DNA of 64,000 nt from Octopus vulgaris (lineage: Eukaryota): the NCBI GenBank assembly GCA_951406725.2, contig OX597815.1:48422001-48486000 (forward strand), given 5' to 3'. A program made the position numbers and the translations under genes. This document shows, piece after piece, positions 1 through 64,000 of this stretch; positions within the stretch are counted from its first letter, which is position 1, and each line of letters begins with the position of its first letter. The notes below the pieces were generated by a model, which saw only the letters and a list, made by a program, of their open reading frames with translations, was not told the origin of the DNA and made no database searches.

Positions 1-199
1 TTCCTGGCTCTGAGTAAAAGAAAATACAGGAAGATCAGTTAATTATGATTTTATTGAACACATTCCCCTTCTCAGATTCGCACAGTTATTGCAGCAGACT
101 CTCAGTTTTTCTAAGCCTTGTAAAAGAACTCAGAAGGTTGTTGGGCCTCTAACCAAGTCTTTCATGAAACCATTAAAGCCAAGAACATTTTAGCACCAC

Positions 200-205
<6 letters not shown>
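1..205 (-). mobile_element. Mariner-derived MITE; left TIR cut by the window edge
   Basis: ttcctggct at 1-9 is the inverted counterpart of agccaagaa at 177-185, which lies in the terminal segment ending agcaccacctcata next to (TA)n. The minus strand retains a frameshifted mariner C-terminus (FFY..LEKL..CN.C.NLR.....*). Confidence 0.65.
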
Positions 206-245
<40 letters not shown>

Positions 246-410
246 ATTGATATAGGATAAAATTTTTTTTGGGAAAAAAAATTTTATCAATGGCCAGCAT
301 ATCAAAAAATGCCTTTAAAGGTAAAATTTATACATAATTTACAAGATAAGGGCAGAAGAAAAATTCTAATGCCAGATACTCCGAAACAAAAAATTGTCGA
401 TAACCATTAA

Positions 411-413
<3 letters not shown>

Positions 414-453
<40 letters not shown>

Positions 454-460
454 CATACAC

Positions 461-545
<85 letters not shown>

Positions 546-555
546 TATATATATA
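414..555. repeat. (TA)n/(CATA)n microsatellite
   Basis: Directly visible. Confidence 0.95.
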
Positions 556-1711
556 TCAATTATAATCAAAGATAAATTCTATATAGGATTTTATCCTTGT
601 TTATAATTGATAAATATGTATTCACTTCAACCAAATTTATTCACTGCTGAATTACTTTGATGAATGCACTAGATTTTTAACTTGTGTAAACATTTTTATA
701 TGCACTCTGGATACGTTGTATATGTTTATAATTATGTACTTTTGCTTATGGTAAAGTGGTATTACATCACTAAACCAGAAATCCATCTAAGGCTAAACTT
801 TTTTGTTCATTCCTTTGCTTTCAGAGCCAGCCATTTGACTTTATTTTCTGGCATGTAGCATTACAGTGTAGTTGCCCTTAATATAATTTTATAATTATAT
901 TTATAAAATTATATATATGTATGTATGTATATGTATATATTCTTTGTTTGTCTCTCTCTCTCTCTCACTTTTACTTGATCTGTCCCCTTCTCTCTCTACT
1001 CATCCTCTTTTTCTCTTCTCTTTCCTCTGATTCTTTGGTCTAATCTTCCACTACCTTCCTATTTCTTTGTCTCGCTCTGCACTCACAGGTCGCTCTTCGA
1101 CACCCATCCCTTCTCCTCTCTGATTCCTTCTTTCTCTCTCTTCTCTCTCTTTGTTGCGTTTGTCCCTCCTCTCTCTCTCTCTTCCGTTGCTTCTCTTTCT
1201 TTTCTTTTCTCTCTTCTCTGTCACGTGACTGCTGGCCGAAATCTGCCTTTCAGCTTCTGACCAGCGTCGTGTTAACATCGTTGTTTTTCGTCCGCCGCTA
1301 TAGGCATCGCCGATAAGGCTCCTTTCCTTGCGCCAGAGAAAAAAATTGTTTGCTTGTTATCAGTCGTAAGACACTTGTTGTTGTTTTCACCGTTAATGCT
1401 TCTGTATTTCATGTTTCTGTATTCCATTATTTTTTGTTTTTTTATATTCGTCCCTTTTGCTGTCCTGGTGTCCGTATGCATTTGATCCTTCTTCCAGGAA
1501 ATCTACGCTCCCAGCTTAGTTTTTCTAATGCTCGTTGCTTAGTTTTTCTTGGAGGGCTGGCCGTGATCTAGTAATCTCAAGATTAATCAGCCGAAATTAC
1601 TACGATGATCCGGTTCTTGACTGAAGACTGAGGGTTTCGAATGTCCTGTCCGTGTTTATTGTATCGTCTTCTTGAGTTATACGTTCTTGTCCATGTTGTA
1701 TTTTTCATACC

Positions 1712-1759
<48 letters not shown>

Positions 1760-1786
1760 TATATGTATATATATATACAATGGACT

Positions 1787-1925
1787 TCTTTCAGTTTCCA
1801 TCTACCAAATCCACTCTCAAGGCTTTGATCAGCCTGAGGCTATAGAAGACATTTGCTCAAGGCACCACACAGTGGGACTGAACCTGAATTAACGTGGTTG
1901 GGATGCAAACTTCTTACCTGTACCT
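1787..1925 (-). mobile_element. tRNA-derived SINE family A, head
   Basis: Matches the other copies in the window (ggttcagtcccactg...caccttgggcaagtgtcttctactatagcc...ggaaactgaaagaag), with B-box-like GGTTCAGTCCC. Confidence 0.8.
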
Positions 1926-2794
1926 ATAGTTATATATCAGCTCATACAAGATTATCCATTCTTGAAAATATTTGTGCTGTACTGTATATTAGATGAGACA
2001 TGTTTTTTACGACTATATAAGTTCTAAAATCATGGTGTGTATGATACATAATAGCATATCTGTGTAATTATACATAAACTTTTATACCAATCTACTTAAA
2101 GTAGAAGAAGATTTGTACTAACTGCATGATTATGAAATAATACTGTGAGACTTACTATACAGTAAAGAATTGTTCTGAAACATATTGAGATTACTTAAGT
2201 TAAAGAACTAGAAAACTCATTTGTTGTTTAGAATGTTCTGGACAGTTCATTACAGGCTATTTGAAGATGAAAAAAAAAATGTACCTATTGAATTGTATAA
2301 TTTTCATTATATTTTGTTTTACTTATTCTGTGTTGTCTTTTGCAGTTTTATTTTTCTTTTATTTTATTTTTGAAATTATTCCAAGAAGAAATTATGGAGA
2401 TTTAAAACAGAATATTTGTTGTTATATATTTTTGATTTTTTTTCCTCATTCTTTTAATAATATCTTAAATATTTCATTTGCTCACTCCCTGTCAGTCTCC
2501 CTCTCATTCTCCATGCACGTAAACTCACATATTCTCACACCAACACTTATGCATACACATACATACAGATATGTGTCTATGTGTGTGTATGAATATATAT
2601 GATGGGGGATGCATTTTATATATGTGTGTGTGTGTATATATATACACACACACACAAGCACACACACATGTACAGCTTTGATTCCTTTTTCTCTCTCTCT
2701 CCCTCTCTCCCTGCCAATTTGATGTTCTTAACTTTTGGTTTTAGTGTCTACTTTATGTTTCTTATAAGAACAACAAGAATATTGACAAAAACAC

Positions 2795-2871
<77 letters not shown>

Positions 2872-2945
2872 TAATAATAATGATAATGATAATAGCAGCA
2901 ACAACAATAATACCAACAACAATAACAACAGCAACAATGACAACA
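2795..2945. repeat. (AAT)n/(AAC)n microsatellite
   Basis: Directly visible. Confidence 0.95.
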
Positions 2946-3228
2946 AGAATTGTGAACAAAGACATCTACCATGTCAGAAAGGACACACTTATGTATTAGT
3001 GCCAAACAAGTTCTTGGAGAATTTATCGGTCACTCAATTCTAAGGATAAAAAAGATGAATAACTAAAAAAAAAATTTTTTGAAATAATCAACAAAATGGC
3101 AAAACAAAACAGAATGGAACAAAGTAAATAAAGCTCACGGAGGCACCAGTTTGACTAGTGGGTTTATACAAGTCATTTCTTCATTGAATGAGAACAATAC
3201 CGTCTCTCAAGGACAATAAAATATTACA

Positions 3229-3326
3229 TTATTTTGGCAGGCAAAGCAGAAGACAAATCGGCAGTGTAGTCATGAAATTAATAAGAAATATAGGCAGCAT
3301 CCTTTTGCTGGTTTTGTACTGGTTTT
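3229..3326 (-). CDS. Candidate terminal exon, (E)NQYKTSKRMLPIFLINFMTTLPICLLLCLPK*, with a GPI-signal/tail-anchor-like hydrophobic end
   Basis: Acceptor cttgtttctttag|, phase 1, open to TAA at 3229-3231, in non-repetitive sequence. No homology recognised. Confidence 0.3.
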
Positions 3327-3572
3327 CTAAAGAAACAAGTCTGTCCATCCATCTCCAGTCTTTGTCATGTATATATCATATATCATATATATATATATAT
3401 ATGTATGTATGTATGTATGTGTGTATATATGTATATTTATGTAGAGAGGGAGAGAGAGGGGGATGAGAGAGAGAGATTTATATATGCAGGAATATGTGTA
3501 CACACAAGACACATATATCAGTGTCTGTGTATGTTTATGCTTCTGTGTATACACACACACACATGAACATAC

Positions 3573-3732
3573 AGGCATGGTTATGTGGTAAGAAGCTTGC
3601 TTTCTAACCACATCGTTCTAGGTTTGGCTCCACTGTGTTCCACTTTGTGCAAGTGTCTTCTACTATAGCCTCGGGTCAATCAAGGCCTTGTGAGTGGATT
3701 TATTAGACACCAACTGAAAGAAGCCTGTCGTA
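3573..3732 (+). mobile_element. tRNA-derived SINE family A, head
   Basis: ggcatggttatgtggtaagaagcttgc...caactgaaagaagcctgtcg, followed by a TA/TG microsatellite. Confidence 0.8.
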
Positions 3733-3889
3733 TATATCTGTGCGTGTGTGCATGTGTGTGTTTATATATATATATTCATAAAAATGGTAAGACAACAAAA
3801 AAATGAAAGAGACCTCGATATTATGTAAATAGAGGAATTTATCTGTAAATGTAATATGTGACAATGATTTTCATAGCATTTTTCCGATG

Positions 3890-3959
3890 GCCAGATAACT
3901 GAAGAGATGGCAGCTTGGATTTTCACCTTGACATCCGAAACTTGGAGTTTTATCATGGC
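3890..3959 (+). ncRNA. Type I hammerhead ribozyme motif in a TA-flanked PLE-type insertion (about 3770-3995)
   Basis: gataa-CTGAAGA-gatg...catc(c)-GAAAC-ttgga-GTT-ttatc. Helix I gataa/ttatc extends with gcca/tggc. Confidence 0.65.
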
Positions 3960-4424
3960 TACCGAATAATTGTCACATATTTCATTTACAGATATCTATC
4001 TATCTATCTATATATATATATATATATATATATACCTATACATTTATACACAGAATCACATACGCATAACAATGGTTTCAAATTTTTGCACAGGGCTCTC
4101 AGTTTTTGAGTGAGGGGAAAGCCAATTACATTGCTCCCCCAGTAATTGACTGGTATTTATTTTATTGAATCCAAAAGTATGGAAGGCAATGTCAACCTTA
4201 GTAGAATTTGAAATCCGGATGGAAAGATGGGCATTTTGTTCAGGAAGCCAAAAATTCTGTCAGCTTATCTCCTAACACATACACACACATATAATATTAC
4301 AGATTACATATATATATGTACCTATGTATATATATTACATACATATTTTATATATGTGTACATATATATAATATGTACACATTAAATGTATATGTATGTA
4401 TATATATATATATAGGTATGTTGA

Positions 4425-5058
4425 TGCAACCAAGGAAAATAGAGCTCAAAATATGAGTATATGTATATTTTTATTAATATTTAGAAGTAACAGAAGTAAC
4501 TCAAGGTCTGATAAGTGCCAGTGCATGAAACTCTCAATCTTTGTGTCAATCTATTACTCCTGCTAAATATTAATATACAGCATTAGACAGTTTAGCTCTT
4601 ATTTCTAGCAATGTAGGTGTTTATAATACCTTCAGTCATATTTAATGATGATTATAATTCTCCTTTTTGGTACACATTTGCTTACTGTTGCTTAAATCAA
4701 TTATTTGCCTACACACTAGAGATTCACTAAATCATGCATAGATTTCTATGGTGTAGATATATATGCTTGCAGTGATCCTCGTCCAGGAACAGACAAGTTG
4801 GGCTGATCCCAGTGAAGAGGTTATGGCACAAAAACGAAAATGGATTGATCAGTCTGAGAATATTCCTACCATTGCTTTTTGGCTGACTATGGTCCCTGTC
4901 AGCATGTATGTATACAATTATGTGCTTTGTTGCAGCATTAGGGTGCTTCACTCTTATTTCTAGCATTGTAGGTGTTTAAAACACCCTCAATCATATTTGA
5001 TGATGGTCATGGTTTTCCTCTTTGGTACACATTGCTTACTGCTGCCTAAATTAATTAT
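4425..5058 (+). mobile_element. TA-flanked PLE-type remnant with ~110-bp direct repeats and a decayed hammerhead
   Basis: Direct repeats at about 4597-4703 and 4951-5058. ctgataa-gtgc-cagt-gcat-gaaac at 4508-4531. Confidence 0.45.
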
Positions 5059-5639
5059 ATATATATATGAATATATGTGTGTTTATGTGCATGAATATGT
5101 GCATATTTATTTACATACATATGTACATGTTTATGTATACGTGCTTATACTGTCTCCTCTCATAAGCTCGTCTTCCTAGCATTCATAATAATTTTTCTAT
5201 CATCTTAGCTTAACAGCCCTCACCATTTGTTTTTACTGTTTTGTTCTCACTGTCCTGTTCTTGTTACCACTTTCACCCTCTGCAAAAAATCCCAAATTTT
5301 ATTTAATTTGCTTTGCGGGAAGGACTGTTTCAATGAAGTCACGTATTGCCCTTGCCTTCAAAATGCGGAGTAGGTGAAACAGGGACAGCTGTAGAAGGGA
5401 ATATTCTTTATGTTGCATGTCTTGTTTCTCTGTTTTATTCCTTGTTCGAATAAAAGTTTGTTTCTATATTTTTGTTTTTATGTTTTCGTTTTTCATTGTG
5501 TTCAATGTTTTTTGATGTCCTGTACCTATATATGCATGTATATATACATATATATGTAGGTATGTACAGATATGTATGTATATATGCATATATTTATATA
5601 TTATTTATATATTATTATTTATATATTATATACATATAT

Positions 5640-6255
5640 ATTTCATCATTTACTTGTTTTGGTCATTTGACTGTAACTATTTTGGGGCACTGCCTTGAAG
5701 AATTTTAGTCAACCAAATCGACCCCAGTACTTTTTTTTAAAGCCTAGTACTAATTCTATCAGTCTTTTGCTGAATCACTAAGTTATGGGGATGGAAACAA
5801 AGCAATAATAGTTGTCATGTGGTGGCGGCAAGCTGGCAGAAACGTTAGCATGCCGGGCAAAATGCTTAGCTGTATTTCGTCTGCCATTATGTTCTGAGTT
5901 CAAATTCCGCCGAGGTTGACTTTGCCTTTCATCCTTTCGGGATTGATTAAATAAGTACCAGTTACTCACTGGGGTCGATATAATCGACTTAATCCATGTG
6001 TCTGACCTTGTTTGTCCCCTCTATGTTTAGTCCCTTGTGGGTAGTAAAGAAATAGGTGGGGGACAAGCATATGCACAGAGACATACACACACACATAATG
6101 GGATTCTTTCAGTTTCAAAATCCAGTTAAAATGCTTTGGTTGGCCAGAAGCTATACATGAAGATACTTACCCAAGATATCATGCAGTGGGACTGAACCCA
6201 GAACCATGCTGTTTGGAAGCAAATTCCTTACCACAAAACTACACCTGCACCTATA
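5640..6255 (-). mobile_element. SINE family A (bipartite), interrupted by a family B SINE
   Basis: Tail half 5640-5795 and head half 6100-6255 match the full copies at 32480-32875 and 52685-53095. Confidence 0.75.
5824..6056 (+). mobile_element. tRNA-derived SINE family B (MetaSINE-like central domain)
   Basis: ggcggcaagctggcagaaacgttagca...gagttcaaattcc (B box)...gcctttcatcctttcggga..gat.aaataagtaccag. Further copies at about 4072-4270(-), 20300-20520, 44232-44630(-), 48434-48654, 49006-49220, 53695-53908, 55712-55930(-) and 63400-63790. Confidence 0.8.
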
Positions 6256-6264
6256 TATACATAG

Positions 6265-6420
6265 GTGCAGGCATAGCTGCATGGTTAAGAAGATTGCTTC
6301 CCAGTTACATGGTTTGAGATTCAGTTTCACTGCATGGCACCTTAAGCAAGTAATACTGTAGCCCCAAGTCAACCAGTCTTATGAGTAGATTTGGTTGATG
6401 GAAACTGAAAGAATCCCATT
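6265..6420 (+). mobile_element. SINE family A, head
   Basis: Similar to the other family A heads; followed by (TA)n. Confidence 0.75.
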
Positions 6421-6449
6421 GTGTATATATATATATATATATATTTATA

Positions 6450-6915
6450 TAATAATCATAATTTCTTAAGTAACCAGGAGATAGATTTGGTAATAACCTT
6501 TATTTTGTACAACGGTCTTTTCGACCATCCTAATACTGCCCTTATGGGTGGGACTCCATTCAACATGCATTGCATCCATTTTTCAGTCTGGGTCTCATCA
6601 GGTACATCAATACATAAAATTGTGTCTCTCTAAAGATCCTGAGTTTCAGCTGTCATGGTGTTATATGCCCATGAGGGACAGTGGCAGGATGGGTTGAAAC
6701 AACAGTTGTACAAAATAAAGATTAATACCAAATCCAACTTCTGGTTACTTAAGAAATTATTATTATTATCTCAACTAACACTGCGGAGTTCCTGAAGTAG
6801 ATCCAATGGAAATATATCCCAACTGTGGATGACACTAGGTTGCCCAAACTGTGTCAGTGCTCTACTCAACACTTCAACACACTAATTGACATATACCATT
6901 AGTCCAAAATATAAT
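6450..6915. mobile_element. PLE-type fold-back insertion in (TA)n: inverted arms about 6450-6549 and 6666-6768, plus a unique tail
   Basis: ataatttcttaagtaaccag...tttattttgtacaac versus gttgtacaaaataaa...ctggttacttaagaaattat. Arms are diverged. Confidence 0.75.
6506..6606 (-). ncRNA. Type I hammerhead ribozyme motif with long helix II
   Basis: Minus strand: tgtac-CTGATGA-gacc...(~68 nt)...ggtc-GAAA-agacc-GTT-gtaca. One helix III mismatch; the sister arm has GAAAC. Confidence 0.7.
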
Positions 6916-6922
6916 ATATATA

Positions 6923-7870
6923 TCATCATCATCATCATCATCGTTTAACGTCCGTTTTTCATGCTGGCATGGGTTGGACAGTTTGACTGGGGACTGGCAA
7001 GCCAGGTAGCCTCTCCAGGCTCCAATCTGATCTGGCAATGTTTCTACAGCTGGATGCCCTTTCTAATGCCAACCACTCTGAGAGTGTAGTGGGTGCATTT
7101 TATGTGCCATCAACATGAGAGTCAGTCAGGTGGCACTGGCATCGGCCACGTTCAGATGTTGCTTTGTATGTGCTACTGGCACAGGAGTCTTTCGGGGAGG
7201 TGGGGGGCTGGCATTGACCATGTTTGGATGGTGCTTTTTACATGCCACCGGCATGGAGAGCCAGTAAGATGGCTCTGGCAACGACCCATGCATGAATAGT
7301 GCTTATTGCGTGTCACCAGCATGAGAGCCAGTCAGGTGGCACTGGCATCACCCACAATTGCAATTTCCATTTGATTGTGATATGATTTTTTATTTTGATT
7401 TTGATTTTGATTTTAGTTAATCCAATAGGTCTCCTCAAGCATGGCGTGTCACTCAACGATTCAAAGGTACTTTTTAAATGGACTGGTTATGTGACACTGG
7501 TATAGGCTATGGCTGTGATCTCACTTTACTTGCTGGGTCTTCTCAATCACAGTATATCTCCAGAGATCTTGGTCTTTTGTCATTGCCTCTGTGAGGCCCA
7601 ACATTTGATGGTCATGCTTCACCACCTCATCCTAGGTCTTCCTGGGTCTCCCTCTTCCATGGGTTACTTTCACTGTTAGGGAATGACACGTCTTCACACA
7701 GCTCTCCTCATCCATACGTAGCACATGACCATACCATTGCAGTCATCTCTCTTGCACACCACATCTGATGCTTCTTATGTCCAACAGTTCTCTCAGGGTG
7801 CTTACACTCTGTCATGTGTGCACACTGACATTACACATCCAGTGGATCATACTAGCTTCATTTCTTTCAT
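6923..7870 (-). mobile_element. RTE LINE 3' fragment (end of RT ORF, 3'UTR, (GAT)n tail)
   Basis: Homologous to 59962-60850. (CAT)n-cgtttaacgtccg end. Confidence 0.85.
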
Positions 7871-7874
7871 TTCA

Positions 7875-9080
7875 AGCATTACTCAACTTAAGTCATTTAC
7901 GTCATTCTTGATTATATGTCAGTTTTCAGAAATAATACATGGAAAAATAAAAATCAAGTCGACTTTATGCCTGTCCACCACAAATATTAGAATCGTAAAA
8001 TCTCTAGAAAACCATTTAAAGCACATAAAATCATGTTACTGTACAATAAATAAGAATACAAGCATATAAAATCATATTAAAATATGTACAGTAAATGTTA
8101 AGATACACATCATAAAGTTGTGTAGCTTAGTGAACAGAATCATGAAATCAGCTGTGTTGTCTTATTTATCGGTCTTTTGCAGTTCATATTGCAGTGGAGT
8201 TCCAATATCTACTGTTAGGTGTCGTTATCACTTGTGATTCCCACGATTGTTTTGAATTCAGATTTGTTTACATCTGTTTATCGGCTACTTTCTCATTTTT
8301 AATCACTTGTGATTTTATTTTTTGCCCCCCTGGCTTCTAAAGAAATTCATAGTGAAAGTACAAAGCATCTTGCTACAACGCTGGAAGATAAACTGTCTAG
8401 GATAAAATGCCATGAAAAAGGTGTGAAAAAGTGGTAGCAATTGCACGATCTTTTGGGATGAGTTGGGCAACTGTATCAATGATTGTAGATAATGACAAGA
8501 TTTTAGCATATATCAAATCTGAAGCTCGAGGGATGAAGAACACTGTCATCTATAAGGAAAGAGGCAAAATCTTTGAAGAAATGGGAAGTCTTCTTTTTCT
8601 TTGGATTGTTAGGTTGAATCGCCAGTGTGCTTATTATTAGTCAAGAAATCATTCTAGAGAAAGCGTCGTCTTTGTTTGAGGACCTGAAGAAAAAATATCC
8701 AGATGAGATAGATGTAGAGTTCAAGGCAAATCAAGGATGGTTCATGAGATTTAAAGAGTGAAGAAGTTATCACTCCATTAAGAAGCAAGGTGAAAGTGCA
8801 TCAGCTGACAAACAAGTAGCAATGGAATTTCCTAATGCATCAATGAAAATCAGCGAAGAAAGCGGGTTTCTTCCTGAACAGATTTTTAACATAGACAAAA
8901 CTGAATTGTATTGGAAAAAATTGCTAGACTGTTCATTCATTTCCAAGGAAAAAACTATTCCAGGCTACAGGGTCTCAAAAGAACATGTGACCATTATGTT
9001 GGGGGGTAATTGTGCAGGAGATTTTAAGTTAAAGCCATTGCTTGTGTATCAGCCATATAATAGGGGCAAAAAAATGTAAC
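7875..9080 (+). mobile_element. Tigger/pogo transposon fossil; transposase about 8330-9060 with stops and frameshifts
   Basis: HTH-psq (IARSFGMSWATVSMI), CENP-B HTH (EFKANQGWFMRFK) and DDE_1 N-part (EQIFNIDKTELYWK...VTIMLGGNCAGDFKLKPLLVY). Outer boundaries approximate. Confidence 0.88.
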
Positions 9081-9750
9081 CATCTAATATTGTTATTACT
9101 TACATCTTGTTTAGAGATTTTAAAACTAGCTATATATATACAACGGAAGACTGGGTCAAAAAATATTGGTTGCCAGGAGACTAAGAGGGCTCACCCGCAA
9201 CTACAATATATATATATATATTGTACAATACAGACTAGAAGGTGATATTTTCAAATGCAGCATTGCCATTAAGACAGCAGAGATAATGCGTAATGTTCAA
9301 TTGTTAAATGTATTTACACCACACACAAAAACACACGTATGCATCATCTAAACCTTGAAATACATGTACACACACATGCACATACACACACATGCACATA
9401 CACACATATATACATACACATGTATATATAAGTATAATTCTGCATAATAGGTACCAGGCTTAAAAAAAACAAAATACTAGGATCTAGTCATTTAAGGAAA
9501 ACTCTTTAAGGCAGTGCCCCAGCATGGTCACAGTCCAATAACTGAAAGAAGTAAAAAGTAATATATATATATATCTATATGTATATTTATAGGCACAGGT
9601 GTGGATGTGTGGTAATAAACTTGCTTCCCGATCACAAGGCTTTGGGTTCAGTCCCACTGTATGACACCTTGGGCAAGTGCCTTCTACTACATCTTCAGGC
9701 TGACCAAAACCTTGTGAATCAATTTGGTAGCTGGAAACTGAAAGAAGCCT

Positions 9751-10635
9751 TTGCGTAAGCTCGCAAGAAATGAAGCTAGTATGCTCCGTTGGATGTGTAA
9801 TGTCAGTGTTCATAGTTCACAGAATGTAAGTACCTTGAGAGAAAAGTTGGACCTAAGAAGCATCAGTTGTTGTGTGCAAGAGAGACAATTGCGCTGGTAT
9901 GGTCATGTGGCGAGAATGGATGAAGATAGGTGTGTGAAAAAGTGCCACACCCTTGCAGTTGAGGGGACCTGTGGAAGAGGTAGAACCCAGGAAAACCTGG
10001 GACGAGGTGGTGAAGCACGACCTTCGAACTTTAGGTCTCACCAAGGAAATGACTAGTGACCGAGACCTATGGAAGTATGCTGTGCGTGAGAAGACCCGGC
10101 AAGACCAGTGAGAACAGTCAAAATCAAAATCAAACCAAATCAAATCAGATATCAGAAAGCAGAACCAAAATCGAGGTCGATCAACATCAGTGGAAATTGC
10201 AGCTGTGGTTAAGCGAACCATCCGATCGTGGTCGTTGCCGGCACCGCCCCGTCTGGCCTCCGTGCCGGTGGCACGTAAAAGCACCATCCATTCGTGTCTG
10301 TTGCCAGCTTCGCCTGGCCCTCGTGCCAGTGGCACGTAAAAGCACCATCTGTTTGTGTCCGTTGCCAGCCTCGCCTGGCCCCCGTGCCAGTGGCACGTAA
10401 AAGCACCGTCTGTTCGTGGCTGTTTGCCAGCTCTGTCCGGCACCTGTGCGGGTGGGACGTAAAAAGCACCCACTACACTCACGGAGTGGTTGGCGTTAGG
10501 AAGGGCATCCAGCCGTAGAAACACTGCCAGATCTGACTGGGCCTGATGAAGCCTTCCGGCTTCACAGACCCCAGTTGAACCGTCCAACCCATGCTAGCAT
10601 GGAAAACAGACGCTAAATGATGATGATGATGATGA

Positions 10636-10638
<3 letters not shown>
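9751..10638 (+). mobile_element. RTE LINE, 5'-truncated
   Basis: RKLARNEASMLRWMCNVSV...LRWYGHVARMDEDRCVKK...GRGR, then tandem-repeat 3'UTR and (GAT)n tail. Confidence 0.92.
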
Positions 10639-10673
<35 letters not shown>

Positions 10674-10678
<5 letters not shown>

Positions 10679-11290
10679 AAATGAGAAAATAGAGAAATAT
10701 ATCCAAATCAATCATCAACTATCAGATAATACCCAATCAATACTTTATTAAACCACTACACAATAGCAATGATATTATACATTAATATAGTACAAATATA
10801 ACAAGACATAGAAATAGAAATAGAAATACATTTACATTGTAGCTGACAGCTGTCTCGGCCGTGAAGACAGGTATGTCTCATTTAACCTATTAGCCATATA
10901 AAGCAGGTATAAATGAGACATTAACGGCCGAAACAGCTGTCAGCTACAATGTAAATGTATTTCTATTTCTATTTCTATGTCTTGTTATATTTGTACTATA
11001 TTAATGTATAATATCATTGCTATTGTGTAGTGGTTTAATAAAGTATTGATTGGGTATTATCTGATAGTTGATGATTGATTTGGATATATTTCTCCATTTT
11101 CTCATTTTGTATTATTAATTTACGGTAAAAATAATTTTACCTTTGCTCACATAATACAGTAGATGAATTAATTGCATCGCAATTTTTAACATTTATGTAT
11201 TAGTTTTGTTGGGTACTTCTCTAGCAGTATATTGGATATATATTATCCCATGGAGGGTTGAATTTACAACCCCTATCTCATTTTATATAC
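10674..11290. mobile_element. Young PLE-type fold-back: 189-bp inverted arms 10674-10862 and 10924-11112, plus tail to about 11290
   Basis: Arms near-identical (2 mismatches seen). Hammerhead 3' half ggcc-GAAAC-agct-GTC at 10926-10941. Flanked by (TA)n. Confidence 0.88.
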
Positions 11291-11326
<36 letters not shown>

Positions 11327-11693
11327 GTATATATGTGTGTGTTTGTGTGTATGTGTGTATGCCTTTGTCCCCTCACCACCACTTCACAACGGGTGCTGCT
11401 GTGAGTTTATATCCCCATAGCTTAGCAGTTCAGCAAAAGGGGTTGAGAGAATAAGTACTGGGTTTTTAAAACTAACTATTAGGGTTGATACATTCAACTA
11501 AAAATTCTTTAAGGCAGTACTCCAGTATGGCCACAGTCTAATGACTGAAACATGCAAAAGATAAAAGATAAGTCTATGTATATTATAAATATATATATAT
11601 ACACATATATATACATATATATATATATATATACGCTTATATATTTGTTTATATATTATTGGCTAAACTGGCAAAATGACCATTCCAAAATAT

Positions 11694-11948
<255 letters not shown>

Positions 11949-12181
11949 TGCACAGAGACATACCATTACATACACACAAGACAAGGGCTTAGAATGAAAT
12001 GGTTTGTAATGAAAATAAAACTTATGGAAAGCTAAATCTGAAGACAATTTTTTTTAATCCTTTCATTATGAAATCAAGGTAGTTTGTGACCAATATTTAT
12101 ATATAACAAGAAAAATACAAAACAGCACCAAAAACCAAACACTAGAATTTGCTTCTTCGTGCTAGGTGGAACTAAACTTAC

Positions 12182-12208
12182 CAACAGCTCTTTTTCTGCA
12201 CTCTTTGC
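12182..12208 (-). CDS. Candidate 27-nt microexon, GCAAAGAGTGCAGAAAAAGAGCTGTTG
   Basis: Consensus donor |GTAAGT. Acceptor has a long T tract, ttttaac branch-like motif and gaaTGCataaag|. Open in all three frames. Confidence 0.5.
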
Positions 12209-12768
12209 CTTTATGCATTCAATAGAAGACGATACAGAAAAGTTAAAAAAAAAGAAAAAAAAACCCTAACACTTAATTCTTTACTGATGTTATGGGAGAC
12301 TCATAACGTCGTTTATTTCTTTTGTGTGTCGTTATCTTTACTGTTTGTTTGTTTGTTTGTTTCTTTGTTTGTTTATTTTTTTTATTGAATTGTAATTAGC
12401 CATCAATACAGGGATATTGAATGTAAGATATCATGCAATATATTTTGCATTGATTTCTTGAGCCCAACACAATCTACTCTGATGCATTTATAGGCATCTG
12501 CATGCATCATCTGAGTGGATGCATGCATACATATATATATGTAAATATGTATGTATATATATGTATATCTGTGTGTGTGTATATATGTATTTATATATAT
12601 ATATGTGTGTGTGTGTGTGTATGTATATATACTTATGTATTTATATGTATATATACATGCATACATACAGACACACATGCACACACACACACACATATAT
12701 ATATATACACATATGTATATATACAAATATATATACATACATATATGTGAGTATCCCTCTCTCTCTCG

Positions 12769-12825
<57 letters not shown>

Positions 12826-12867
12826 TATATATATATCTATACATAAAGATATATATATGTATATGAT

Positions 12868-12900
<33 letters not shown>

Positions 12901-12923
12901 TTATGTGCATATATATACATATA

Positions 12924-12958
<35 letters not shown>

Positions 12959-13777
12959 ATCTTTGAGTGTGTGTAGATTATTATAACTATGTTCAAAGAA
13001 ACAAATAAAGAACTGTCCAGCTACTTTGATCTGTTGCAAAGTATTTGTATGTTTGCCTGCAATATTGAGAATAGGTAGCTTCAAATTTGAAATACACTAT
13101 CTCTAATTATGACAGAATGACTAGCATCATTGAACATGGAAACATACTTAACTGCTTTCATACAGATGCACACATATATCTATGCACATACACATTCTTA
13201 CGCATATACGTATATATGCACACACATACACACACACATATATAAACTCATATAGTCACATACACATATTCACATGTACACACACTTGTGTGTGCGAAAG
13301 AGTGATGAAAAGGAAATGAAACCGAATTTAGCAAAATCTACAGTAAAAGTTATCTTTTCATAACTAGTTTTCTCTCAGAGAAGCTGTAACAATATATATG
13401 TGTGTGTGTGTGTGTGTGCCTGCACACACACATGCACATAACCAAATACATATAAACACATACATAATGAGTATTAATTGTTGAAATTTTAAGCAGAATT
13501 GTATAGTTGTAGAGATGTAATAATTACATATATATATAAAAAAAAGAAGAAAAATGCAAGAATCTAATAGAACTGGAGTCCATGTCTCCCCAGAGTAATG
13601 ACAATTTCATTTAATGTGTAAACACATGTTCCTGCTAAGTCCTTGTTAGTCAAACAAGGAAGTTAATTCTGTGCTGCATGTGTGCCCTAACACATGTATA
13701 TAAATTAACTTAATCTACATGAACAGACACACACAAATTCACAAACTCACACACTTTTCCCTCACTCTCTCCCTCTA

Positions 13778-13818
<41 letters not shown>

Positions 13819-14032
13819 CTTGCACACCTCCTCTTGTATATGTTTGTGTGTCTGTGTTTGTCACTGTGTGTTTACATCCCCACAACTTAGCAGTTCAGCA
13901 AAAAAGTCGAGTAGAATAAGTACTAAGCTTACAAAGAATAAGTCCAGGGGTCGATATGTTCAACTAAAGGCAGTGCTTCAGCATGGCTGCAGTGAAATGA
14001 TTGATTGAAACAAGTAAAAGAATAAAAGAATA

Positions 14033-14088
<56 letters not shown>

Positions 14089-14498
14089 CATACATACATA
14101 CATACATACACACAGTCACACATACATGCACATATACATATATGCATATTATTCTCATCATTGGTCAAAGTATAAAAAAATAGGATCCAGAACATTATAT
14201 GTTAAGAAATTACATGACTGTTCATATTTGAGACAAGTGGATAGAAATAACCAGGATGGACCTGAATACTGAGATGAAATAGTGATGATGAATTGTGAAG
14301 GGGAGCAGAAGTTCAAGGGTGTATAGGTTTGTCAGTAATGAGGAATGGGTGAGAGAGAAAATATAATGAAAAACAATGGTTGTGGAGTGGATGATGATAT
14401 ATTTTATTACTGATGTTTATTTTGTGTGTGCCTGTGCATAGCTGGGTGGATCATGTTTCTATTATTTTTAATTGTATTATTTTACTTCAGTCAGATAA

Positions 14499-15430
14499 CA
14501 CTGTATAACACAATTTTCGTCCTTGGGTAGCAACTGTTATTTCTTATTTGGTTACCCCTACAAAGTATGAAAAATGTATTTGTGAGCAACTTCTATTTGA
14601 AAAGGGGAATTTTTCCCGAAATATATTAGGATTATTAAGCAACCTATATAAGATAATATTTCCATTCATTGACATTACCTCACATATTTTGAATAAGTCC
14701 TCATCTGCATTGCTCAAAATGTTTTGCAAATATTTATTTTATTTACACATTATTTGTGATGTTACTTATAGCTGCAAGCACCAAACCATAGTGGAATACC
14801 TTGTTGGACATAAGTAAAATACTAAGTGACTGATAAATTACACTAATACTAAGTGACTGATAAATTACACTGTGTAACAAAACATTTATTTTTTGCATTT
14901 GATCATAATCAGTAAGTGTCATTTCCTACTTGCTTCTACCTAGGAATTAAAGGAAGTGACCACCATTCCCTTCAAACTTTGCTTTTATGACATGGACATC
15001 AATATTTTGAAACTGACCTATTTTCCATTTCATTTCAGACACATTTAGCACTGTGTTGCTGAAGCAGAAAAAGCATTATAATAAATATTTGCTCAATACC
15101 CCAGATTTGCTTGTCAGTTCCTTGACTTTAACCACTTGAACATGTCCTTTAGTGGCTAACAACATGTGTGTCTCTGATCATGAGCAGGAGTAGTTGGGGA
15201 GCATCATAGCCATGTGTTGAGAAGGAATCTTTGGGATTTGAATACATGTAATAAAAGCAAAGTTTGGAGGAAATATTAGCAGCTATAAGTAACTTCATAA
15301 ATGTTATGTAAATATTTTTAAAACATTTTGAATGGAAACATTACTTTACATAAGTTGTTTAACAATTCTATAATATTTCAGGAAAAGCTCCCCTTTTCAA
15401 ATAAAAGAAGTCACTCACAAATACATTCCA
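14499..15430. mobile_element. Rearranged copies of a CACTG-terminal DNA transposon derivative (same family as 20528-21121)
   Basis: 14499-14548 is the reverse complement of 21070-21121. 14868-15068 matches 20528-20730. Inverted similarity between about 14574-14776 and 15279-15428. Confidence 0.7.
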
Positions 15431-16204
15431 ACTTGGGGCACACAAATATGCTGAGTACTCTCTTTTTTCTACCACTACTAAAGTGGCCTCTGTTTATCAC
15501 AGTCCCATTTTTACTTATGCACTCATGACTCACTCACTGCTCCTCTTGTCACCCATACTGCCTCCCTGACAAACAGCACTCTATGTTCTGGTATTTCTCT
15601 CCGGAGTGTTAGCCCTCTGTATTGGTAGACACATAAAATAATATACATCATTATTATCGTCATTGCTTTGGTGTTCATTTTTCCATGCTTGCATGGGTTC
15701 AATGGAGTTCATTGAAGTTTATTTTCTGCAGCTGAATGCTTTTCCTGTCTGCAACTTTTACCTGTTTTCAAGCCAGTTAATATTTCTCCATGGTTAGACA
15801 TGTTTTTATGTAAGACTAGAAATGAATTACTCCATTAGTATAATGCTGATGTTCATTTACAACTACTATATGATGTCAAGAGAAAGAAGCACAAACACAC
15901 CCATAAATATGCATGTTTTGTGTAACTGATCTCTAACAGAATGCAATAAAGTGTTCTCTTTATTATCCTCTGCAGTTGGGCATCCAAATGCCCTTGAATC
16001 ATTCAATTTAACTGCACTGGTGAAATGTATGTGGGAACTAGATATTTATACAGATGTAAATCTTAATTTCCCACTATGTATTCATTCAGTTATCTAAGCC
16101 TGAAGAGCTAGGTTTGTTTTATGAGCCCACAAAACTTTAAGTTGCATGGAACCAAGCCAGCTTGTTATATAACTGTTACACACACACACATATATGTATG
16201 TGTA

Positions 16205-16375
16205 TATATATGATGGGTTTCTTTTGGTTTCTGTCTACCAAATCAACTGACAAGGCTTTGGTTGGTCCAGGGCTATTGAAGAACACACTTCTTCAAGGTA
16301 CCACAGGGTGAGATTGAACCGAAAACCACATGGTTGGGAGGCACACTTCTCAACCACATAATCATGATTGCACCT
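16205..16375 (-). mobile_element. SINE family A, head
   Basis: Similar to the other family A copies. Confidence 0.7.
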
Positions 16376-16377
<2 letters not shown>

Positions 16378-16407
<30 letters not shown>

Positions 16408-16759
16408 TGTATGTATGTATGTATGTATGTATGTATGTATGTATGTATGTATGTATGTATGTATGTATGTATGTATGTATGTATGTATGTATGTATGTAT
16501 GTATGTATGTGTATGTATGTATGTATCTATGTACGTATGTATCTATCTATCTATCCATCCATCTATCTCTCTATCTATCAATCTATGTCTGTCTGTCTAT
16601 CTATCTATCTGTTTGTCTGACAGTCTGTCTATCTATTTATTAATACATACATACATACATACATATATATACATACATACATATATACATACATACATAC
16701 ATACACACTAACATACATACACATGCACATACATACACACACATACATACATGCATACA

Positions 16760-16790
<31 letters not shown>

Positions 16791-16895
16791 GTACCAACAT
16801 ACATACACACATACATACACACACACATACATACATACATACATACATACATACATACATACATACATACATACATACAGACATACATACATATA
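16378..16895. repeat. (TATG)n, (TCTA)n and (CATA)n microsatellite complex
   Basis: Directly visible. Confidence 0.95.
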
Positions 16896-17340
16896 GATAA
16901 ATAGAGAGATTATCAAGAGAGGTTGAATCCTTTCACTATTACTGCAATAATTAAATCAAAAGACCAAATCAAACTTGTGTGATGATATTTATTTTCACAC
17001 TCATTAACAACAGATACTGATGTAAAAACGAGTTAAATATTGGCAATAATTACAAGAATCAACTGTAATTGTTGTTGCTCTTCCCCACCACTGTTGCTGT
17101 TGACTGTATTTGTGTTTTTGTGTTTTATTTTTGATACCTAATTTTTTAAAAGTCTTTATTTATTTTGTTAGCATATTTTTTTGTTTCAGTGCAAGTAATT
17201 TAAAAAAAATATTTTTATATATATATAGATTAATGAAATGGATCAGTCTTATCCACAATCTCACTACCATCTTTATAGCACCACACACACACACACACAC
17301 ACACCACATGTAACGTTTCTCCCTCCCACAACCATTCCAG

Positions 17341-17592
17341 TGCCCTGATGTTGTGGAAGAGAAGTTGGAAGAAGTGAGTGGAGACGAAACTTCAATCCTG
17401 GCCCGACCTCACACCTTCCAGTACAGTACCCACATTAATAACTATCACAAGCAGCAGCACCACCACCACACTACTATCACTGCTACAATCACCAGCGTTG
17501 ACGCTGCCACTGCCACCACTTCTGGTTCTATCAACTTTAACAAAATAACTACAAAGCAAATTTTGCAATACCAACATCGTCATTTACCATAG
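17341..17592 (+). CDS. Candidate plus-strand exon: either 33-nt CPDVVEEKLEE (17341-17373) or read-through to the stop at 17592
   Basis: Acceptor taac..ttctccctcccacaaccattccag|, donor GAA|gtgagt; frame open for 83 codons. Confidence 0.3.
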   Translation, partial: CPDVVEEKLEEVSGDETSILARPHTFQYSTHINNYHKQQHHHHTTITATITSVDAATATTSGSINFNKITTKQILQYQHRHLP

Positions 17593-18051
17593 GAAAAACA
17601 ACAGCAACATAGATAAATAATAAATAATAAACAAATAAATAAATAAATGAATAAAGAAATAAATAAAAGAAAGAAAGAAATGGTAGCAAGGAGGAGCAAG
17701 TAGATCAAAGTTTCATAAAGAAGTTTAAAAAAAAAGAAATATATAGGAATAAATTTTTTTAAAAATCAAGAAAAAAAAGAGAAAATTATCAAAAATAAAA
17801 AAGATAAAAACAAACTTTATAAAAATATGTTATAAAACTATAAAAAAAATTAATTCAAAAGATTATTAAAAGCTAAATAAATTATGAAATTTATAAAATT
17901 ATAAATAGTGACATAAAAAAAAACTATAAAATTATAAATATAAAATCATTAAAAAATTATGAAATAATTTAAAATTTAAAAATGAATAAATAAATAAATT
18001 GAGATTTTAAGACATTGTGATATCATATTTAAAAAGTTATCATCATCATCA

Positions 18052-18092
<41 letters not shown>

Positions 18093-19155
18093 TCTATTAT
18101 TATTATTATTATTATTATTAACTTTTTTGATGGTGGCAAGGGTGAGTGGGTTGTTTGTTATTGTTATTGAAGTGATAGTTGCTGTTGTAATTGTTGTTTT
18201 ATTTTGTTGTTGTTGTTGTTGCTGTAGATATTGTTGTAGTTCGATTGTTGTTACAAATGTGAATGTTATTGTTGTTGTTGAGATTATTTTTACTCTTATG
18301 GTCACCATCATCATTAGTATTGTTGCTGTTCCTGTTTTGTTCTAGTTATTGTTGTTGTTGTTGCTGCTGCTGCTGCCAGCCAATTTAGATTATAATTAAT
18401 GCTTATCTTGTTTTGTCTCAATGAAACAGCTTTGCTAATGCTATCTTCTGTTTATATTCATGCATAATCAAATCTAGCAAAATCAAGGGTAAACACTGAC
18501 TGATGGTCACTTATATAGGGAAAGGGGTGTAACTCTACTGGGGTCAGTCGAATGATGGGTACATAGTGGAGAAGTAGGGTGCTTGGGAATTAGAGCTGGC
18601 TCCGTGATTTCTGACCCAATAATTTCACTTAACCAGATATGATTACAATAGCACATTTACATACACTCATACATTTATGCATAAACATGCACATACATGC
18701 ACACACACATAAAAACATATAAGATTCATTCATGCATAAATGCACATACACGTTGAGATGCATGTGTATGCATACATGCATGTACAAAATTTTTGTTGTT
18801 TACAAACATCCCATACCATTTAGGCAGAGTAACAAGTACTTATGGAGACACATGGTTACAGACATGCAAAAATTCATTTACACATTCATACACATACTAA
18901 GAAAAACACACATTTACACACACTCAAGTTCACCTAGTCGTTTATATACACACAAGACAAATACACACACATACTTACAGACTCATACATATATGTATAT
19001 TTCTATAAAACACACGTAAATTTTTATACAGTCACAAGCCCATCAACTTCAACAGACAAGGAAACACAGAGATACATACTGACAAATGTATACATATGTA
19101 CACACACAGAATTTTATTGAGAAATAAAATATTCCAACCAAAGGGCTTGATTTTT

Positions 19156-19865
19156 TTCACTAAGCATTTTCCAATGCAAATAATTTTTATTGAGTTTTGT
19201 GTCTCTTGGTCCAGAGTTCAAATAACACTTAAGTCTGATTCGATATTTTACCCTTCAACTTTCAAGCTCGACAAAACTAAGTACCTACAATACCTGAAGG
19301 TGTAGGTATTGCTGTGTGGTAAAAAGTTTGCTTCTCAACCGCATGGTTCCAGGTTCAGTTCCACTGGGTGACACCTTGACAAATGTCTTCTACTATAGCC
19401 TCAGGCCAACCAAAGCCTTGTGAGTGGAGTTGGTAGATGGAAACTGAAAGAAGCCCATCGTATATTTATATATGTGTGTGTGGGTGTCTTTGTGTCTATG
19501 TTTGTCCCCACCATTCACTAAGCATTCTCCAATACAAAAAATTTTTATTTAGTTTTGTGTCTCGTGGTCCAGAGTTCAAATGACGCTTAGGTCTGATTCG
19601 ATATTTTACCCTTCAACTTTCAAGCTCGACAAAACTAAGTACCTACAATACCTGAAAGTGTAGGTATTGCTGTGTGGTAAAAAGTTTGCTTCTCAACCGC
19701 ATGGTTCCAGGTTCAGTTCCACCAGGTGACACCTTGACAAGTGTCTTCTACTATAGCCTCAGGCCGACCAAAGCCTTGTGAGTGGAGTTGGTAGATGGAA
19801 ACTGAAAGAAGTCCATCTTATATATGTGTGTGTGGGTGTCTTCATATCTATGTTTGTCCCCACCA
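19156..19865 (+). repeat. Tandem duplication, period 358 bp, each unit containing a SINE A head
   Basis: ttcactaagcatt... starts at both 19156 and 19514; high identity throughout. Confidence 0.92.
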
Positions 19866-20527
19866 CTGCTTGACATGTGTTGGTGTATTTATGTCCCTGT
19901 AACTTAGTGGTTTGGCAAAAAAGGCTGATAGAATAAGTACCAGGTTAAAAAAAAAATGTATTGGGTTTGATTCATTCAACTAAAAATTCTTCAAAGCAGT
20001 GGATCAACCTGGCTGCAGTCTAATAACTGAAACAAGTAAAAGATAAAGATATATTTTACAAGGTGTCAAGTAATGTATCTACCCCAACCAATCAGTTCTT
20101 GAACCAAGAACAATAATTTTCATTCTTCACAAGTTGGCTGATTTTATAAAACTGTCAGGCAACATGCTTTGTAGTATATAGTTATAAGTCTTTTATGTTC
20201 TGAGTTCAGATATATTCAGGATTGACTTTGCTTTCTGTCCTGCCAGAGTCGATAAAAAAAACATTGCAAATTAAGTCCTGGAGTTATTTTATTTAACTAT
20301 ATATAAGTAGGTTGGCAGAATAATCATTAGAGTATTAGACAAAATAACACATGGCATTTGTCTCAGCTCTTTACATTCTGAGTTCAAATACTGCTGAAGT
20401 CAACTATGCCTTTCATCTTTCTAGGGTTGATAAAAAAAGTTACCAGTCATATATTGGGTTGATGTAATTGACTAATCCTTCACTTCAAAAATTGCTAACC
20501 TTGTGCCTCCATTATAAACATTAATTA

Positions 20528-21121
20528 CACTGTGTAACAAAATTTAATTTTTTTTTGTCTTTGATCAGTAAGTGTTTTTTTTTCTTTTTGCTTCTCTTTA
20601 GAAATCAAAGGAAATGACTACTATTCCTTTCAAACTTTGCTTTTGTGACCTGGACATCAAGGTTTTGAAACTGACCTATTTTCCATTACATTTCAGACAA
20701 ATTCAGCACTGAATTGCTGAAACAGAGTTTTCTAGGACTTTTTAGAAGTTTTGAGGACTTGTCAAGTTTTTAAATGTTTCAAGAATTTCTAGAACATAGA
20801 TGGCAGTATAAATACTGGGATTGTAAGCTCAACAGTTGAGTTTACTTCTAGCTGTCCAAGTGGAGACAAGTCATTCTTGAGAGCTACATTCATCACAGAT
20901 GGCATCAGGAGGTTGTAAGCATCCAGCAGACGCATTTTGCTGTATGTGGCGAATTTATCAAGACAAAAGTGAAAAAGTACTCTGGCAACATCTGCTAAAA
21001 TGTGTGAAGCCTACAAGGTATATATTGTCTCATAAGCAAAGTTTGAAAGAAATATTTGTCATTTTTAAGCAAATAAGAAATAACAGTTGCTACCCAAGGG
21101 CAGAAATTGTGTTATACAGTG
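20528..21121 (+). mobile_element. Internally deleted DNA transposon with cactgtgtaacaaaattt/aaattgtgttatacagtg TIRs; possibly Tc1/mariner-related Sailor/HvSm type
   Basis: TIRs visible. Frameshifted transposase N-terminus MASGGCKHPADAFC/VCGEFIKTKVKKYS/SAKMCEAYK at 20899-21022. Family name is inferred. Confidence 0.7.
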
Positions 21122-21682
21122 TTATAAATTGGGGTAGTGGAGTGGCAGAATCATTAAAGTGTTAGACTAAATGCTATGAGATTTTTGGTTTAGCTGTTTA
21201 TATTCTGGGTTCAGATCAGGCTGTAGTAAACTTTGCCTTCATCCTCCTGAGGCTGATTTAATCCACTGTCTCCTCTTCTTATAATTGCTGGCCTTGTAAT
21301 AAAATAAGAAAGAATTATTATAACTGTTCTGAAATCAAAGGTGGAAGGAATGAACTGGTTTAGATAATTTATAGTTCAAATTCTAATGGAGTCAGTTTTG
21401 CATTTCATCACTCTAAGATTGATAAAATAATTACCTCCCTCTCAAGATCAATCAAACAGTACCTGTAATATAATGAGAGTAGGTTCAATCTATAATCTTA
21501 CTCTCTGACAAATACTGACCTAGTGGCCTGATCTAAAGAAATCAATTTTATTACTGTACTCAGTTTGGAGTAGCTGTTATTAGTCTTCTATTCTCTTCCA
21601 GCACTGAAGTATTAGTATCTAAAGTAATATTTATTTTATATTCATCATTAAACCATGTTGTTATCATGTTCATCACCAAACA

Positions 21683-21735
21683 TCAAAATTCATCTCTAAA
21701 TAATTCAACACCAACAACAGTTGTGTTCACAGTAT
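21683..21735 (-). CDS. Candidate terminal exon, (D)TVNTTVVGVELFRDEF*
   Basis: Strong acceptor tttttatctcttttcatctcaccaattgatttctgcag|, phase 1; ends in KDEL-like RDEF. Confidence 0.3.
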
Positions 21736-22282
21736 CTGCAGAAATCAATTGGTGAGATGAAAAGAGATAAAAATGTATTAAATGAAAAGTTAAGGCTTTT
21801 GTTGTTCCGTATCTGTTTGCATAAATATAGGGAAGATTAAGAATGATAATCTTTATGGAACACTTTGTTTCATATTAAAAAAAAAATTAAAAGTCTTAGC
21901 CAATAAAGAAATAACTGTAAAAAATAAAATGAATAAGAAATAAATTTTAGAAAATATATTATAAAAACATTAAACCATTACAAACAAATAAACAGACCTA
22001 ATTTTAAAAGGCTGTTTTTAAAAGTTTGGTTTATCATATGATATTCTGTTGTCAAATATTTATCACACTTAAGCCAATTATTATGTAAATATCCTTAATT
22101 GTTATTGTTGTTACTGTTGTCGTAGGTTTTGGTGCTTTGTTTATTTCATGCAGCTAGCTCTGTCTCAACTTTGCCTTATGATGATGAGGAGTCTCAATAA
22201 ATTCTTTGCAACAACCTATATATGTTGAACACCTGCATTGTCATGTTTCAGTCAACCCTTTCTAGATCTTATTACACCTTCT

Positions 22283-23107
22283 TTAACCCTTTTGGCATCC
22301 AAATTACTCCGTCAAGTTGTAATGATGTAATAATCTTTCATCATGTGATACAAGATCACCTCCTCCAATGCTGCACACCTCTCAAAGATTCCTTGTCTTG
22401 CAAATTACTTGGTGCCCCTGGCAGTGCTTGTGACATGTGAAATGCACCCAGTCCACACTGTGAAGTGGTAGGCATCCAGCTATTAAAAATCATGCCAAAA
22501 CTGACCTTGCCCATGCAGATGCCACATAAAAAGCTCTCAGTCCACTCTACAGGTTGGTTGGTGTCAGGAAAGGTATCCAGCCATAAAACCCATGCCAAAA
22601 CAAATACAGTGGCCTGGTGTAGTCTTCTACCGGGCCAACTCTTGTCAAACTGTCCAACTCATGCCAGCATGGAAAATGGACGCTAAATGATGATGATGAT
22701 TCTTTTGAATTCATCATTTATTATCTTGTGGCTTTGAGATTTCGATGGTGTGATTGTTTATTTTTTAGAATGGCATTATCAGGTAAGTGTAAGAAACTGA
22801 ATCTGGCCAGATTGATCCTAAAACAAATAGATATTATTGACTTGTAGATACACAATATTTTGTTATACAACTACAATATGCTACAAAGTATTTTCACCAT
22901 TTTTATAAGTCAGTACTGTGTACTACTGTGTTAGCAGTGCACTTAAATCACGTGTTAAAGTCATCTCATTAGATTATGTATAGAGATTATTGGCATCAAT
23001 GATTTTGTTACAACGTTTCATATCTGAAATGTCACATGCAAACATACAATGCAAAACTAATGGAATATTTGGACTGGATATGGTTGGTTTAAATGCTAAA
23101 GCGTTAA
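22283..23107. mobile_element. piggyBac-type MITE (TTAA-flanked) with nested insertions
   Basis: ttaa-cccttttggcat ... atgctaaagcg-ttaa. Contains an RTE-type 3' end at about 22330-22700. Confidence 0.6.
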
Positions 23108-23229
23108 CCCTTTTGTTACTGTATTTATTTTGAGATGCTCTGTGTTTCTTTCAAGTAAAAGATGTGTGCGTGTGTATGTATGTATGTATGTATGTATGTG
23201 TGTATGTATTATGTGTGTGTATGTATATC

Positions 23230-23582
23230 GTTACCTGCGTTGCCTTACTGGCACTTGTGCTGGTGGCATGTGAAAGAGCATTTGGGCGAGGTCGTTGCCA
23301 GTGCCGCTGGACTGGCTCCTGTGCAGGTGGCACATAAAAAGCACCAATTGAGCGTGGCCATTGCCAGTACCTCCTGACTGGCCCTCGTGCCGGTGCCATG
23401 TAAAAGCACCCACTACACTCTCAGAGTGGTTGGCGTTAAGAAGGGCATCCAGATGTAGAAACTCTGCCAGGTCAGATTGGAGTCTGGTGCAGCCATCTGG
23501 TTTGCCAGACCTCAGTCAAATCATCCAACCCATGCTAGCATGGAAAGCGGACGTTAAACAATGATGATGATGATGATGATGA

Positions 23583-23585
<3 letters not shown>
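23230..23585 (+). mobile_element. RTE LINE 3' end
   Basis: 3'UTR repeats, catgctagcatggaaagcggacgttaaa and (GAT)n. Confidence 0.88.
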
Positions 23586-23654
<69 letters not shown>

Positions 23655-23658
<4 letters not shown>

Positions 23659-24499
23659 TAAGTAATTAAGGGTTTAGCAACGATTTGCCTCACCACACAC
23701 CGAATTTAGAAATAGCAGTCAAAGAGTTATAGCTATTCTTTCTACTAAAAGGGAGATCTCAGTAAAACCACAGCACTTGAAAGGCAAACACAGACAGGCA
23801 AGAGAGAAAGAAATGACGGCAATCTATCATACAATTTTAAGTCACCTACGGACGTACGTTTCGAAATTAAGTTTTAGGAAAGCATAAGAATTAGATAATT
23901 ATGTCTTACCCAACTTCTTTTCTCATCAGCGTAGGACACTACAATTATGAATAATTGTATATTAAATTCCGAGATACTAGAAGGCATCATCTCAACTCAG
24001 TATCAGAGCGAGCTAAAACCGTTACCAGTATCACCAAATTCAAAGTGTGAATGAAAGTTTGTGTCACCAACCCCTTCCCACCAGCGTGTAGCCAAGACAA
24101 GATGTTGTGGTCATCTACTGGGATGAAATATGGTTATCAGAAGTTGGGTAAGACATAATTATCTAATTCTTATGCTTTCCTAAAACTTAATTTCGAAACG
24201 TACGTCCGTAGGTGACTTAAAATTGTATGATAGATTGCCATCATTTCTTTCTCTCTTGCCTGTCTGTGTTTGCCTTTCAAGTGCTGTGGTTTTACTGAGA
24301 TCTCCCTTTTAGTAGAAAGAATAGCTATAACTCTTTGACTGCTATTTCTAAATTCGGTGTGTGGTGAGGCAAATCGTTGCTAAACCCTTAATTACTTAGT
24401 ATTACTTAAACTTTCCTCGAATGAGGCTTTTACATGCCGAAATCTACTTGGTGAAATTAATGATTATTCCAAATTAATTAATTTCACCCTATATTATTA

Positions 24500-24503
<4 letters not shown>
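23655..24503. mobile_element. Very young PLE-type fold-back: 264-bp inverted arms 23655-23918 and 24139-24402, 220-bp spacer, ~100-bp tail, embedded in (TA)n
   Basis: Arms identical except for one mismatch seen (gacggc versus gccatc). Confidence 0.92.
23845..23935 (-). ncRNA. Canonical type I hammerhead ribozyme with extended helix II
   Basis: Minus strand: cctacg-CTGATGA-gaaaagaagtt...aacttaatttc-GAAAC-gtac-GTC-cgtagg. Perfect 6-bp helix I, intact core, palindromic helix III (ACGTACGT), GUC cleavage triplet. Confidence 0.88.
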
Positions 24504-24540
<37 letters not shown>

Positions 24541-25699
24541 GTGCAAGTTCAGTGGTTAGAGTGTTGGGCTTACAACTGTAAGGTTGTGAGTTTGATTTCT
24601 GGACTGCGCTGATTTTTTCCCTGTAAATTTGGATTTATTCCCTAATATTTATTATTATATATATACACACACACACATGCACACATATGCATAAATATAG
24701 GATACATATAAATTATACACTAGATAGCATAGCTGCTGAACTAAAATTCTACCTTATTCACGCAAGTATCCAACTACAAACTAATACACTTAAGAATATG
24801 TATAAAGACACATATTAAACGCATACAGGCTTTATCCTATATACATAAACATGCACAGGTATAAAAATACACGCATAAATACAAACATAACATATATACT
24901 TATAGAAACACATAGGTATACAGACATTCACGCACACAATCATACGCACACATTTTTATATTTATTAAAGGGATATACTATCCTGGTGGTTACCGTGTTT
25001 CTTCTTAAGTTGGTTTCAGATGCTGGCTAACCACAATGGTCCTTTAGTGATACCTGAGTTAACAATTAGTTGCCACAGGTGAAACATGTGTAGGTCCCTA
25101 ATGATGCTGTATATAACTGTTATATATAAAATTTTGGATGTGAAAAATCTCTGCTCCCCTTATCATTATTAATTATATATATTTGTGTGTGTGTTCACTG
25201 AAACACAAACACACACATATAGCCATACAAAGTCAACTACACACATACACACACAAATAGAAATAAATACACACACACAGATTGATATATATGCAAACAA
25301 ATACCCACGCAGACTACATATGCACATTGTACAAACATGAAGACAAATAAGTGCACATATATATATATACATTTTATATATTTATACTGTGAAATTTGAT
25401 TTAATACTAAATCGAATTTTTCCATGTAAGTTTGGAGCTATACTCCTTAATATTATTATATATATATATATACACACACACAGACATATACACATACACA
25501 ATACAAACTCATGGACATATATACAAACATTTGGGGATACACACACACACAGCACGCACATGTATATATGAGTAAATATGTACTTTATTATGGACAGACA
25601 TAATATTCTATATACCAAAACACTTTAAACAATCATTACATTTGTTATTGACAAAATTTCTTTGAAAATATTAATATAATCTCTGTTTCAAGTATTACT

Positions 25700-25789
25700 A
25701 TGTCACATCACTGCCATTACAACCACCATCACCAACGACTTTCTTCACCACCATCACTGCTGTTGTCCAGCACCACCACCACCACCACC

Positions 25790-25820
<31 letters not shown>

Positions 25821-25876
25821 GTACTACTACTACCATCACCAAAGCTACTCTCACCATCACCACCACTGCCACAACC

Positions 25877-25959
<83 letters not shown>

Positions 25960-26530
25960 GCCGCTGCTACTATTATCATCACTACCATCTTACTTCAAAC
26001 CCCAACATACCAGCACCCCACTCCCTACAACTATTAACCCCACCACTACCACCCCAACACAACCATGTCACCACCATCACAACCACCACCACCACCACCA
26101 TCATCACTACAACCCCACAGTCATCACTGTGCCACCCCCAAATCACCACTGCCCTAAAAACAACCACCACCACCCTATTATTTCTACTCCATATACCACC
26201 CACTACTACACCAGCACCACTGTGCTACATCACCAAAATGCTAGAAACTACCATCATCACCGCAACACTGCAACCATCACCACCACCACCACCCTAGAAA
26301 CAAATACCACCACTACCACCTCTACTCTAAAAACAACCACATTACCACAACATCACCACTACCCTAGAAAAAACCACCGCCACCTCCTCTACTCTAAAAA
26401 CAACCACTACCACTGCTACATCACCACTACCCTAGAAACAACCACCACCACTACCACCCCTACCTTTCGAAGTACCATCATTACCATAACACCACAGCCT
26501 GCCCCAGCACCAGTGCTAGCACCACCTCAC
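25700..26530. repeat. (ACC)n/(ACT)n low-complexity tract with degenerate accactaccctagaaac units
   Basis: Directly visible. Confidence 0.85.
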
Positions 26531-26559
26531 TCCAAGCTGTCTTCCTTTTCTTAGCAATG

Positions 26560-26725
26560 GTAAAACACAGCTAAGGAAAAACGTGCCAAGAAGTGACAGG
26601 TTTTCTATCCAACAGAACAAGCATAATATGGGAATATGGAACGCCAAGTCAGCTCTGAATCTATTGAAAATCCAGACACTCTTGGCAGACTGTACGAGAG
26701 CAGAATCATTTCCAAGCAAAGACTT
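26560..26725 (-). mobile_element. Probable decayed CR1/Jockey-type LINE RT C-terminal fragment
   Basis: GFSIDSELTWRS/HI resembles the LG+T+DS+LTW++HI motif of LINE RTs. Confidence 0.35.
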
Positions 26726-26835
26726 TGTAGGTAACAGATTATTGTTGCAAAGTAAATAGATAATTGAGAGACAGGGGGGAGAGGAAGAATGTGTGTGTGT
26801 ATATAAGAGAGGGGGAGAGAGACGAAGAAGGAGGG

Positions 26836-26926
<91 letters not shown>

Positions 26927-27199
26927 AAGAAAGATAGAAAGAAAGAGAGAAATAATTCTTTTTTCCCATTTCTTGAATGGATATGTGTTTCTCTAACTGC
27001 AGGTAAATACACAAGTGTGCTTGTATGTGTGTATGCAGGTGTGTGTTTGTATGTATGTGTATGTGTTTGTACCTGTGTGAGCATGTCTCTGTTATAGTTG
27101 TACATGCATATTTATTTATTTATATTGTTATATTTGTGATTCATTCTTTCTATTTGTTTACTTCACAAAGACATTGGCCATAGACCCAACTAATTTATA

Positions 27200-27860
27200 A
27201 TTACTTGTTGAGCACTATGAGTTGATAAATACTGCACTTACAGACTAAAGATGTACATTGTAATGTTGATAAGTATTTTGTTCTTAGTCTACTCCTAGGT
27301 CTCCTGCTGGTTGGCCTGCCTTGAAGAAGAAGAAGTTTTGTCATTCTTTCCTGCAGCATTTTAATCACAAGTCTGAAGTACAAGAGCTGTCACTTAAAAG
27401 TGATATATCTATAACTGTGCAATTAATTTTGGAAATACTTCCAGGCTGAAACTTCCCATTGTTTTGCAATCCAAATGGTAAACCTGCTTGGAATTTGTGC
27501 ATTCCAAAATTCTCTAAATTCCTAATGAATTTCCACTCTTAGTTCCCTTGGTGTTTAACAGGGCACTATCTCTTTGAGGTAGCCAAAAGGAAATAATCAC
27601 AGTTAAAAAGGTGAGATGTCTCAGTTGGGGCATGATATGGTTGGTTAACATTTCTTTATTAACATCGATGGGTGCTCTTTTTGCAGAGTGGGACATTTCC
27701 CTTGGCTATATATAAGGATCTCTTTCAGGAGCAAATGGATTATTTCCCTTGGGTGTTTAAAAATAATATATTAGTTATATGTAGTAGATAAAAGGATCCC
27801 TTCCAAGGGCCCTATTATTGATTTTTTCAACAATCTAAGTATGTCACTAGTTTTCCAGAC
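27200..27860 (-). mobile_element. Possible decayed PLE linker/GIY-YIG region
   Basis: QGRPTSRRPRSRL loosely resembles Y+G+T.R.L..R of GIY-YIG endonucleases; heavily disrupted. Confidence 0.25.
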
Positions 27861-28218
27861 TTGAGTTCTACTCATGTGTCAGGTTTCATGCAAATCGATA
27901 TAACGATGTAGGAGGAGTTTGATAACAACGCCACAAACAAACACACCCACAGATTTCCACATATGTAGTATATATATATAATAAAACCTGAAAGTTCATT
28001 AATACAACTTCCAGTTTCACTTTTCAAAAGATGAACCAAAAAATGAAACCTATTAAGTATTATATTACTCTCTAAATCATACAGAGTATGTGCTCTCACG
28101 TTCGTAAATACACACACAGGTACAAATAAATGGAACTCTAACAAACTATAGATGAATAAGGATAGAAAATTACTAATTAGAAATGTATGAAGACATAGAT
28201 GCGAAAATTCACCTAGGG

Positions 28219-28385
<167 letters not shown>

Positions 28386-28782
28386 GAATCATCCTAAAAG
28401 TCAGAGTATAAATATGTATATAAAATAGAGACAGAGTAAAGAAAATATTTTCAGAACAGAATTATATCACAATAAAAAGAATCTAAAAATATATATAAAA
28501 TAAAAATGTAATGTAAACGAAAATGTAAATGAAAGATGAGGAAGGAAAAACATTAATTTATGCACATTCATCAACAAAGTTACCTTGCATGGATCTGACT
28601 AATTATAATACCAGGTCTTATATAAACATTAAAAAAATACACATCAAGGTATGCAATCACCTACATATATGTTATGTATATATATATATATATATAAAGT
28701 TAATCCAAACAGAAAACAAAAAAGACAACAACGCAAGGAGGTGGAACAATTAAAGTATTATTAGGCGCTCAGGAAAAAAGGG

Positions 28783-28829
<47 letters not shown>

Positions 28830-28831
<2 letters not shown>

Positions 28832-29182
28832 GGCTGTGTGATTAAGAAGCTTACTTCTTTGCAACCAAGTGGTTTCAGGTTCAGTTTCACTGCATGGCAC
28901 CTTGGTTAAATGTCTTCTACTATAGCCATGTCTTCTACTATGACCAATACCTTGTGTGTGAATTTGGTATGAAGAAAATGAAAGAAGGGCATTATATGTG
29001 TGTGTCTGTGCATGTTTGGATCACTTGATAACTGGTGTTGGTTTGTTTACACTCATGTAAATTAGCAGTTCAGAAAAAGTGACTAACAGGATAAGTAACA
29101 ATTTAAAAAATAAGCACTGGTGATGCTTCAGGGCAGTGCCCCAGTGTGGCCACACTCCAATGACTGAAAGGAAAAGTAAAAA
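28830..29182 (+). mobile_element. SINE family A, full bipartite copy
   Basis: Head, internal TG tract and tail (ggcagtgccccag..tggcc...tgactgaaa). Confidence 0.75.
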
Positions 29183-30304
29183 GGTATATATTTCTGTAAA
29201 GGGAGTTCTGCCTCAGTTCTTTTAACTAGAATTTCTAAGGCAGAATGAGTAAAATATCATGGCAAATGAAATTTGCCAGTTTGAAGAGGAAAGTGGCTAA
29301 TGATTTCCATAAGGGTTTGGGAGATAAAGGGCAATGCAAGAGCATAAGCCGAAGACAGTCGAGATCCAAACTTGTAAGTGGTAGTAATAGCAAGGGGACT
29401 AAAGTGAAACTGGTATGTAAATACTAATGACATAAGTGCTGGCTATAATTTCTATAGAATATCTGTAGAGATACCCTTAACTAGAATGAAACTATTGACA
29501 TTATGATAGGCAATGACTTAACAAAACTTTCTGATTGTTGTATTGGTGGTACTTTAGAACGGCAGTATAGGAGGGTAACAAAAGAGAAAGTTCCTTAAAT
29601 AGAAAGTTCTTAGGGAATCCTATGAAACATGATGGTAGCAGAGTATAGTATTCACATTAAAAATGAGATGTTTTGAATTTGTATTAGATACACAATATCT
29701 AATCTGGCTGGAGTTGGACTGTAAAGAAAAACACAGCATATGCAGGCTGGAGAGATGTTCAGAGATCGTATCATCAAAGATAAGGTAGACAAATGCAATG
29801 AGTAAACCCATAAGTAAAAGCAGAAAATAAAATTTTGATAAGTAGCAAAGTGAAATGAACAGTAGATGGTTGCGGTAGTTCTTGGTTTGATGAGGTGTCT
29901 GTATGGACAACGGGGAGGGAGGAATAAAAGAATGCTACAATGTGTGCAGAAAGAATCCAAACATTCTCAAGTAGCATCAATAGTACTTGGTACAGATGGA
30001 AAAACTGACACAACTCAGAGAAGATCCAAAGTCTTTATGATTTCAAGTCGACAGCTGACGCAAAGAGTGTCTTGCAGTGCATAGTGCCGCAATATATACA
30101 TATATATATATATACATATATACTTATACATAATGCATATGTGCATGCACAAGCACACACACACACATTGTTAAAGTTTATTATTTTTCATTACTTCAAG
30201 TTTCATACAAAAGTGGCATTCATCAAGTGGAACATCAATAAAGACATTCAAAATGAAATATTGCTCTTTTGTTCATACAATTCATACAAGTACTTGTAAA
30301 ATAG

Positions 30305-30354
<50 letters not shown>

Positions 30355-30363
30355 CATACATAA

Positions 30364-30401
<38 letters not shown>

Positions 30402-30460
30402 GTATATATACATATATATACATATATATATATATGTATATATATATATATGTATATTTA

Positions 30461-30512
<52 letters not shown>

Positions 30513-30610
30513 CATACATAAATATATTTATGTATGTGACCATGTGTACACAATTAATAAGATTACTGTTGAAAGAATTCTGACATACTGAAACACCTGT
30601 ACAATACAAG

Positions 30611-30679
<69 letters not shown>

Positions 30680-31391
30680 CACACACATACACATACACGT
30701 ACATACACATGTATGTACGTGTATATAAGTATGTTTGTATGTATGCACACTGAGTATTTCAGTCACCATGATGTGTTCATGTAATGACTTGAGACCACTG
30801 TCCAACAACAAATAGTTATTTCTAGTCAGAGAGCAATGTAAGAATTTGAGGTGTGTTTAGACAATTTTCTCCAAAGTTTTGCATCTGCACCAATATTGTT
30901 CCAGTATTGTCATCTGCCTAAGACTGGATATTTTTCATTTTCTCATTTCTTTTTCTTTTTCTTTCTTTCTTTTCTTTGGCATTTAAACTAATTTACTGAT
31001 TCTCCAAAGAACTTAAAGTTCCAGACAATCAATTCTGTTTTAGCTTTGTGTAATTTTGAGGTAACAAAATTCTTTGAAGACAGTGGAAAAAAATTTTTTT
31101 AATCCAATTTTGGTAACTAAATAAATGAGAACCAGTTGCTTGGGAAATTAAACAAAAGATGGAGTTAACCACACATTACAAGAGCTATTGGTCAAAGAAT
31201 GGCAAGGGAAAGAGAGAGAGAGAGAGAAAGAGAATAAAAGAATAATACATACAAATAAAGAAAAGTTGGGAGAAAAGAGAGCAGGAAAGATAGTGGTGAG
31301 AAGCTGGAGGAGAGAGAAAGAGAGAGAGGAGAGAGAAAGAGAGAGAGGAAAGAGAAAGAGAAAGAGAGAGAGGTGAGAGTAGCAGAGACAG

Positions 31392-31457
<66 letters not shown>

Positions 31458-31477
31458 AGAGAGAGAGAGAGAGACAG

Positions 31478-31516
<39 letters not shown>

Positions 31517-31587
31517 GAAACAGAGAAGATAATACAAATATAGAGAAGGAAAGAAAGATGTAAAAAGATGGAGACAGATTGAGAGAG

Positions 31588-31631
<44 letters not shown>

Positions 31632-32167
31632 TGACAGACAGAAAGTGAAAGAAAGGATAACACAAATAATGAAGAGTATATGGGAGAGAAGAGAGGAGGA
31701 AAGGAAGAGGTGAAATATAGAAAAAGGGAGATAGGAAATGAGAGAAATAGAAACAGGAAGGGTGCAAGTTAAAAGAAGAGAAGGTGAACAGGAAGAAAGC
31801 CAAATAGAGAGTGAGATTAAAAGAGACTGTGGCTTTATAGTAAGAAAAGACAAGACAGGGGTTAATTTGAAAGGAAGAAAGTGGATGGAAATAGAGAGGG
31901 AGAGAAGAGAGAGGAAAGTAGAGAGTGAGAGAAGAAAGTGACAGAGAGGAGAAATAGACTGGCGTGCTGATTGGTTGGTGGACTTTGATGAATGAAACCT
32001 GTGTGTGGTAGTGGAGATCTGTGTGAAATGAAACACTTGCAGAGATGGAATGTTCCAAGATTTGAGAGATGATTGACAATAACCATTGGCTGGCACATGG
32101 TGGACAGAGAATGGCACAAGATGACATACAAAGAGTGATCAAGAAAGACAATCTACATTAGCAGTAC

Positions 32168-32213
<46 letters not shown>

Positions 32214-32265
32214 GGTGGTGGTGGCGGTGGCGGCAGTAGTGGCGGTGGTGGCGGCGGTGGTGGTG

Positions 32266-32320
<55 letters not shown>

Positions 32321-32479
32321 GTAGTTGTGGTAGTAGTTGTAGTAGTAGTTAGTGTTGTTTAGTTGATCAAAGACATTTTAGTGGTGACCAATCCGTCTAT
32401 TTCTTTATCTGGGACTTCATTGTCCAATGTATTCTTACCCATTTTTTTTTAATAAAAAGATGTTAATTGTGTTTATCTT

Positions 32480-32684
32480 TTATCTTTTATTTGTTTCAGT
32501 GCTGGGGCGCAGCTTTGAAGAATATTTTTAGTTGAATGAATGGACCCTAATACTTATTTCTTTATAAGCTGGTACTTATTCTACCAGTCTCTTTTGCTGA
32601 ACTGCTAAGTTATGGGGACATAATCACGCCAACACTGGTTGCCAAGCAATGTGGTGAAGGACAAACACAGATACAAAGACACAT

Positions 32685-32722
<38 letters not shown>

Positions 32723-32875
32723 GACAGGATTCTTTCAGTTTCCGTCTATCACATTCACTTACAAGGATTTGGTTGGCCCAAGGCTATAGAAGAAGACACT
32801 TGCTCAAGGTGCCATGCAGTGGGACGGATTCTGAAACCATGTGGTTAGGAAGCAAACTTCTAACCACACAGTCTT
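32480..32875 (-). mobile_element. SINE family A, full bipartite copy with internal (CA)n
   Basis: Collinear with 52685-53095. Confidence 0.8.
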
Positions 32876-32999
32876 GAGATTCTTTGGAATTTATATATAT
32901 GTAACAAAAGCAAAGTTTGAAGGAATTCTTGCCTTTCACAAAACTCCTATACAATGGGGAAAACTTAATGTATTACTACCTGTTTCATGTGAATGACAG

Positions 33000-33338
33000 G
33001 GGAGGAGGAGAAGAAGGAGGCAGGGGAGGAGGAAGGAGAGAAGAAAAAGAAAGAGAAGAAAATAAAGAGAAGAAAGAGGATGTGAAGAAGAAAAAGAAGG
33101 AAGGGGAGGAAGAAGGGGAGAAGAAGAAGCAAAAAGAAGAAGAAAGAGGAGAAAAAAGAGGAGGTGAAGAAGAAGAAGAAAAGAAGGAAGGGGAGGAGGA
33201 GGAGGAGAGAAGAAGAAGAAAGAGGAGACGAAGAAATAGAAGAAAGAAAAGAAGAAGGAAAAGAAGAAGGAAGAAAAAGAAAGAGAAGAAGAAGAAGAAG
33301 AAGAAGAAGAAGAAGAAGAAGAAGAAGAAGAAGAAGAA
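33000..33338. repeat. Purine-rich (GAA)n/(GGA)n tract
   Basis: Directly visible. Confidence 0.9.
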
Positions 33339-33792
33339 ACTCTAACTTGTTTTAAAGTGTTATCTCTAGCAGGTGTGTCTAATTCTTAACCTAATATAAG
33401 GTGAGATTATTAATTCTGACTTGTTTCACCTATGAACTAAAAACGGAGAAGATGATGATGAAGATATCAGTGACAATGTCAATAATAATGGTATTTATGA
33501 TGACAACAAAGATGATGATAATGAGAATGGAGGTGATGACAAAGACGGGGATAATTATTGTCAACCAACTTGTGACTGAAGGTCATATTGTAAGGTAATA
33601 AATATTGAAGGTATCAATGTAATTTTATATATGTGTGTATGCATGTATTAGCCATCTATGACTGTGTGAGTACTTATATGGCAATATAAGAACCAAAAGA
33701 TTTCATCTCATTGAAGGCAGAGTTATCATTAAAATTAATTGTCATAGCTGCATCATATAGCATTCATACATACACATATATATATGTAAGCA

Positions 33793-33845
<53 letters not shown>

Positions 33846-33850
<5 letters not shown>

Positions 33851-33999
33851 TAATCCAAACAAGAAAGCACAAAAAAACACAACGCGAGGACGTGGAACAA
33901 ATATAGTATTATTTGGACGCTCAGGAAAGAACGTTTCGAGCGGAGCTCTTCATCGGAAACATAGGAGAAGGAAAGATCCAGAGAAGGGAAGATAGAGGA

Positions 34000-34003
<4 letters not shown>
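33846..34003 (-). mobile_element. TA-flanked PLE-type fragment with variant hammerhead core; sister fragment at 28696-28785
   Basis: Minus strand CCGATGAA-gagc-tcc-gctc-GAAAC-GTT at 33930-33956. The shared end aaagttaatccaaaca occurs in both copies. Confidence 0.55.
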
Positions 34004-34035
<32 letters not shown>

Positions 34036-34038
<3 letters not shown>

Positions 34039-34515
34039 TCATCATCATCGTTTAACGTCCGCTTTCCATGCTAGCATGGGTTGGACGATTTTGACTGAGG
34101 GCTGGCGAACCAGATGGCTGCACCAGGCTCCAATCTTGATCTGGCAGAGTTTCTACAGCTGGATGCCCTTCCTAACGCCAACCACTCTGAGAGTGTAGTG
34201 GGTGCTTTTTATGTGCCACTGGCACGGGGGCTAGTCAGGCAGTACTGGCAATGACCACGCTCGAATATTTTTACACATGCTGGTAACGATCATGCTTGAA
34301 TGGTGCCTTTTATGTGCCACCAGCACAGAAGCCAGTTAGCCGCTCTGGCAACGATCACACTCGGATGGGGCTCTTAGCACCCTACTTGCATGAGCACAAG
34401 TGCCAGCAAAGCGACGCTGATAACGATCCCACTCGAATGGTGCCTTTTATGTGCCACTGGCATGGAAGCTGGTTAGCCGCTCTGTCAACGATCACACTTG
34501 GATGGTTAGTGCACC
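34036..34515 (-). mobile_element. RTE LINE 3' end
   Basis: (CAT)n-cgtttaacgtccgctttccatgctagcatggg plus 3'UTR repeats. Confidence 0.88.
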
Positions 34516-34539
34516 ATATATATATATATATATATATAA

Positions 34540-34804
34540 TCATATCAAAGGGAAATGGAAATTAATAGAAATTTTCACTTCCAGTGGCCTAGCATGTAAA
34601 AATTTTGTCCAAAGACTATGTATCACTCATAAAAAAAAAAATACAGTGTACATTTATACACATAAGAGGAGTCCACTTATGGGATTCATCACACTAGAAA
34701 GAACAGCTAGGTTCTAAAACTTTGATCAGGTTTTAGAATCTAGCTGTTTTTCTAGCGTGATAAATCCCATGAGTGGATTCCTCATATGTGCATAAATGTA
34801 CACT
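34540..34804. mobile_element. TA-flanked fold-back (arms 34645-34720 and 34730-34804), related to 38400-38720
   Basis: Hairpin centred on TGATCA. The left part is homologous to 38400-38570. Confidence 0.75.
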
Positions 34805-35894
34805 TTATATATATATATTTTTATATATATATGTGGAGAAGAGGAATTTCGTAAAGACTATTCCTTGAACCCCACTACCTAACAAAAGAATAATGTTATA
34901 TTCAGAAGTCATAGGGGCTGGTATAGGACTATTAGCAATGGAGAGCACCACTGGACCTGGCTGGCTCTATGCATGATGGCACCTTTGGGACCACTAACTT
35001 GTAATGACCCCAGCCCCATCAAGCAAGTGCATGAAGCCAACCAGAAGCTAGAAGTCATCAATCAACTGCAAAGTCCAATTTAAAAAATTCAGAATGACAC
35101 TAACCTAGGTAAAGATATATAAGTAACTTAGAGAGTATACACTGACTGTTATCCTGAAGAAATATATCTAAAATGAGATCTAATTGGACTTTCCAATAAA
35201 GAAGGAACATTTACAAAAGAAACACGATTGAAAATAATGTGGGAGAAAGAATATTGGAAATAAGTACAGGGGAAACATTTTGAAAAATAATTATGGAACT
35301 AAATATAATTCTGGTGATCAGCAGATTTAGAATTAGAATAAATGCAACTAGCCAAAACTTTCAAAACCATACTTTTAGATGAAATCAAAAGGAAACATGG
35401 ACACCACATGGGATAATCAAAGTATATGAAAACAAGAATTATAAATTCATTAAAAAAAAGGTACATTAATAATACTACAAATGAACAAACTTGCAATGGA
35501 ACCTGAATTTATTCCAACTTTATGAAATTCAAATTTTAGTGAAATTAAAGATGATATTCCAAATCATTGTTGAAAGTTGAGTTTTACAGAGGAAATGCTT
35601 GTTAAAGACAATGACAATGGATCTATAGTTAGAAACAAAAAGAAATATTATCTACCAAAATGTAGAAAAAGAGAATCCGATCATTTCTGTGATAATATAA
35701 ATAAGTTGCTATACAAATTTCTACTAAAACATAAACATTTTAATTTCCATGCAAAAGACTGGGTCAGTATAAATACAATGAAAATCAATCTAAAACTGAT
35801 TATAAAAGGAAATATTATAATTATAATGGATATAGATTGCTATGGAAAATGTTGCCTTATATATGCTTGAAAATAACAGTTGTGAAAAAAGATT

Positions 35895-36190
35895 AATGAC
35901 TGTAACTGGTACTCCGCCAGTTATGATGATAATGGTTCAAGTTGAGCTCATCAACAGAACAGCCAGCTCATGAAATTAATGTGCAAGTGACTGAGAACTC
36001 TACAGATGTGTGCCCTTAATGTAATTTTCAGGGAGATTCAGCATGACACAGAATCTAACAAGCCAGGCCCATTCAAACACATATACTACTCAATTTTGTC
36101 AGCTGAGTGGATTGAAGCTATGTGAAATAAAATGTCTTGCTCAAGGACAAAATGTGCCCCAAGAATAGAACTCATGACCTTACGATTCAT
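35895..36190 (-). mobile_element. SINE family C copy
   Basis: Reverse complement of part of 56834-57200; another copy at about 40462-40770. Confidence 0.7.
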
Positions 36191-36450
36191 GTATTTTACA
36201 AAACATTTAAAAATTTTGATCAAACAATACACCAATAAAAAAAAATGATAGAACAAATACATGTATCAGAATAACTTGAGATTAAAAAACATGAACAATT
36301 TAGGCAATAACATGGAATACATTTTTATAATTACTTGAAGGAAAATTAAATAGATATTTAGACAATTTTGACCTATGGGAAGACACTTTGAATAAGCTTC
36401 CTGAATTCAAGACACTTATAAATAATATAAGCATAGCATCTAGTTTAGTA

Positions 36451-36710
36451 GGATGTGCGTGGCTTAGTGGTTAGGGTGTCAGCACCTTGATCATAAGATT
36501 GTGGTTTCAATTCCTGGACTAGGTGATGCATTGTGCTCTTGAGCAAAACACTTTATTTCATGTTGCTCCAGTCCACTCAGCTGGCAAAAATGAGTAACAC
36601 TGTGATGGATTGGCGTCCCCTCCAAGCTGGGGAACACATATGCCATAGAAACTGGGAAACTGGGCCCATGAGCCTGGTTAGGCTTTAAAAGGGCACGTTT
36701 ATTTTTTACT
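36451..36710 (+). mobile_element. tRNA-derived SINE with a 13-bp target-site duplication
   Basis: A box tggcttagtgg and B box ggtttcaattcc. atctagtttagta at both 36438-36450 and 36711-36723. Confidence 0.88.
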
Positions 36711-37336
36711 ATCTAGTTTAGTATAGAGTACAGCAAGGAAAGATTACTTTTCTTAGATAGTGATATATTGGTTACAGAAAAATGAGTAAGATTTAGACAG
36801 ATGTATTATCTTAACCAATTGACTCAGGGCAATATTTACTTTTTACTTCATGCCATCAGAATTAATATTCCATTCAATCTAGCTAAAAGAGTATGTGACA
36901 TTTTTCCAAATGAAAGCATATTAAAGAAAAGCCAAAAACAACTAGATGGTATTTTGATTGAAAGATGTTATCAACCATCATTCAATGAAAACAAAATTAA
37001 GAGGTTAGAGGTATTTTACATCTGTGATTTCATAATTGTAAAAATTGAAACAGAAACAAATGTTTAATCTACATTTCAGTACATACATAACCAATTTGCT
37101 AATGTCAAAATTAGTAGAGTTACAGAAGACCAAGAGATAACTAAAAGCAAAAACCAGCCAAAACCGCTAAATAATCTGATAAACTAAAGCCCAGTTATGT
37201 AAGAATTTACTTAGACATATAAATCCCAATGGTTTGCTACTTGATTTTAGTATCTACACATGCCTAACGTCTTGAACATTAACAGCATGTTATTCAAAGT
37301 TTATTTAGCCTGAATTCAAAATTGACTTTTTAATAT

Positions 37337-37395
<59 letters not shown>

Positions 37396-37631
37396 CAATA
37401 ACACTATAAAATGGTCAAACTTTTTCCACAAGAACTTAGTTCAATTTGAAAGCTCCACCAGAATGGACAAAAGCGCTAATACATGAAATATGATATAAGT
37501 TATATGATGTATAAAAACATGTAATATACAAATAAATATCTGTAAATATAAAATCATCCAAATTTCTGAGTACCTCATTTCTTCTAATATAAAATACCTG
37601 TACATCATCTCCAAACCTTCTAATATATATA

Positions 37632-38168
37632 TACAAATTGAGATAGGGGTTGTAAATGCAGCCCTCCATGGGATAACATATATCCAATATACTGCTAGTG
37701 AAGTACCCAACAAAGTTAATACATAAATGTTAATGATTGCGATGCAATCAATTCATTTACTGTATTATATGGGCAAAGGTAAAATGATTTACCACAAATT
37801 ACTAATACAAGATAAGAAAATGGAGAAATACATCTAAATCAAATATCAATTACCAGATAATACTCAATCACATACTTTATTAAACCACCACATAAGAGAC
37901 TGTAGGATTAAATATAAAAAGCAGAACAAATCAGTGTGCATAAAGGAATGTACATAAAAAAGTGTACATAAAAGAGTAATGTTGTATAATAAGTAGAATA
38001 TATATAAAAGAGAATATAAATATAAGTAAATATAAATATAAGTATAGATTACATCTTACAGCTGTTTCGGCCACAGTCTCTTATGTGGTGGTTTAATAAA
38101 GTATGTGATTGAGTATTATCTGGTAATTAATATTTGATTTAGATGTGTTTCTCCATTTTCTTATCTTG

Positions 38169-38171
<3 letters not shown>
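37632..38171 (-). mobile_element. PLE-type fold-back of the same family as 10674-11290 (arms 37805-37903 and 38073-38171)
   Basis: Tail homologous to 11113-11290. Hammerhead 3' half ggcc-GAAAC-agct-GTA at 38057-38072 (-). Confidence 0.82.
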
Positions 38172-38199
<28 letters not shown>

Positions 38200-38630
38200 A
38201 TATATTTGTATATATCATGTGATCACGTGACCGACCAAGCCATCAGATGTTGCTACACATCGCTGGTCACAATGCGTTTCGCATTGTTTTAGCCTTCAAT
38301 GACACCACCCCACTGGCTAAGTGAGCAGGCCAACAGAAGAAAGAGTGAGAGAAAATTGTGGTGAAAGAGTACAGCAGGGATATATATATACATTTAATAA
38401 TATCAGGGTAATAAAGATTTTAGAAATTTTTACTACCAGTGGCCTACCATATAGAAAAATTAGTCAATAGACTATATATTATTCATAAAAACTACAGTGT
38501 ACATTTAAACACATTAAGAGGTTTCCATCATAAGAATCCCTTATGCTAGAAGGAACAGCTAAAGTCCAAACCACTAATTAGGGATAAATTCTCGAAGGGA
38601 ATAAAAAATAAAAACATTTACCATCTATTT

Positions 38631-38704
38631 CCTGGACCATGGTTTCTGACTTATTTTAGCAAATAAAATGAAATAGTTTGCTAGGCCAAGTCTTCATCAA
38701 CAGG
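38631..38704 (-). ncRNA. Type I hammerhead motif with a C3U change and long helix II
   Basis: Minus strand: cctg-TTGATGA-a-gactt..tagcaaa...tttgcta..aagtc-a-GAAAC-catg-GTC-cagg. Palindromic helix III ACCATGGT. Confidence 0.65.
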
Positions 38705-38724
38705 TACGCCAATCTTGACATACC

Positions 38725-38985
38725 TGTTAAGTTATGGGGTCATAAACACGCCAACATCGGTTGTCAAGTGATTGTGGAGGAACAAACACAGACACAAAGA
38801 CACACACACATAAATGTACACACATATATATATGATGGGTTTCTTTCAGTTTCTGTCTATCAGATCCACTCACAAGACTGCAGCTAACGAAGAAGACACT
38901 TGCCCAAGGTGTCATGCAGTGGGACTGAACCCAGAACCATGAGATTAGGAAGCAAGTTTCTTACCACACAACCACACATGCACTT
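38725..38985 (-). mobile_element. SINE family A
   Basis: Similar to the other copies. Confidence 0.75.
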
Positions 38986-39259
38986 ATGTTTATTTTTTTC
39001 ATTCCAGGTTTTTTTTTTGCAACACTCACCAACTAGATATGACAATTTCTGACCTCCAGTGGCAAAGTGCTATCACTATACTCTTTCTACAAGCCCTTCA
39101 GGTAAGTGCCAGGGTTTGTGGCTTTTTCCAAACTCTCATGTACAAAATCAATTGGTAAAATTGGCTGAAATGGATTTATAGTACTGTATTGTATAAATAT
39201 TATTACACACTTACACACACACAAATCAATGAGTCATGAAATACAAAAACACTACTCAC

Positions 39260-39306
39260 CTTCTCATCAACAGAATCCTTAACAAATATTACATTCATAA
39301 TATTAC
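39260..39306 (-). CDS. Candidate 47-nt internal exon, (x)NIMNVIFVKDSVDEK
   Basis: AAG|GTGAGT consensus donor. T/TG-rich acceptor ttag|. Open in phase 1 to 0. Confidence 0.45.
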
Positions 39307-40173
39307 CTAACACACACACACACACACACACACATACACACACACAAAGAAAGAAAATGAAAAAAAGCCAGCATGTGCTGTTTTAACATCATCCTGAGGA
39401 TTCCATTCAGCAAAATTTATCAGCATATTTAAGGTCACAAGGTTAAAACAATAACCCTACAATAATATTACCTTAACTTCAACACAACTTGAGTGAATTT
39501 AATGCAACTCTTTACAAAAATTTGATCATTTTAATATTGTCTTTTACTACCTCCCCCATATGTGTATAACTTGTATTTTTCTTGCCAAGTTATTTTCCTG
39601 TGCCTCTAGATGTGGGTCATCTGTGAGGTATATGGAATAGGCTAAAAGAAAAAGGACCAATTACTAGAAGACAAGAAATGAAGAAACATCTGAATAGTGC
39701 TGTAATGTATCTGAGGGGCAAGAGGAGGCCATTCTCTCTTTAGACAATACTTTTATGGAAGTGACACTTTTGGGGCTGGTGTTAAAACCTATGTTAGATT
39801 GTAGTGGACCAAGGGGTGGCCAACTCAGGGGCTGCTCCAGACAGCACACATTCTAGCTATGCCACTGGAGTAGTGGAACATGTAGATTCAGCTTTGATTT
39901 AATTAACAATTATATATGAGGCAGTGCTGAAAAGATCGGTATTTAAATAACAATCTTATCCTTATTTACATAAAAATGTATATATAAATATATATATAAA
40001 TATATATATGTTTTGTAATTTTAATTTTGTTTGTAGAATGAAACAATTGCAGGTGAATATGTTCATTAATTAATAAATTAGTTTGTATGTATTAGATCTC
40101 TCTGTTTTCTAACTCAATGATATATATATATATATATATACATACATACACAAACACGCACTCATATATATGC

Positions 40174-40206
<33 letters not shown>

Positions 40207-40785
40207 TATACATATATATACACATACACACACGTAAATATATAAATGGAAATTTTTGGGTATTATTTATTCACCATTACACATGTTTTATATTCTAATA
40301 GGAATTAGAAAATTTTACACGTTAGACATGTAAGGAATTCCCTATTAGAAATTTTTCAGACTGAGAAATTAAATAACAATGGAATAAGTAATAATGGAAT
40401 AAGCAGATGTACTTCAAGAGGAAACAGCTGGGATTTACCCTAACTACCTGCATTATATACACGGCACTCTGTCGATTAGAACAAGGGTTCCACTTGATCC
40501 AATGAATGGAACAACCAGCTCGTGAAATTAATGTACACTTCATGGACATGTGTACTCTTAATATAGTTCTCAAGGAGATTCAGCATGACACAGGATGTGA
40601 CAAGGCTGGTTCTTTGAATTACAACTACTACTCATTTTTACCAGATGAGTGGACTGGAGCAATGTGGGATAAAGTGTTTTGCTCAAGGACACATTGTGGC
40701 ACTGGAAATCAAACTCAAGACTTTATGATCATGAGTTGACCATGCATCTCACTAACCATGAAACCATGCTTCTCACAAACACACA

Positions 40786-41078
40786 CATATTAGAAGGATT
40801 GGAGGTGATGTACAGATATTATATATTAGAAAAAATAAGGTACTCTGAAACCTGGATGGTTGCACATTTACAGATTTTTATTAATACGTCACATGTTTTT
40901 ATAAATGATATATTAGCACTTGCATCTTCTCTAGTTTCAGATTTGAATTCAAATCTGAAGAATCTACTAGAGTAGATGTAAGTGCTAATATATGATTTAT
41001 AAAAACATGTGACATATTAATAAAAATCTGTAAATGTACAACCATCCAGGTTTCAGAGTATCCTATTTTTTCTAATAT

Positions 41079-41079
<1 letters not shown>
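40786..41079. mobile_element. PLE-type fold-back centred on a perfect 24-bp palindrome; relative at about 37436-37625
   Basis: Arms run from 40822 to 41079; centre ttcagatttgaattcaaatctgaa (40936-40959). CTGAAGA-atctac-taga-gtagat-GtAA is a decayed hammerhead. Confidence 0.78.
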
Positions 41080-41116
<37 letters not shown>

Positions 41117-41122
<6 letters not shown>

Positions 41123-41131
41123 CTATGTATG

Positions 41132-41165
<34 letters not shown>

Positions 41166-41271
41166 TGTATGTATGTATGTATGTATGTATGTATGTATGT
41201 ATGTATGTATGTATGTATGTATGTATGTATGTATGTATGTATGTATGTATGTATGTATGTATGTATGTATG
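41117..41271. repeat. (TATG)n microsatellite
   Basis: Directly visible. Confidence 0.95.
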
Positions 41272-41650
41272 TAGATTACTACATCATGAGGCAGTGAATT
41301 AGTTGAGTTATTAGAGCATCTAATTGAATGTTTTGTGCTTTTTGTTTTGGAGTGGTTGATGTTAGAAAGGCTATTCAGCTGTAGAAACCATGCCAAATCA
41401 GATTGGAACCTGGTGCAAGTCTCTGGCTTACTAGTTTTCTGTCAAACCGTCCAACCCATGCCGGCATGAAAAGCAGACCTTAAATGATGATGATGCTGAT
41501 GGTAATGATCTAGGCACTCACTTCAAATTCTGCTGAGGCCAAATATGCCTTTTATTCTTTCAGGGTCGATAAATAAAGTACCAATGAAGTAGGAGCATTG
41601 ATTCTTCTCTCTGTCTCCCTTTGCGGACACAAGGCAATGAACATATACAT

Positions 41651-41696
<46 letters not shown>

Positions 41697-41788
41697 ATGT
41701 GGGTTTCTGCATGTATGCATGTGTGTGCATGCATGTATATGTATGGATATAATATGAAAGAGAGAGAGATATATAGAGAGGGAGATAG

Positions 41789-41820
<32 letters not shown>

Positions 41821-42394
41821 TGAGACATGCAGACATAGAAATAGGGAGGGGAAAAGAGTGAGAATGACTTTTAGTTAAATACTTAGAAAATAAGTTTCAT
41901 AGAAATGTGTGTTTGGCATCATTATGGTCATCATATTTCTTCTTTTCTTTTATTTGTATAGTTATTAAAATAAACAAAAAAGCAAAAATTAAAACACACA
42001 TAAAGGTCAAAGAGTAATCAAAGATCAAATTGAATGTGGGCATCTTGGTAAGAAGCTTGAGTTAGTTTTTTTGGAGGCGGCTTGAGATTTACAGTCATTT
42101 AAAAAGTTTTGTGAATGAGTGGGTGGAAGAAAGTAGAAGGTGGATTGATACATACCTACCTACCTACATACCTACCTACCTACCTACATACATTCATACA
42201 TACGTACATACATACATATATACATACATACATGACAAATACACACAAATGCACACATGCATGCTCACACACACAGGCACACATATAGACAAACATATAT
42301 ACATATATATAGGCAAACATATATGTGTGAATATATATATATATGCATATATATATACTCATGCATATGCACCTACCTATCTATATATCTATCC

Positions 42395-42466
<72 letters not shown>

Positions 42467-43073
42467 GTGTGTGTGCGAGCATTGTTTGCATGTGTGTGTG
42501 TATATATATTTGCATGTATATATGTATGTATGTATGCATATATACGTAGTAAACTTGTTTTTTGTTGTTTTTGTTGATTGGTTGAAGGCGGCAAAAAGTT
42601 TAGCTTTTCTATTTGTCATCTTATTTTCATTGTTATACCTGAAACATTTTGTGTGTGTGTGTGTATGTGCGTGCATGTGTGTGTGCACGTGTGTGTGCGT
42701 GTGCGTGTGTGTTAGTGTGTGTGTTAGCGAGTGTATATGAGTCAGTATGTCACTTTATATGTGCTGTGTCTTTTGTGTTTTGTTCTTAGTCTATTTGTGT
42801 GTGTGAATGCATGTATATATGTGATGTGTGTATGTGTGAGTCACTGCTTTTGCTTAGTTCAAATATTTTGTATTTTCTTTTTATTTAATATCTTGAATGT
42901 TAGAAAATTTAATAATCTCCGCTGCTACAAATAATATTTTCTCTCTCCTGGGATATTTCTTTGGCAGCAAGTTAAAAGAACCAAATTATCTGTGTGTGCA
43001 TGTATGTGTATGCATGTGTCTGTGTCTGGGTTTTATATATAAACATAGACACACACCTATATACATACATATA

Positions 43074-43107
<34 letters not shown>

Positions 43108-43108
43108 C

Positions 43109-43150
<42 letters not shown>

Positions 43151-43168
43151 TGATATATATAAAATATG

Positions 43169-43199
<31 letters not shown>

Positions 43200-43206
43200 A
43201 AATATT

Positions 43207-43247
<41 letters not shown>

Positions 43248-43562
43248 GATATATGCACACATAATTTATATGAATAGAAAGAGAGAAGGAGTAAGGATAA
43301 AGAGTGAGTGAAAGTGAATGAGAGCAACATGTGCATACATATGCAATCATACATATATGTATGTAGGCCAAAACTTCGTAGTCACTGTCAACAGTTTTCT
43401 CTTAAAAGTTTAATAAATATGTACTCTAGGAAAAGGTATTGCATAATTCTTCAGTTTATTGTTAAATTGTTTTTAGTATAACTCAACATTAAATCAAATG
43501 ATAATATGTATTTATTCTTGGTTGAGATCAGACTACCATATTTAGAGTGGTGCACTAAATAA

Positions 43563-44175
43563 TCATCATCATCATCATTTAGCGTCCGCTTTCCATGCTA
43601 GCATGGGTTGGATGGTTCGACCGGGGTCTGTGAAGCCAGAAGGCTGCATCATGCCCAGTCTGATCTGGCAGTGTTTCTACGGCTGGATGTCCTTCCTCAC
43701 GCCAACCACTCCGTGAGTGTAGTGGGTGCTTTTTGTGTGCCACCCGCACAGGTGCCAGACGGAGCTGGCAAATGGCCACGGACGGATGGTGCTTTTTACG
43801 TGCCACCGGCACGGGGGCCAGGCGAGGCTGGCAACGGCCAAGATCGGATGGTGCTTTTTACGTGCCACTGGCACGGGGGCCAGGCGAGGCTGGCAACGGC
43901 CACGAACAGATGGTGCTACGTGCCACCGGCATGGGGGCCAGGCGAGGCTGGCAACGGTCATGAACGGATGGTGCTTTTTACGTGCCACCGGCACGGAAGC
44001 CAGTCGGGGTGGCGCTGGCAACGGCCACGATCGGATGGTTCGCTTACTTGTCACCGGCACTGGTATCATAGCTGCAATTTCCATTGATGTTGATCGACTT
44101 CGATTTTGGTTCTGCTTTCTGATATCTGATTTGATTTGGTTTGATTTTGATTTTGATTTTTTGATTTTTTTGATT
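43563..44175 (-). mobile_element. RTE LINE 3'UTR with tandem ~55-60-bp repeats
   Basis: Near-identical to the reverse complement of 10120-10638. Confidence 0.9.
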
Positions 44176-44177
44176 TT

Positions 44178-44213
<36 letters not shown>

Positions 44214-45415
44214 GTAATAATAATAATAATCCTTTCTACTGTAGGCACAAGGCCCGGAATTAGTGGGAAGGGAGTTTTCAATCACATTGACTCTGATTCT
44301 TGACTGGTGCTTAATTTATTGACCCTGAAAGGATGAAAGGCAAGGTAGACCTCAGTGGAATTTGAACTCAGAATGTAAAGACAAATGAAATGCTGCTAAA
44401 AGTTTTGCCTGGTTTGCTAACAATTAATAATAATAATTCTTTCACTATAGGCACAAATCCTTAAATTTGGGGAGAGGGTGGGTTAATTTGATCAACTCCA
44501 GTATTCAGCTGGTACTTATTATATTGATGTAAGGCAGATGAAAGACAAAGTCGACCTTGGTGGTATTTCAAAACTTAGAATGTAAAGATGGAGAAAATGT
44601 CTCTGAGCATTTTGTGAAGTGTGCTAATATAATATTCTGTTGTGTCTGGGGAGAGTCATTTTCTTTTTGTGCCTTATAATTTAACACACTTACCGGTAAA
44701 ATTTCCCATTATTTCTTATTTTTATATTCTAATAAGTCTGAAACAAAGGTAAATTTACATCATAGTCACCAAAGATCAGAATCACTTGCAGGCCCTGCAA
44801 ATATCTAATTTAATTTTAATTTACTGATATTGTGAGGGTTATATTCCTTGCCCCATTTGATTTTAATTCTCTGTGTTGAATGCTGTCCCAAAAATATGAA
44901 TGGTGTCCCAAAAATACGTATACCCTGTCCTTTCATGTTATTCCATATGTTTCATCCATCAGAAGTTTCATTTTAGGCCTGATGTAATTCTTTTCTTCAA
45001 ATTATAGTTATTATTTTACATGTTAGACATCAGCAAATGTATCCCTCTAATCAAATAGCCATTTCAGCCTTCTTGGGCCTTGTCAACTAGGCATACTCAC
45101 AAGTCATATACCTAGACAAAACCAGTCTCTCCTGTAAATAGGAAACAGTCAATATTACATTCACTGATATTGCGGAAGACCTACTGAGCTGAATAAAAGC
45201 TTGGTCTATGCAATTGAAGCAACATTAAAATAGCTATCGATGTATCATACTTAATATATATATATATACACTGTTGTAAGGCATGATACTGTGATTCTTA
45301 TCAACATAATGTAATAAAGTGTTTCCCTGAAAAAACCAATGTGGAATTGCCTCCAATTATTGCATGAATTCCATTGTCTGTAGTGGATGTACCATGAACA
45401 ACCACTGGTGAGCAT

Positions 45416-45473
<58 letters not shown>

Positions 45474-45477
<4 letters not shown>

Positions 45478-45806
45478 ATATGAATGAAGTGTAGTTTTTG
45501 TTCAAATTATGCTACTTACATTTTGATAGCATGACTTTTTACTTGTTCACAATGTATTACATAGTATAAATTACAGAAACAAACCATCCTTTCATGCATT
45601 TTGAACATTTGACACTTAAAAATGGCATGCAATTTAACTGACATTTGAACTACCAACTATTCAAAATTCATGGAGAAATGGTTTGTTTAGGTAATCCATA
45701 TAATGTAATCTCATAATATGTAATACATTATGAACAAATAAAAAACCATGCTATTGAAACATATGTAGCATAATTAAAATGAAAATTACACTCTATTTGT
45801 ATTCTT
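45474..45806. mobile_element. Old PLE-type fold-back (arms about 45474-45607 and 45660-45806)
   Basis: Diverged inverted arms next to (TG)n. GAAAC-atat-GTA at 45756-45767 with palindromic ACATATGT. Confidence 0.6.
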
Positions 45807-46178
45807 TTATTATATTTACATCATGTGACATGTACAGCAGGTATTTCTAAATACATCAAATTTACAGAATTCTTGATATCATTTAATTAGATAATATTGC
45901 ATTGCTTGATCTATTCACCAGTTGATAGATTGAAAATATGACAGGTATTCCTCCAGAGTTAAATGACATGATCACTGCGATCCTCATTACTTGGGATTTA
46001 TATATATATGCATATAGTTACTTTTAAGTACATACACAAGCACAACACAAGATACAAGAAAGGTGATACGTGAGTGTACTAAATTATTTCTTCCTTTAAA
46101 AAATATGCTCTGTACCTCATAACAAACTATATTAGAACTAAAATGGGAGTAGGTTGTTTCCTACTAATAACTACATAC

Positions 46179-46214
46179 CCTCTATATGTCATCTGACTGC
46201 CTCCCACCTCAGCA
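46179..46214 (-). CDS. Candidate 36-nt exon, (x)AEVGGSQMTYR(G)
   Basis: AGG|GTATGT donor. Acceptor gtttgtttgctgttgTGCaaattaaaaag|. Open only in phase 2. Confidence 0.35.
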
Positions 46215-46899
46215 CTTTTTAATTTGCACAACAGCAAACAAACACAGAAATTAATAACAGAAAGTGGTTGACAAGAAAATAAGAAGGCCCCATTCTGCAC
46301 ATCCATCCATCCATCCATCCAATGAACAAACCATTCATCCGAACCAACCAAACAACCAACCAACCATCCAACCAACCAACAAACAAACAAACCAACTAAA
46401 CCATGCTAGCATGTAAAACAAACAAAAAACCCCAGAGAAACAGAGAAACAGAAAAAAGGAGTTAATAATGATGATGATGGCCATGACTATGATGGTGACT
46501 ATGAGAACACTCAGGCCTAGACCTAAACTAATGTATGTAAAGAGTAAATCATATACTTTAAATATCAAAATAATCCACCGAAAACTGCTGTGTTGTAACA
46601 AAGATATTTATTTATATATTTGCTTGTGTATATATATATATATATAGTTAGGTATTTATCTGTGTATTAATGTATTTGTTTATTTTTGATTCCACAAGTA
46701 AAGGATGCTGGAGGTTTTTTTTTTATCTTGAAAACTGCGACCTTTAGATCACCACCAAAAGCTAATTGGTTCCTGGAGTTTTCAGTTCGAAAAATCTTTA
46801 AAATCTTCAGATCTTTATTTACTTGGATATTGCTTTTACTACTTTGATACACACACACACACGTGCATACATACATACATACATACATACATACATACA

Positions 46900-46953
<54 letters not shown>

Positions 46954-47630
46954 CATGCATACACACTCTCACACACACATATACACATACACATATATAC
47001 ACACTGAAATACATGCACATATATTCACACACTGACACATACACACACACACGTATATATACACACTGACACACACATACACACACACATATATACATAC
47101 ACTCACACACACGCACATACACTCGCACATACACTTGCACATACACTTGCGCACACACACACACGCACACACAGAGAAACACACACACATACACATATAC
47201 AGACTCTCTCTCACACACGCACACATATTCACACATATGTATGTATTAATGTATCGATATCTCTTCCTGTCCACCTAGTAATTTCTCTGTATATAACTCC
47301 CTTGCTATCCTTCTTATACCTACACACACACACTCTCTCTTCTCCCTATCTCATGCCATTTACTCTCCCCTCACACTCATATTACAACACATGCACAGAT
47401 CCTTTTTGTTTCTTTACTTCACACCTGTTTCAAATTACTCTTTTACTTCTCCTTCTCTCACACACACAGCCATAAACACACAAACACACTTTCTCTGTCT
47501 CCTTCCTTTTCTCTCTTTTCCTCACTCTCATCACATATCTATTTTTCTTCCTCCCATTCAAACTTTCTTTTCCCATAACATTTACCTAGTGCTTTGCTTT
47601 ACATATGTATGTATGTATGTATGTACGTAC

Positions 47631-47664
<34 letters not shown>

Positions 47665-47919
47665 TTGTATGTATGTATATATGTTTGTTTGTATGTATGT
47701 ATGTATGTATGTATGTATGTCAGTATGTATGTATGTTTGTTTGTATGTATGTATGCATGTATGTATGTATGTAGGTGTGTGTGCATGCACGCATGTGTAC
47801 ATGCATGCATGCATGTGTGTGTATGTGTGTTCATTCATTCATTCTTCTCTTTTTAATCTTAAAGTGAATTTTGACTGGCCACCTACTTGATAGCTAGGTT
47901 ATGAAGGAAAGTATCTGCT

Positions 47920-48150
47920 TTTATCTTTAAATCTTAAAAAAGGTCTTGCAGACTTGTTTTAGTCTTAGATATTGTGAGCATTTGTAGTGTATGAATTAAG
48001 GATTTGCATTCTCTTCCCAAGATCCCAAGTTCAGCCAAACTTTGCTCCAGATGGGCTGATATAAATCCTGTTGTTCCAATGTATATTTAGGTGTGAAATT
48101 GTGATTCACCCACAAGCCGATAACTGTTGAGGAGTTGGTGACCATCTCTG
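47920..48150 (-). mobile_element. Probable RLE-type (R4/Dong-like) LINE C-terminal fossil
   Basis: IGTTGFISAHLEQSLAELG...LIHTLQ.../VCKTF resembles the C-terminus of RLE-clade non-LTR elements. Confidence 0.4.
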
Positions 48151-48654
48151 TCAGTTTCCCATTTGTTTATGCATTTATCATATATTTTTAACTCATTATG
48201 TATGTATCTCTACTATTTTTTAATTATTATAAATCTTCCACCGAGGAGGAAGCTAGTTTCCAACAAAGATACAAGGCACCATTGTATGTATGTATGTATG
48301 TATGTATGTATGTATGTATGTATGTATGTATGTATGTATGTATGTATGTATGTATGTATACATGTATGTATGTATGTACATATGCATGTATAGCTATTCT
48401 ACTTTTTTAGATTTTAATAATTTCTTTCAATAAGGTGGCGAGCTGGCAGAAACGTTAGCACTCCAGGTGAAATGCTTAACGGTATTTCATCTGTCTTTAC
48501 ATTCTGAGTTCAAATTCCACCAATTTTCTGTTGACTTTCCCTTTCATCCTTTCAGGGTTGATAAATTAAGTACCAGTTGAGTACAGAGGTTGATGAAATC
48601 AACTTACTCTTTCATCTGATATTGCTGGCCATGAGTCAAAATTTGAAACTGTTA

Positions 48655-48999
48655 TTACCTCCACCTTAGCGAAGGCAGAGGTATTGTTTGTCCGTGGACA
48701 GGATATCTCAAGAACCACAGGATGGATTCGAATGAAACTTTCAGGGATGTTTGGCCTCATAACTGGCACAAACTGATAAGATTTTGGAATCAATCTGGTA
48801 CCGGACAAGGATTCTGAATTATTCATTTTTTTTTTACTTCATTTTTGAGAGCAGTCAGGTTCATTTTTACTATTCTCGTTTGTGAGAGCAGTCGAGTTTA
48901 TTTCAGATATTCACATTTTAAAAATCATGTCTGGCTAATCATTGAGAGGATGTTGGTGTTGCCTTGGCAGAGGTTTGTGCTCTTTGAGTGCTCTTGCTA
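48655..48999 (+). mobile_element. Helentron-associated (DINE-1/HINE-like) non-autonomous element
   Basis: 5' acctccacc..ggcagaggt hairpin, subterminal inverted copy ggcagaggt at 48966-48974, 3' hairpin gtgctc-ttt-gagtgc, TT-rich insertion site. Confidence 0.65.
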
Positions 49000-49218
49000 T
49001 TATTAAGGTGGTGCACTAGCAGTTTCATTAGCACTTTGGTTAAAATGCTTAGAGACATTTCTTCTGGCTTTTTCCATAATGAGTTCAAATACTGCTGAGG
49101 TCAGCTTTACCTTTTATTCCTTTAGGGTTGATAAAATAAGTATCACTTGAGCACTGGGGTCAATGAAATTTACTGGTCTTCTCCCCTGAATTTCAAGTGC
49201 TATACCAAAATTTGAAAC

Positions 49219-49279
<61 letters not shown>

Positions 49280-49861
49280 AACAATCTGCTCGAAATAAAC
49301 CATTACTTAAATAACATTACTTTCAGAATCACACACATTTTTCTCTGACAAGAGAAAACCCTTGATATGTTCACTAGCACTGCATCATCTTTGCAAACCA
49401 TATTTCTGTGATGGATAGCTTTCAATTGCAACCAGTTTAATCAGGTGGCAATTCTAGTTCAATTGAAATACAATCAGAACTACTACCAACTTCACATCAT
49501 ATAAAATAGTACAAGAACAATGTTATAAATATAGACTGAATTTGGCAAAGAGAATATAAATGAAACAAAAGCATTTGTCATCTGAACCAGTTGTCAGCAT
49601 TATAAAAACAAATCAGAGTTAGTGTTAAAATACGGCCAAGCAATTTGTCAAAAATGCTTTATTGGCTTATAGTAAATATGACAACGGTTGTAAAGTTATA
49701 GCTTCCCTTTGCACCTAACTTCAATGGCTAGATTTGGAAATATCATAGGTTTCAGTAATAGATAGATAAATAAGCTTCCGTGTGTTATATCAAAATATGT
49801 CTATGCTTGTTTTGTGATAAACAGTTCATAAACTGAAAGCATTTTCTTTTAACAGTTTTTA

Positions 49862-49862
49862 C

Positions 49863-49957
<95 letters not shown>
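49862..49957. repeat. (CTAT)n microsatellite
   Basis: Directly visible. Confidence 0.95.
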
Positions 49958-49958
<1 letters not shown>

Positions 49959-50609
49959 TTACCTATCTATTTTTCAATCAATCTATGTTTTTCTTTTTAT
50001 ATTAAGTTGTAGATAAAAACAATTTAACAGTAAACTGAAATATTACTCAACACTTTTGTAGCAGTGTGCATATTTATTAATTTTACAAAGAAAAGGTTGC
50101 AAGTAACTTCAAAATTTCAACTAGCTTGCCGTCATGATATATGTGTGTGTTTGTATGAGTGTATGTGCTTGTGTGTGTATGTATATGAATGTATGTGTCT
50201 CTCCCTCTCTCCCTCTCTCTCTATATATATATATTGCATATATGGGTAAAGGATATAAAGATCTGCAAAACAATGACAAAATGCATTTTTTATGAAATTC
50301 ATCGTGGTATTTTTCCTGTATCTAGTTGCACAGACACTTCCTAATAATCAACCCATTGAAGACCGGTAAGTTATGATGTTACTCTTTTACTCTTTTACTT
50401 GTTTCAGTAATTTGACTGCGACCACTCCTGTGCCTGGTCAACAATTACTGTTCAATTACTGTTCCTTATTGTTCAACAATTGAGAAAAAAAATTATATTT
50501 TTAGTAATTATGTGGTGTCCCCTAGTAGTCTGTTAATTCAAGGGAGATAATAATTTTGTCCGATATTTGATGGCATCGAAAATTTGAATTTGAAGTCAAG
50601 AACCTACAA

Positions 50610-50985
50610 ATGAGGTCTGATCAAAGAGTATCAGGACTGTTGCTATGGTAACAGAGTTAAAGAACACAGATTGAAGCCACTTGGCACAGATTGATCTTGA
50701 ACTCTGTCATGCTAGGTTATAATGTTCTCACTTGTGTTGTTAATAGCAGTGCTTGGAGGTAAAGTGTGCAGAGCACGGTCATCTCAAAAAGGAGATCAGG
50801 TCTCAGCTGTGCAGGATCTCCTTGACTAAGATGAAAACTTTTGAAAATGGTCATAACAGGTGATGAATCATGGATCTATGGCAATGACCCTGAAATCAAG
50901 GTGAAAATCAAATCTATCTTTAAAGGAGCAAGATTTCAAGAAGTCAAGGAAATCCAAGGGAATACAAAGAAGTTCCAGGAAGATT
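50610..50985 (+). mobile_element. Internally deleted mariner element
   Basis: TIR-like atgaggtctgatcaaagagtatcaggactg. LKMVITGDESWIYGNDPEIK is joined directly to KIKSIFKGARFQEVKEIQ. Confidence 0.75.
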
Positions 50986-51484
50986 AAGTGCCTGGAGATG
51001 GTAGTGCTGCCCTGGGTCAAGAAGGTGACTGCTGGAAGAACCTATATCTGGCAACAGGACTCAGCATCATGCCACACAAGCAGGAGAACCCAGTCATGGC
51101 TGTCAGACAATTTCTGTGACCACATCACCCCTAACATCTGGCCACCTAACTCTCCAGACTGCAACCCTCTTGATTATTGTGTGTGGGGTGCAGTTGAGCA
51201 AGAGGCCAACAAAATTCCTTGTTACACTAAGGATGAACTGATGACAAAGTTTATAGTAACATTTACCAACTTAAACAAAGGGACTGTCCAGAAGAGTTGC
51301 AGGAGATTCCAATGTCATTTGGAGGTCGTGGTTGAAGCTAATGGGGATTTTATTGTATAAATTTACTCTTTAGTATTTCAAGATATTTAATGTAATTTTG
51401 GTAAATATATCTGTTAAAATGAGATGTCAGTGTTATTTTCATTTTTGCATAATTTAGATGACACTTTACTCACCACACCCTGTA
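50986..51484 (+). mobile_element. maT (DD37D) transposon 3' half
   Basis: QQD-(37 aa)-D spacing in WQQDSASCH...WPPNSPDCNPLDY. Ends ...cacaccctg-ta. Confidence 0.85.
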
Positions 51485-51529
51485 TGTATTATGCATATAT
51501 ATTTTTTATTTATTCCAGTATTCTTTTTT

Positions 51530-52000
51530 ATTTGAATTTCTACAATCTGGATATCTCTATCTCCAAGCTTGGTGGTTTCTCATTTATTTGTTTAAAGAAA
51601 TCTATTGTCGTCTGTTGGAATTGATACACTGAATAAGAGACATTTCTTTTCTTGATGGTCTCTGGATAATAGTTATTTCCAGTTTCTTTATATTTGGTAT
51701 TTCAATGTCATAACATGATTATTATTGTCTTTGGCACATAAACTGTCTAGTGTCTGCACCTCCACACATTTTGTTAAACATTCATTGTCTACACCTGACT
51801 AAGGTTTTGTCACAGCTAATTGCTTTGTTTGTACAGAATTCAAAGAGCTGGTCAGATTCCTTCTTTTCTACTTTCATGGAGTTGAGATTGCATTGTAAAT
51901 ATCTTCTTTATATAGGTGTGTTCGTGTTTGTCTATCGTAGACAAGAATTTGGTTATTCTCTTTATTATAAGAACCTAAATTACATAATATCTACACATGT
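51530..52000 (-). mobile_element. RLE-type (R4/Dong-like) LINE fossil
   Basis: DHQEKKCLLFSVSIPTDDN...LEIEISRL matches the PD-(D/E)xK RLE region. Confidence 0.6.
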
Positions 52001-52147
52001 TCCACTTGTGTATACAATACTGTCATGTGGTAATTGTTACATAGATGATTGCATAATCACCTTACAACACCAGCTCTCCAAAAGAAAATAGTAACTTAAT
52101 TGATTGTTACCAACCTCAGTTGGTGGGCAGAGCAAAATGTGAACTAC

Positions 52148-52580
52148 CATCATCATCATCATTTAACATCCATCTTCTATGTTGGCATGGGTTGGATAGT
52201 TTGGCCAGGCTCCATTCTTAGCTTTGGCATGGTTTCTATGACTGGAGGCTCTTCCTAATGTCAACCACTTCACAAAGTGTACTGGGTATTTTTTATGTGA
52301 CACTAGCAATGGAGCGAGGTCACTAAGTAGCTTACAAGATGAAGACTCCCCAGCTAGGAGAGGGAGTGGAACCATGGGAAGTGGCTTTGTGTCAGGTGAG
52401 AGGTTAGAGTATAATAGAGGGGTAGAAATAGGTAGGTGTCTTACTATAGCTACCCCAGCAGGAAAAGAGAGGAAAAGAGGTGATGGAGCAAAAGATAGAG
52501 AGACAGTCAGAGTGAGAAAGAAAGAGATAGATGGTGTTGGAGATGCATTGAGAGCTACTCACAGGAACAGTGGGGTTGTG
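52148..52580 (-). mobile_element. Older RTE-type 3' end
   Basis: (CAT)n-ttaacatcc...catgggttgga...cttcctaatg.caaccac. Similar remnants at about 15650-15900(-) and 41350-41500(+). Confidence 0.65.
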
Positions 52581-52684
52581 GTGTATAAGTAATGGGGATG
52601 TTCCATAAGAGTGTGCACAGCCTTCAAGAAAACCAACAATGCGCCAGCATATGTAAGCGTATGCTATATATATATATTATATTT

Positions 52685-52891
52685 TATCTTTTTCTTGTTT
52701 CAGTCATTAGACTGTGGTCATGCTGGGGCACCACCTTGAAAAATTTTTAGCCAAACAAACTAACCCCTAAATTTTTATTTTTAAGCCTAGTACTTATTTT
52801 ATTGATCTTTTTTGCTGAACTGCTAATTTACAGGGACATAAACACCAACGCTGGTTGTCAAGTGGTGGTGGATGACAAATACAGACACAAA

Positions 52892-52927
<36 letters not shown>

Positions 52928-53095
52928 TATGGTGAGGTTATTTTAAGTTTCCATCTAACGAATTCACTCACAAGGCTTTGGTCGGCCTGAGGCTATAGTA
53001 GAAGACACTTGCCCAAGGTGCCATGCAGTGGGACTGAACCCAGAAACATGTGGTTGGGAATCAAGCTCCTTACCACACAACCACTCCTGTATGCA
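52685..53095 (-). mobile_element. SINE family A, full bipartite copy with internal (CA)n
   Basis: Head, microsatellite and tail all present. Confidence 0.82.
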
Positions 53096-53906
53096 TACAA
53101 GATGAAAACACATGTGCACACACACTCAACTCACTCTTGCCAACGTGATGTGTTGCTTGCCTTTACACCAAATGTCCAGTCATTTGAAACACAGCTTGAC
53201 ATACAACGCCCATCAATTGATCCAGCTATCTCTTCTTTCTTTGTATAGGAAAACTTAAGCTTAAAATGTCAAAGACCAGTTTATTTGTATTTCCTGAATG
53301 TTCAATGATACTTTGATGACAAAGGATACTTTGTTTCTATCTTGTACTTTTTGTGTTTCTATTTGTTTGTCATGAATGTTTTACTCTAAATATATAAAAC
53401 TGTAGGCCAGAGAACCCTAATGGATGAAAGAATTTCTTTTTGCCAGTCTGAATAATCTAGGGCCCAGGTGGAAGTGGAGTTCTCTGATTGGCCTCCTGTG
53501 GGGATCCACCTATTGAGATGTTTAAGTTTATCACCTTTAATACTACTGTTTTTTTTAAGCTTATTTTCTCACAATCAAATCTATGTAACTTGCACCTAAC
53601 CATTTTAGTAATTTGTCCTCATGGTGTCTCCTTATCCTGTGGAAAATAAAGAAACAGTTATTATCATTATTATTAGTATTATTGCTATTACTTAAGGTGG
53701 GGAGCTGGCAGAACCCTTAGCATGCTGGGCAAAATACTTCATGGCATTTTACCCGTCTTTACATCCTGAGTTCAAATCCACTGAATTTGACTTTGTCTTT
53801 CTTCCTTTGGGCGTTGATAAAATAAATACCAGTCAAGTATTGGGGTAAATGTTATAAACTAGTCCTTACCCCAAAATTTCAGGCCTTGTACCCTTAGTAG
53901 AAAGGA

Positions 53907-53907
<1 letters not shown>

Positions 53908-53959
<52 letters not shown>

Positions 53960-53992
53960 GTTATTGTTATTTTTATTATTATTATTATTATA

Positions 53993-54028
<36 letters not shown>

Positions 54029-54044
54029 GTTGTTGTTGTTGTTG

Positions 54045-54100
<56 letters not shown>
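53908..54100. repeat. (TTA)n/(TTG)n microsatellite (SINE B tail expansion)
   Basis: Directly visible, immediately 3' of a family B SINE. Confidence 0.92.
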
Positions 54101-54103
<3 letters not shown>

Positions 54104-55429
54104 AAAATATTTTTCTCAACATGTTGTCCTCCTTAAAACTAAGACATATTTTGATAATCTGTTGATACACACAGGGGCAGATGGATTTCTGAAGTATTTT
54201 GTGTTATGTTGTTTACACAATGTTTCCATGTAGTCATAGTTTTGGATTTATTTCCAGTAGATTGTTTATTTTATATTGGATCCACATTATCTATTCATAG
54301 AAACAGTTAGTCTTTGGTAAATAATATTTTTCAACAAGATTTTCATGTTAACATTAATATATAAAGATAGTAAATATAGTGAATACCAAAACATTTCTTT
54401 TAATATAAGCTTTTTAGAATAACAACACACACCCATGAATAATTCTAAATAAAATAAAATCTCATATACATTTGAAATATTCCCAGATTCACAGAAATAG
54501 TTAACAGTAGGAGGGTACTCTTTTAATGAACTGGGAACCAAGAACTGTTCAAATCTTAGATGTAGCAGATAGTTTCCATTGCTTAGATGAAAATAATTAG
54601 TATTGGAGCATGTTATGATAAAAGTATTATAGTGGAGTGACAGTAACTACAGAAAAAAGAAAAGAAAAATGGGTGGATAGAAGTTCAGAGTTGTTGAATC
54701 TATTGGCAACAAACCATTGCATACATTTATTCACACCATGATAACAGGCTTTGCTTTCGTGTTTGTAATATCTTTTCTAATAATTAAATAAATTAATCAA
54801 CAATAACAAGATCATGTGCATACAAGAGTTCCCACAAGCAGCTAATCTTAAACTCTTCTGTTACAATTTGAAGAAGTATAATAAACAGGAGGCAACTGAG
54901 GACTCATGGTCAACTATCTCACTGGATCTTTTCGTTGCTGGCTCACACCTTGCTGACAATATCTGTGGACAAGATAATCATCTACATCTAGTTTGATTAT
55001 TGACCACCAGACTACAAAGCATAATACCCACTCAAATACATTCCTTAGGTGAATGAGTGTTAGCTATAGTGACTTGCAATTAGCTAAGAACTTTTGTAGT
55101 TGTCTCACTAGAAAGGGGGAAATGATGGTTCTCCATCCTGGTATGAGCCTAAACAGCATATAATCTAATCCAAATCTGTACTTAATCTGTTGTGCTATAA
55201 TTATTTCTATTATTTACGTTATTTGGTCTTTCTGTCTGATACCTCTGTATTTTCTTTTCTCTTTTGCATCTCTTATACACCCGCAACAGTTGATTATACT
55301 GCTTCACCAGTCACTGGGGATGACCCTTTCCTGTACAATCTGATTGACTAAAAGAGTAAGTAGTGAGTGTCCAATTTAGTCAGAATATTTTCGATGTTTC
55401 TGCAATTATTGTTAATAATGCAGTTGCTT

Positions 55430-55705
55430 TGCATGCTTTCAGATGTGTAGTTGCTTTTTTGACCATGTAACTTTCAACTCCAGTAGCTGGTTGTCGTCTA
55501 AGGCCATACTGATTACTAGTTTGTGTTGAATGGTATACTCTTTGTAGATGAAGGACTTAGTATTCACAATCAACTGTCTATTCCACTCTTTTGTGAATAT
55601 GAAATCCACCTTGCTTACCTGTCCACCTGATGGGTAGGTGACCAAGTGACTAGCTGTTTCACTGAAGTTTGGGTTTGGTCACTTGCATCACAGAACTCCA
55701 AAGGC
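55430..55705 (-). mobile_element. Old RTE endonuclease fragment
   Basis: LVTYPSGGQVSKVDFIF...QHKLVIS is homologous to LVTYRSGRHTSQMDYIL...QHRLVVS in the 62562-63215 ORF. Confidence 0.75.
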
Positions 55706-56833
55706 CTTGTATATGTATTGGTTTCAAATTTTGGGCCAAGGCCAACAAATTTGTGGCAGGGTAAGTTGATTAGATCGACCCCAGTGTTCAACTGATACAT
55801 ATCTCATCAGTCCCAGAAGGATGTAATGCAAAGTTGGCCTCAACAGAATTTGAACACAATGTCAAGACAGACGAAATTCCACATAGCATTTTGCCTGGTA
55901 GACTAACAATTCTGCCAGCTTGCCATCTTAGCCTTATGCATGTGTGTGTGTGTGTACTTGAATAGCTACAAAGGCTCTGCACAACATATCTTTTAGAGTC
56001 TTCATTTGTTATAACAAAGTGCTATTCATTACTGAGTATGACTGTAACATGACCTCGTTGAAATGATCCTGTTTCTCACATGCCAGTCCTGATTATAATG
56101 TTACTTTTATATTGTCTATGACTCGTCTAAGCTTATTTAGACTGACTGATTTAATTACTTCATCTATTTCTCTGTCAAAAAGTATGCCCACTCCAGTCTA
56201 TATTCCCCACCATAAAAAGACTAACTGAGGCCCATTATCATCTTGACTCGTGCACACAGCACACATCTAATCATTTTTGTGTTAACAGGTCTTCAATCAT
56301 TCTAGGACTATTGTTTGTCATATGATCACTGGTGGAGGCAGTAATGAAGTTTTCTGCCTGATAAGAAAAAAAATTTTGGCTGTTATTTAATATCCATTTT
56401 CTGCACTTAAAAAGACTTACATGGTGACACTTGACAACTGCATTTCTGTCAACAAGACTGACAAAGTAGGTGGTAATCCTGTATTCACATTTAGGAACTT
56501 CCATTGTATTTTGCAATTGACATAATTTGAGCATGGGTGTTTATTGCCTGTGTACCTTCCATACTATCAGCCTCTCTCTCTCTATATATATATGTGTATG
56601 TATACTGGAAAATGTATGAAATTCTTGGTACAGTTAGGTATATTTGAAAAAGAAAAAGAATGACTTCACTGGTAGTATTAACCAATTTAATTTCTTTATA
56701 ATATGATTTTACAGTTTGTTTTGTACAAACACACATACACACACACAAGTGAAATAAATGCAAAAGAGGATGGAAATACATTATGCAAATAAAATATGCA
56801 TGATAGTTTGTAGTTTGATATATGTAGCAGGCA

Positions 56834-57200
56834 TGGAGGTGCAATGACCAGTGGACTCGCAGTCGTAGGATTGTGGCTTTGATTCCCAGACCAGGTGTTG
56901 TGAGTGTTTATTGAGTGAAAACATGTAAAGCTCCATGAGACTCTGGCAGGGGGTGGTGGTGAACCCTGCTGTACTCTTTCACCACAATTTTCTCTCACTC
57001 TTTCTTCCTGTTTCTGTTGTACCTGTATTTCAAAGGGCCAGCCTTGTCACATTCTGTGTCACGCTAAATCTCCCCTAGAACTACATTAAGGGTACATGTG
57101 TCTGTGGAGTGCTCAGCTGCTTGCATGTTAATTTTACGAGCAGGCTGTTCCATTGATCAGATCAATGAGAACCCTTGTCGATGAAACTGACAGAGTGCCA
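56834..57200 (+). mobile_element. tRNA-derived SINE family C
   Basis: ggaggtgcaatg...gattccc head. Body shared with 35895-36190(-), 38215-38360(-) and 40462-40770(-). Confidence 0.7.
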
Positions 57201-58824
57201 AAGATGTAGCATGTATTGGGCTTTACAAATAGACTCTATAAAAGTAAATATTAAAATCAAAAGATTACCTTAAATACCTTATCATAGATTATATACAGGT
57301 GTGTGGAAGAATAATATGACATAAAGATAGAGGATATCAGACTTTCATAGTAGATCACATTTCTTTCCACACTGCATGCCAATTTTAATTTCCTGAGCTT
57401 ACATTCATATACCATTATAAAAGATCATTCTTTATAATTACTATAGTTGAATATTTTTAGCAACAGCCATGTGTGTGGGTGCTTCATCAGGTGGAATACA
57501 TTAAAGCTTGATATTCTTCATCCTTATGTTATATTATTCTTGTATTAATCTTGTGTATAGAGGAGTTCCAAATGTGTATCCAGCCCTGGAATATGTCCTA
57601 CTGTAGAATAACATGTGGCAGCCAAATAATGGCATGAGATCTCTTAAATGCATGTTGTGAGGTTTTTACCCAAATTATACTAAATACACATACATACATA
57701 CATACATACATATGTAGGATTCTTCTTTGGAATGGTGGTTCTCCAAGCAAATAACCTGTAATTAATAGTAGGTTATATACACACATAGATACCTACCTAC
57801 CTACCTACCTACATACATACATACATACATATATACATACATACACACACAATTTACATATATGTTTGTACATATATACTGCTATCTATCTGTATGTCTA
57901 TTTGTCTATAGCCATATAAAGAACTTATGTGTTAACATTAAAAATAAATCTATGATAATTAAAAGCTCAATTATTGGCAAATCATTAAATTCCTATATGA
58001 TATTGCATTGCAATAAATCCAAGTGGGTTTGCTTTGCATATATAAAAGGATTGTTAAGAAAAACACATCTAGCATAAAATAGGAAAAACCTAAATTTCAC
58101 ATATAGTTCATACTTTAATTGTGCTCAACAGCTGTTTCATCATGATAAACAACATTAAATGTATAATTACAAAATTGCAATACATTATCAATTTAAAAGC
58201 TGTGTTTACCCTAATCATCTGGAATGTTGCATTATGTTAATCTATGTTTTTATACATGCATACTTAGCGGGGCTTAAATTTGAAACCATGTCAGCTCAGT
58301 AACAGAAATTAGGCCTCAGCATATCAGGTGACTTGCCTGAATTTTGAACAATAATATTTCAGCTGCAATCATATGACTGGTTTCCTGTTAAAAAATGGCT
58401 ATAGATTGAGATGTGTGCCACAATCAGTCCAAAGAGAAGCAGAGGCAACAGAGGCCTATGAGAAGAAGCTGTTGCTGCAGAATTTTCTTGCCTCTCATAA
58501 CATGAAGATACAGCTATCTTTCCTAGCGAGTATGGAATCAGATCTTTAGTGATAAATGCTTATCCAGATACTTATGGCATATGATTTACTCTTGGTTAAA
58601 ATACCTCAGTATATTTTTTCTATGTAAATAAATGGTTTCATTGAAAATTTCAAATGAACTTGGCTGACATAAGAGTAACAACATGCAGCCAAAATCAGTA
58701 CTATCCATTTAAACATTTGATAGACACAGATACACATACATGTATATAAACATAGTGTATATATATGTACTTACAAACACAGGTTTGTAAGAAATGATCA
58801 AGAAAAGAAGTGCTCAATCTAAAC

Positions 58825-59154
58825 CAGTGGGTCTTAACCATTTTTTAAATATCTATGGACCCCTTTGATTACTATTTTATGCTGATGGATCCCTAAAACC
58901 ATTTGATGTTTATGAACTACTTTTATAGAAACTTCTTCTAAAATTTCTATTTTGCTTTTTTTACACATTAACACTGCCATGTAGCATGGCTGTTCGTACA
59001 CACGCATCATACAGTGAGCTGTTTCTTACAATAAACATACCTGAAGCAAAATTTTTTCAGGGCCTTTTAATATACTACTGTGGGCCTGCAGTTTATTATT
59101 TTGATTGTGTGGATCCTGCCAAAATCTTATATGGACCCTGGTTGAGAACCACTG
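58825..59154. mobile_element. hAT (Charlie-type) MITE with a perfect 8-bp TSD
   Basis: TIRs cagtgggtcttaacc/ggttgagaaccactg. ATCTAAAC at both 58817-58824 and 59155-59162. Confidence 0.9.
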
Positions 59155-59961
59155 ATCTAAACCTAGATAACATTAGTTTGTTTGGATCAATTTAGTGGTT
59201 TGTTTCTACATAGTTTCTGGAGCAGGTTTTTTTCTTTTTGGTCTTCACTGGTTGCATTTTCTAAAGTTGGCTAGTACTTAACACTTTGGTTGTAGAGATG
59301 TGTTTAGATGGGTGTATTTTGTTTTGCTGTGTTTATATTTGCTGTGTTTATGAAGTAATTTTTTATGTTGCCTATAATGAGATTTTGCAGGTATAGTAAG
59401 TAAATTAACAACAAAGGGGCCAAACCCACACTTTTGCCTGCATGTAAATGAATAGCTACACGAATTTGTACCAGTTCTCACCTTAAGATTGCAAAGGTGT
59501 GAAACTCAAATCACACGACAGTGTCAGTTTGAATAAACTACACATGCATGCATGCATAAGCATGCACATGCACAGATGCATATAACACATGTGCATATAC
59601 ACACACACACTGAGACAGATATATATGAATGTTTGTTTACATCTATATATCTAGGCATGTATACATGTTTATATGAAAGTATATATTTATTCTATATATA
59701 TTGTGATAATTCATTTTTTCTGCTCTCTTATACTTGTTCATTTGATTTTAAATGAAATTGTTTCTGAATATGGTAAGACAGGCTGTTGTCAGGTGTTAAT
59801 TAACCATCTTTATTGTAGAGGAACCCCTTGGTGGTGTTTCTTGTAATTTTCATTTTAATTTGGATTCCTCTAGGTATAACAAAATGAATATGATATTTAG
59901 TAGTAAGTTTTGCTTCTTTACACTGCTGAAATATCAGAATTACTACTTTCTGTTATACCTA

Positions 59962-62900
59962 TCATCATCATCATCATCATCAGCATCATCGTTTAACGTC
60001 CACTTTCCATGCTAGCATGGGTTGGACGGTTCAACTGGGGTCTGGGAAGCCCGAAGGCTGCACCAGGCCAGTCAGATCTGGCAGTGTTTCTACAGCTGGA
60101 TGCCCTTCCTAATGCCAACCGCTCCGTGAGTGTAGTGGGTGCTTTTTATGTGCCACCGACACAGGTGCCAGACGAGGCTGGTGAACGGCCACGCTCGGAT
60201 GGTGTTTTTTATGTGCCACCGACACAGGTGCCAGACAAGGCTGACGAACGGCCATGATCGGAAGGTGTTTGTTACGTGCCCACAGCATGGAGGCCAGTCG
60301 ATGCGTTACTGGCTACGGCCACGTTCGGCTGGTCTTCTTATGTGCCACTGGCACTAGTACCACTAAAATGCAAATTCATTGATGTTCATTGATTTTGATT
60401 TGATTTGATTTGATTCGATTCTCACTTGCCTCAACAGGTCTTCACAAGTAGAGTTATGTGTCCCAAGAAGGAAGGTATGCACAGGTGGACTGACTACATC
60501 CCAGGTAGGGGCCATGGGTTATGGCCTCACGTGTCCTGCCGGGTCTTCTCACGCACAGCATACTTCCAAAGGTCCCGGTCTCTGGTCATTTCCTCGGTGA
60601 GACCTAAAGCGCGAAGGTCGTACTTCACCACCTTGTCCTAGGTTCCCTCAACTGCTAGGGTGTGGCACTTTTTCACACAACTATCTTCATCCATTCTTAC
60701 TACCTGTCCATACCAGCGTAGACGCCTCTCTTACACACCACATCTGATGCTTCTTAGGTCCAACTTTTCTCTCAAGGCACCTACATTCTGTCGGGTATGA
60801 ACACTGACATTACACATCCAACGGAGCATACTGGCTTCATTTCTTGCGAGCTTACGCATATCCTCAGCAGTCACAGCCCATGTTTTGCTGCCATGTAGCA
60901 TGGCTGTTCGCACACATGCGTCATACAATCTGCCTTTTACTCTGAGCGAGAGGCCTTTTGTCACCAGCAGAGGTAAGAGCTCTCTGAACTTTGCTCAGGC
61001 TATTCTTACTCTAGCAGTTACACTTTCGGCACACCCACCCCCGCTACTGACTTGGTCACCTAGGTAATGGAAACTAATCAACTATTTCAAGTTTTTGTCC
61101 CTGGAATGTGGCGGAAGATGGTCTCATTTTCAGTCTTTATTGAACCAGAACATCTGCCACATACAAAAACTATCTTCCTAGTTAGCCTTCCTTTGACATT
61201 GCTGCACCTCTTATGTGTCCATAGCTTACACTTGGTGCATCTTATAGAGTTCCTACCTACGCCTTTTCTACAGATCGAGCAGGGCCATCTACCTGAAGGC
61301 GTTTGAGATTTGTCTACCTTCCTACTTATTAGGACTTTGGTTTTAGCTAGATTGACTCTAAGGCCCTTCGATTCTAATCCTTGCTTCCACGCCTGAAACT
61401 TCACCTCGAGTTCTGATAGTGATTCAGCAATTAGAGCAAGGTCATCAGCATAGAGGAGCTCCTAGGGGCATCCTGTCTTGAATTCCTCCATTATTGCCTG
61501 GTGGACTATGATAAATAGGAGAGGGGCTGAGGACTGAGCCTTGGTGGACCCCAACCTCCACCTGGAATTCTTCACTGTACTCGTTGCAACCCTCACCTTA
61601 CTAACAGCGTCCCTGTACATGGCATGTACAGCTCTCACTAACCATTCATCTATCCCTAGTTTCCTCATTGACCACCAGATAAGGGATCGGGGGACCATGT
61701 CAAAGGCTTTCTCCAAGTCAACGAAAGCCAGGTACAGAGTTTTATCTTTGGCTAGGTATTTCTCCTGCAGCTGTCTCACCAGAAATATGGCATCAGTGGT
61801 GCTTTTCCCTGCGCTTTAGGTCTCAAACTGCATCGCGTCTAGGTTGACTCTCTCTCTAATCAGTTGGGCTATGACCCTTTCCGTAACCTTCATTACCTGA
61901 TCCAACAGCTTAATACCTCTGTAATTACTTGTATGTAGGGCGTCACCTTTACCTTTGTAGCAGTTGACTATTATGCTACTACACCAGTCATTGGGTATGA
62001 CTCCTTCGTGTATCACCTGGTTAACTATATGGGTGACTAGGCTATAGCCGACACTGCCAGATATTTTGAGCATCTCAGCAGTAATTCCTGATGGGCCTGG
62101 GGCTTTCCCTGTCTTCATGCTTCCAATTGCCTTAACTACCATGGAACTGTCAACTCGGATAGCTGGTCCCTCTATTGGGTCGACATTCGGCAAGCTCTCT
62201 TTATCCCATTCATTCTCTTTGATGAGCAACCTTTCATAGTGGCATCTCCAAACCTCTCTCTTTGCATCCTCATTTAGCGCAAGTGAACCATCATCCATGC
62301 GAACACATTTCTCTCCTACCACATCACGATTCTCTCTCACACACTGTCTTGCAACACGAAACACCTCAAGTCTTTGGTCCTCACGGCGCAGAACATTGGC
62401 AAATTTTTTCTTATCTGCTTCCCCTCTAGCTAAATATACTTGTCTCCTAGCTTCTCTTTTCGCAGTCTGATACAATTCCCTACTACCGCCTTTCCTCCAG
62501 TCCTTCCAAGCCTGTCTCTTGTCTCTAATAGCCCTGTCTACAACATTGTTCCACCACCACGTTACCCTGGGACGAGATGGGACTTTGCTCCATCCACAGA
62601 TCTGGTCAGTGGCTCTCTCAGCAGATTGTCCCGTAGAAACCTCCAGTTAACTTCCACATTATGTGATGCTATATCCCCTTCTATTTCGTCGAAAGCTTCG
62701 AGTAGAACTTCTCTAAATCTCCATCCATTTACAGGATCTTTAAGTTTCCAGACTCTTCTCCTCCAAGCTGGTCTTCTTCTGGGCAGCCATTTGGCCCTGA
62801 TCCTGAGGTCGCTAACTACTAATCTATGTTGAGGAGTACATTCCTCGCCTGGAAAGGTTTTGGCATTTATAAGCAGCCCTCTTTCCCTCTTTCTGGCGAG

Positions 62901-63270
62901 GATGTAGTCCATCTGGCTTGTGTGTCTGCCAGAACGGTAGGTGACTAGGTGAGAGGTGGGTTTCCTGAAGCTGGTATTGCAAATCATAAGGTCATTTGCA
63001 TCGCAGAACTCCAGCAGCCTGGTTCCCTCATTGCGAGAACCAAAACCGTAGCCCCTGTGTATGCTATGGAAGCCCCTGACATGCCATCCAACATGTCCAT
63101 TGAAGTCACCTGCCACAAAGAGAAGGTCACTGTCATTTGTCAACGAGGTAGTCTGTAATAGAGTGTCATAGAATCGGTCTTTCTGTCCCTTCTGGTAGCC
63201 CCGGCTGAGGAGCATATGCCGAGATAATGGTTGCTGACCTATGATAAAGCACTAGTCTAATCTTAAAATC
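59962..63270 (-). mobile_element. RTE-clade LINE, 5'-truncated inside the APE endonuclease; ORF broken by frameshifts and stops
   Basis: SAYAPQ, GDFNGH, KAPGPSGI, NYRGIKLL, AFVDLEKAFD, LLYADDL, MLRWMC; 3'UTR repeats; (GAT)n tail. Confidence 0.95.
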
Positions 63271-63798
63271 TATGTAAGTCAAATTTTTTGCCTAAATGAT
63301 AGAATGGGTAGTTATAAAATTTTATTAGACCATTTTAATGAATAATATTTGTAATTTTAAATTCATTTATACCTAGTATAAATACAATGATGTGCTCATT
63401 TTAGCAGCATTTTGCCTGTCCTTATATTCTGTGTTCAAATTCCCCAAAGATCGATTTTGCCTTTCATCCTTTTGGATAAATACCAGTTGAACACTGGGGT
63501 CGATGTAATTGACTCATCCCCTCCCCACAAATCACTGCATTTATGGCAAAATTTTAAACCATTATGATTATTGTTAAGGCTGTGAGTTGGCAGAATTGTT
63601 AGCATGCCAGGCAAAATGCTTGGAGGTTTTTTGTCCATCTTCAAATTCTGAGTTCAAATTCTGCCGATGTTGACTTTACCAGTCATCCTTTCAAGGTTGA
63701 TAAATTAAGTACCAGCTGAATACTGGGGTAGATGTAATTTACTATCCCCTTCTCTCAAATTTCAGGCCTTGTGCCTATTGTAGAAAGGATTATTATTA

Positions 63799-63884
<86 letters not shown>

Positions 63885-64000
63885 GGTTTATAAAAGCATG
63901 CTATGTTAAACCTTATTGTAATATTATCTTTTATTATAACCTAGATGGAATGTACAGGATATCTATAACTTCTTTACTACTAGACTTTTATTAATTATTA

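Follow-up and report, generated by a model that had tools for sequence, protein, structure and literature searches.

How did a hammerhead ribozyme come to lie inside a near-perfect inverted repeat in the genome of Octopus vulgaris, and to what kind of element does it belong? We addressed this question in a window of 64,000 nt (contig OX597815.1), by which we mean the whole stretch of DNA analyzed, together with contigs from public sequencing runs. The reading that we favor, with moderate confidence, is that the motif is part of a 583-nt non-coding hammerhead repeat, likely a PLE-dependent non-LTR retrozyme, that the locus is a single twin-primed insertion of 1.45 units, and that the duplex of its arms is predicted to silence the ribozyme.

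The window is AT-rich and microsatellite-dense, and no second family copy was found in its 64,000 nt. A broken LINE remnant on the minus strand (61090-63251), which we take to be RTE-like by resemblance, has matches to Exo_endo_phos_2 and RVT_1 and a C-terminal cysteine-rich match, spread over several frames, and a DDE_3 transposase remnant on the plus strand (50905-51357) lies below the Pfam cut-off. The (TA)n run to the left of the element is abutted by another repeat (23247-23586), with a 66-bp internal tandem unit and an (ATG)n tail, which is probably a SINE or the 3′ end of a LINE; look-alikes are present near 22514-22700 and, by similar translations, near 9853-10593, 34287-34717, and 43579-44181. 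To the right of the right-hand (TA)n run, a tRNA-like SINE head with A- and B-box-like motifs was recognized by eye (24538-24610), and a related pair of stretches is found at 24611-24693 and 25414-25496.

Hammerhead Motif and its Detection

A preliminary description of this DNA had claimed an intact hammerhead core and a perfect helix I, and both were located on the minus strand. The type I hammerhead motif (23845..23935), mapped by its core and helices and by a descriptor, consists of the 5′ strand of helix I (23935-23930), CUGAUGA (23929-23923), a 60-nt helix II region (23863..23922), GAAA (23862-23859), U16.1 (23852), C17 (23851), and the 3′ strand of helix I (23850-23845). Helix I has six Watson-Crick pairs with pair probabilities of 0.94-1.0 in a fold with 15-nt flanks, and in this predicted fold it continues beyond an internal loop. 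The stretch from GAAA to C17 (23851..23862) includes helix III, formed by A15.1-U16.1 and C15.2-G16.2 with a GUAC loop, and contains an 8-nt palindrome. All features of a type I hammerhead (CUGANGA, GAAA, UH, helices I-III, and an open helix I) were found. The cut is predicted between 23851 and 23850, the position claimed previously, which agrees with the mapped C17; cleavage itself is a prediction.

The helix II region starts with a 4-bp proximal stem (G10.1-C11.1 being the first pair), for which the predicted fold gives four pairs at a probability of about 0.7, followed by a 2x2 internal loop and an imperfect extension. Among the pairings proposed for it earlier, GAAA/UUUC and CAUAA/UUAUG occur in the minimum-energy fold, whereas the register of the middle stem was slightly off, AAGU/ACUU plus UGGG/CCUA being predicted instead of aaguu/aacuu. 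By itself, the region is moderately stable (-10.7 kcal/mol; 33 of 1000 shuffled sequences equally stable). Since 17 of 200 shuffles were as stable as the isolated 106-nt motif (z of -1.33), the latter has no unusual stability.

The length of helix II had been called atypical, and 60 nt is indeed well outside the 7-8 bp of minimal PLE hammerheads (PMC4209133). The accompanying remark that PLE hammerheads have short helices is partly right, the minimal PLE helix II being, with 7-8 bp, longer than usual (PMC4209133). According to the same source, the consensus of minimal PLE hammerheads comprises an extra base between A9 and G10.1, a short helix I, a 5-8-bp helix II, and a small loop; the present motif has no base between A9 and G10.1 and its helix II is too long for this class. 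Helices II termed "long" in the literature have 6-8 bp (PMC13725137, PMC4209133), and the accessible portions of PMC3088659 and PMC11722881 contain no longer case. In the literature that we covered, incompletely for supplements and for work on PLE hammerhead dimers, we found no inverted retrozyme insertion and no hammerhead, whether from an animal retrozyme or from a PLE, whose helix II reaches about 60 nt.

A strict hammerhead descriptor, composed post hoc with the motif already known, gave one match in the window and none in 400 simulated windows, and a loose descriptor gave four matches in the window. Rfam reported no hammerhead at the gathering score in the window, nor at E values up to 10 in 23600-24500, likely because of the 60-nt helix II. 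Published descriptors allow spacers of 7-17 nt or of up to 50 nt (methods of PMC8557442). Judged from the sequence of this element, such descriptors and Rfam would overlook its long helix II, and counts of animal hammerheads may thus be low. A pattern scan for the two core motifs returned 107 metagenome and 17 viral loci; because all of these 124 loci were limited to three or fewer pairs in helix I and lacked similarity to the element in BLAST, they were taken as chance matches. The family-specific pattern was found in neither viral contigs nor prokaryote genomes (0 in both).

Predicted Activity as a Dimer

Dimeric cleavage had been suggested, and as a prediction it stands. Two copies fold into a double hammerhead at -59.0 kcal/mol, as against -50.8 kcal/mol for two separate molecules (2 x -25.4), and the duplex of the 8-nt palindrome has -9.8 kcal/mol. 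In the monomer, the active fold lies 3.2 kcal/mol above the minimum, and the dimer is predicted to adopt the double-hammerhead form unaided. The dimer fold would free the core, which makes cleavage as a dimer plausible: two hammerheads would pair via the helix III palindrome and cut at GUC, as known retrozymes do. The 4-bp proximal helix II and the internal loop would stand in for a normal helix II and loop 2, the internal loop after the four pairs perhaps taking over the tertiary contact of loop 2, and the remainder of the 60-nt region is predicted to be a tolerated extension. The axolotl HHR_Amex1, which has a weak one-pair helix III and a palindromic tetraloop, cuts well only as a dimer (PMC7229834). 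In Xenopus, eight of nine predicted retrozyme dimers failed to cleave in vitro and one cleaved (10.64898/2026.07.22.740005), so that activity is not assured by sequence alone.

Structure of the Insertion

The near-perfect 264-bp inverted repeat noted previously was confirmed: its arms (23655-23918 and 24139-24402), 264 nt each, have one mismatch (23817/24240). Read along the minus strand, an inverted piece extending from helix II to the end of the unit (24139-24505) is followed by a non-inverted piece extending from the start of the unit to 23655. Together these amount to 1.45 units, of which the 5′ part is inverted; they are flanked on both sides by (TA)n runs and contain one complete hammerhead motif. 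The non-inverted piece (23655..24140, minus strand, 486 nt) is composed of a 222-nt upstream segment, the full hammerhead, and a downstream segment reaching the first 3′ end point; this 3′ end followed by (AT)n is also present in one contig of run X13. The piece ends at 23655 within the left-flank (TA)n run (23585..23657, 36.5 copies), likely half of the target. The 220-nt spacer between the arms (23919..24138, minus strand) belongs to the unit itself, being the sequence that lies upstream of its ribozyme.

At the head-to-head inversion junction (24139..24140), the two pieces share a 2-nt microhomology (AG). The inverted arm (24139..24402, plus strand) is 5′-truncated inside helix II, and its hammerhead is incomplete, CUGAUGA and the 5′ strand of helix I both being absent. 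A tail of about 100 nt (24403..24502, plus strand), covered by family contigs, is attached to the right arm only. Where it ends, CTGATA (24500..24505, plus strand) exactly matches the opening six bases of the minus-strand piece (24140-24135), marking the head-to-tail join of the unit, and the right-flank (TA)n run (24503..24537) has 17.5 copies. The tail includes a 12+4-bp hairpin (24450-24488), the 12-bp stem having a predicted probability of 0.95. Lying just inside the second 3′ end point, this hairpin is a candidate recognition signal for a helper reverse transcriptase; a common family change at 24454 breaks one of its pairs, barring an unseen partner change. On the plus strand, GT after helix I, a pyrimidine tract, and AG at 24213-24281, mirrored in the left arm, form a candidate 69-nt intron like those of PLE repeats; no joint skipping it was present among the aligned contigs, which drop rare forms.

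The Repeat Family and its 583-nt Unit

At least 20 of the 24 public runs listed contain the stretch or a part of it (nine studies, five organism labels), and among these none is recorded as RNA, which has no bearing on expression. Contigs of four runs, the DNA runs X2 and X5 and the runs X12 and X13, whose RNA status is a guess, were aligned to 23895-24506 at 80% likeness, yielding 2410, 2069, 179, and 147 contigs, respectively. Since there are thousands of them and most are less than 99% alike, the family is a variable one with many copies; summed contig depth does not equal copy number, and all aligned pieces listed are shorter than 300 letters. The contigs reveal neither ends, strand, nor circularity of RNA.

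In six X5 contigs, the letters of helix I and CUGAUGA immediately precede the long helix II, and in X12 and X13 there are contigs that link the half with the core to the distal part of helix II (sides of 55 and 57 letters). Because contigs of these three runs carry both the core and the long helix II, the latter is a family trait. A second form of its distal part appears as loose ends in all four runs. U11.3>C accounts for 6-40% of contig depth, and its counterpart A10.3>G was seen only once, in a loose end not linked to it. No core or helix I change was found among the 40 variant rows listed (of 100), an absence that falls short of significance (roughly 0.13, estimated by hand). At an X5 loose end before 24157, one contig reveals a subfamily with U4>C in the core together with G at 10.3; it may represent a copy that has decayed or else natural variation in the core. 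Five further inversion-type joints with other break points were detected in X2 and X5 (depth 44-132), two of them with at least 31 letters on the short side. In an X2 inversion joint from 24104 to 24463, the six intervening letters are CTGATA, as at the unit's join. Single contigs have (AT)n loose ends behind 24402 and 24501 (the latter in X12), among the 24 of 272 loose ends listed.

The end of the right arm is joined to the start of the minus-strand piece in X5, X12, and X13 (joints 24140/24499, 24134/24505, and 24127/24505, on opposite strands), that is, in three of the four runs, and is absent from the joints listed for X2. Four contigs have at least 31 letters on both sides of the join (three from X13 and one from X12, two studies); two X5 contigs reach depths of 4089 and 1407, but their short sides have only 22 and 19 letters. 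Family contigs and the join are both present in X12 and X13. The window agrees with the join, the last six bases of the plus-strand arm being the first six of the minus-strand piece. From the contig joints and this six-base identity, we infer a closed unit of 583 nt in head-to-tail organization, of which the window spans 1.45 units. The unit has 36% GC and longest stop-free frames of 48 aa (sense) and 69 aa (antisense); its 11 short frames gave no Pfam match above the cut-off, and an ORF with RT and GIY-YIG endonuclease was not found in it. Like retrozymes, it is short and non-coding, with one type I hammerhead and a GC content under 50%. The unit has the appearance of a non-autonomous repeat of the retrozyme type, carrying a hammerhead of the canonical rather than the minimal PLE type, and is likely to belong to the non-LTR retrozymes.

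As a possible but doubtful alternative to this closed unit, the element may be a linear, SINE-like non-autonomous PLE comparable to MRC1 in Chlamydomonas, its natural ends lying at 24140 and about 24502. The join would then be only the kind of partial tandem that arises when PLEs insert, with no circle or cleaved monomer, and each arm would stem from a separate priming event, on the same linear monomer or on two of them. The unit's own ends would explain the six-base coincidence, and non-autonomous PLEs with head-to-tail insertions have been described (PMC8557442). Mutants of the anole PLE ribozyme insert unimpaired, the main template being uncut RNA (PMC11167929), and both arms at our locus cross the cut site; furthermore, the antisense pieces of four other inversion junctions stop at 24017-24121, none going past 24140. 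Against a linear element, the hammerhead is of the canonical retrozyme type (6-bp helix I with a loop beyond, 4-bp proximal helix II, no extra base after A9), a dimer-dependent ribozyme would benefit from multimers, and the join is at one place, repeated in three of the four runs.

An origin from the pseudo-LTR end of an autonomous PLE, 5′-truncated and inverted, which the preliminary description implied, is improbable. The insertion anatomy is that of PLEs (PMC8557442), and truncated Schistosoma PLEs have opposite-strand hammerhead pairs 100-700 bp apart (PMC4209133). The 3′ end of the unit, however, joins directly to the upstream segment with no ORF between, the short frames have no Pfam match as mentioned above, and no extra base follows A9, where minimal PLE hammerheads typically have one. 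In addition, the share of aligned depth continuing into unlike sequence is 0 in both DNA runs, which is weak evidence given the short contigs.

Predicted Fold of the Unit

Folded as a circle, the 583-nt unit has a predicted energy of -150.7 kcal/mol (z of -5.3, none of 60 shuffles being as stable), with helix I at a probability of 0.91-0.97. Since the antisense strand has a z of -1.1 and four control stretches range from -2.2 to +0.8, the strong fold is confined to the strand with the ribozyme. The upstream and downstream segments form 38 pairs with a probability above 0.8, and 24111-24051 is predicted to pair with 23830-23767, which would place the ribozyme at the tip of a long stem. As in retrozymes, this highly self-paired predicted fold leaves the ribozyme free. 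With the tail flipped, the fold is still strong (z of -3.15), so that it is by itself no proof of the join.

Replacement by the majority family letters lowered the energy in all four runs (-158, -164, -157, and -164; range -157 to -166 overall), and none of 45 random sets of same-type changes per run was as stable; the pooled set gave -165.8 (0 of 100). This test used 39 of the 40 variant rows listed (of 100), 24240 being omitted as a site where the unit already has the family letter. Helix I and the proximal helix II are retained in the predicted fold under majority letters. Two compensatory pairs, not phased on one molecule, lie outside the ribozyme (24020/23983 and 23953/23946), and single variants do not avoid pair-breaking (11 of 39 vs 13.6 expected, P of 0.18).

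Proposed Mechanism of Insertion

The link to PLEs drawn in the preliminary description is supported by the insertion anatomy, although the hammerhead is not of the minimal PLE type. The locus has the footprint of a PLE insertion, namely, an inverted truncated copy, a one-sided tail, and a microsatellite target. For PLEs, Craig et al. described (TA)n targets, an inverted copy truncated at its 5′ end, and, on one side, a tail of 30-40 bp (PMC8557442). According to Frangieh et al., a PLE protein nicks and extends both strands, two internal start sites bound the tail, and uncut RNA is used (PMC11167929).

Following the life-cycle scheme of known retrozymes (PMC7229834, PMC7761336), head-to-tail copies would be transcribed into multimers and cut to monomers; these may then be circularized by ligation, and a helper reverse transcriptase would copy the circles beyond unit length. 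Judging from the anatomy of the locus, an endonuclease would nick both strands of one (TA)n run. One strand would be primed at the position equivalent to 24402 and copy 486 nt; on the other, priming would occur in the preceding unit, some 100 nt beyond (24502), and about 364 nt would be copied. The two cDNAs would then be joined head to head at the 2-nt microhomology. Because both cDNAs cross the cleavage site, the template would have been uncut or re-ligated there. The geometry is compatible with twin priming, which cannot be told apart here from priming on two RNAs; the two were not separable in a study of L1 either (PMC2837659). The tail of 100 nt, longer than the 30-40 nt described, and the unit of 583 nt, longer than the 170-400 nt of tested animal retrozymes, weigh against the proposed scheme.

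Much more tentatively, circular retrozyme RNA might be copied directly by a PLE RT from two fixed starts on both nicked strands, each inverted insertion of the family being a dated footprint of the partnership between PLEs and retrozymes, and the 60-nt helix II might define a class of animal hammerheads missed by current descriptors, possibly as a docking site through which the helper protein controls cleavage. We regard this extended proposal as rather unlikely.

Age of the Insertion and Read-Through RNA

The insertion had been called very recent. One change in 264 paired sites argues for a young insertion, and this change is a CpG-type G>A at 24240, the locus having A and the family G (43150 of 43197 depth units in X2 and 320016 of 320747 in X5). 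Youth is thus supported, while its degree rests on one mismatch; the estimate has a wide error, and arm-to-arm conversion could mask age. Minority letters are common to both arms at five sites (24189, 24214, 24244, 24248, and 24258), which points to one subfamily template for both. None of the 32 contig pieces listed (of 4850) bridges the window junction 24138/24139, which has no bearing on polymorphism.

A DNA-level origin of the inverted repeat (fold-back repair with later arm conversion), or an assembly artefact, would make the locus uninformative on age and mechanism. The (TA)n runs on both sides are fragile and hard to assemble, and conversion could maintain arm identity. However, the right arm cannot have been copied from the left one, since it has 100 nt of family sequence missing from the left piece; within the family unit, the two pieces follow each other to within six bases; a CpG-type change distinguishes the arms; and comparable inversions are present at other loci. 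We judge this explanation very improbable.

For the preferred retrozyme insertion, RNA read through the locus is predicted to form the 264-bp duplex without self-cleavage. In minus-strand read-through RNA, 74 of the 91 ribozyme bases are taken up by pairing with the antisense arm, which lowers the predicted probability of helix I to near 1e-68. This arm is transcribed first on the minus strand, and for a transcript ending just past the motif the predicted value is likewise near 1e-68; a brief kinetic window for cleavage may lie outside the reach of this equilibrium model. The single copy is probably inert, and possibly a source of 264-bp double-stranded RNA if the locus is transcribed. In a search for a host exon, 145 of 238 complexity-filtered frames (from 635 of at least 45 aa, a length that short exons would escape) gave only transposon remnants and two weak sub-threshold matches. 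The earlier suggestion of a sense intronic ribozyme, and with it a minus-strand host gene that uses the motif as a self-cleaving regulator, is therefore hardly credible despite the intact core and the overlap of about 43% of Xenopus retrozyme copies with introns (10.64898/2026.07.22.740005), the ribozyme being predicted to be buried in the duplex and the copy being a young member of a mobile family.

Comparison with Known Systems

Metazoan non-LTR retrozymes, as far as described in PMC7229834 and 10.64898/2026.07.22.740005, resemble the element in their non-coding unit with one canonical-type type I hammerhead, GC under 50%, head-to-tail join, and strongly self-paired predicted fold with the ribozyme free. 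The weak helix III and palindromic tetraloop are shared with axolotl HHR_Amex1. In contrast, helix II of metazoan retrozymes has 4 bp and a small loop, compared with 60 nt here, and the present unit is seen as an inverted 1.45-unit insertion. Its 583 nt exceed the 170-400 nt of tested retrozymes and are within the 51-972 bp given for units in the preprint (10.64898/2026.07.22.740005), which derives retrozymes from PLE pseudo-LTRs.

With EN+ PLEs (PMC4209133; PMC8557442; PMC11167929), the element shares the inverted 5′-truncated copy beside the 5′ end, the one-sided tail, the (TA)n target, two apparent 3′ end points, and a type I hammerhead near the 3′ end. Unlike them, it has no RT or GIY-YIG ORF, and its tail is 100 nt in place of 30-40. 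It also differs from the hammerheads of PLE pseudo-LTRs, having no extra base after A9, a helix II far beyond 7-8 bp, and no intron evidence. Twin-priming 5′ inversions of L1 (PMC2837659) are similar in the inverted pieces of one template, the joined 5′ ends with microhomology, and the match of the inverted piece's outer end to the inner end of the other piece; unlike L1 inversions, the pieces overlap in sequence, and neither poly(A) nor a readable target duplication is present. A repetitive template would let the pieces overlap and so form the 264-bp inverted repeat. The hammerheads of ASBVd (PMC6155905) are also type I-like, cleave as dimers, and have a weak helix III. Their helices I and II are not sharply delimited, a precedent outside animal genomes for an extended helix II. 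ASBVd differs in being a viroid RNA with ribozymes in both polarities, whereas the element is genomic DNA with the ribozyme on one strand only.

The enzyme that moves animal retrozymes is a hypothesis, for which PLEs are strong candidates (PMC7229834), and the 2026 preprint, in its accessible parts, adds sequence kinship and little on the life cycle (10.64898/2026.07.22.740005). With a retrozyme-type unit that has a PLE footprint, the mover of animal retrozymes becomes testable from the break points of many copies. The ribozyme class and the inverted PLE footprint are each already known; here the two come together in one family, along with a helix II that evades descriptors.
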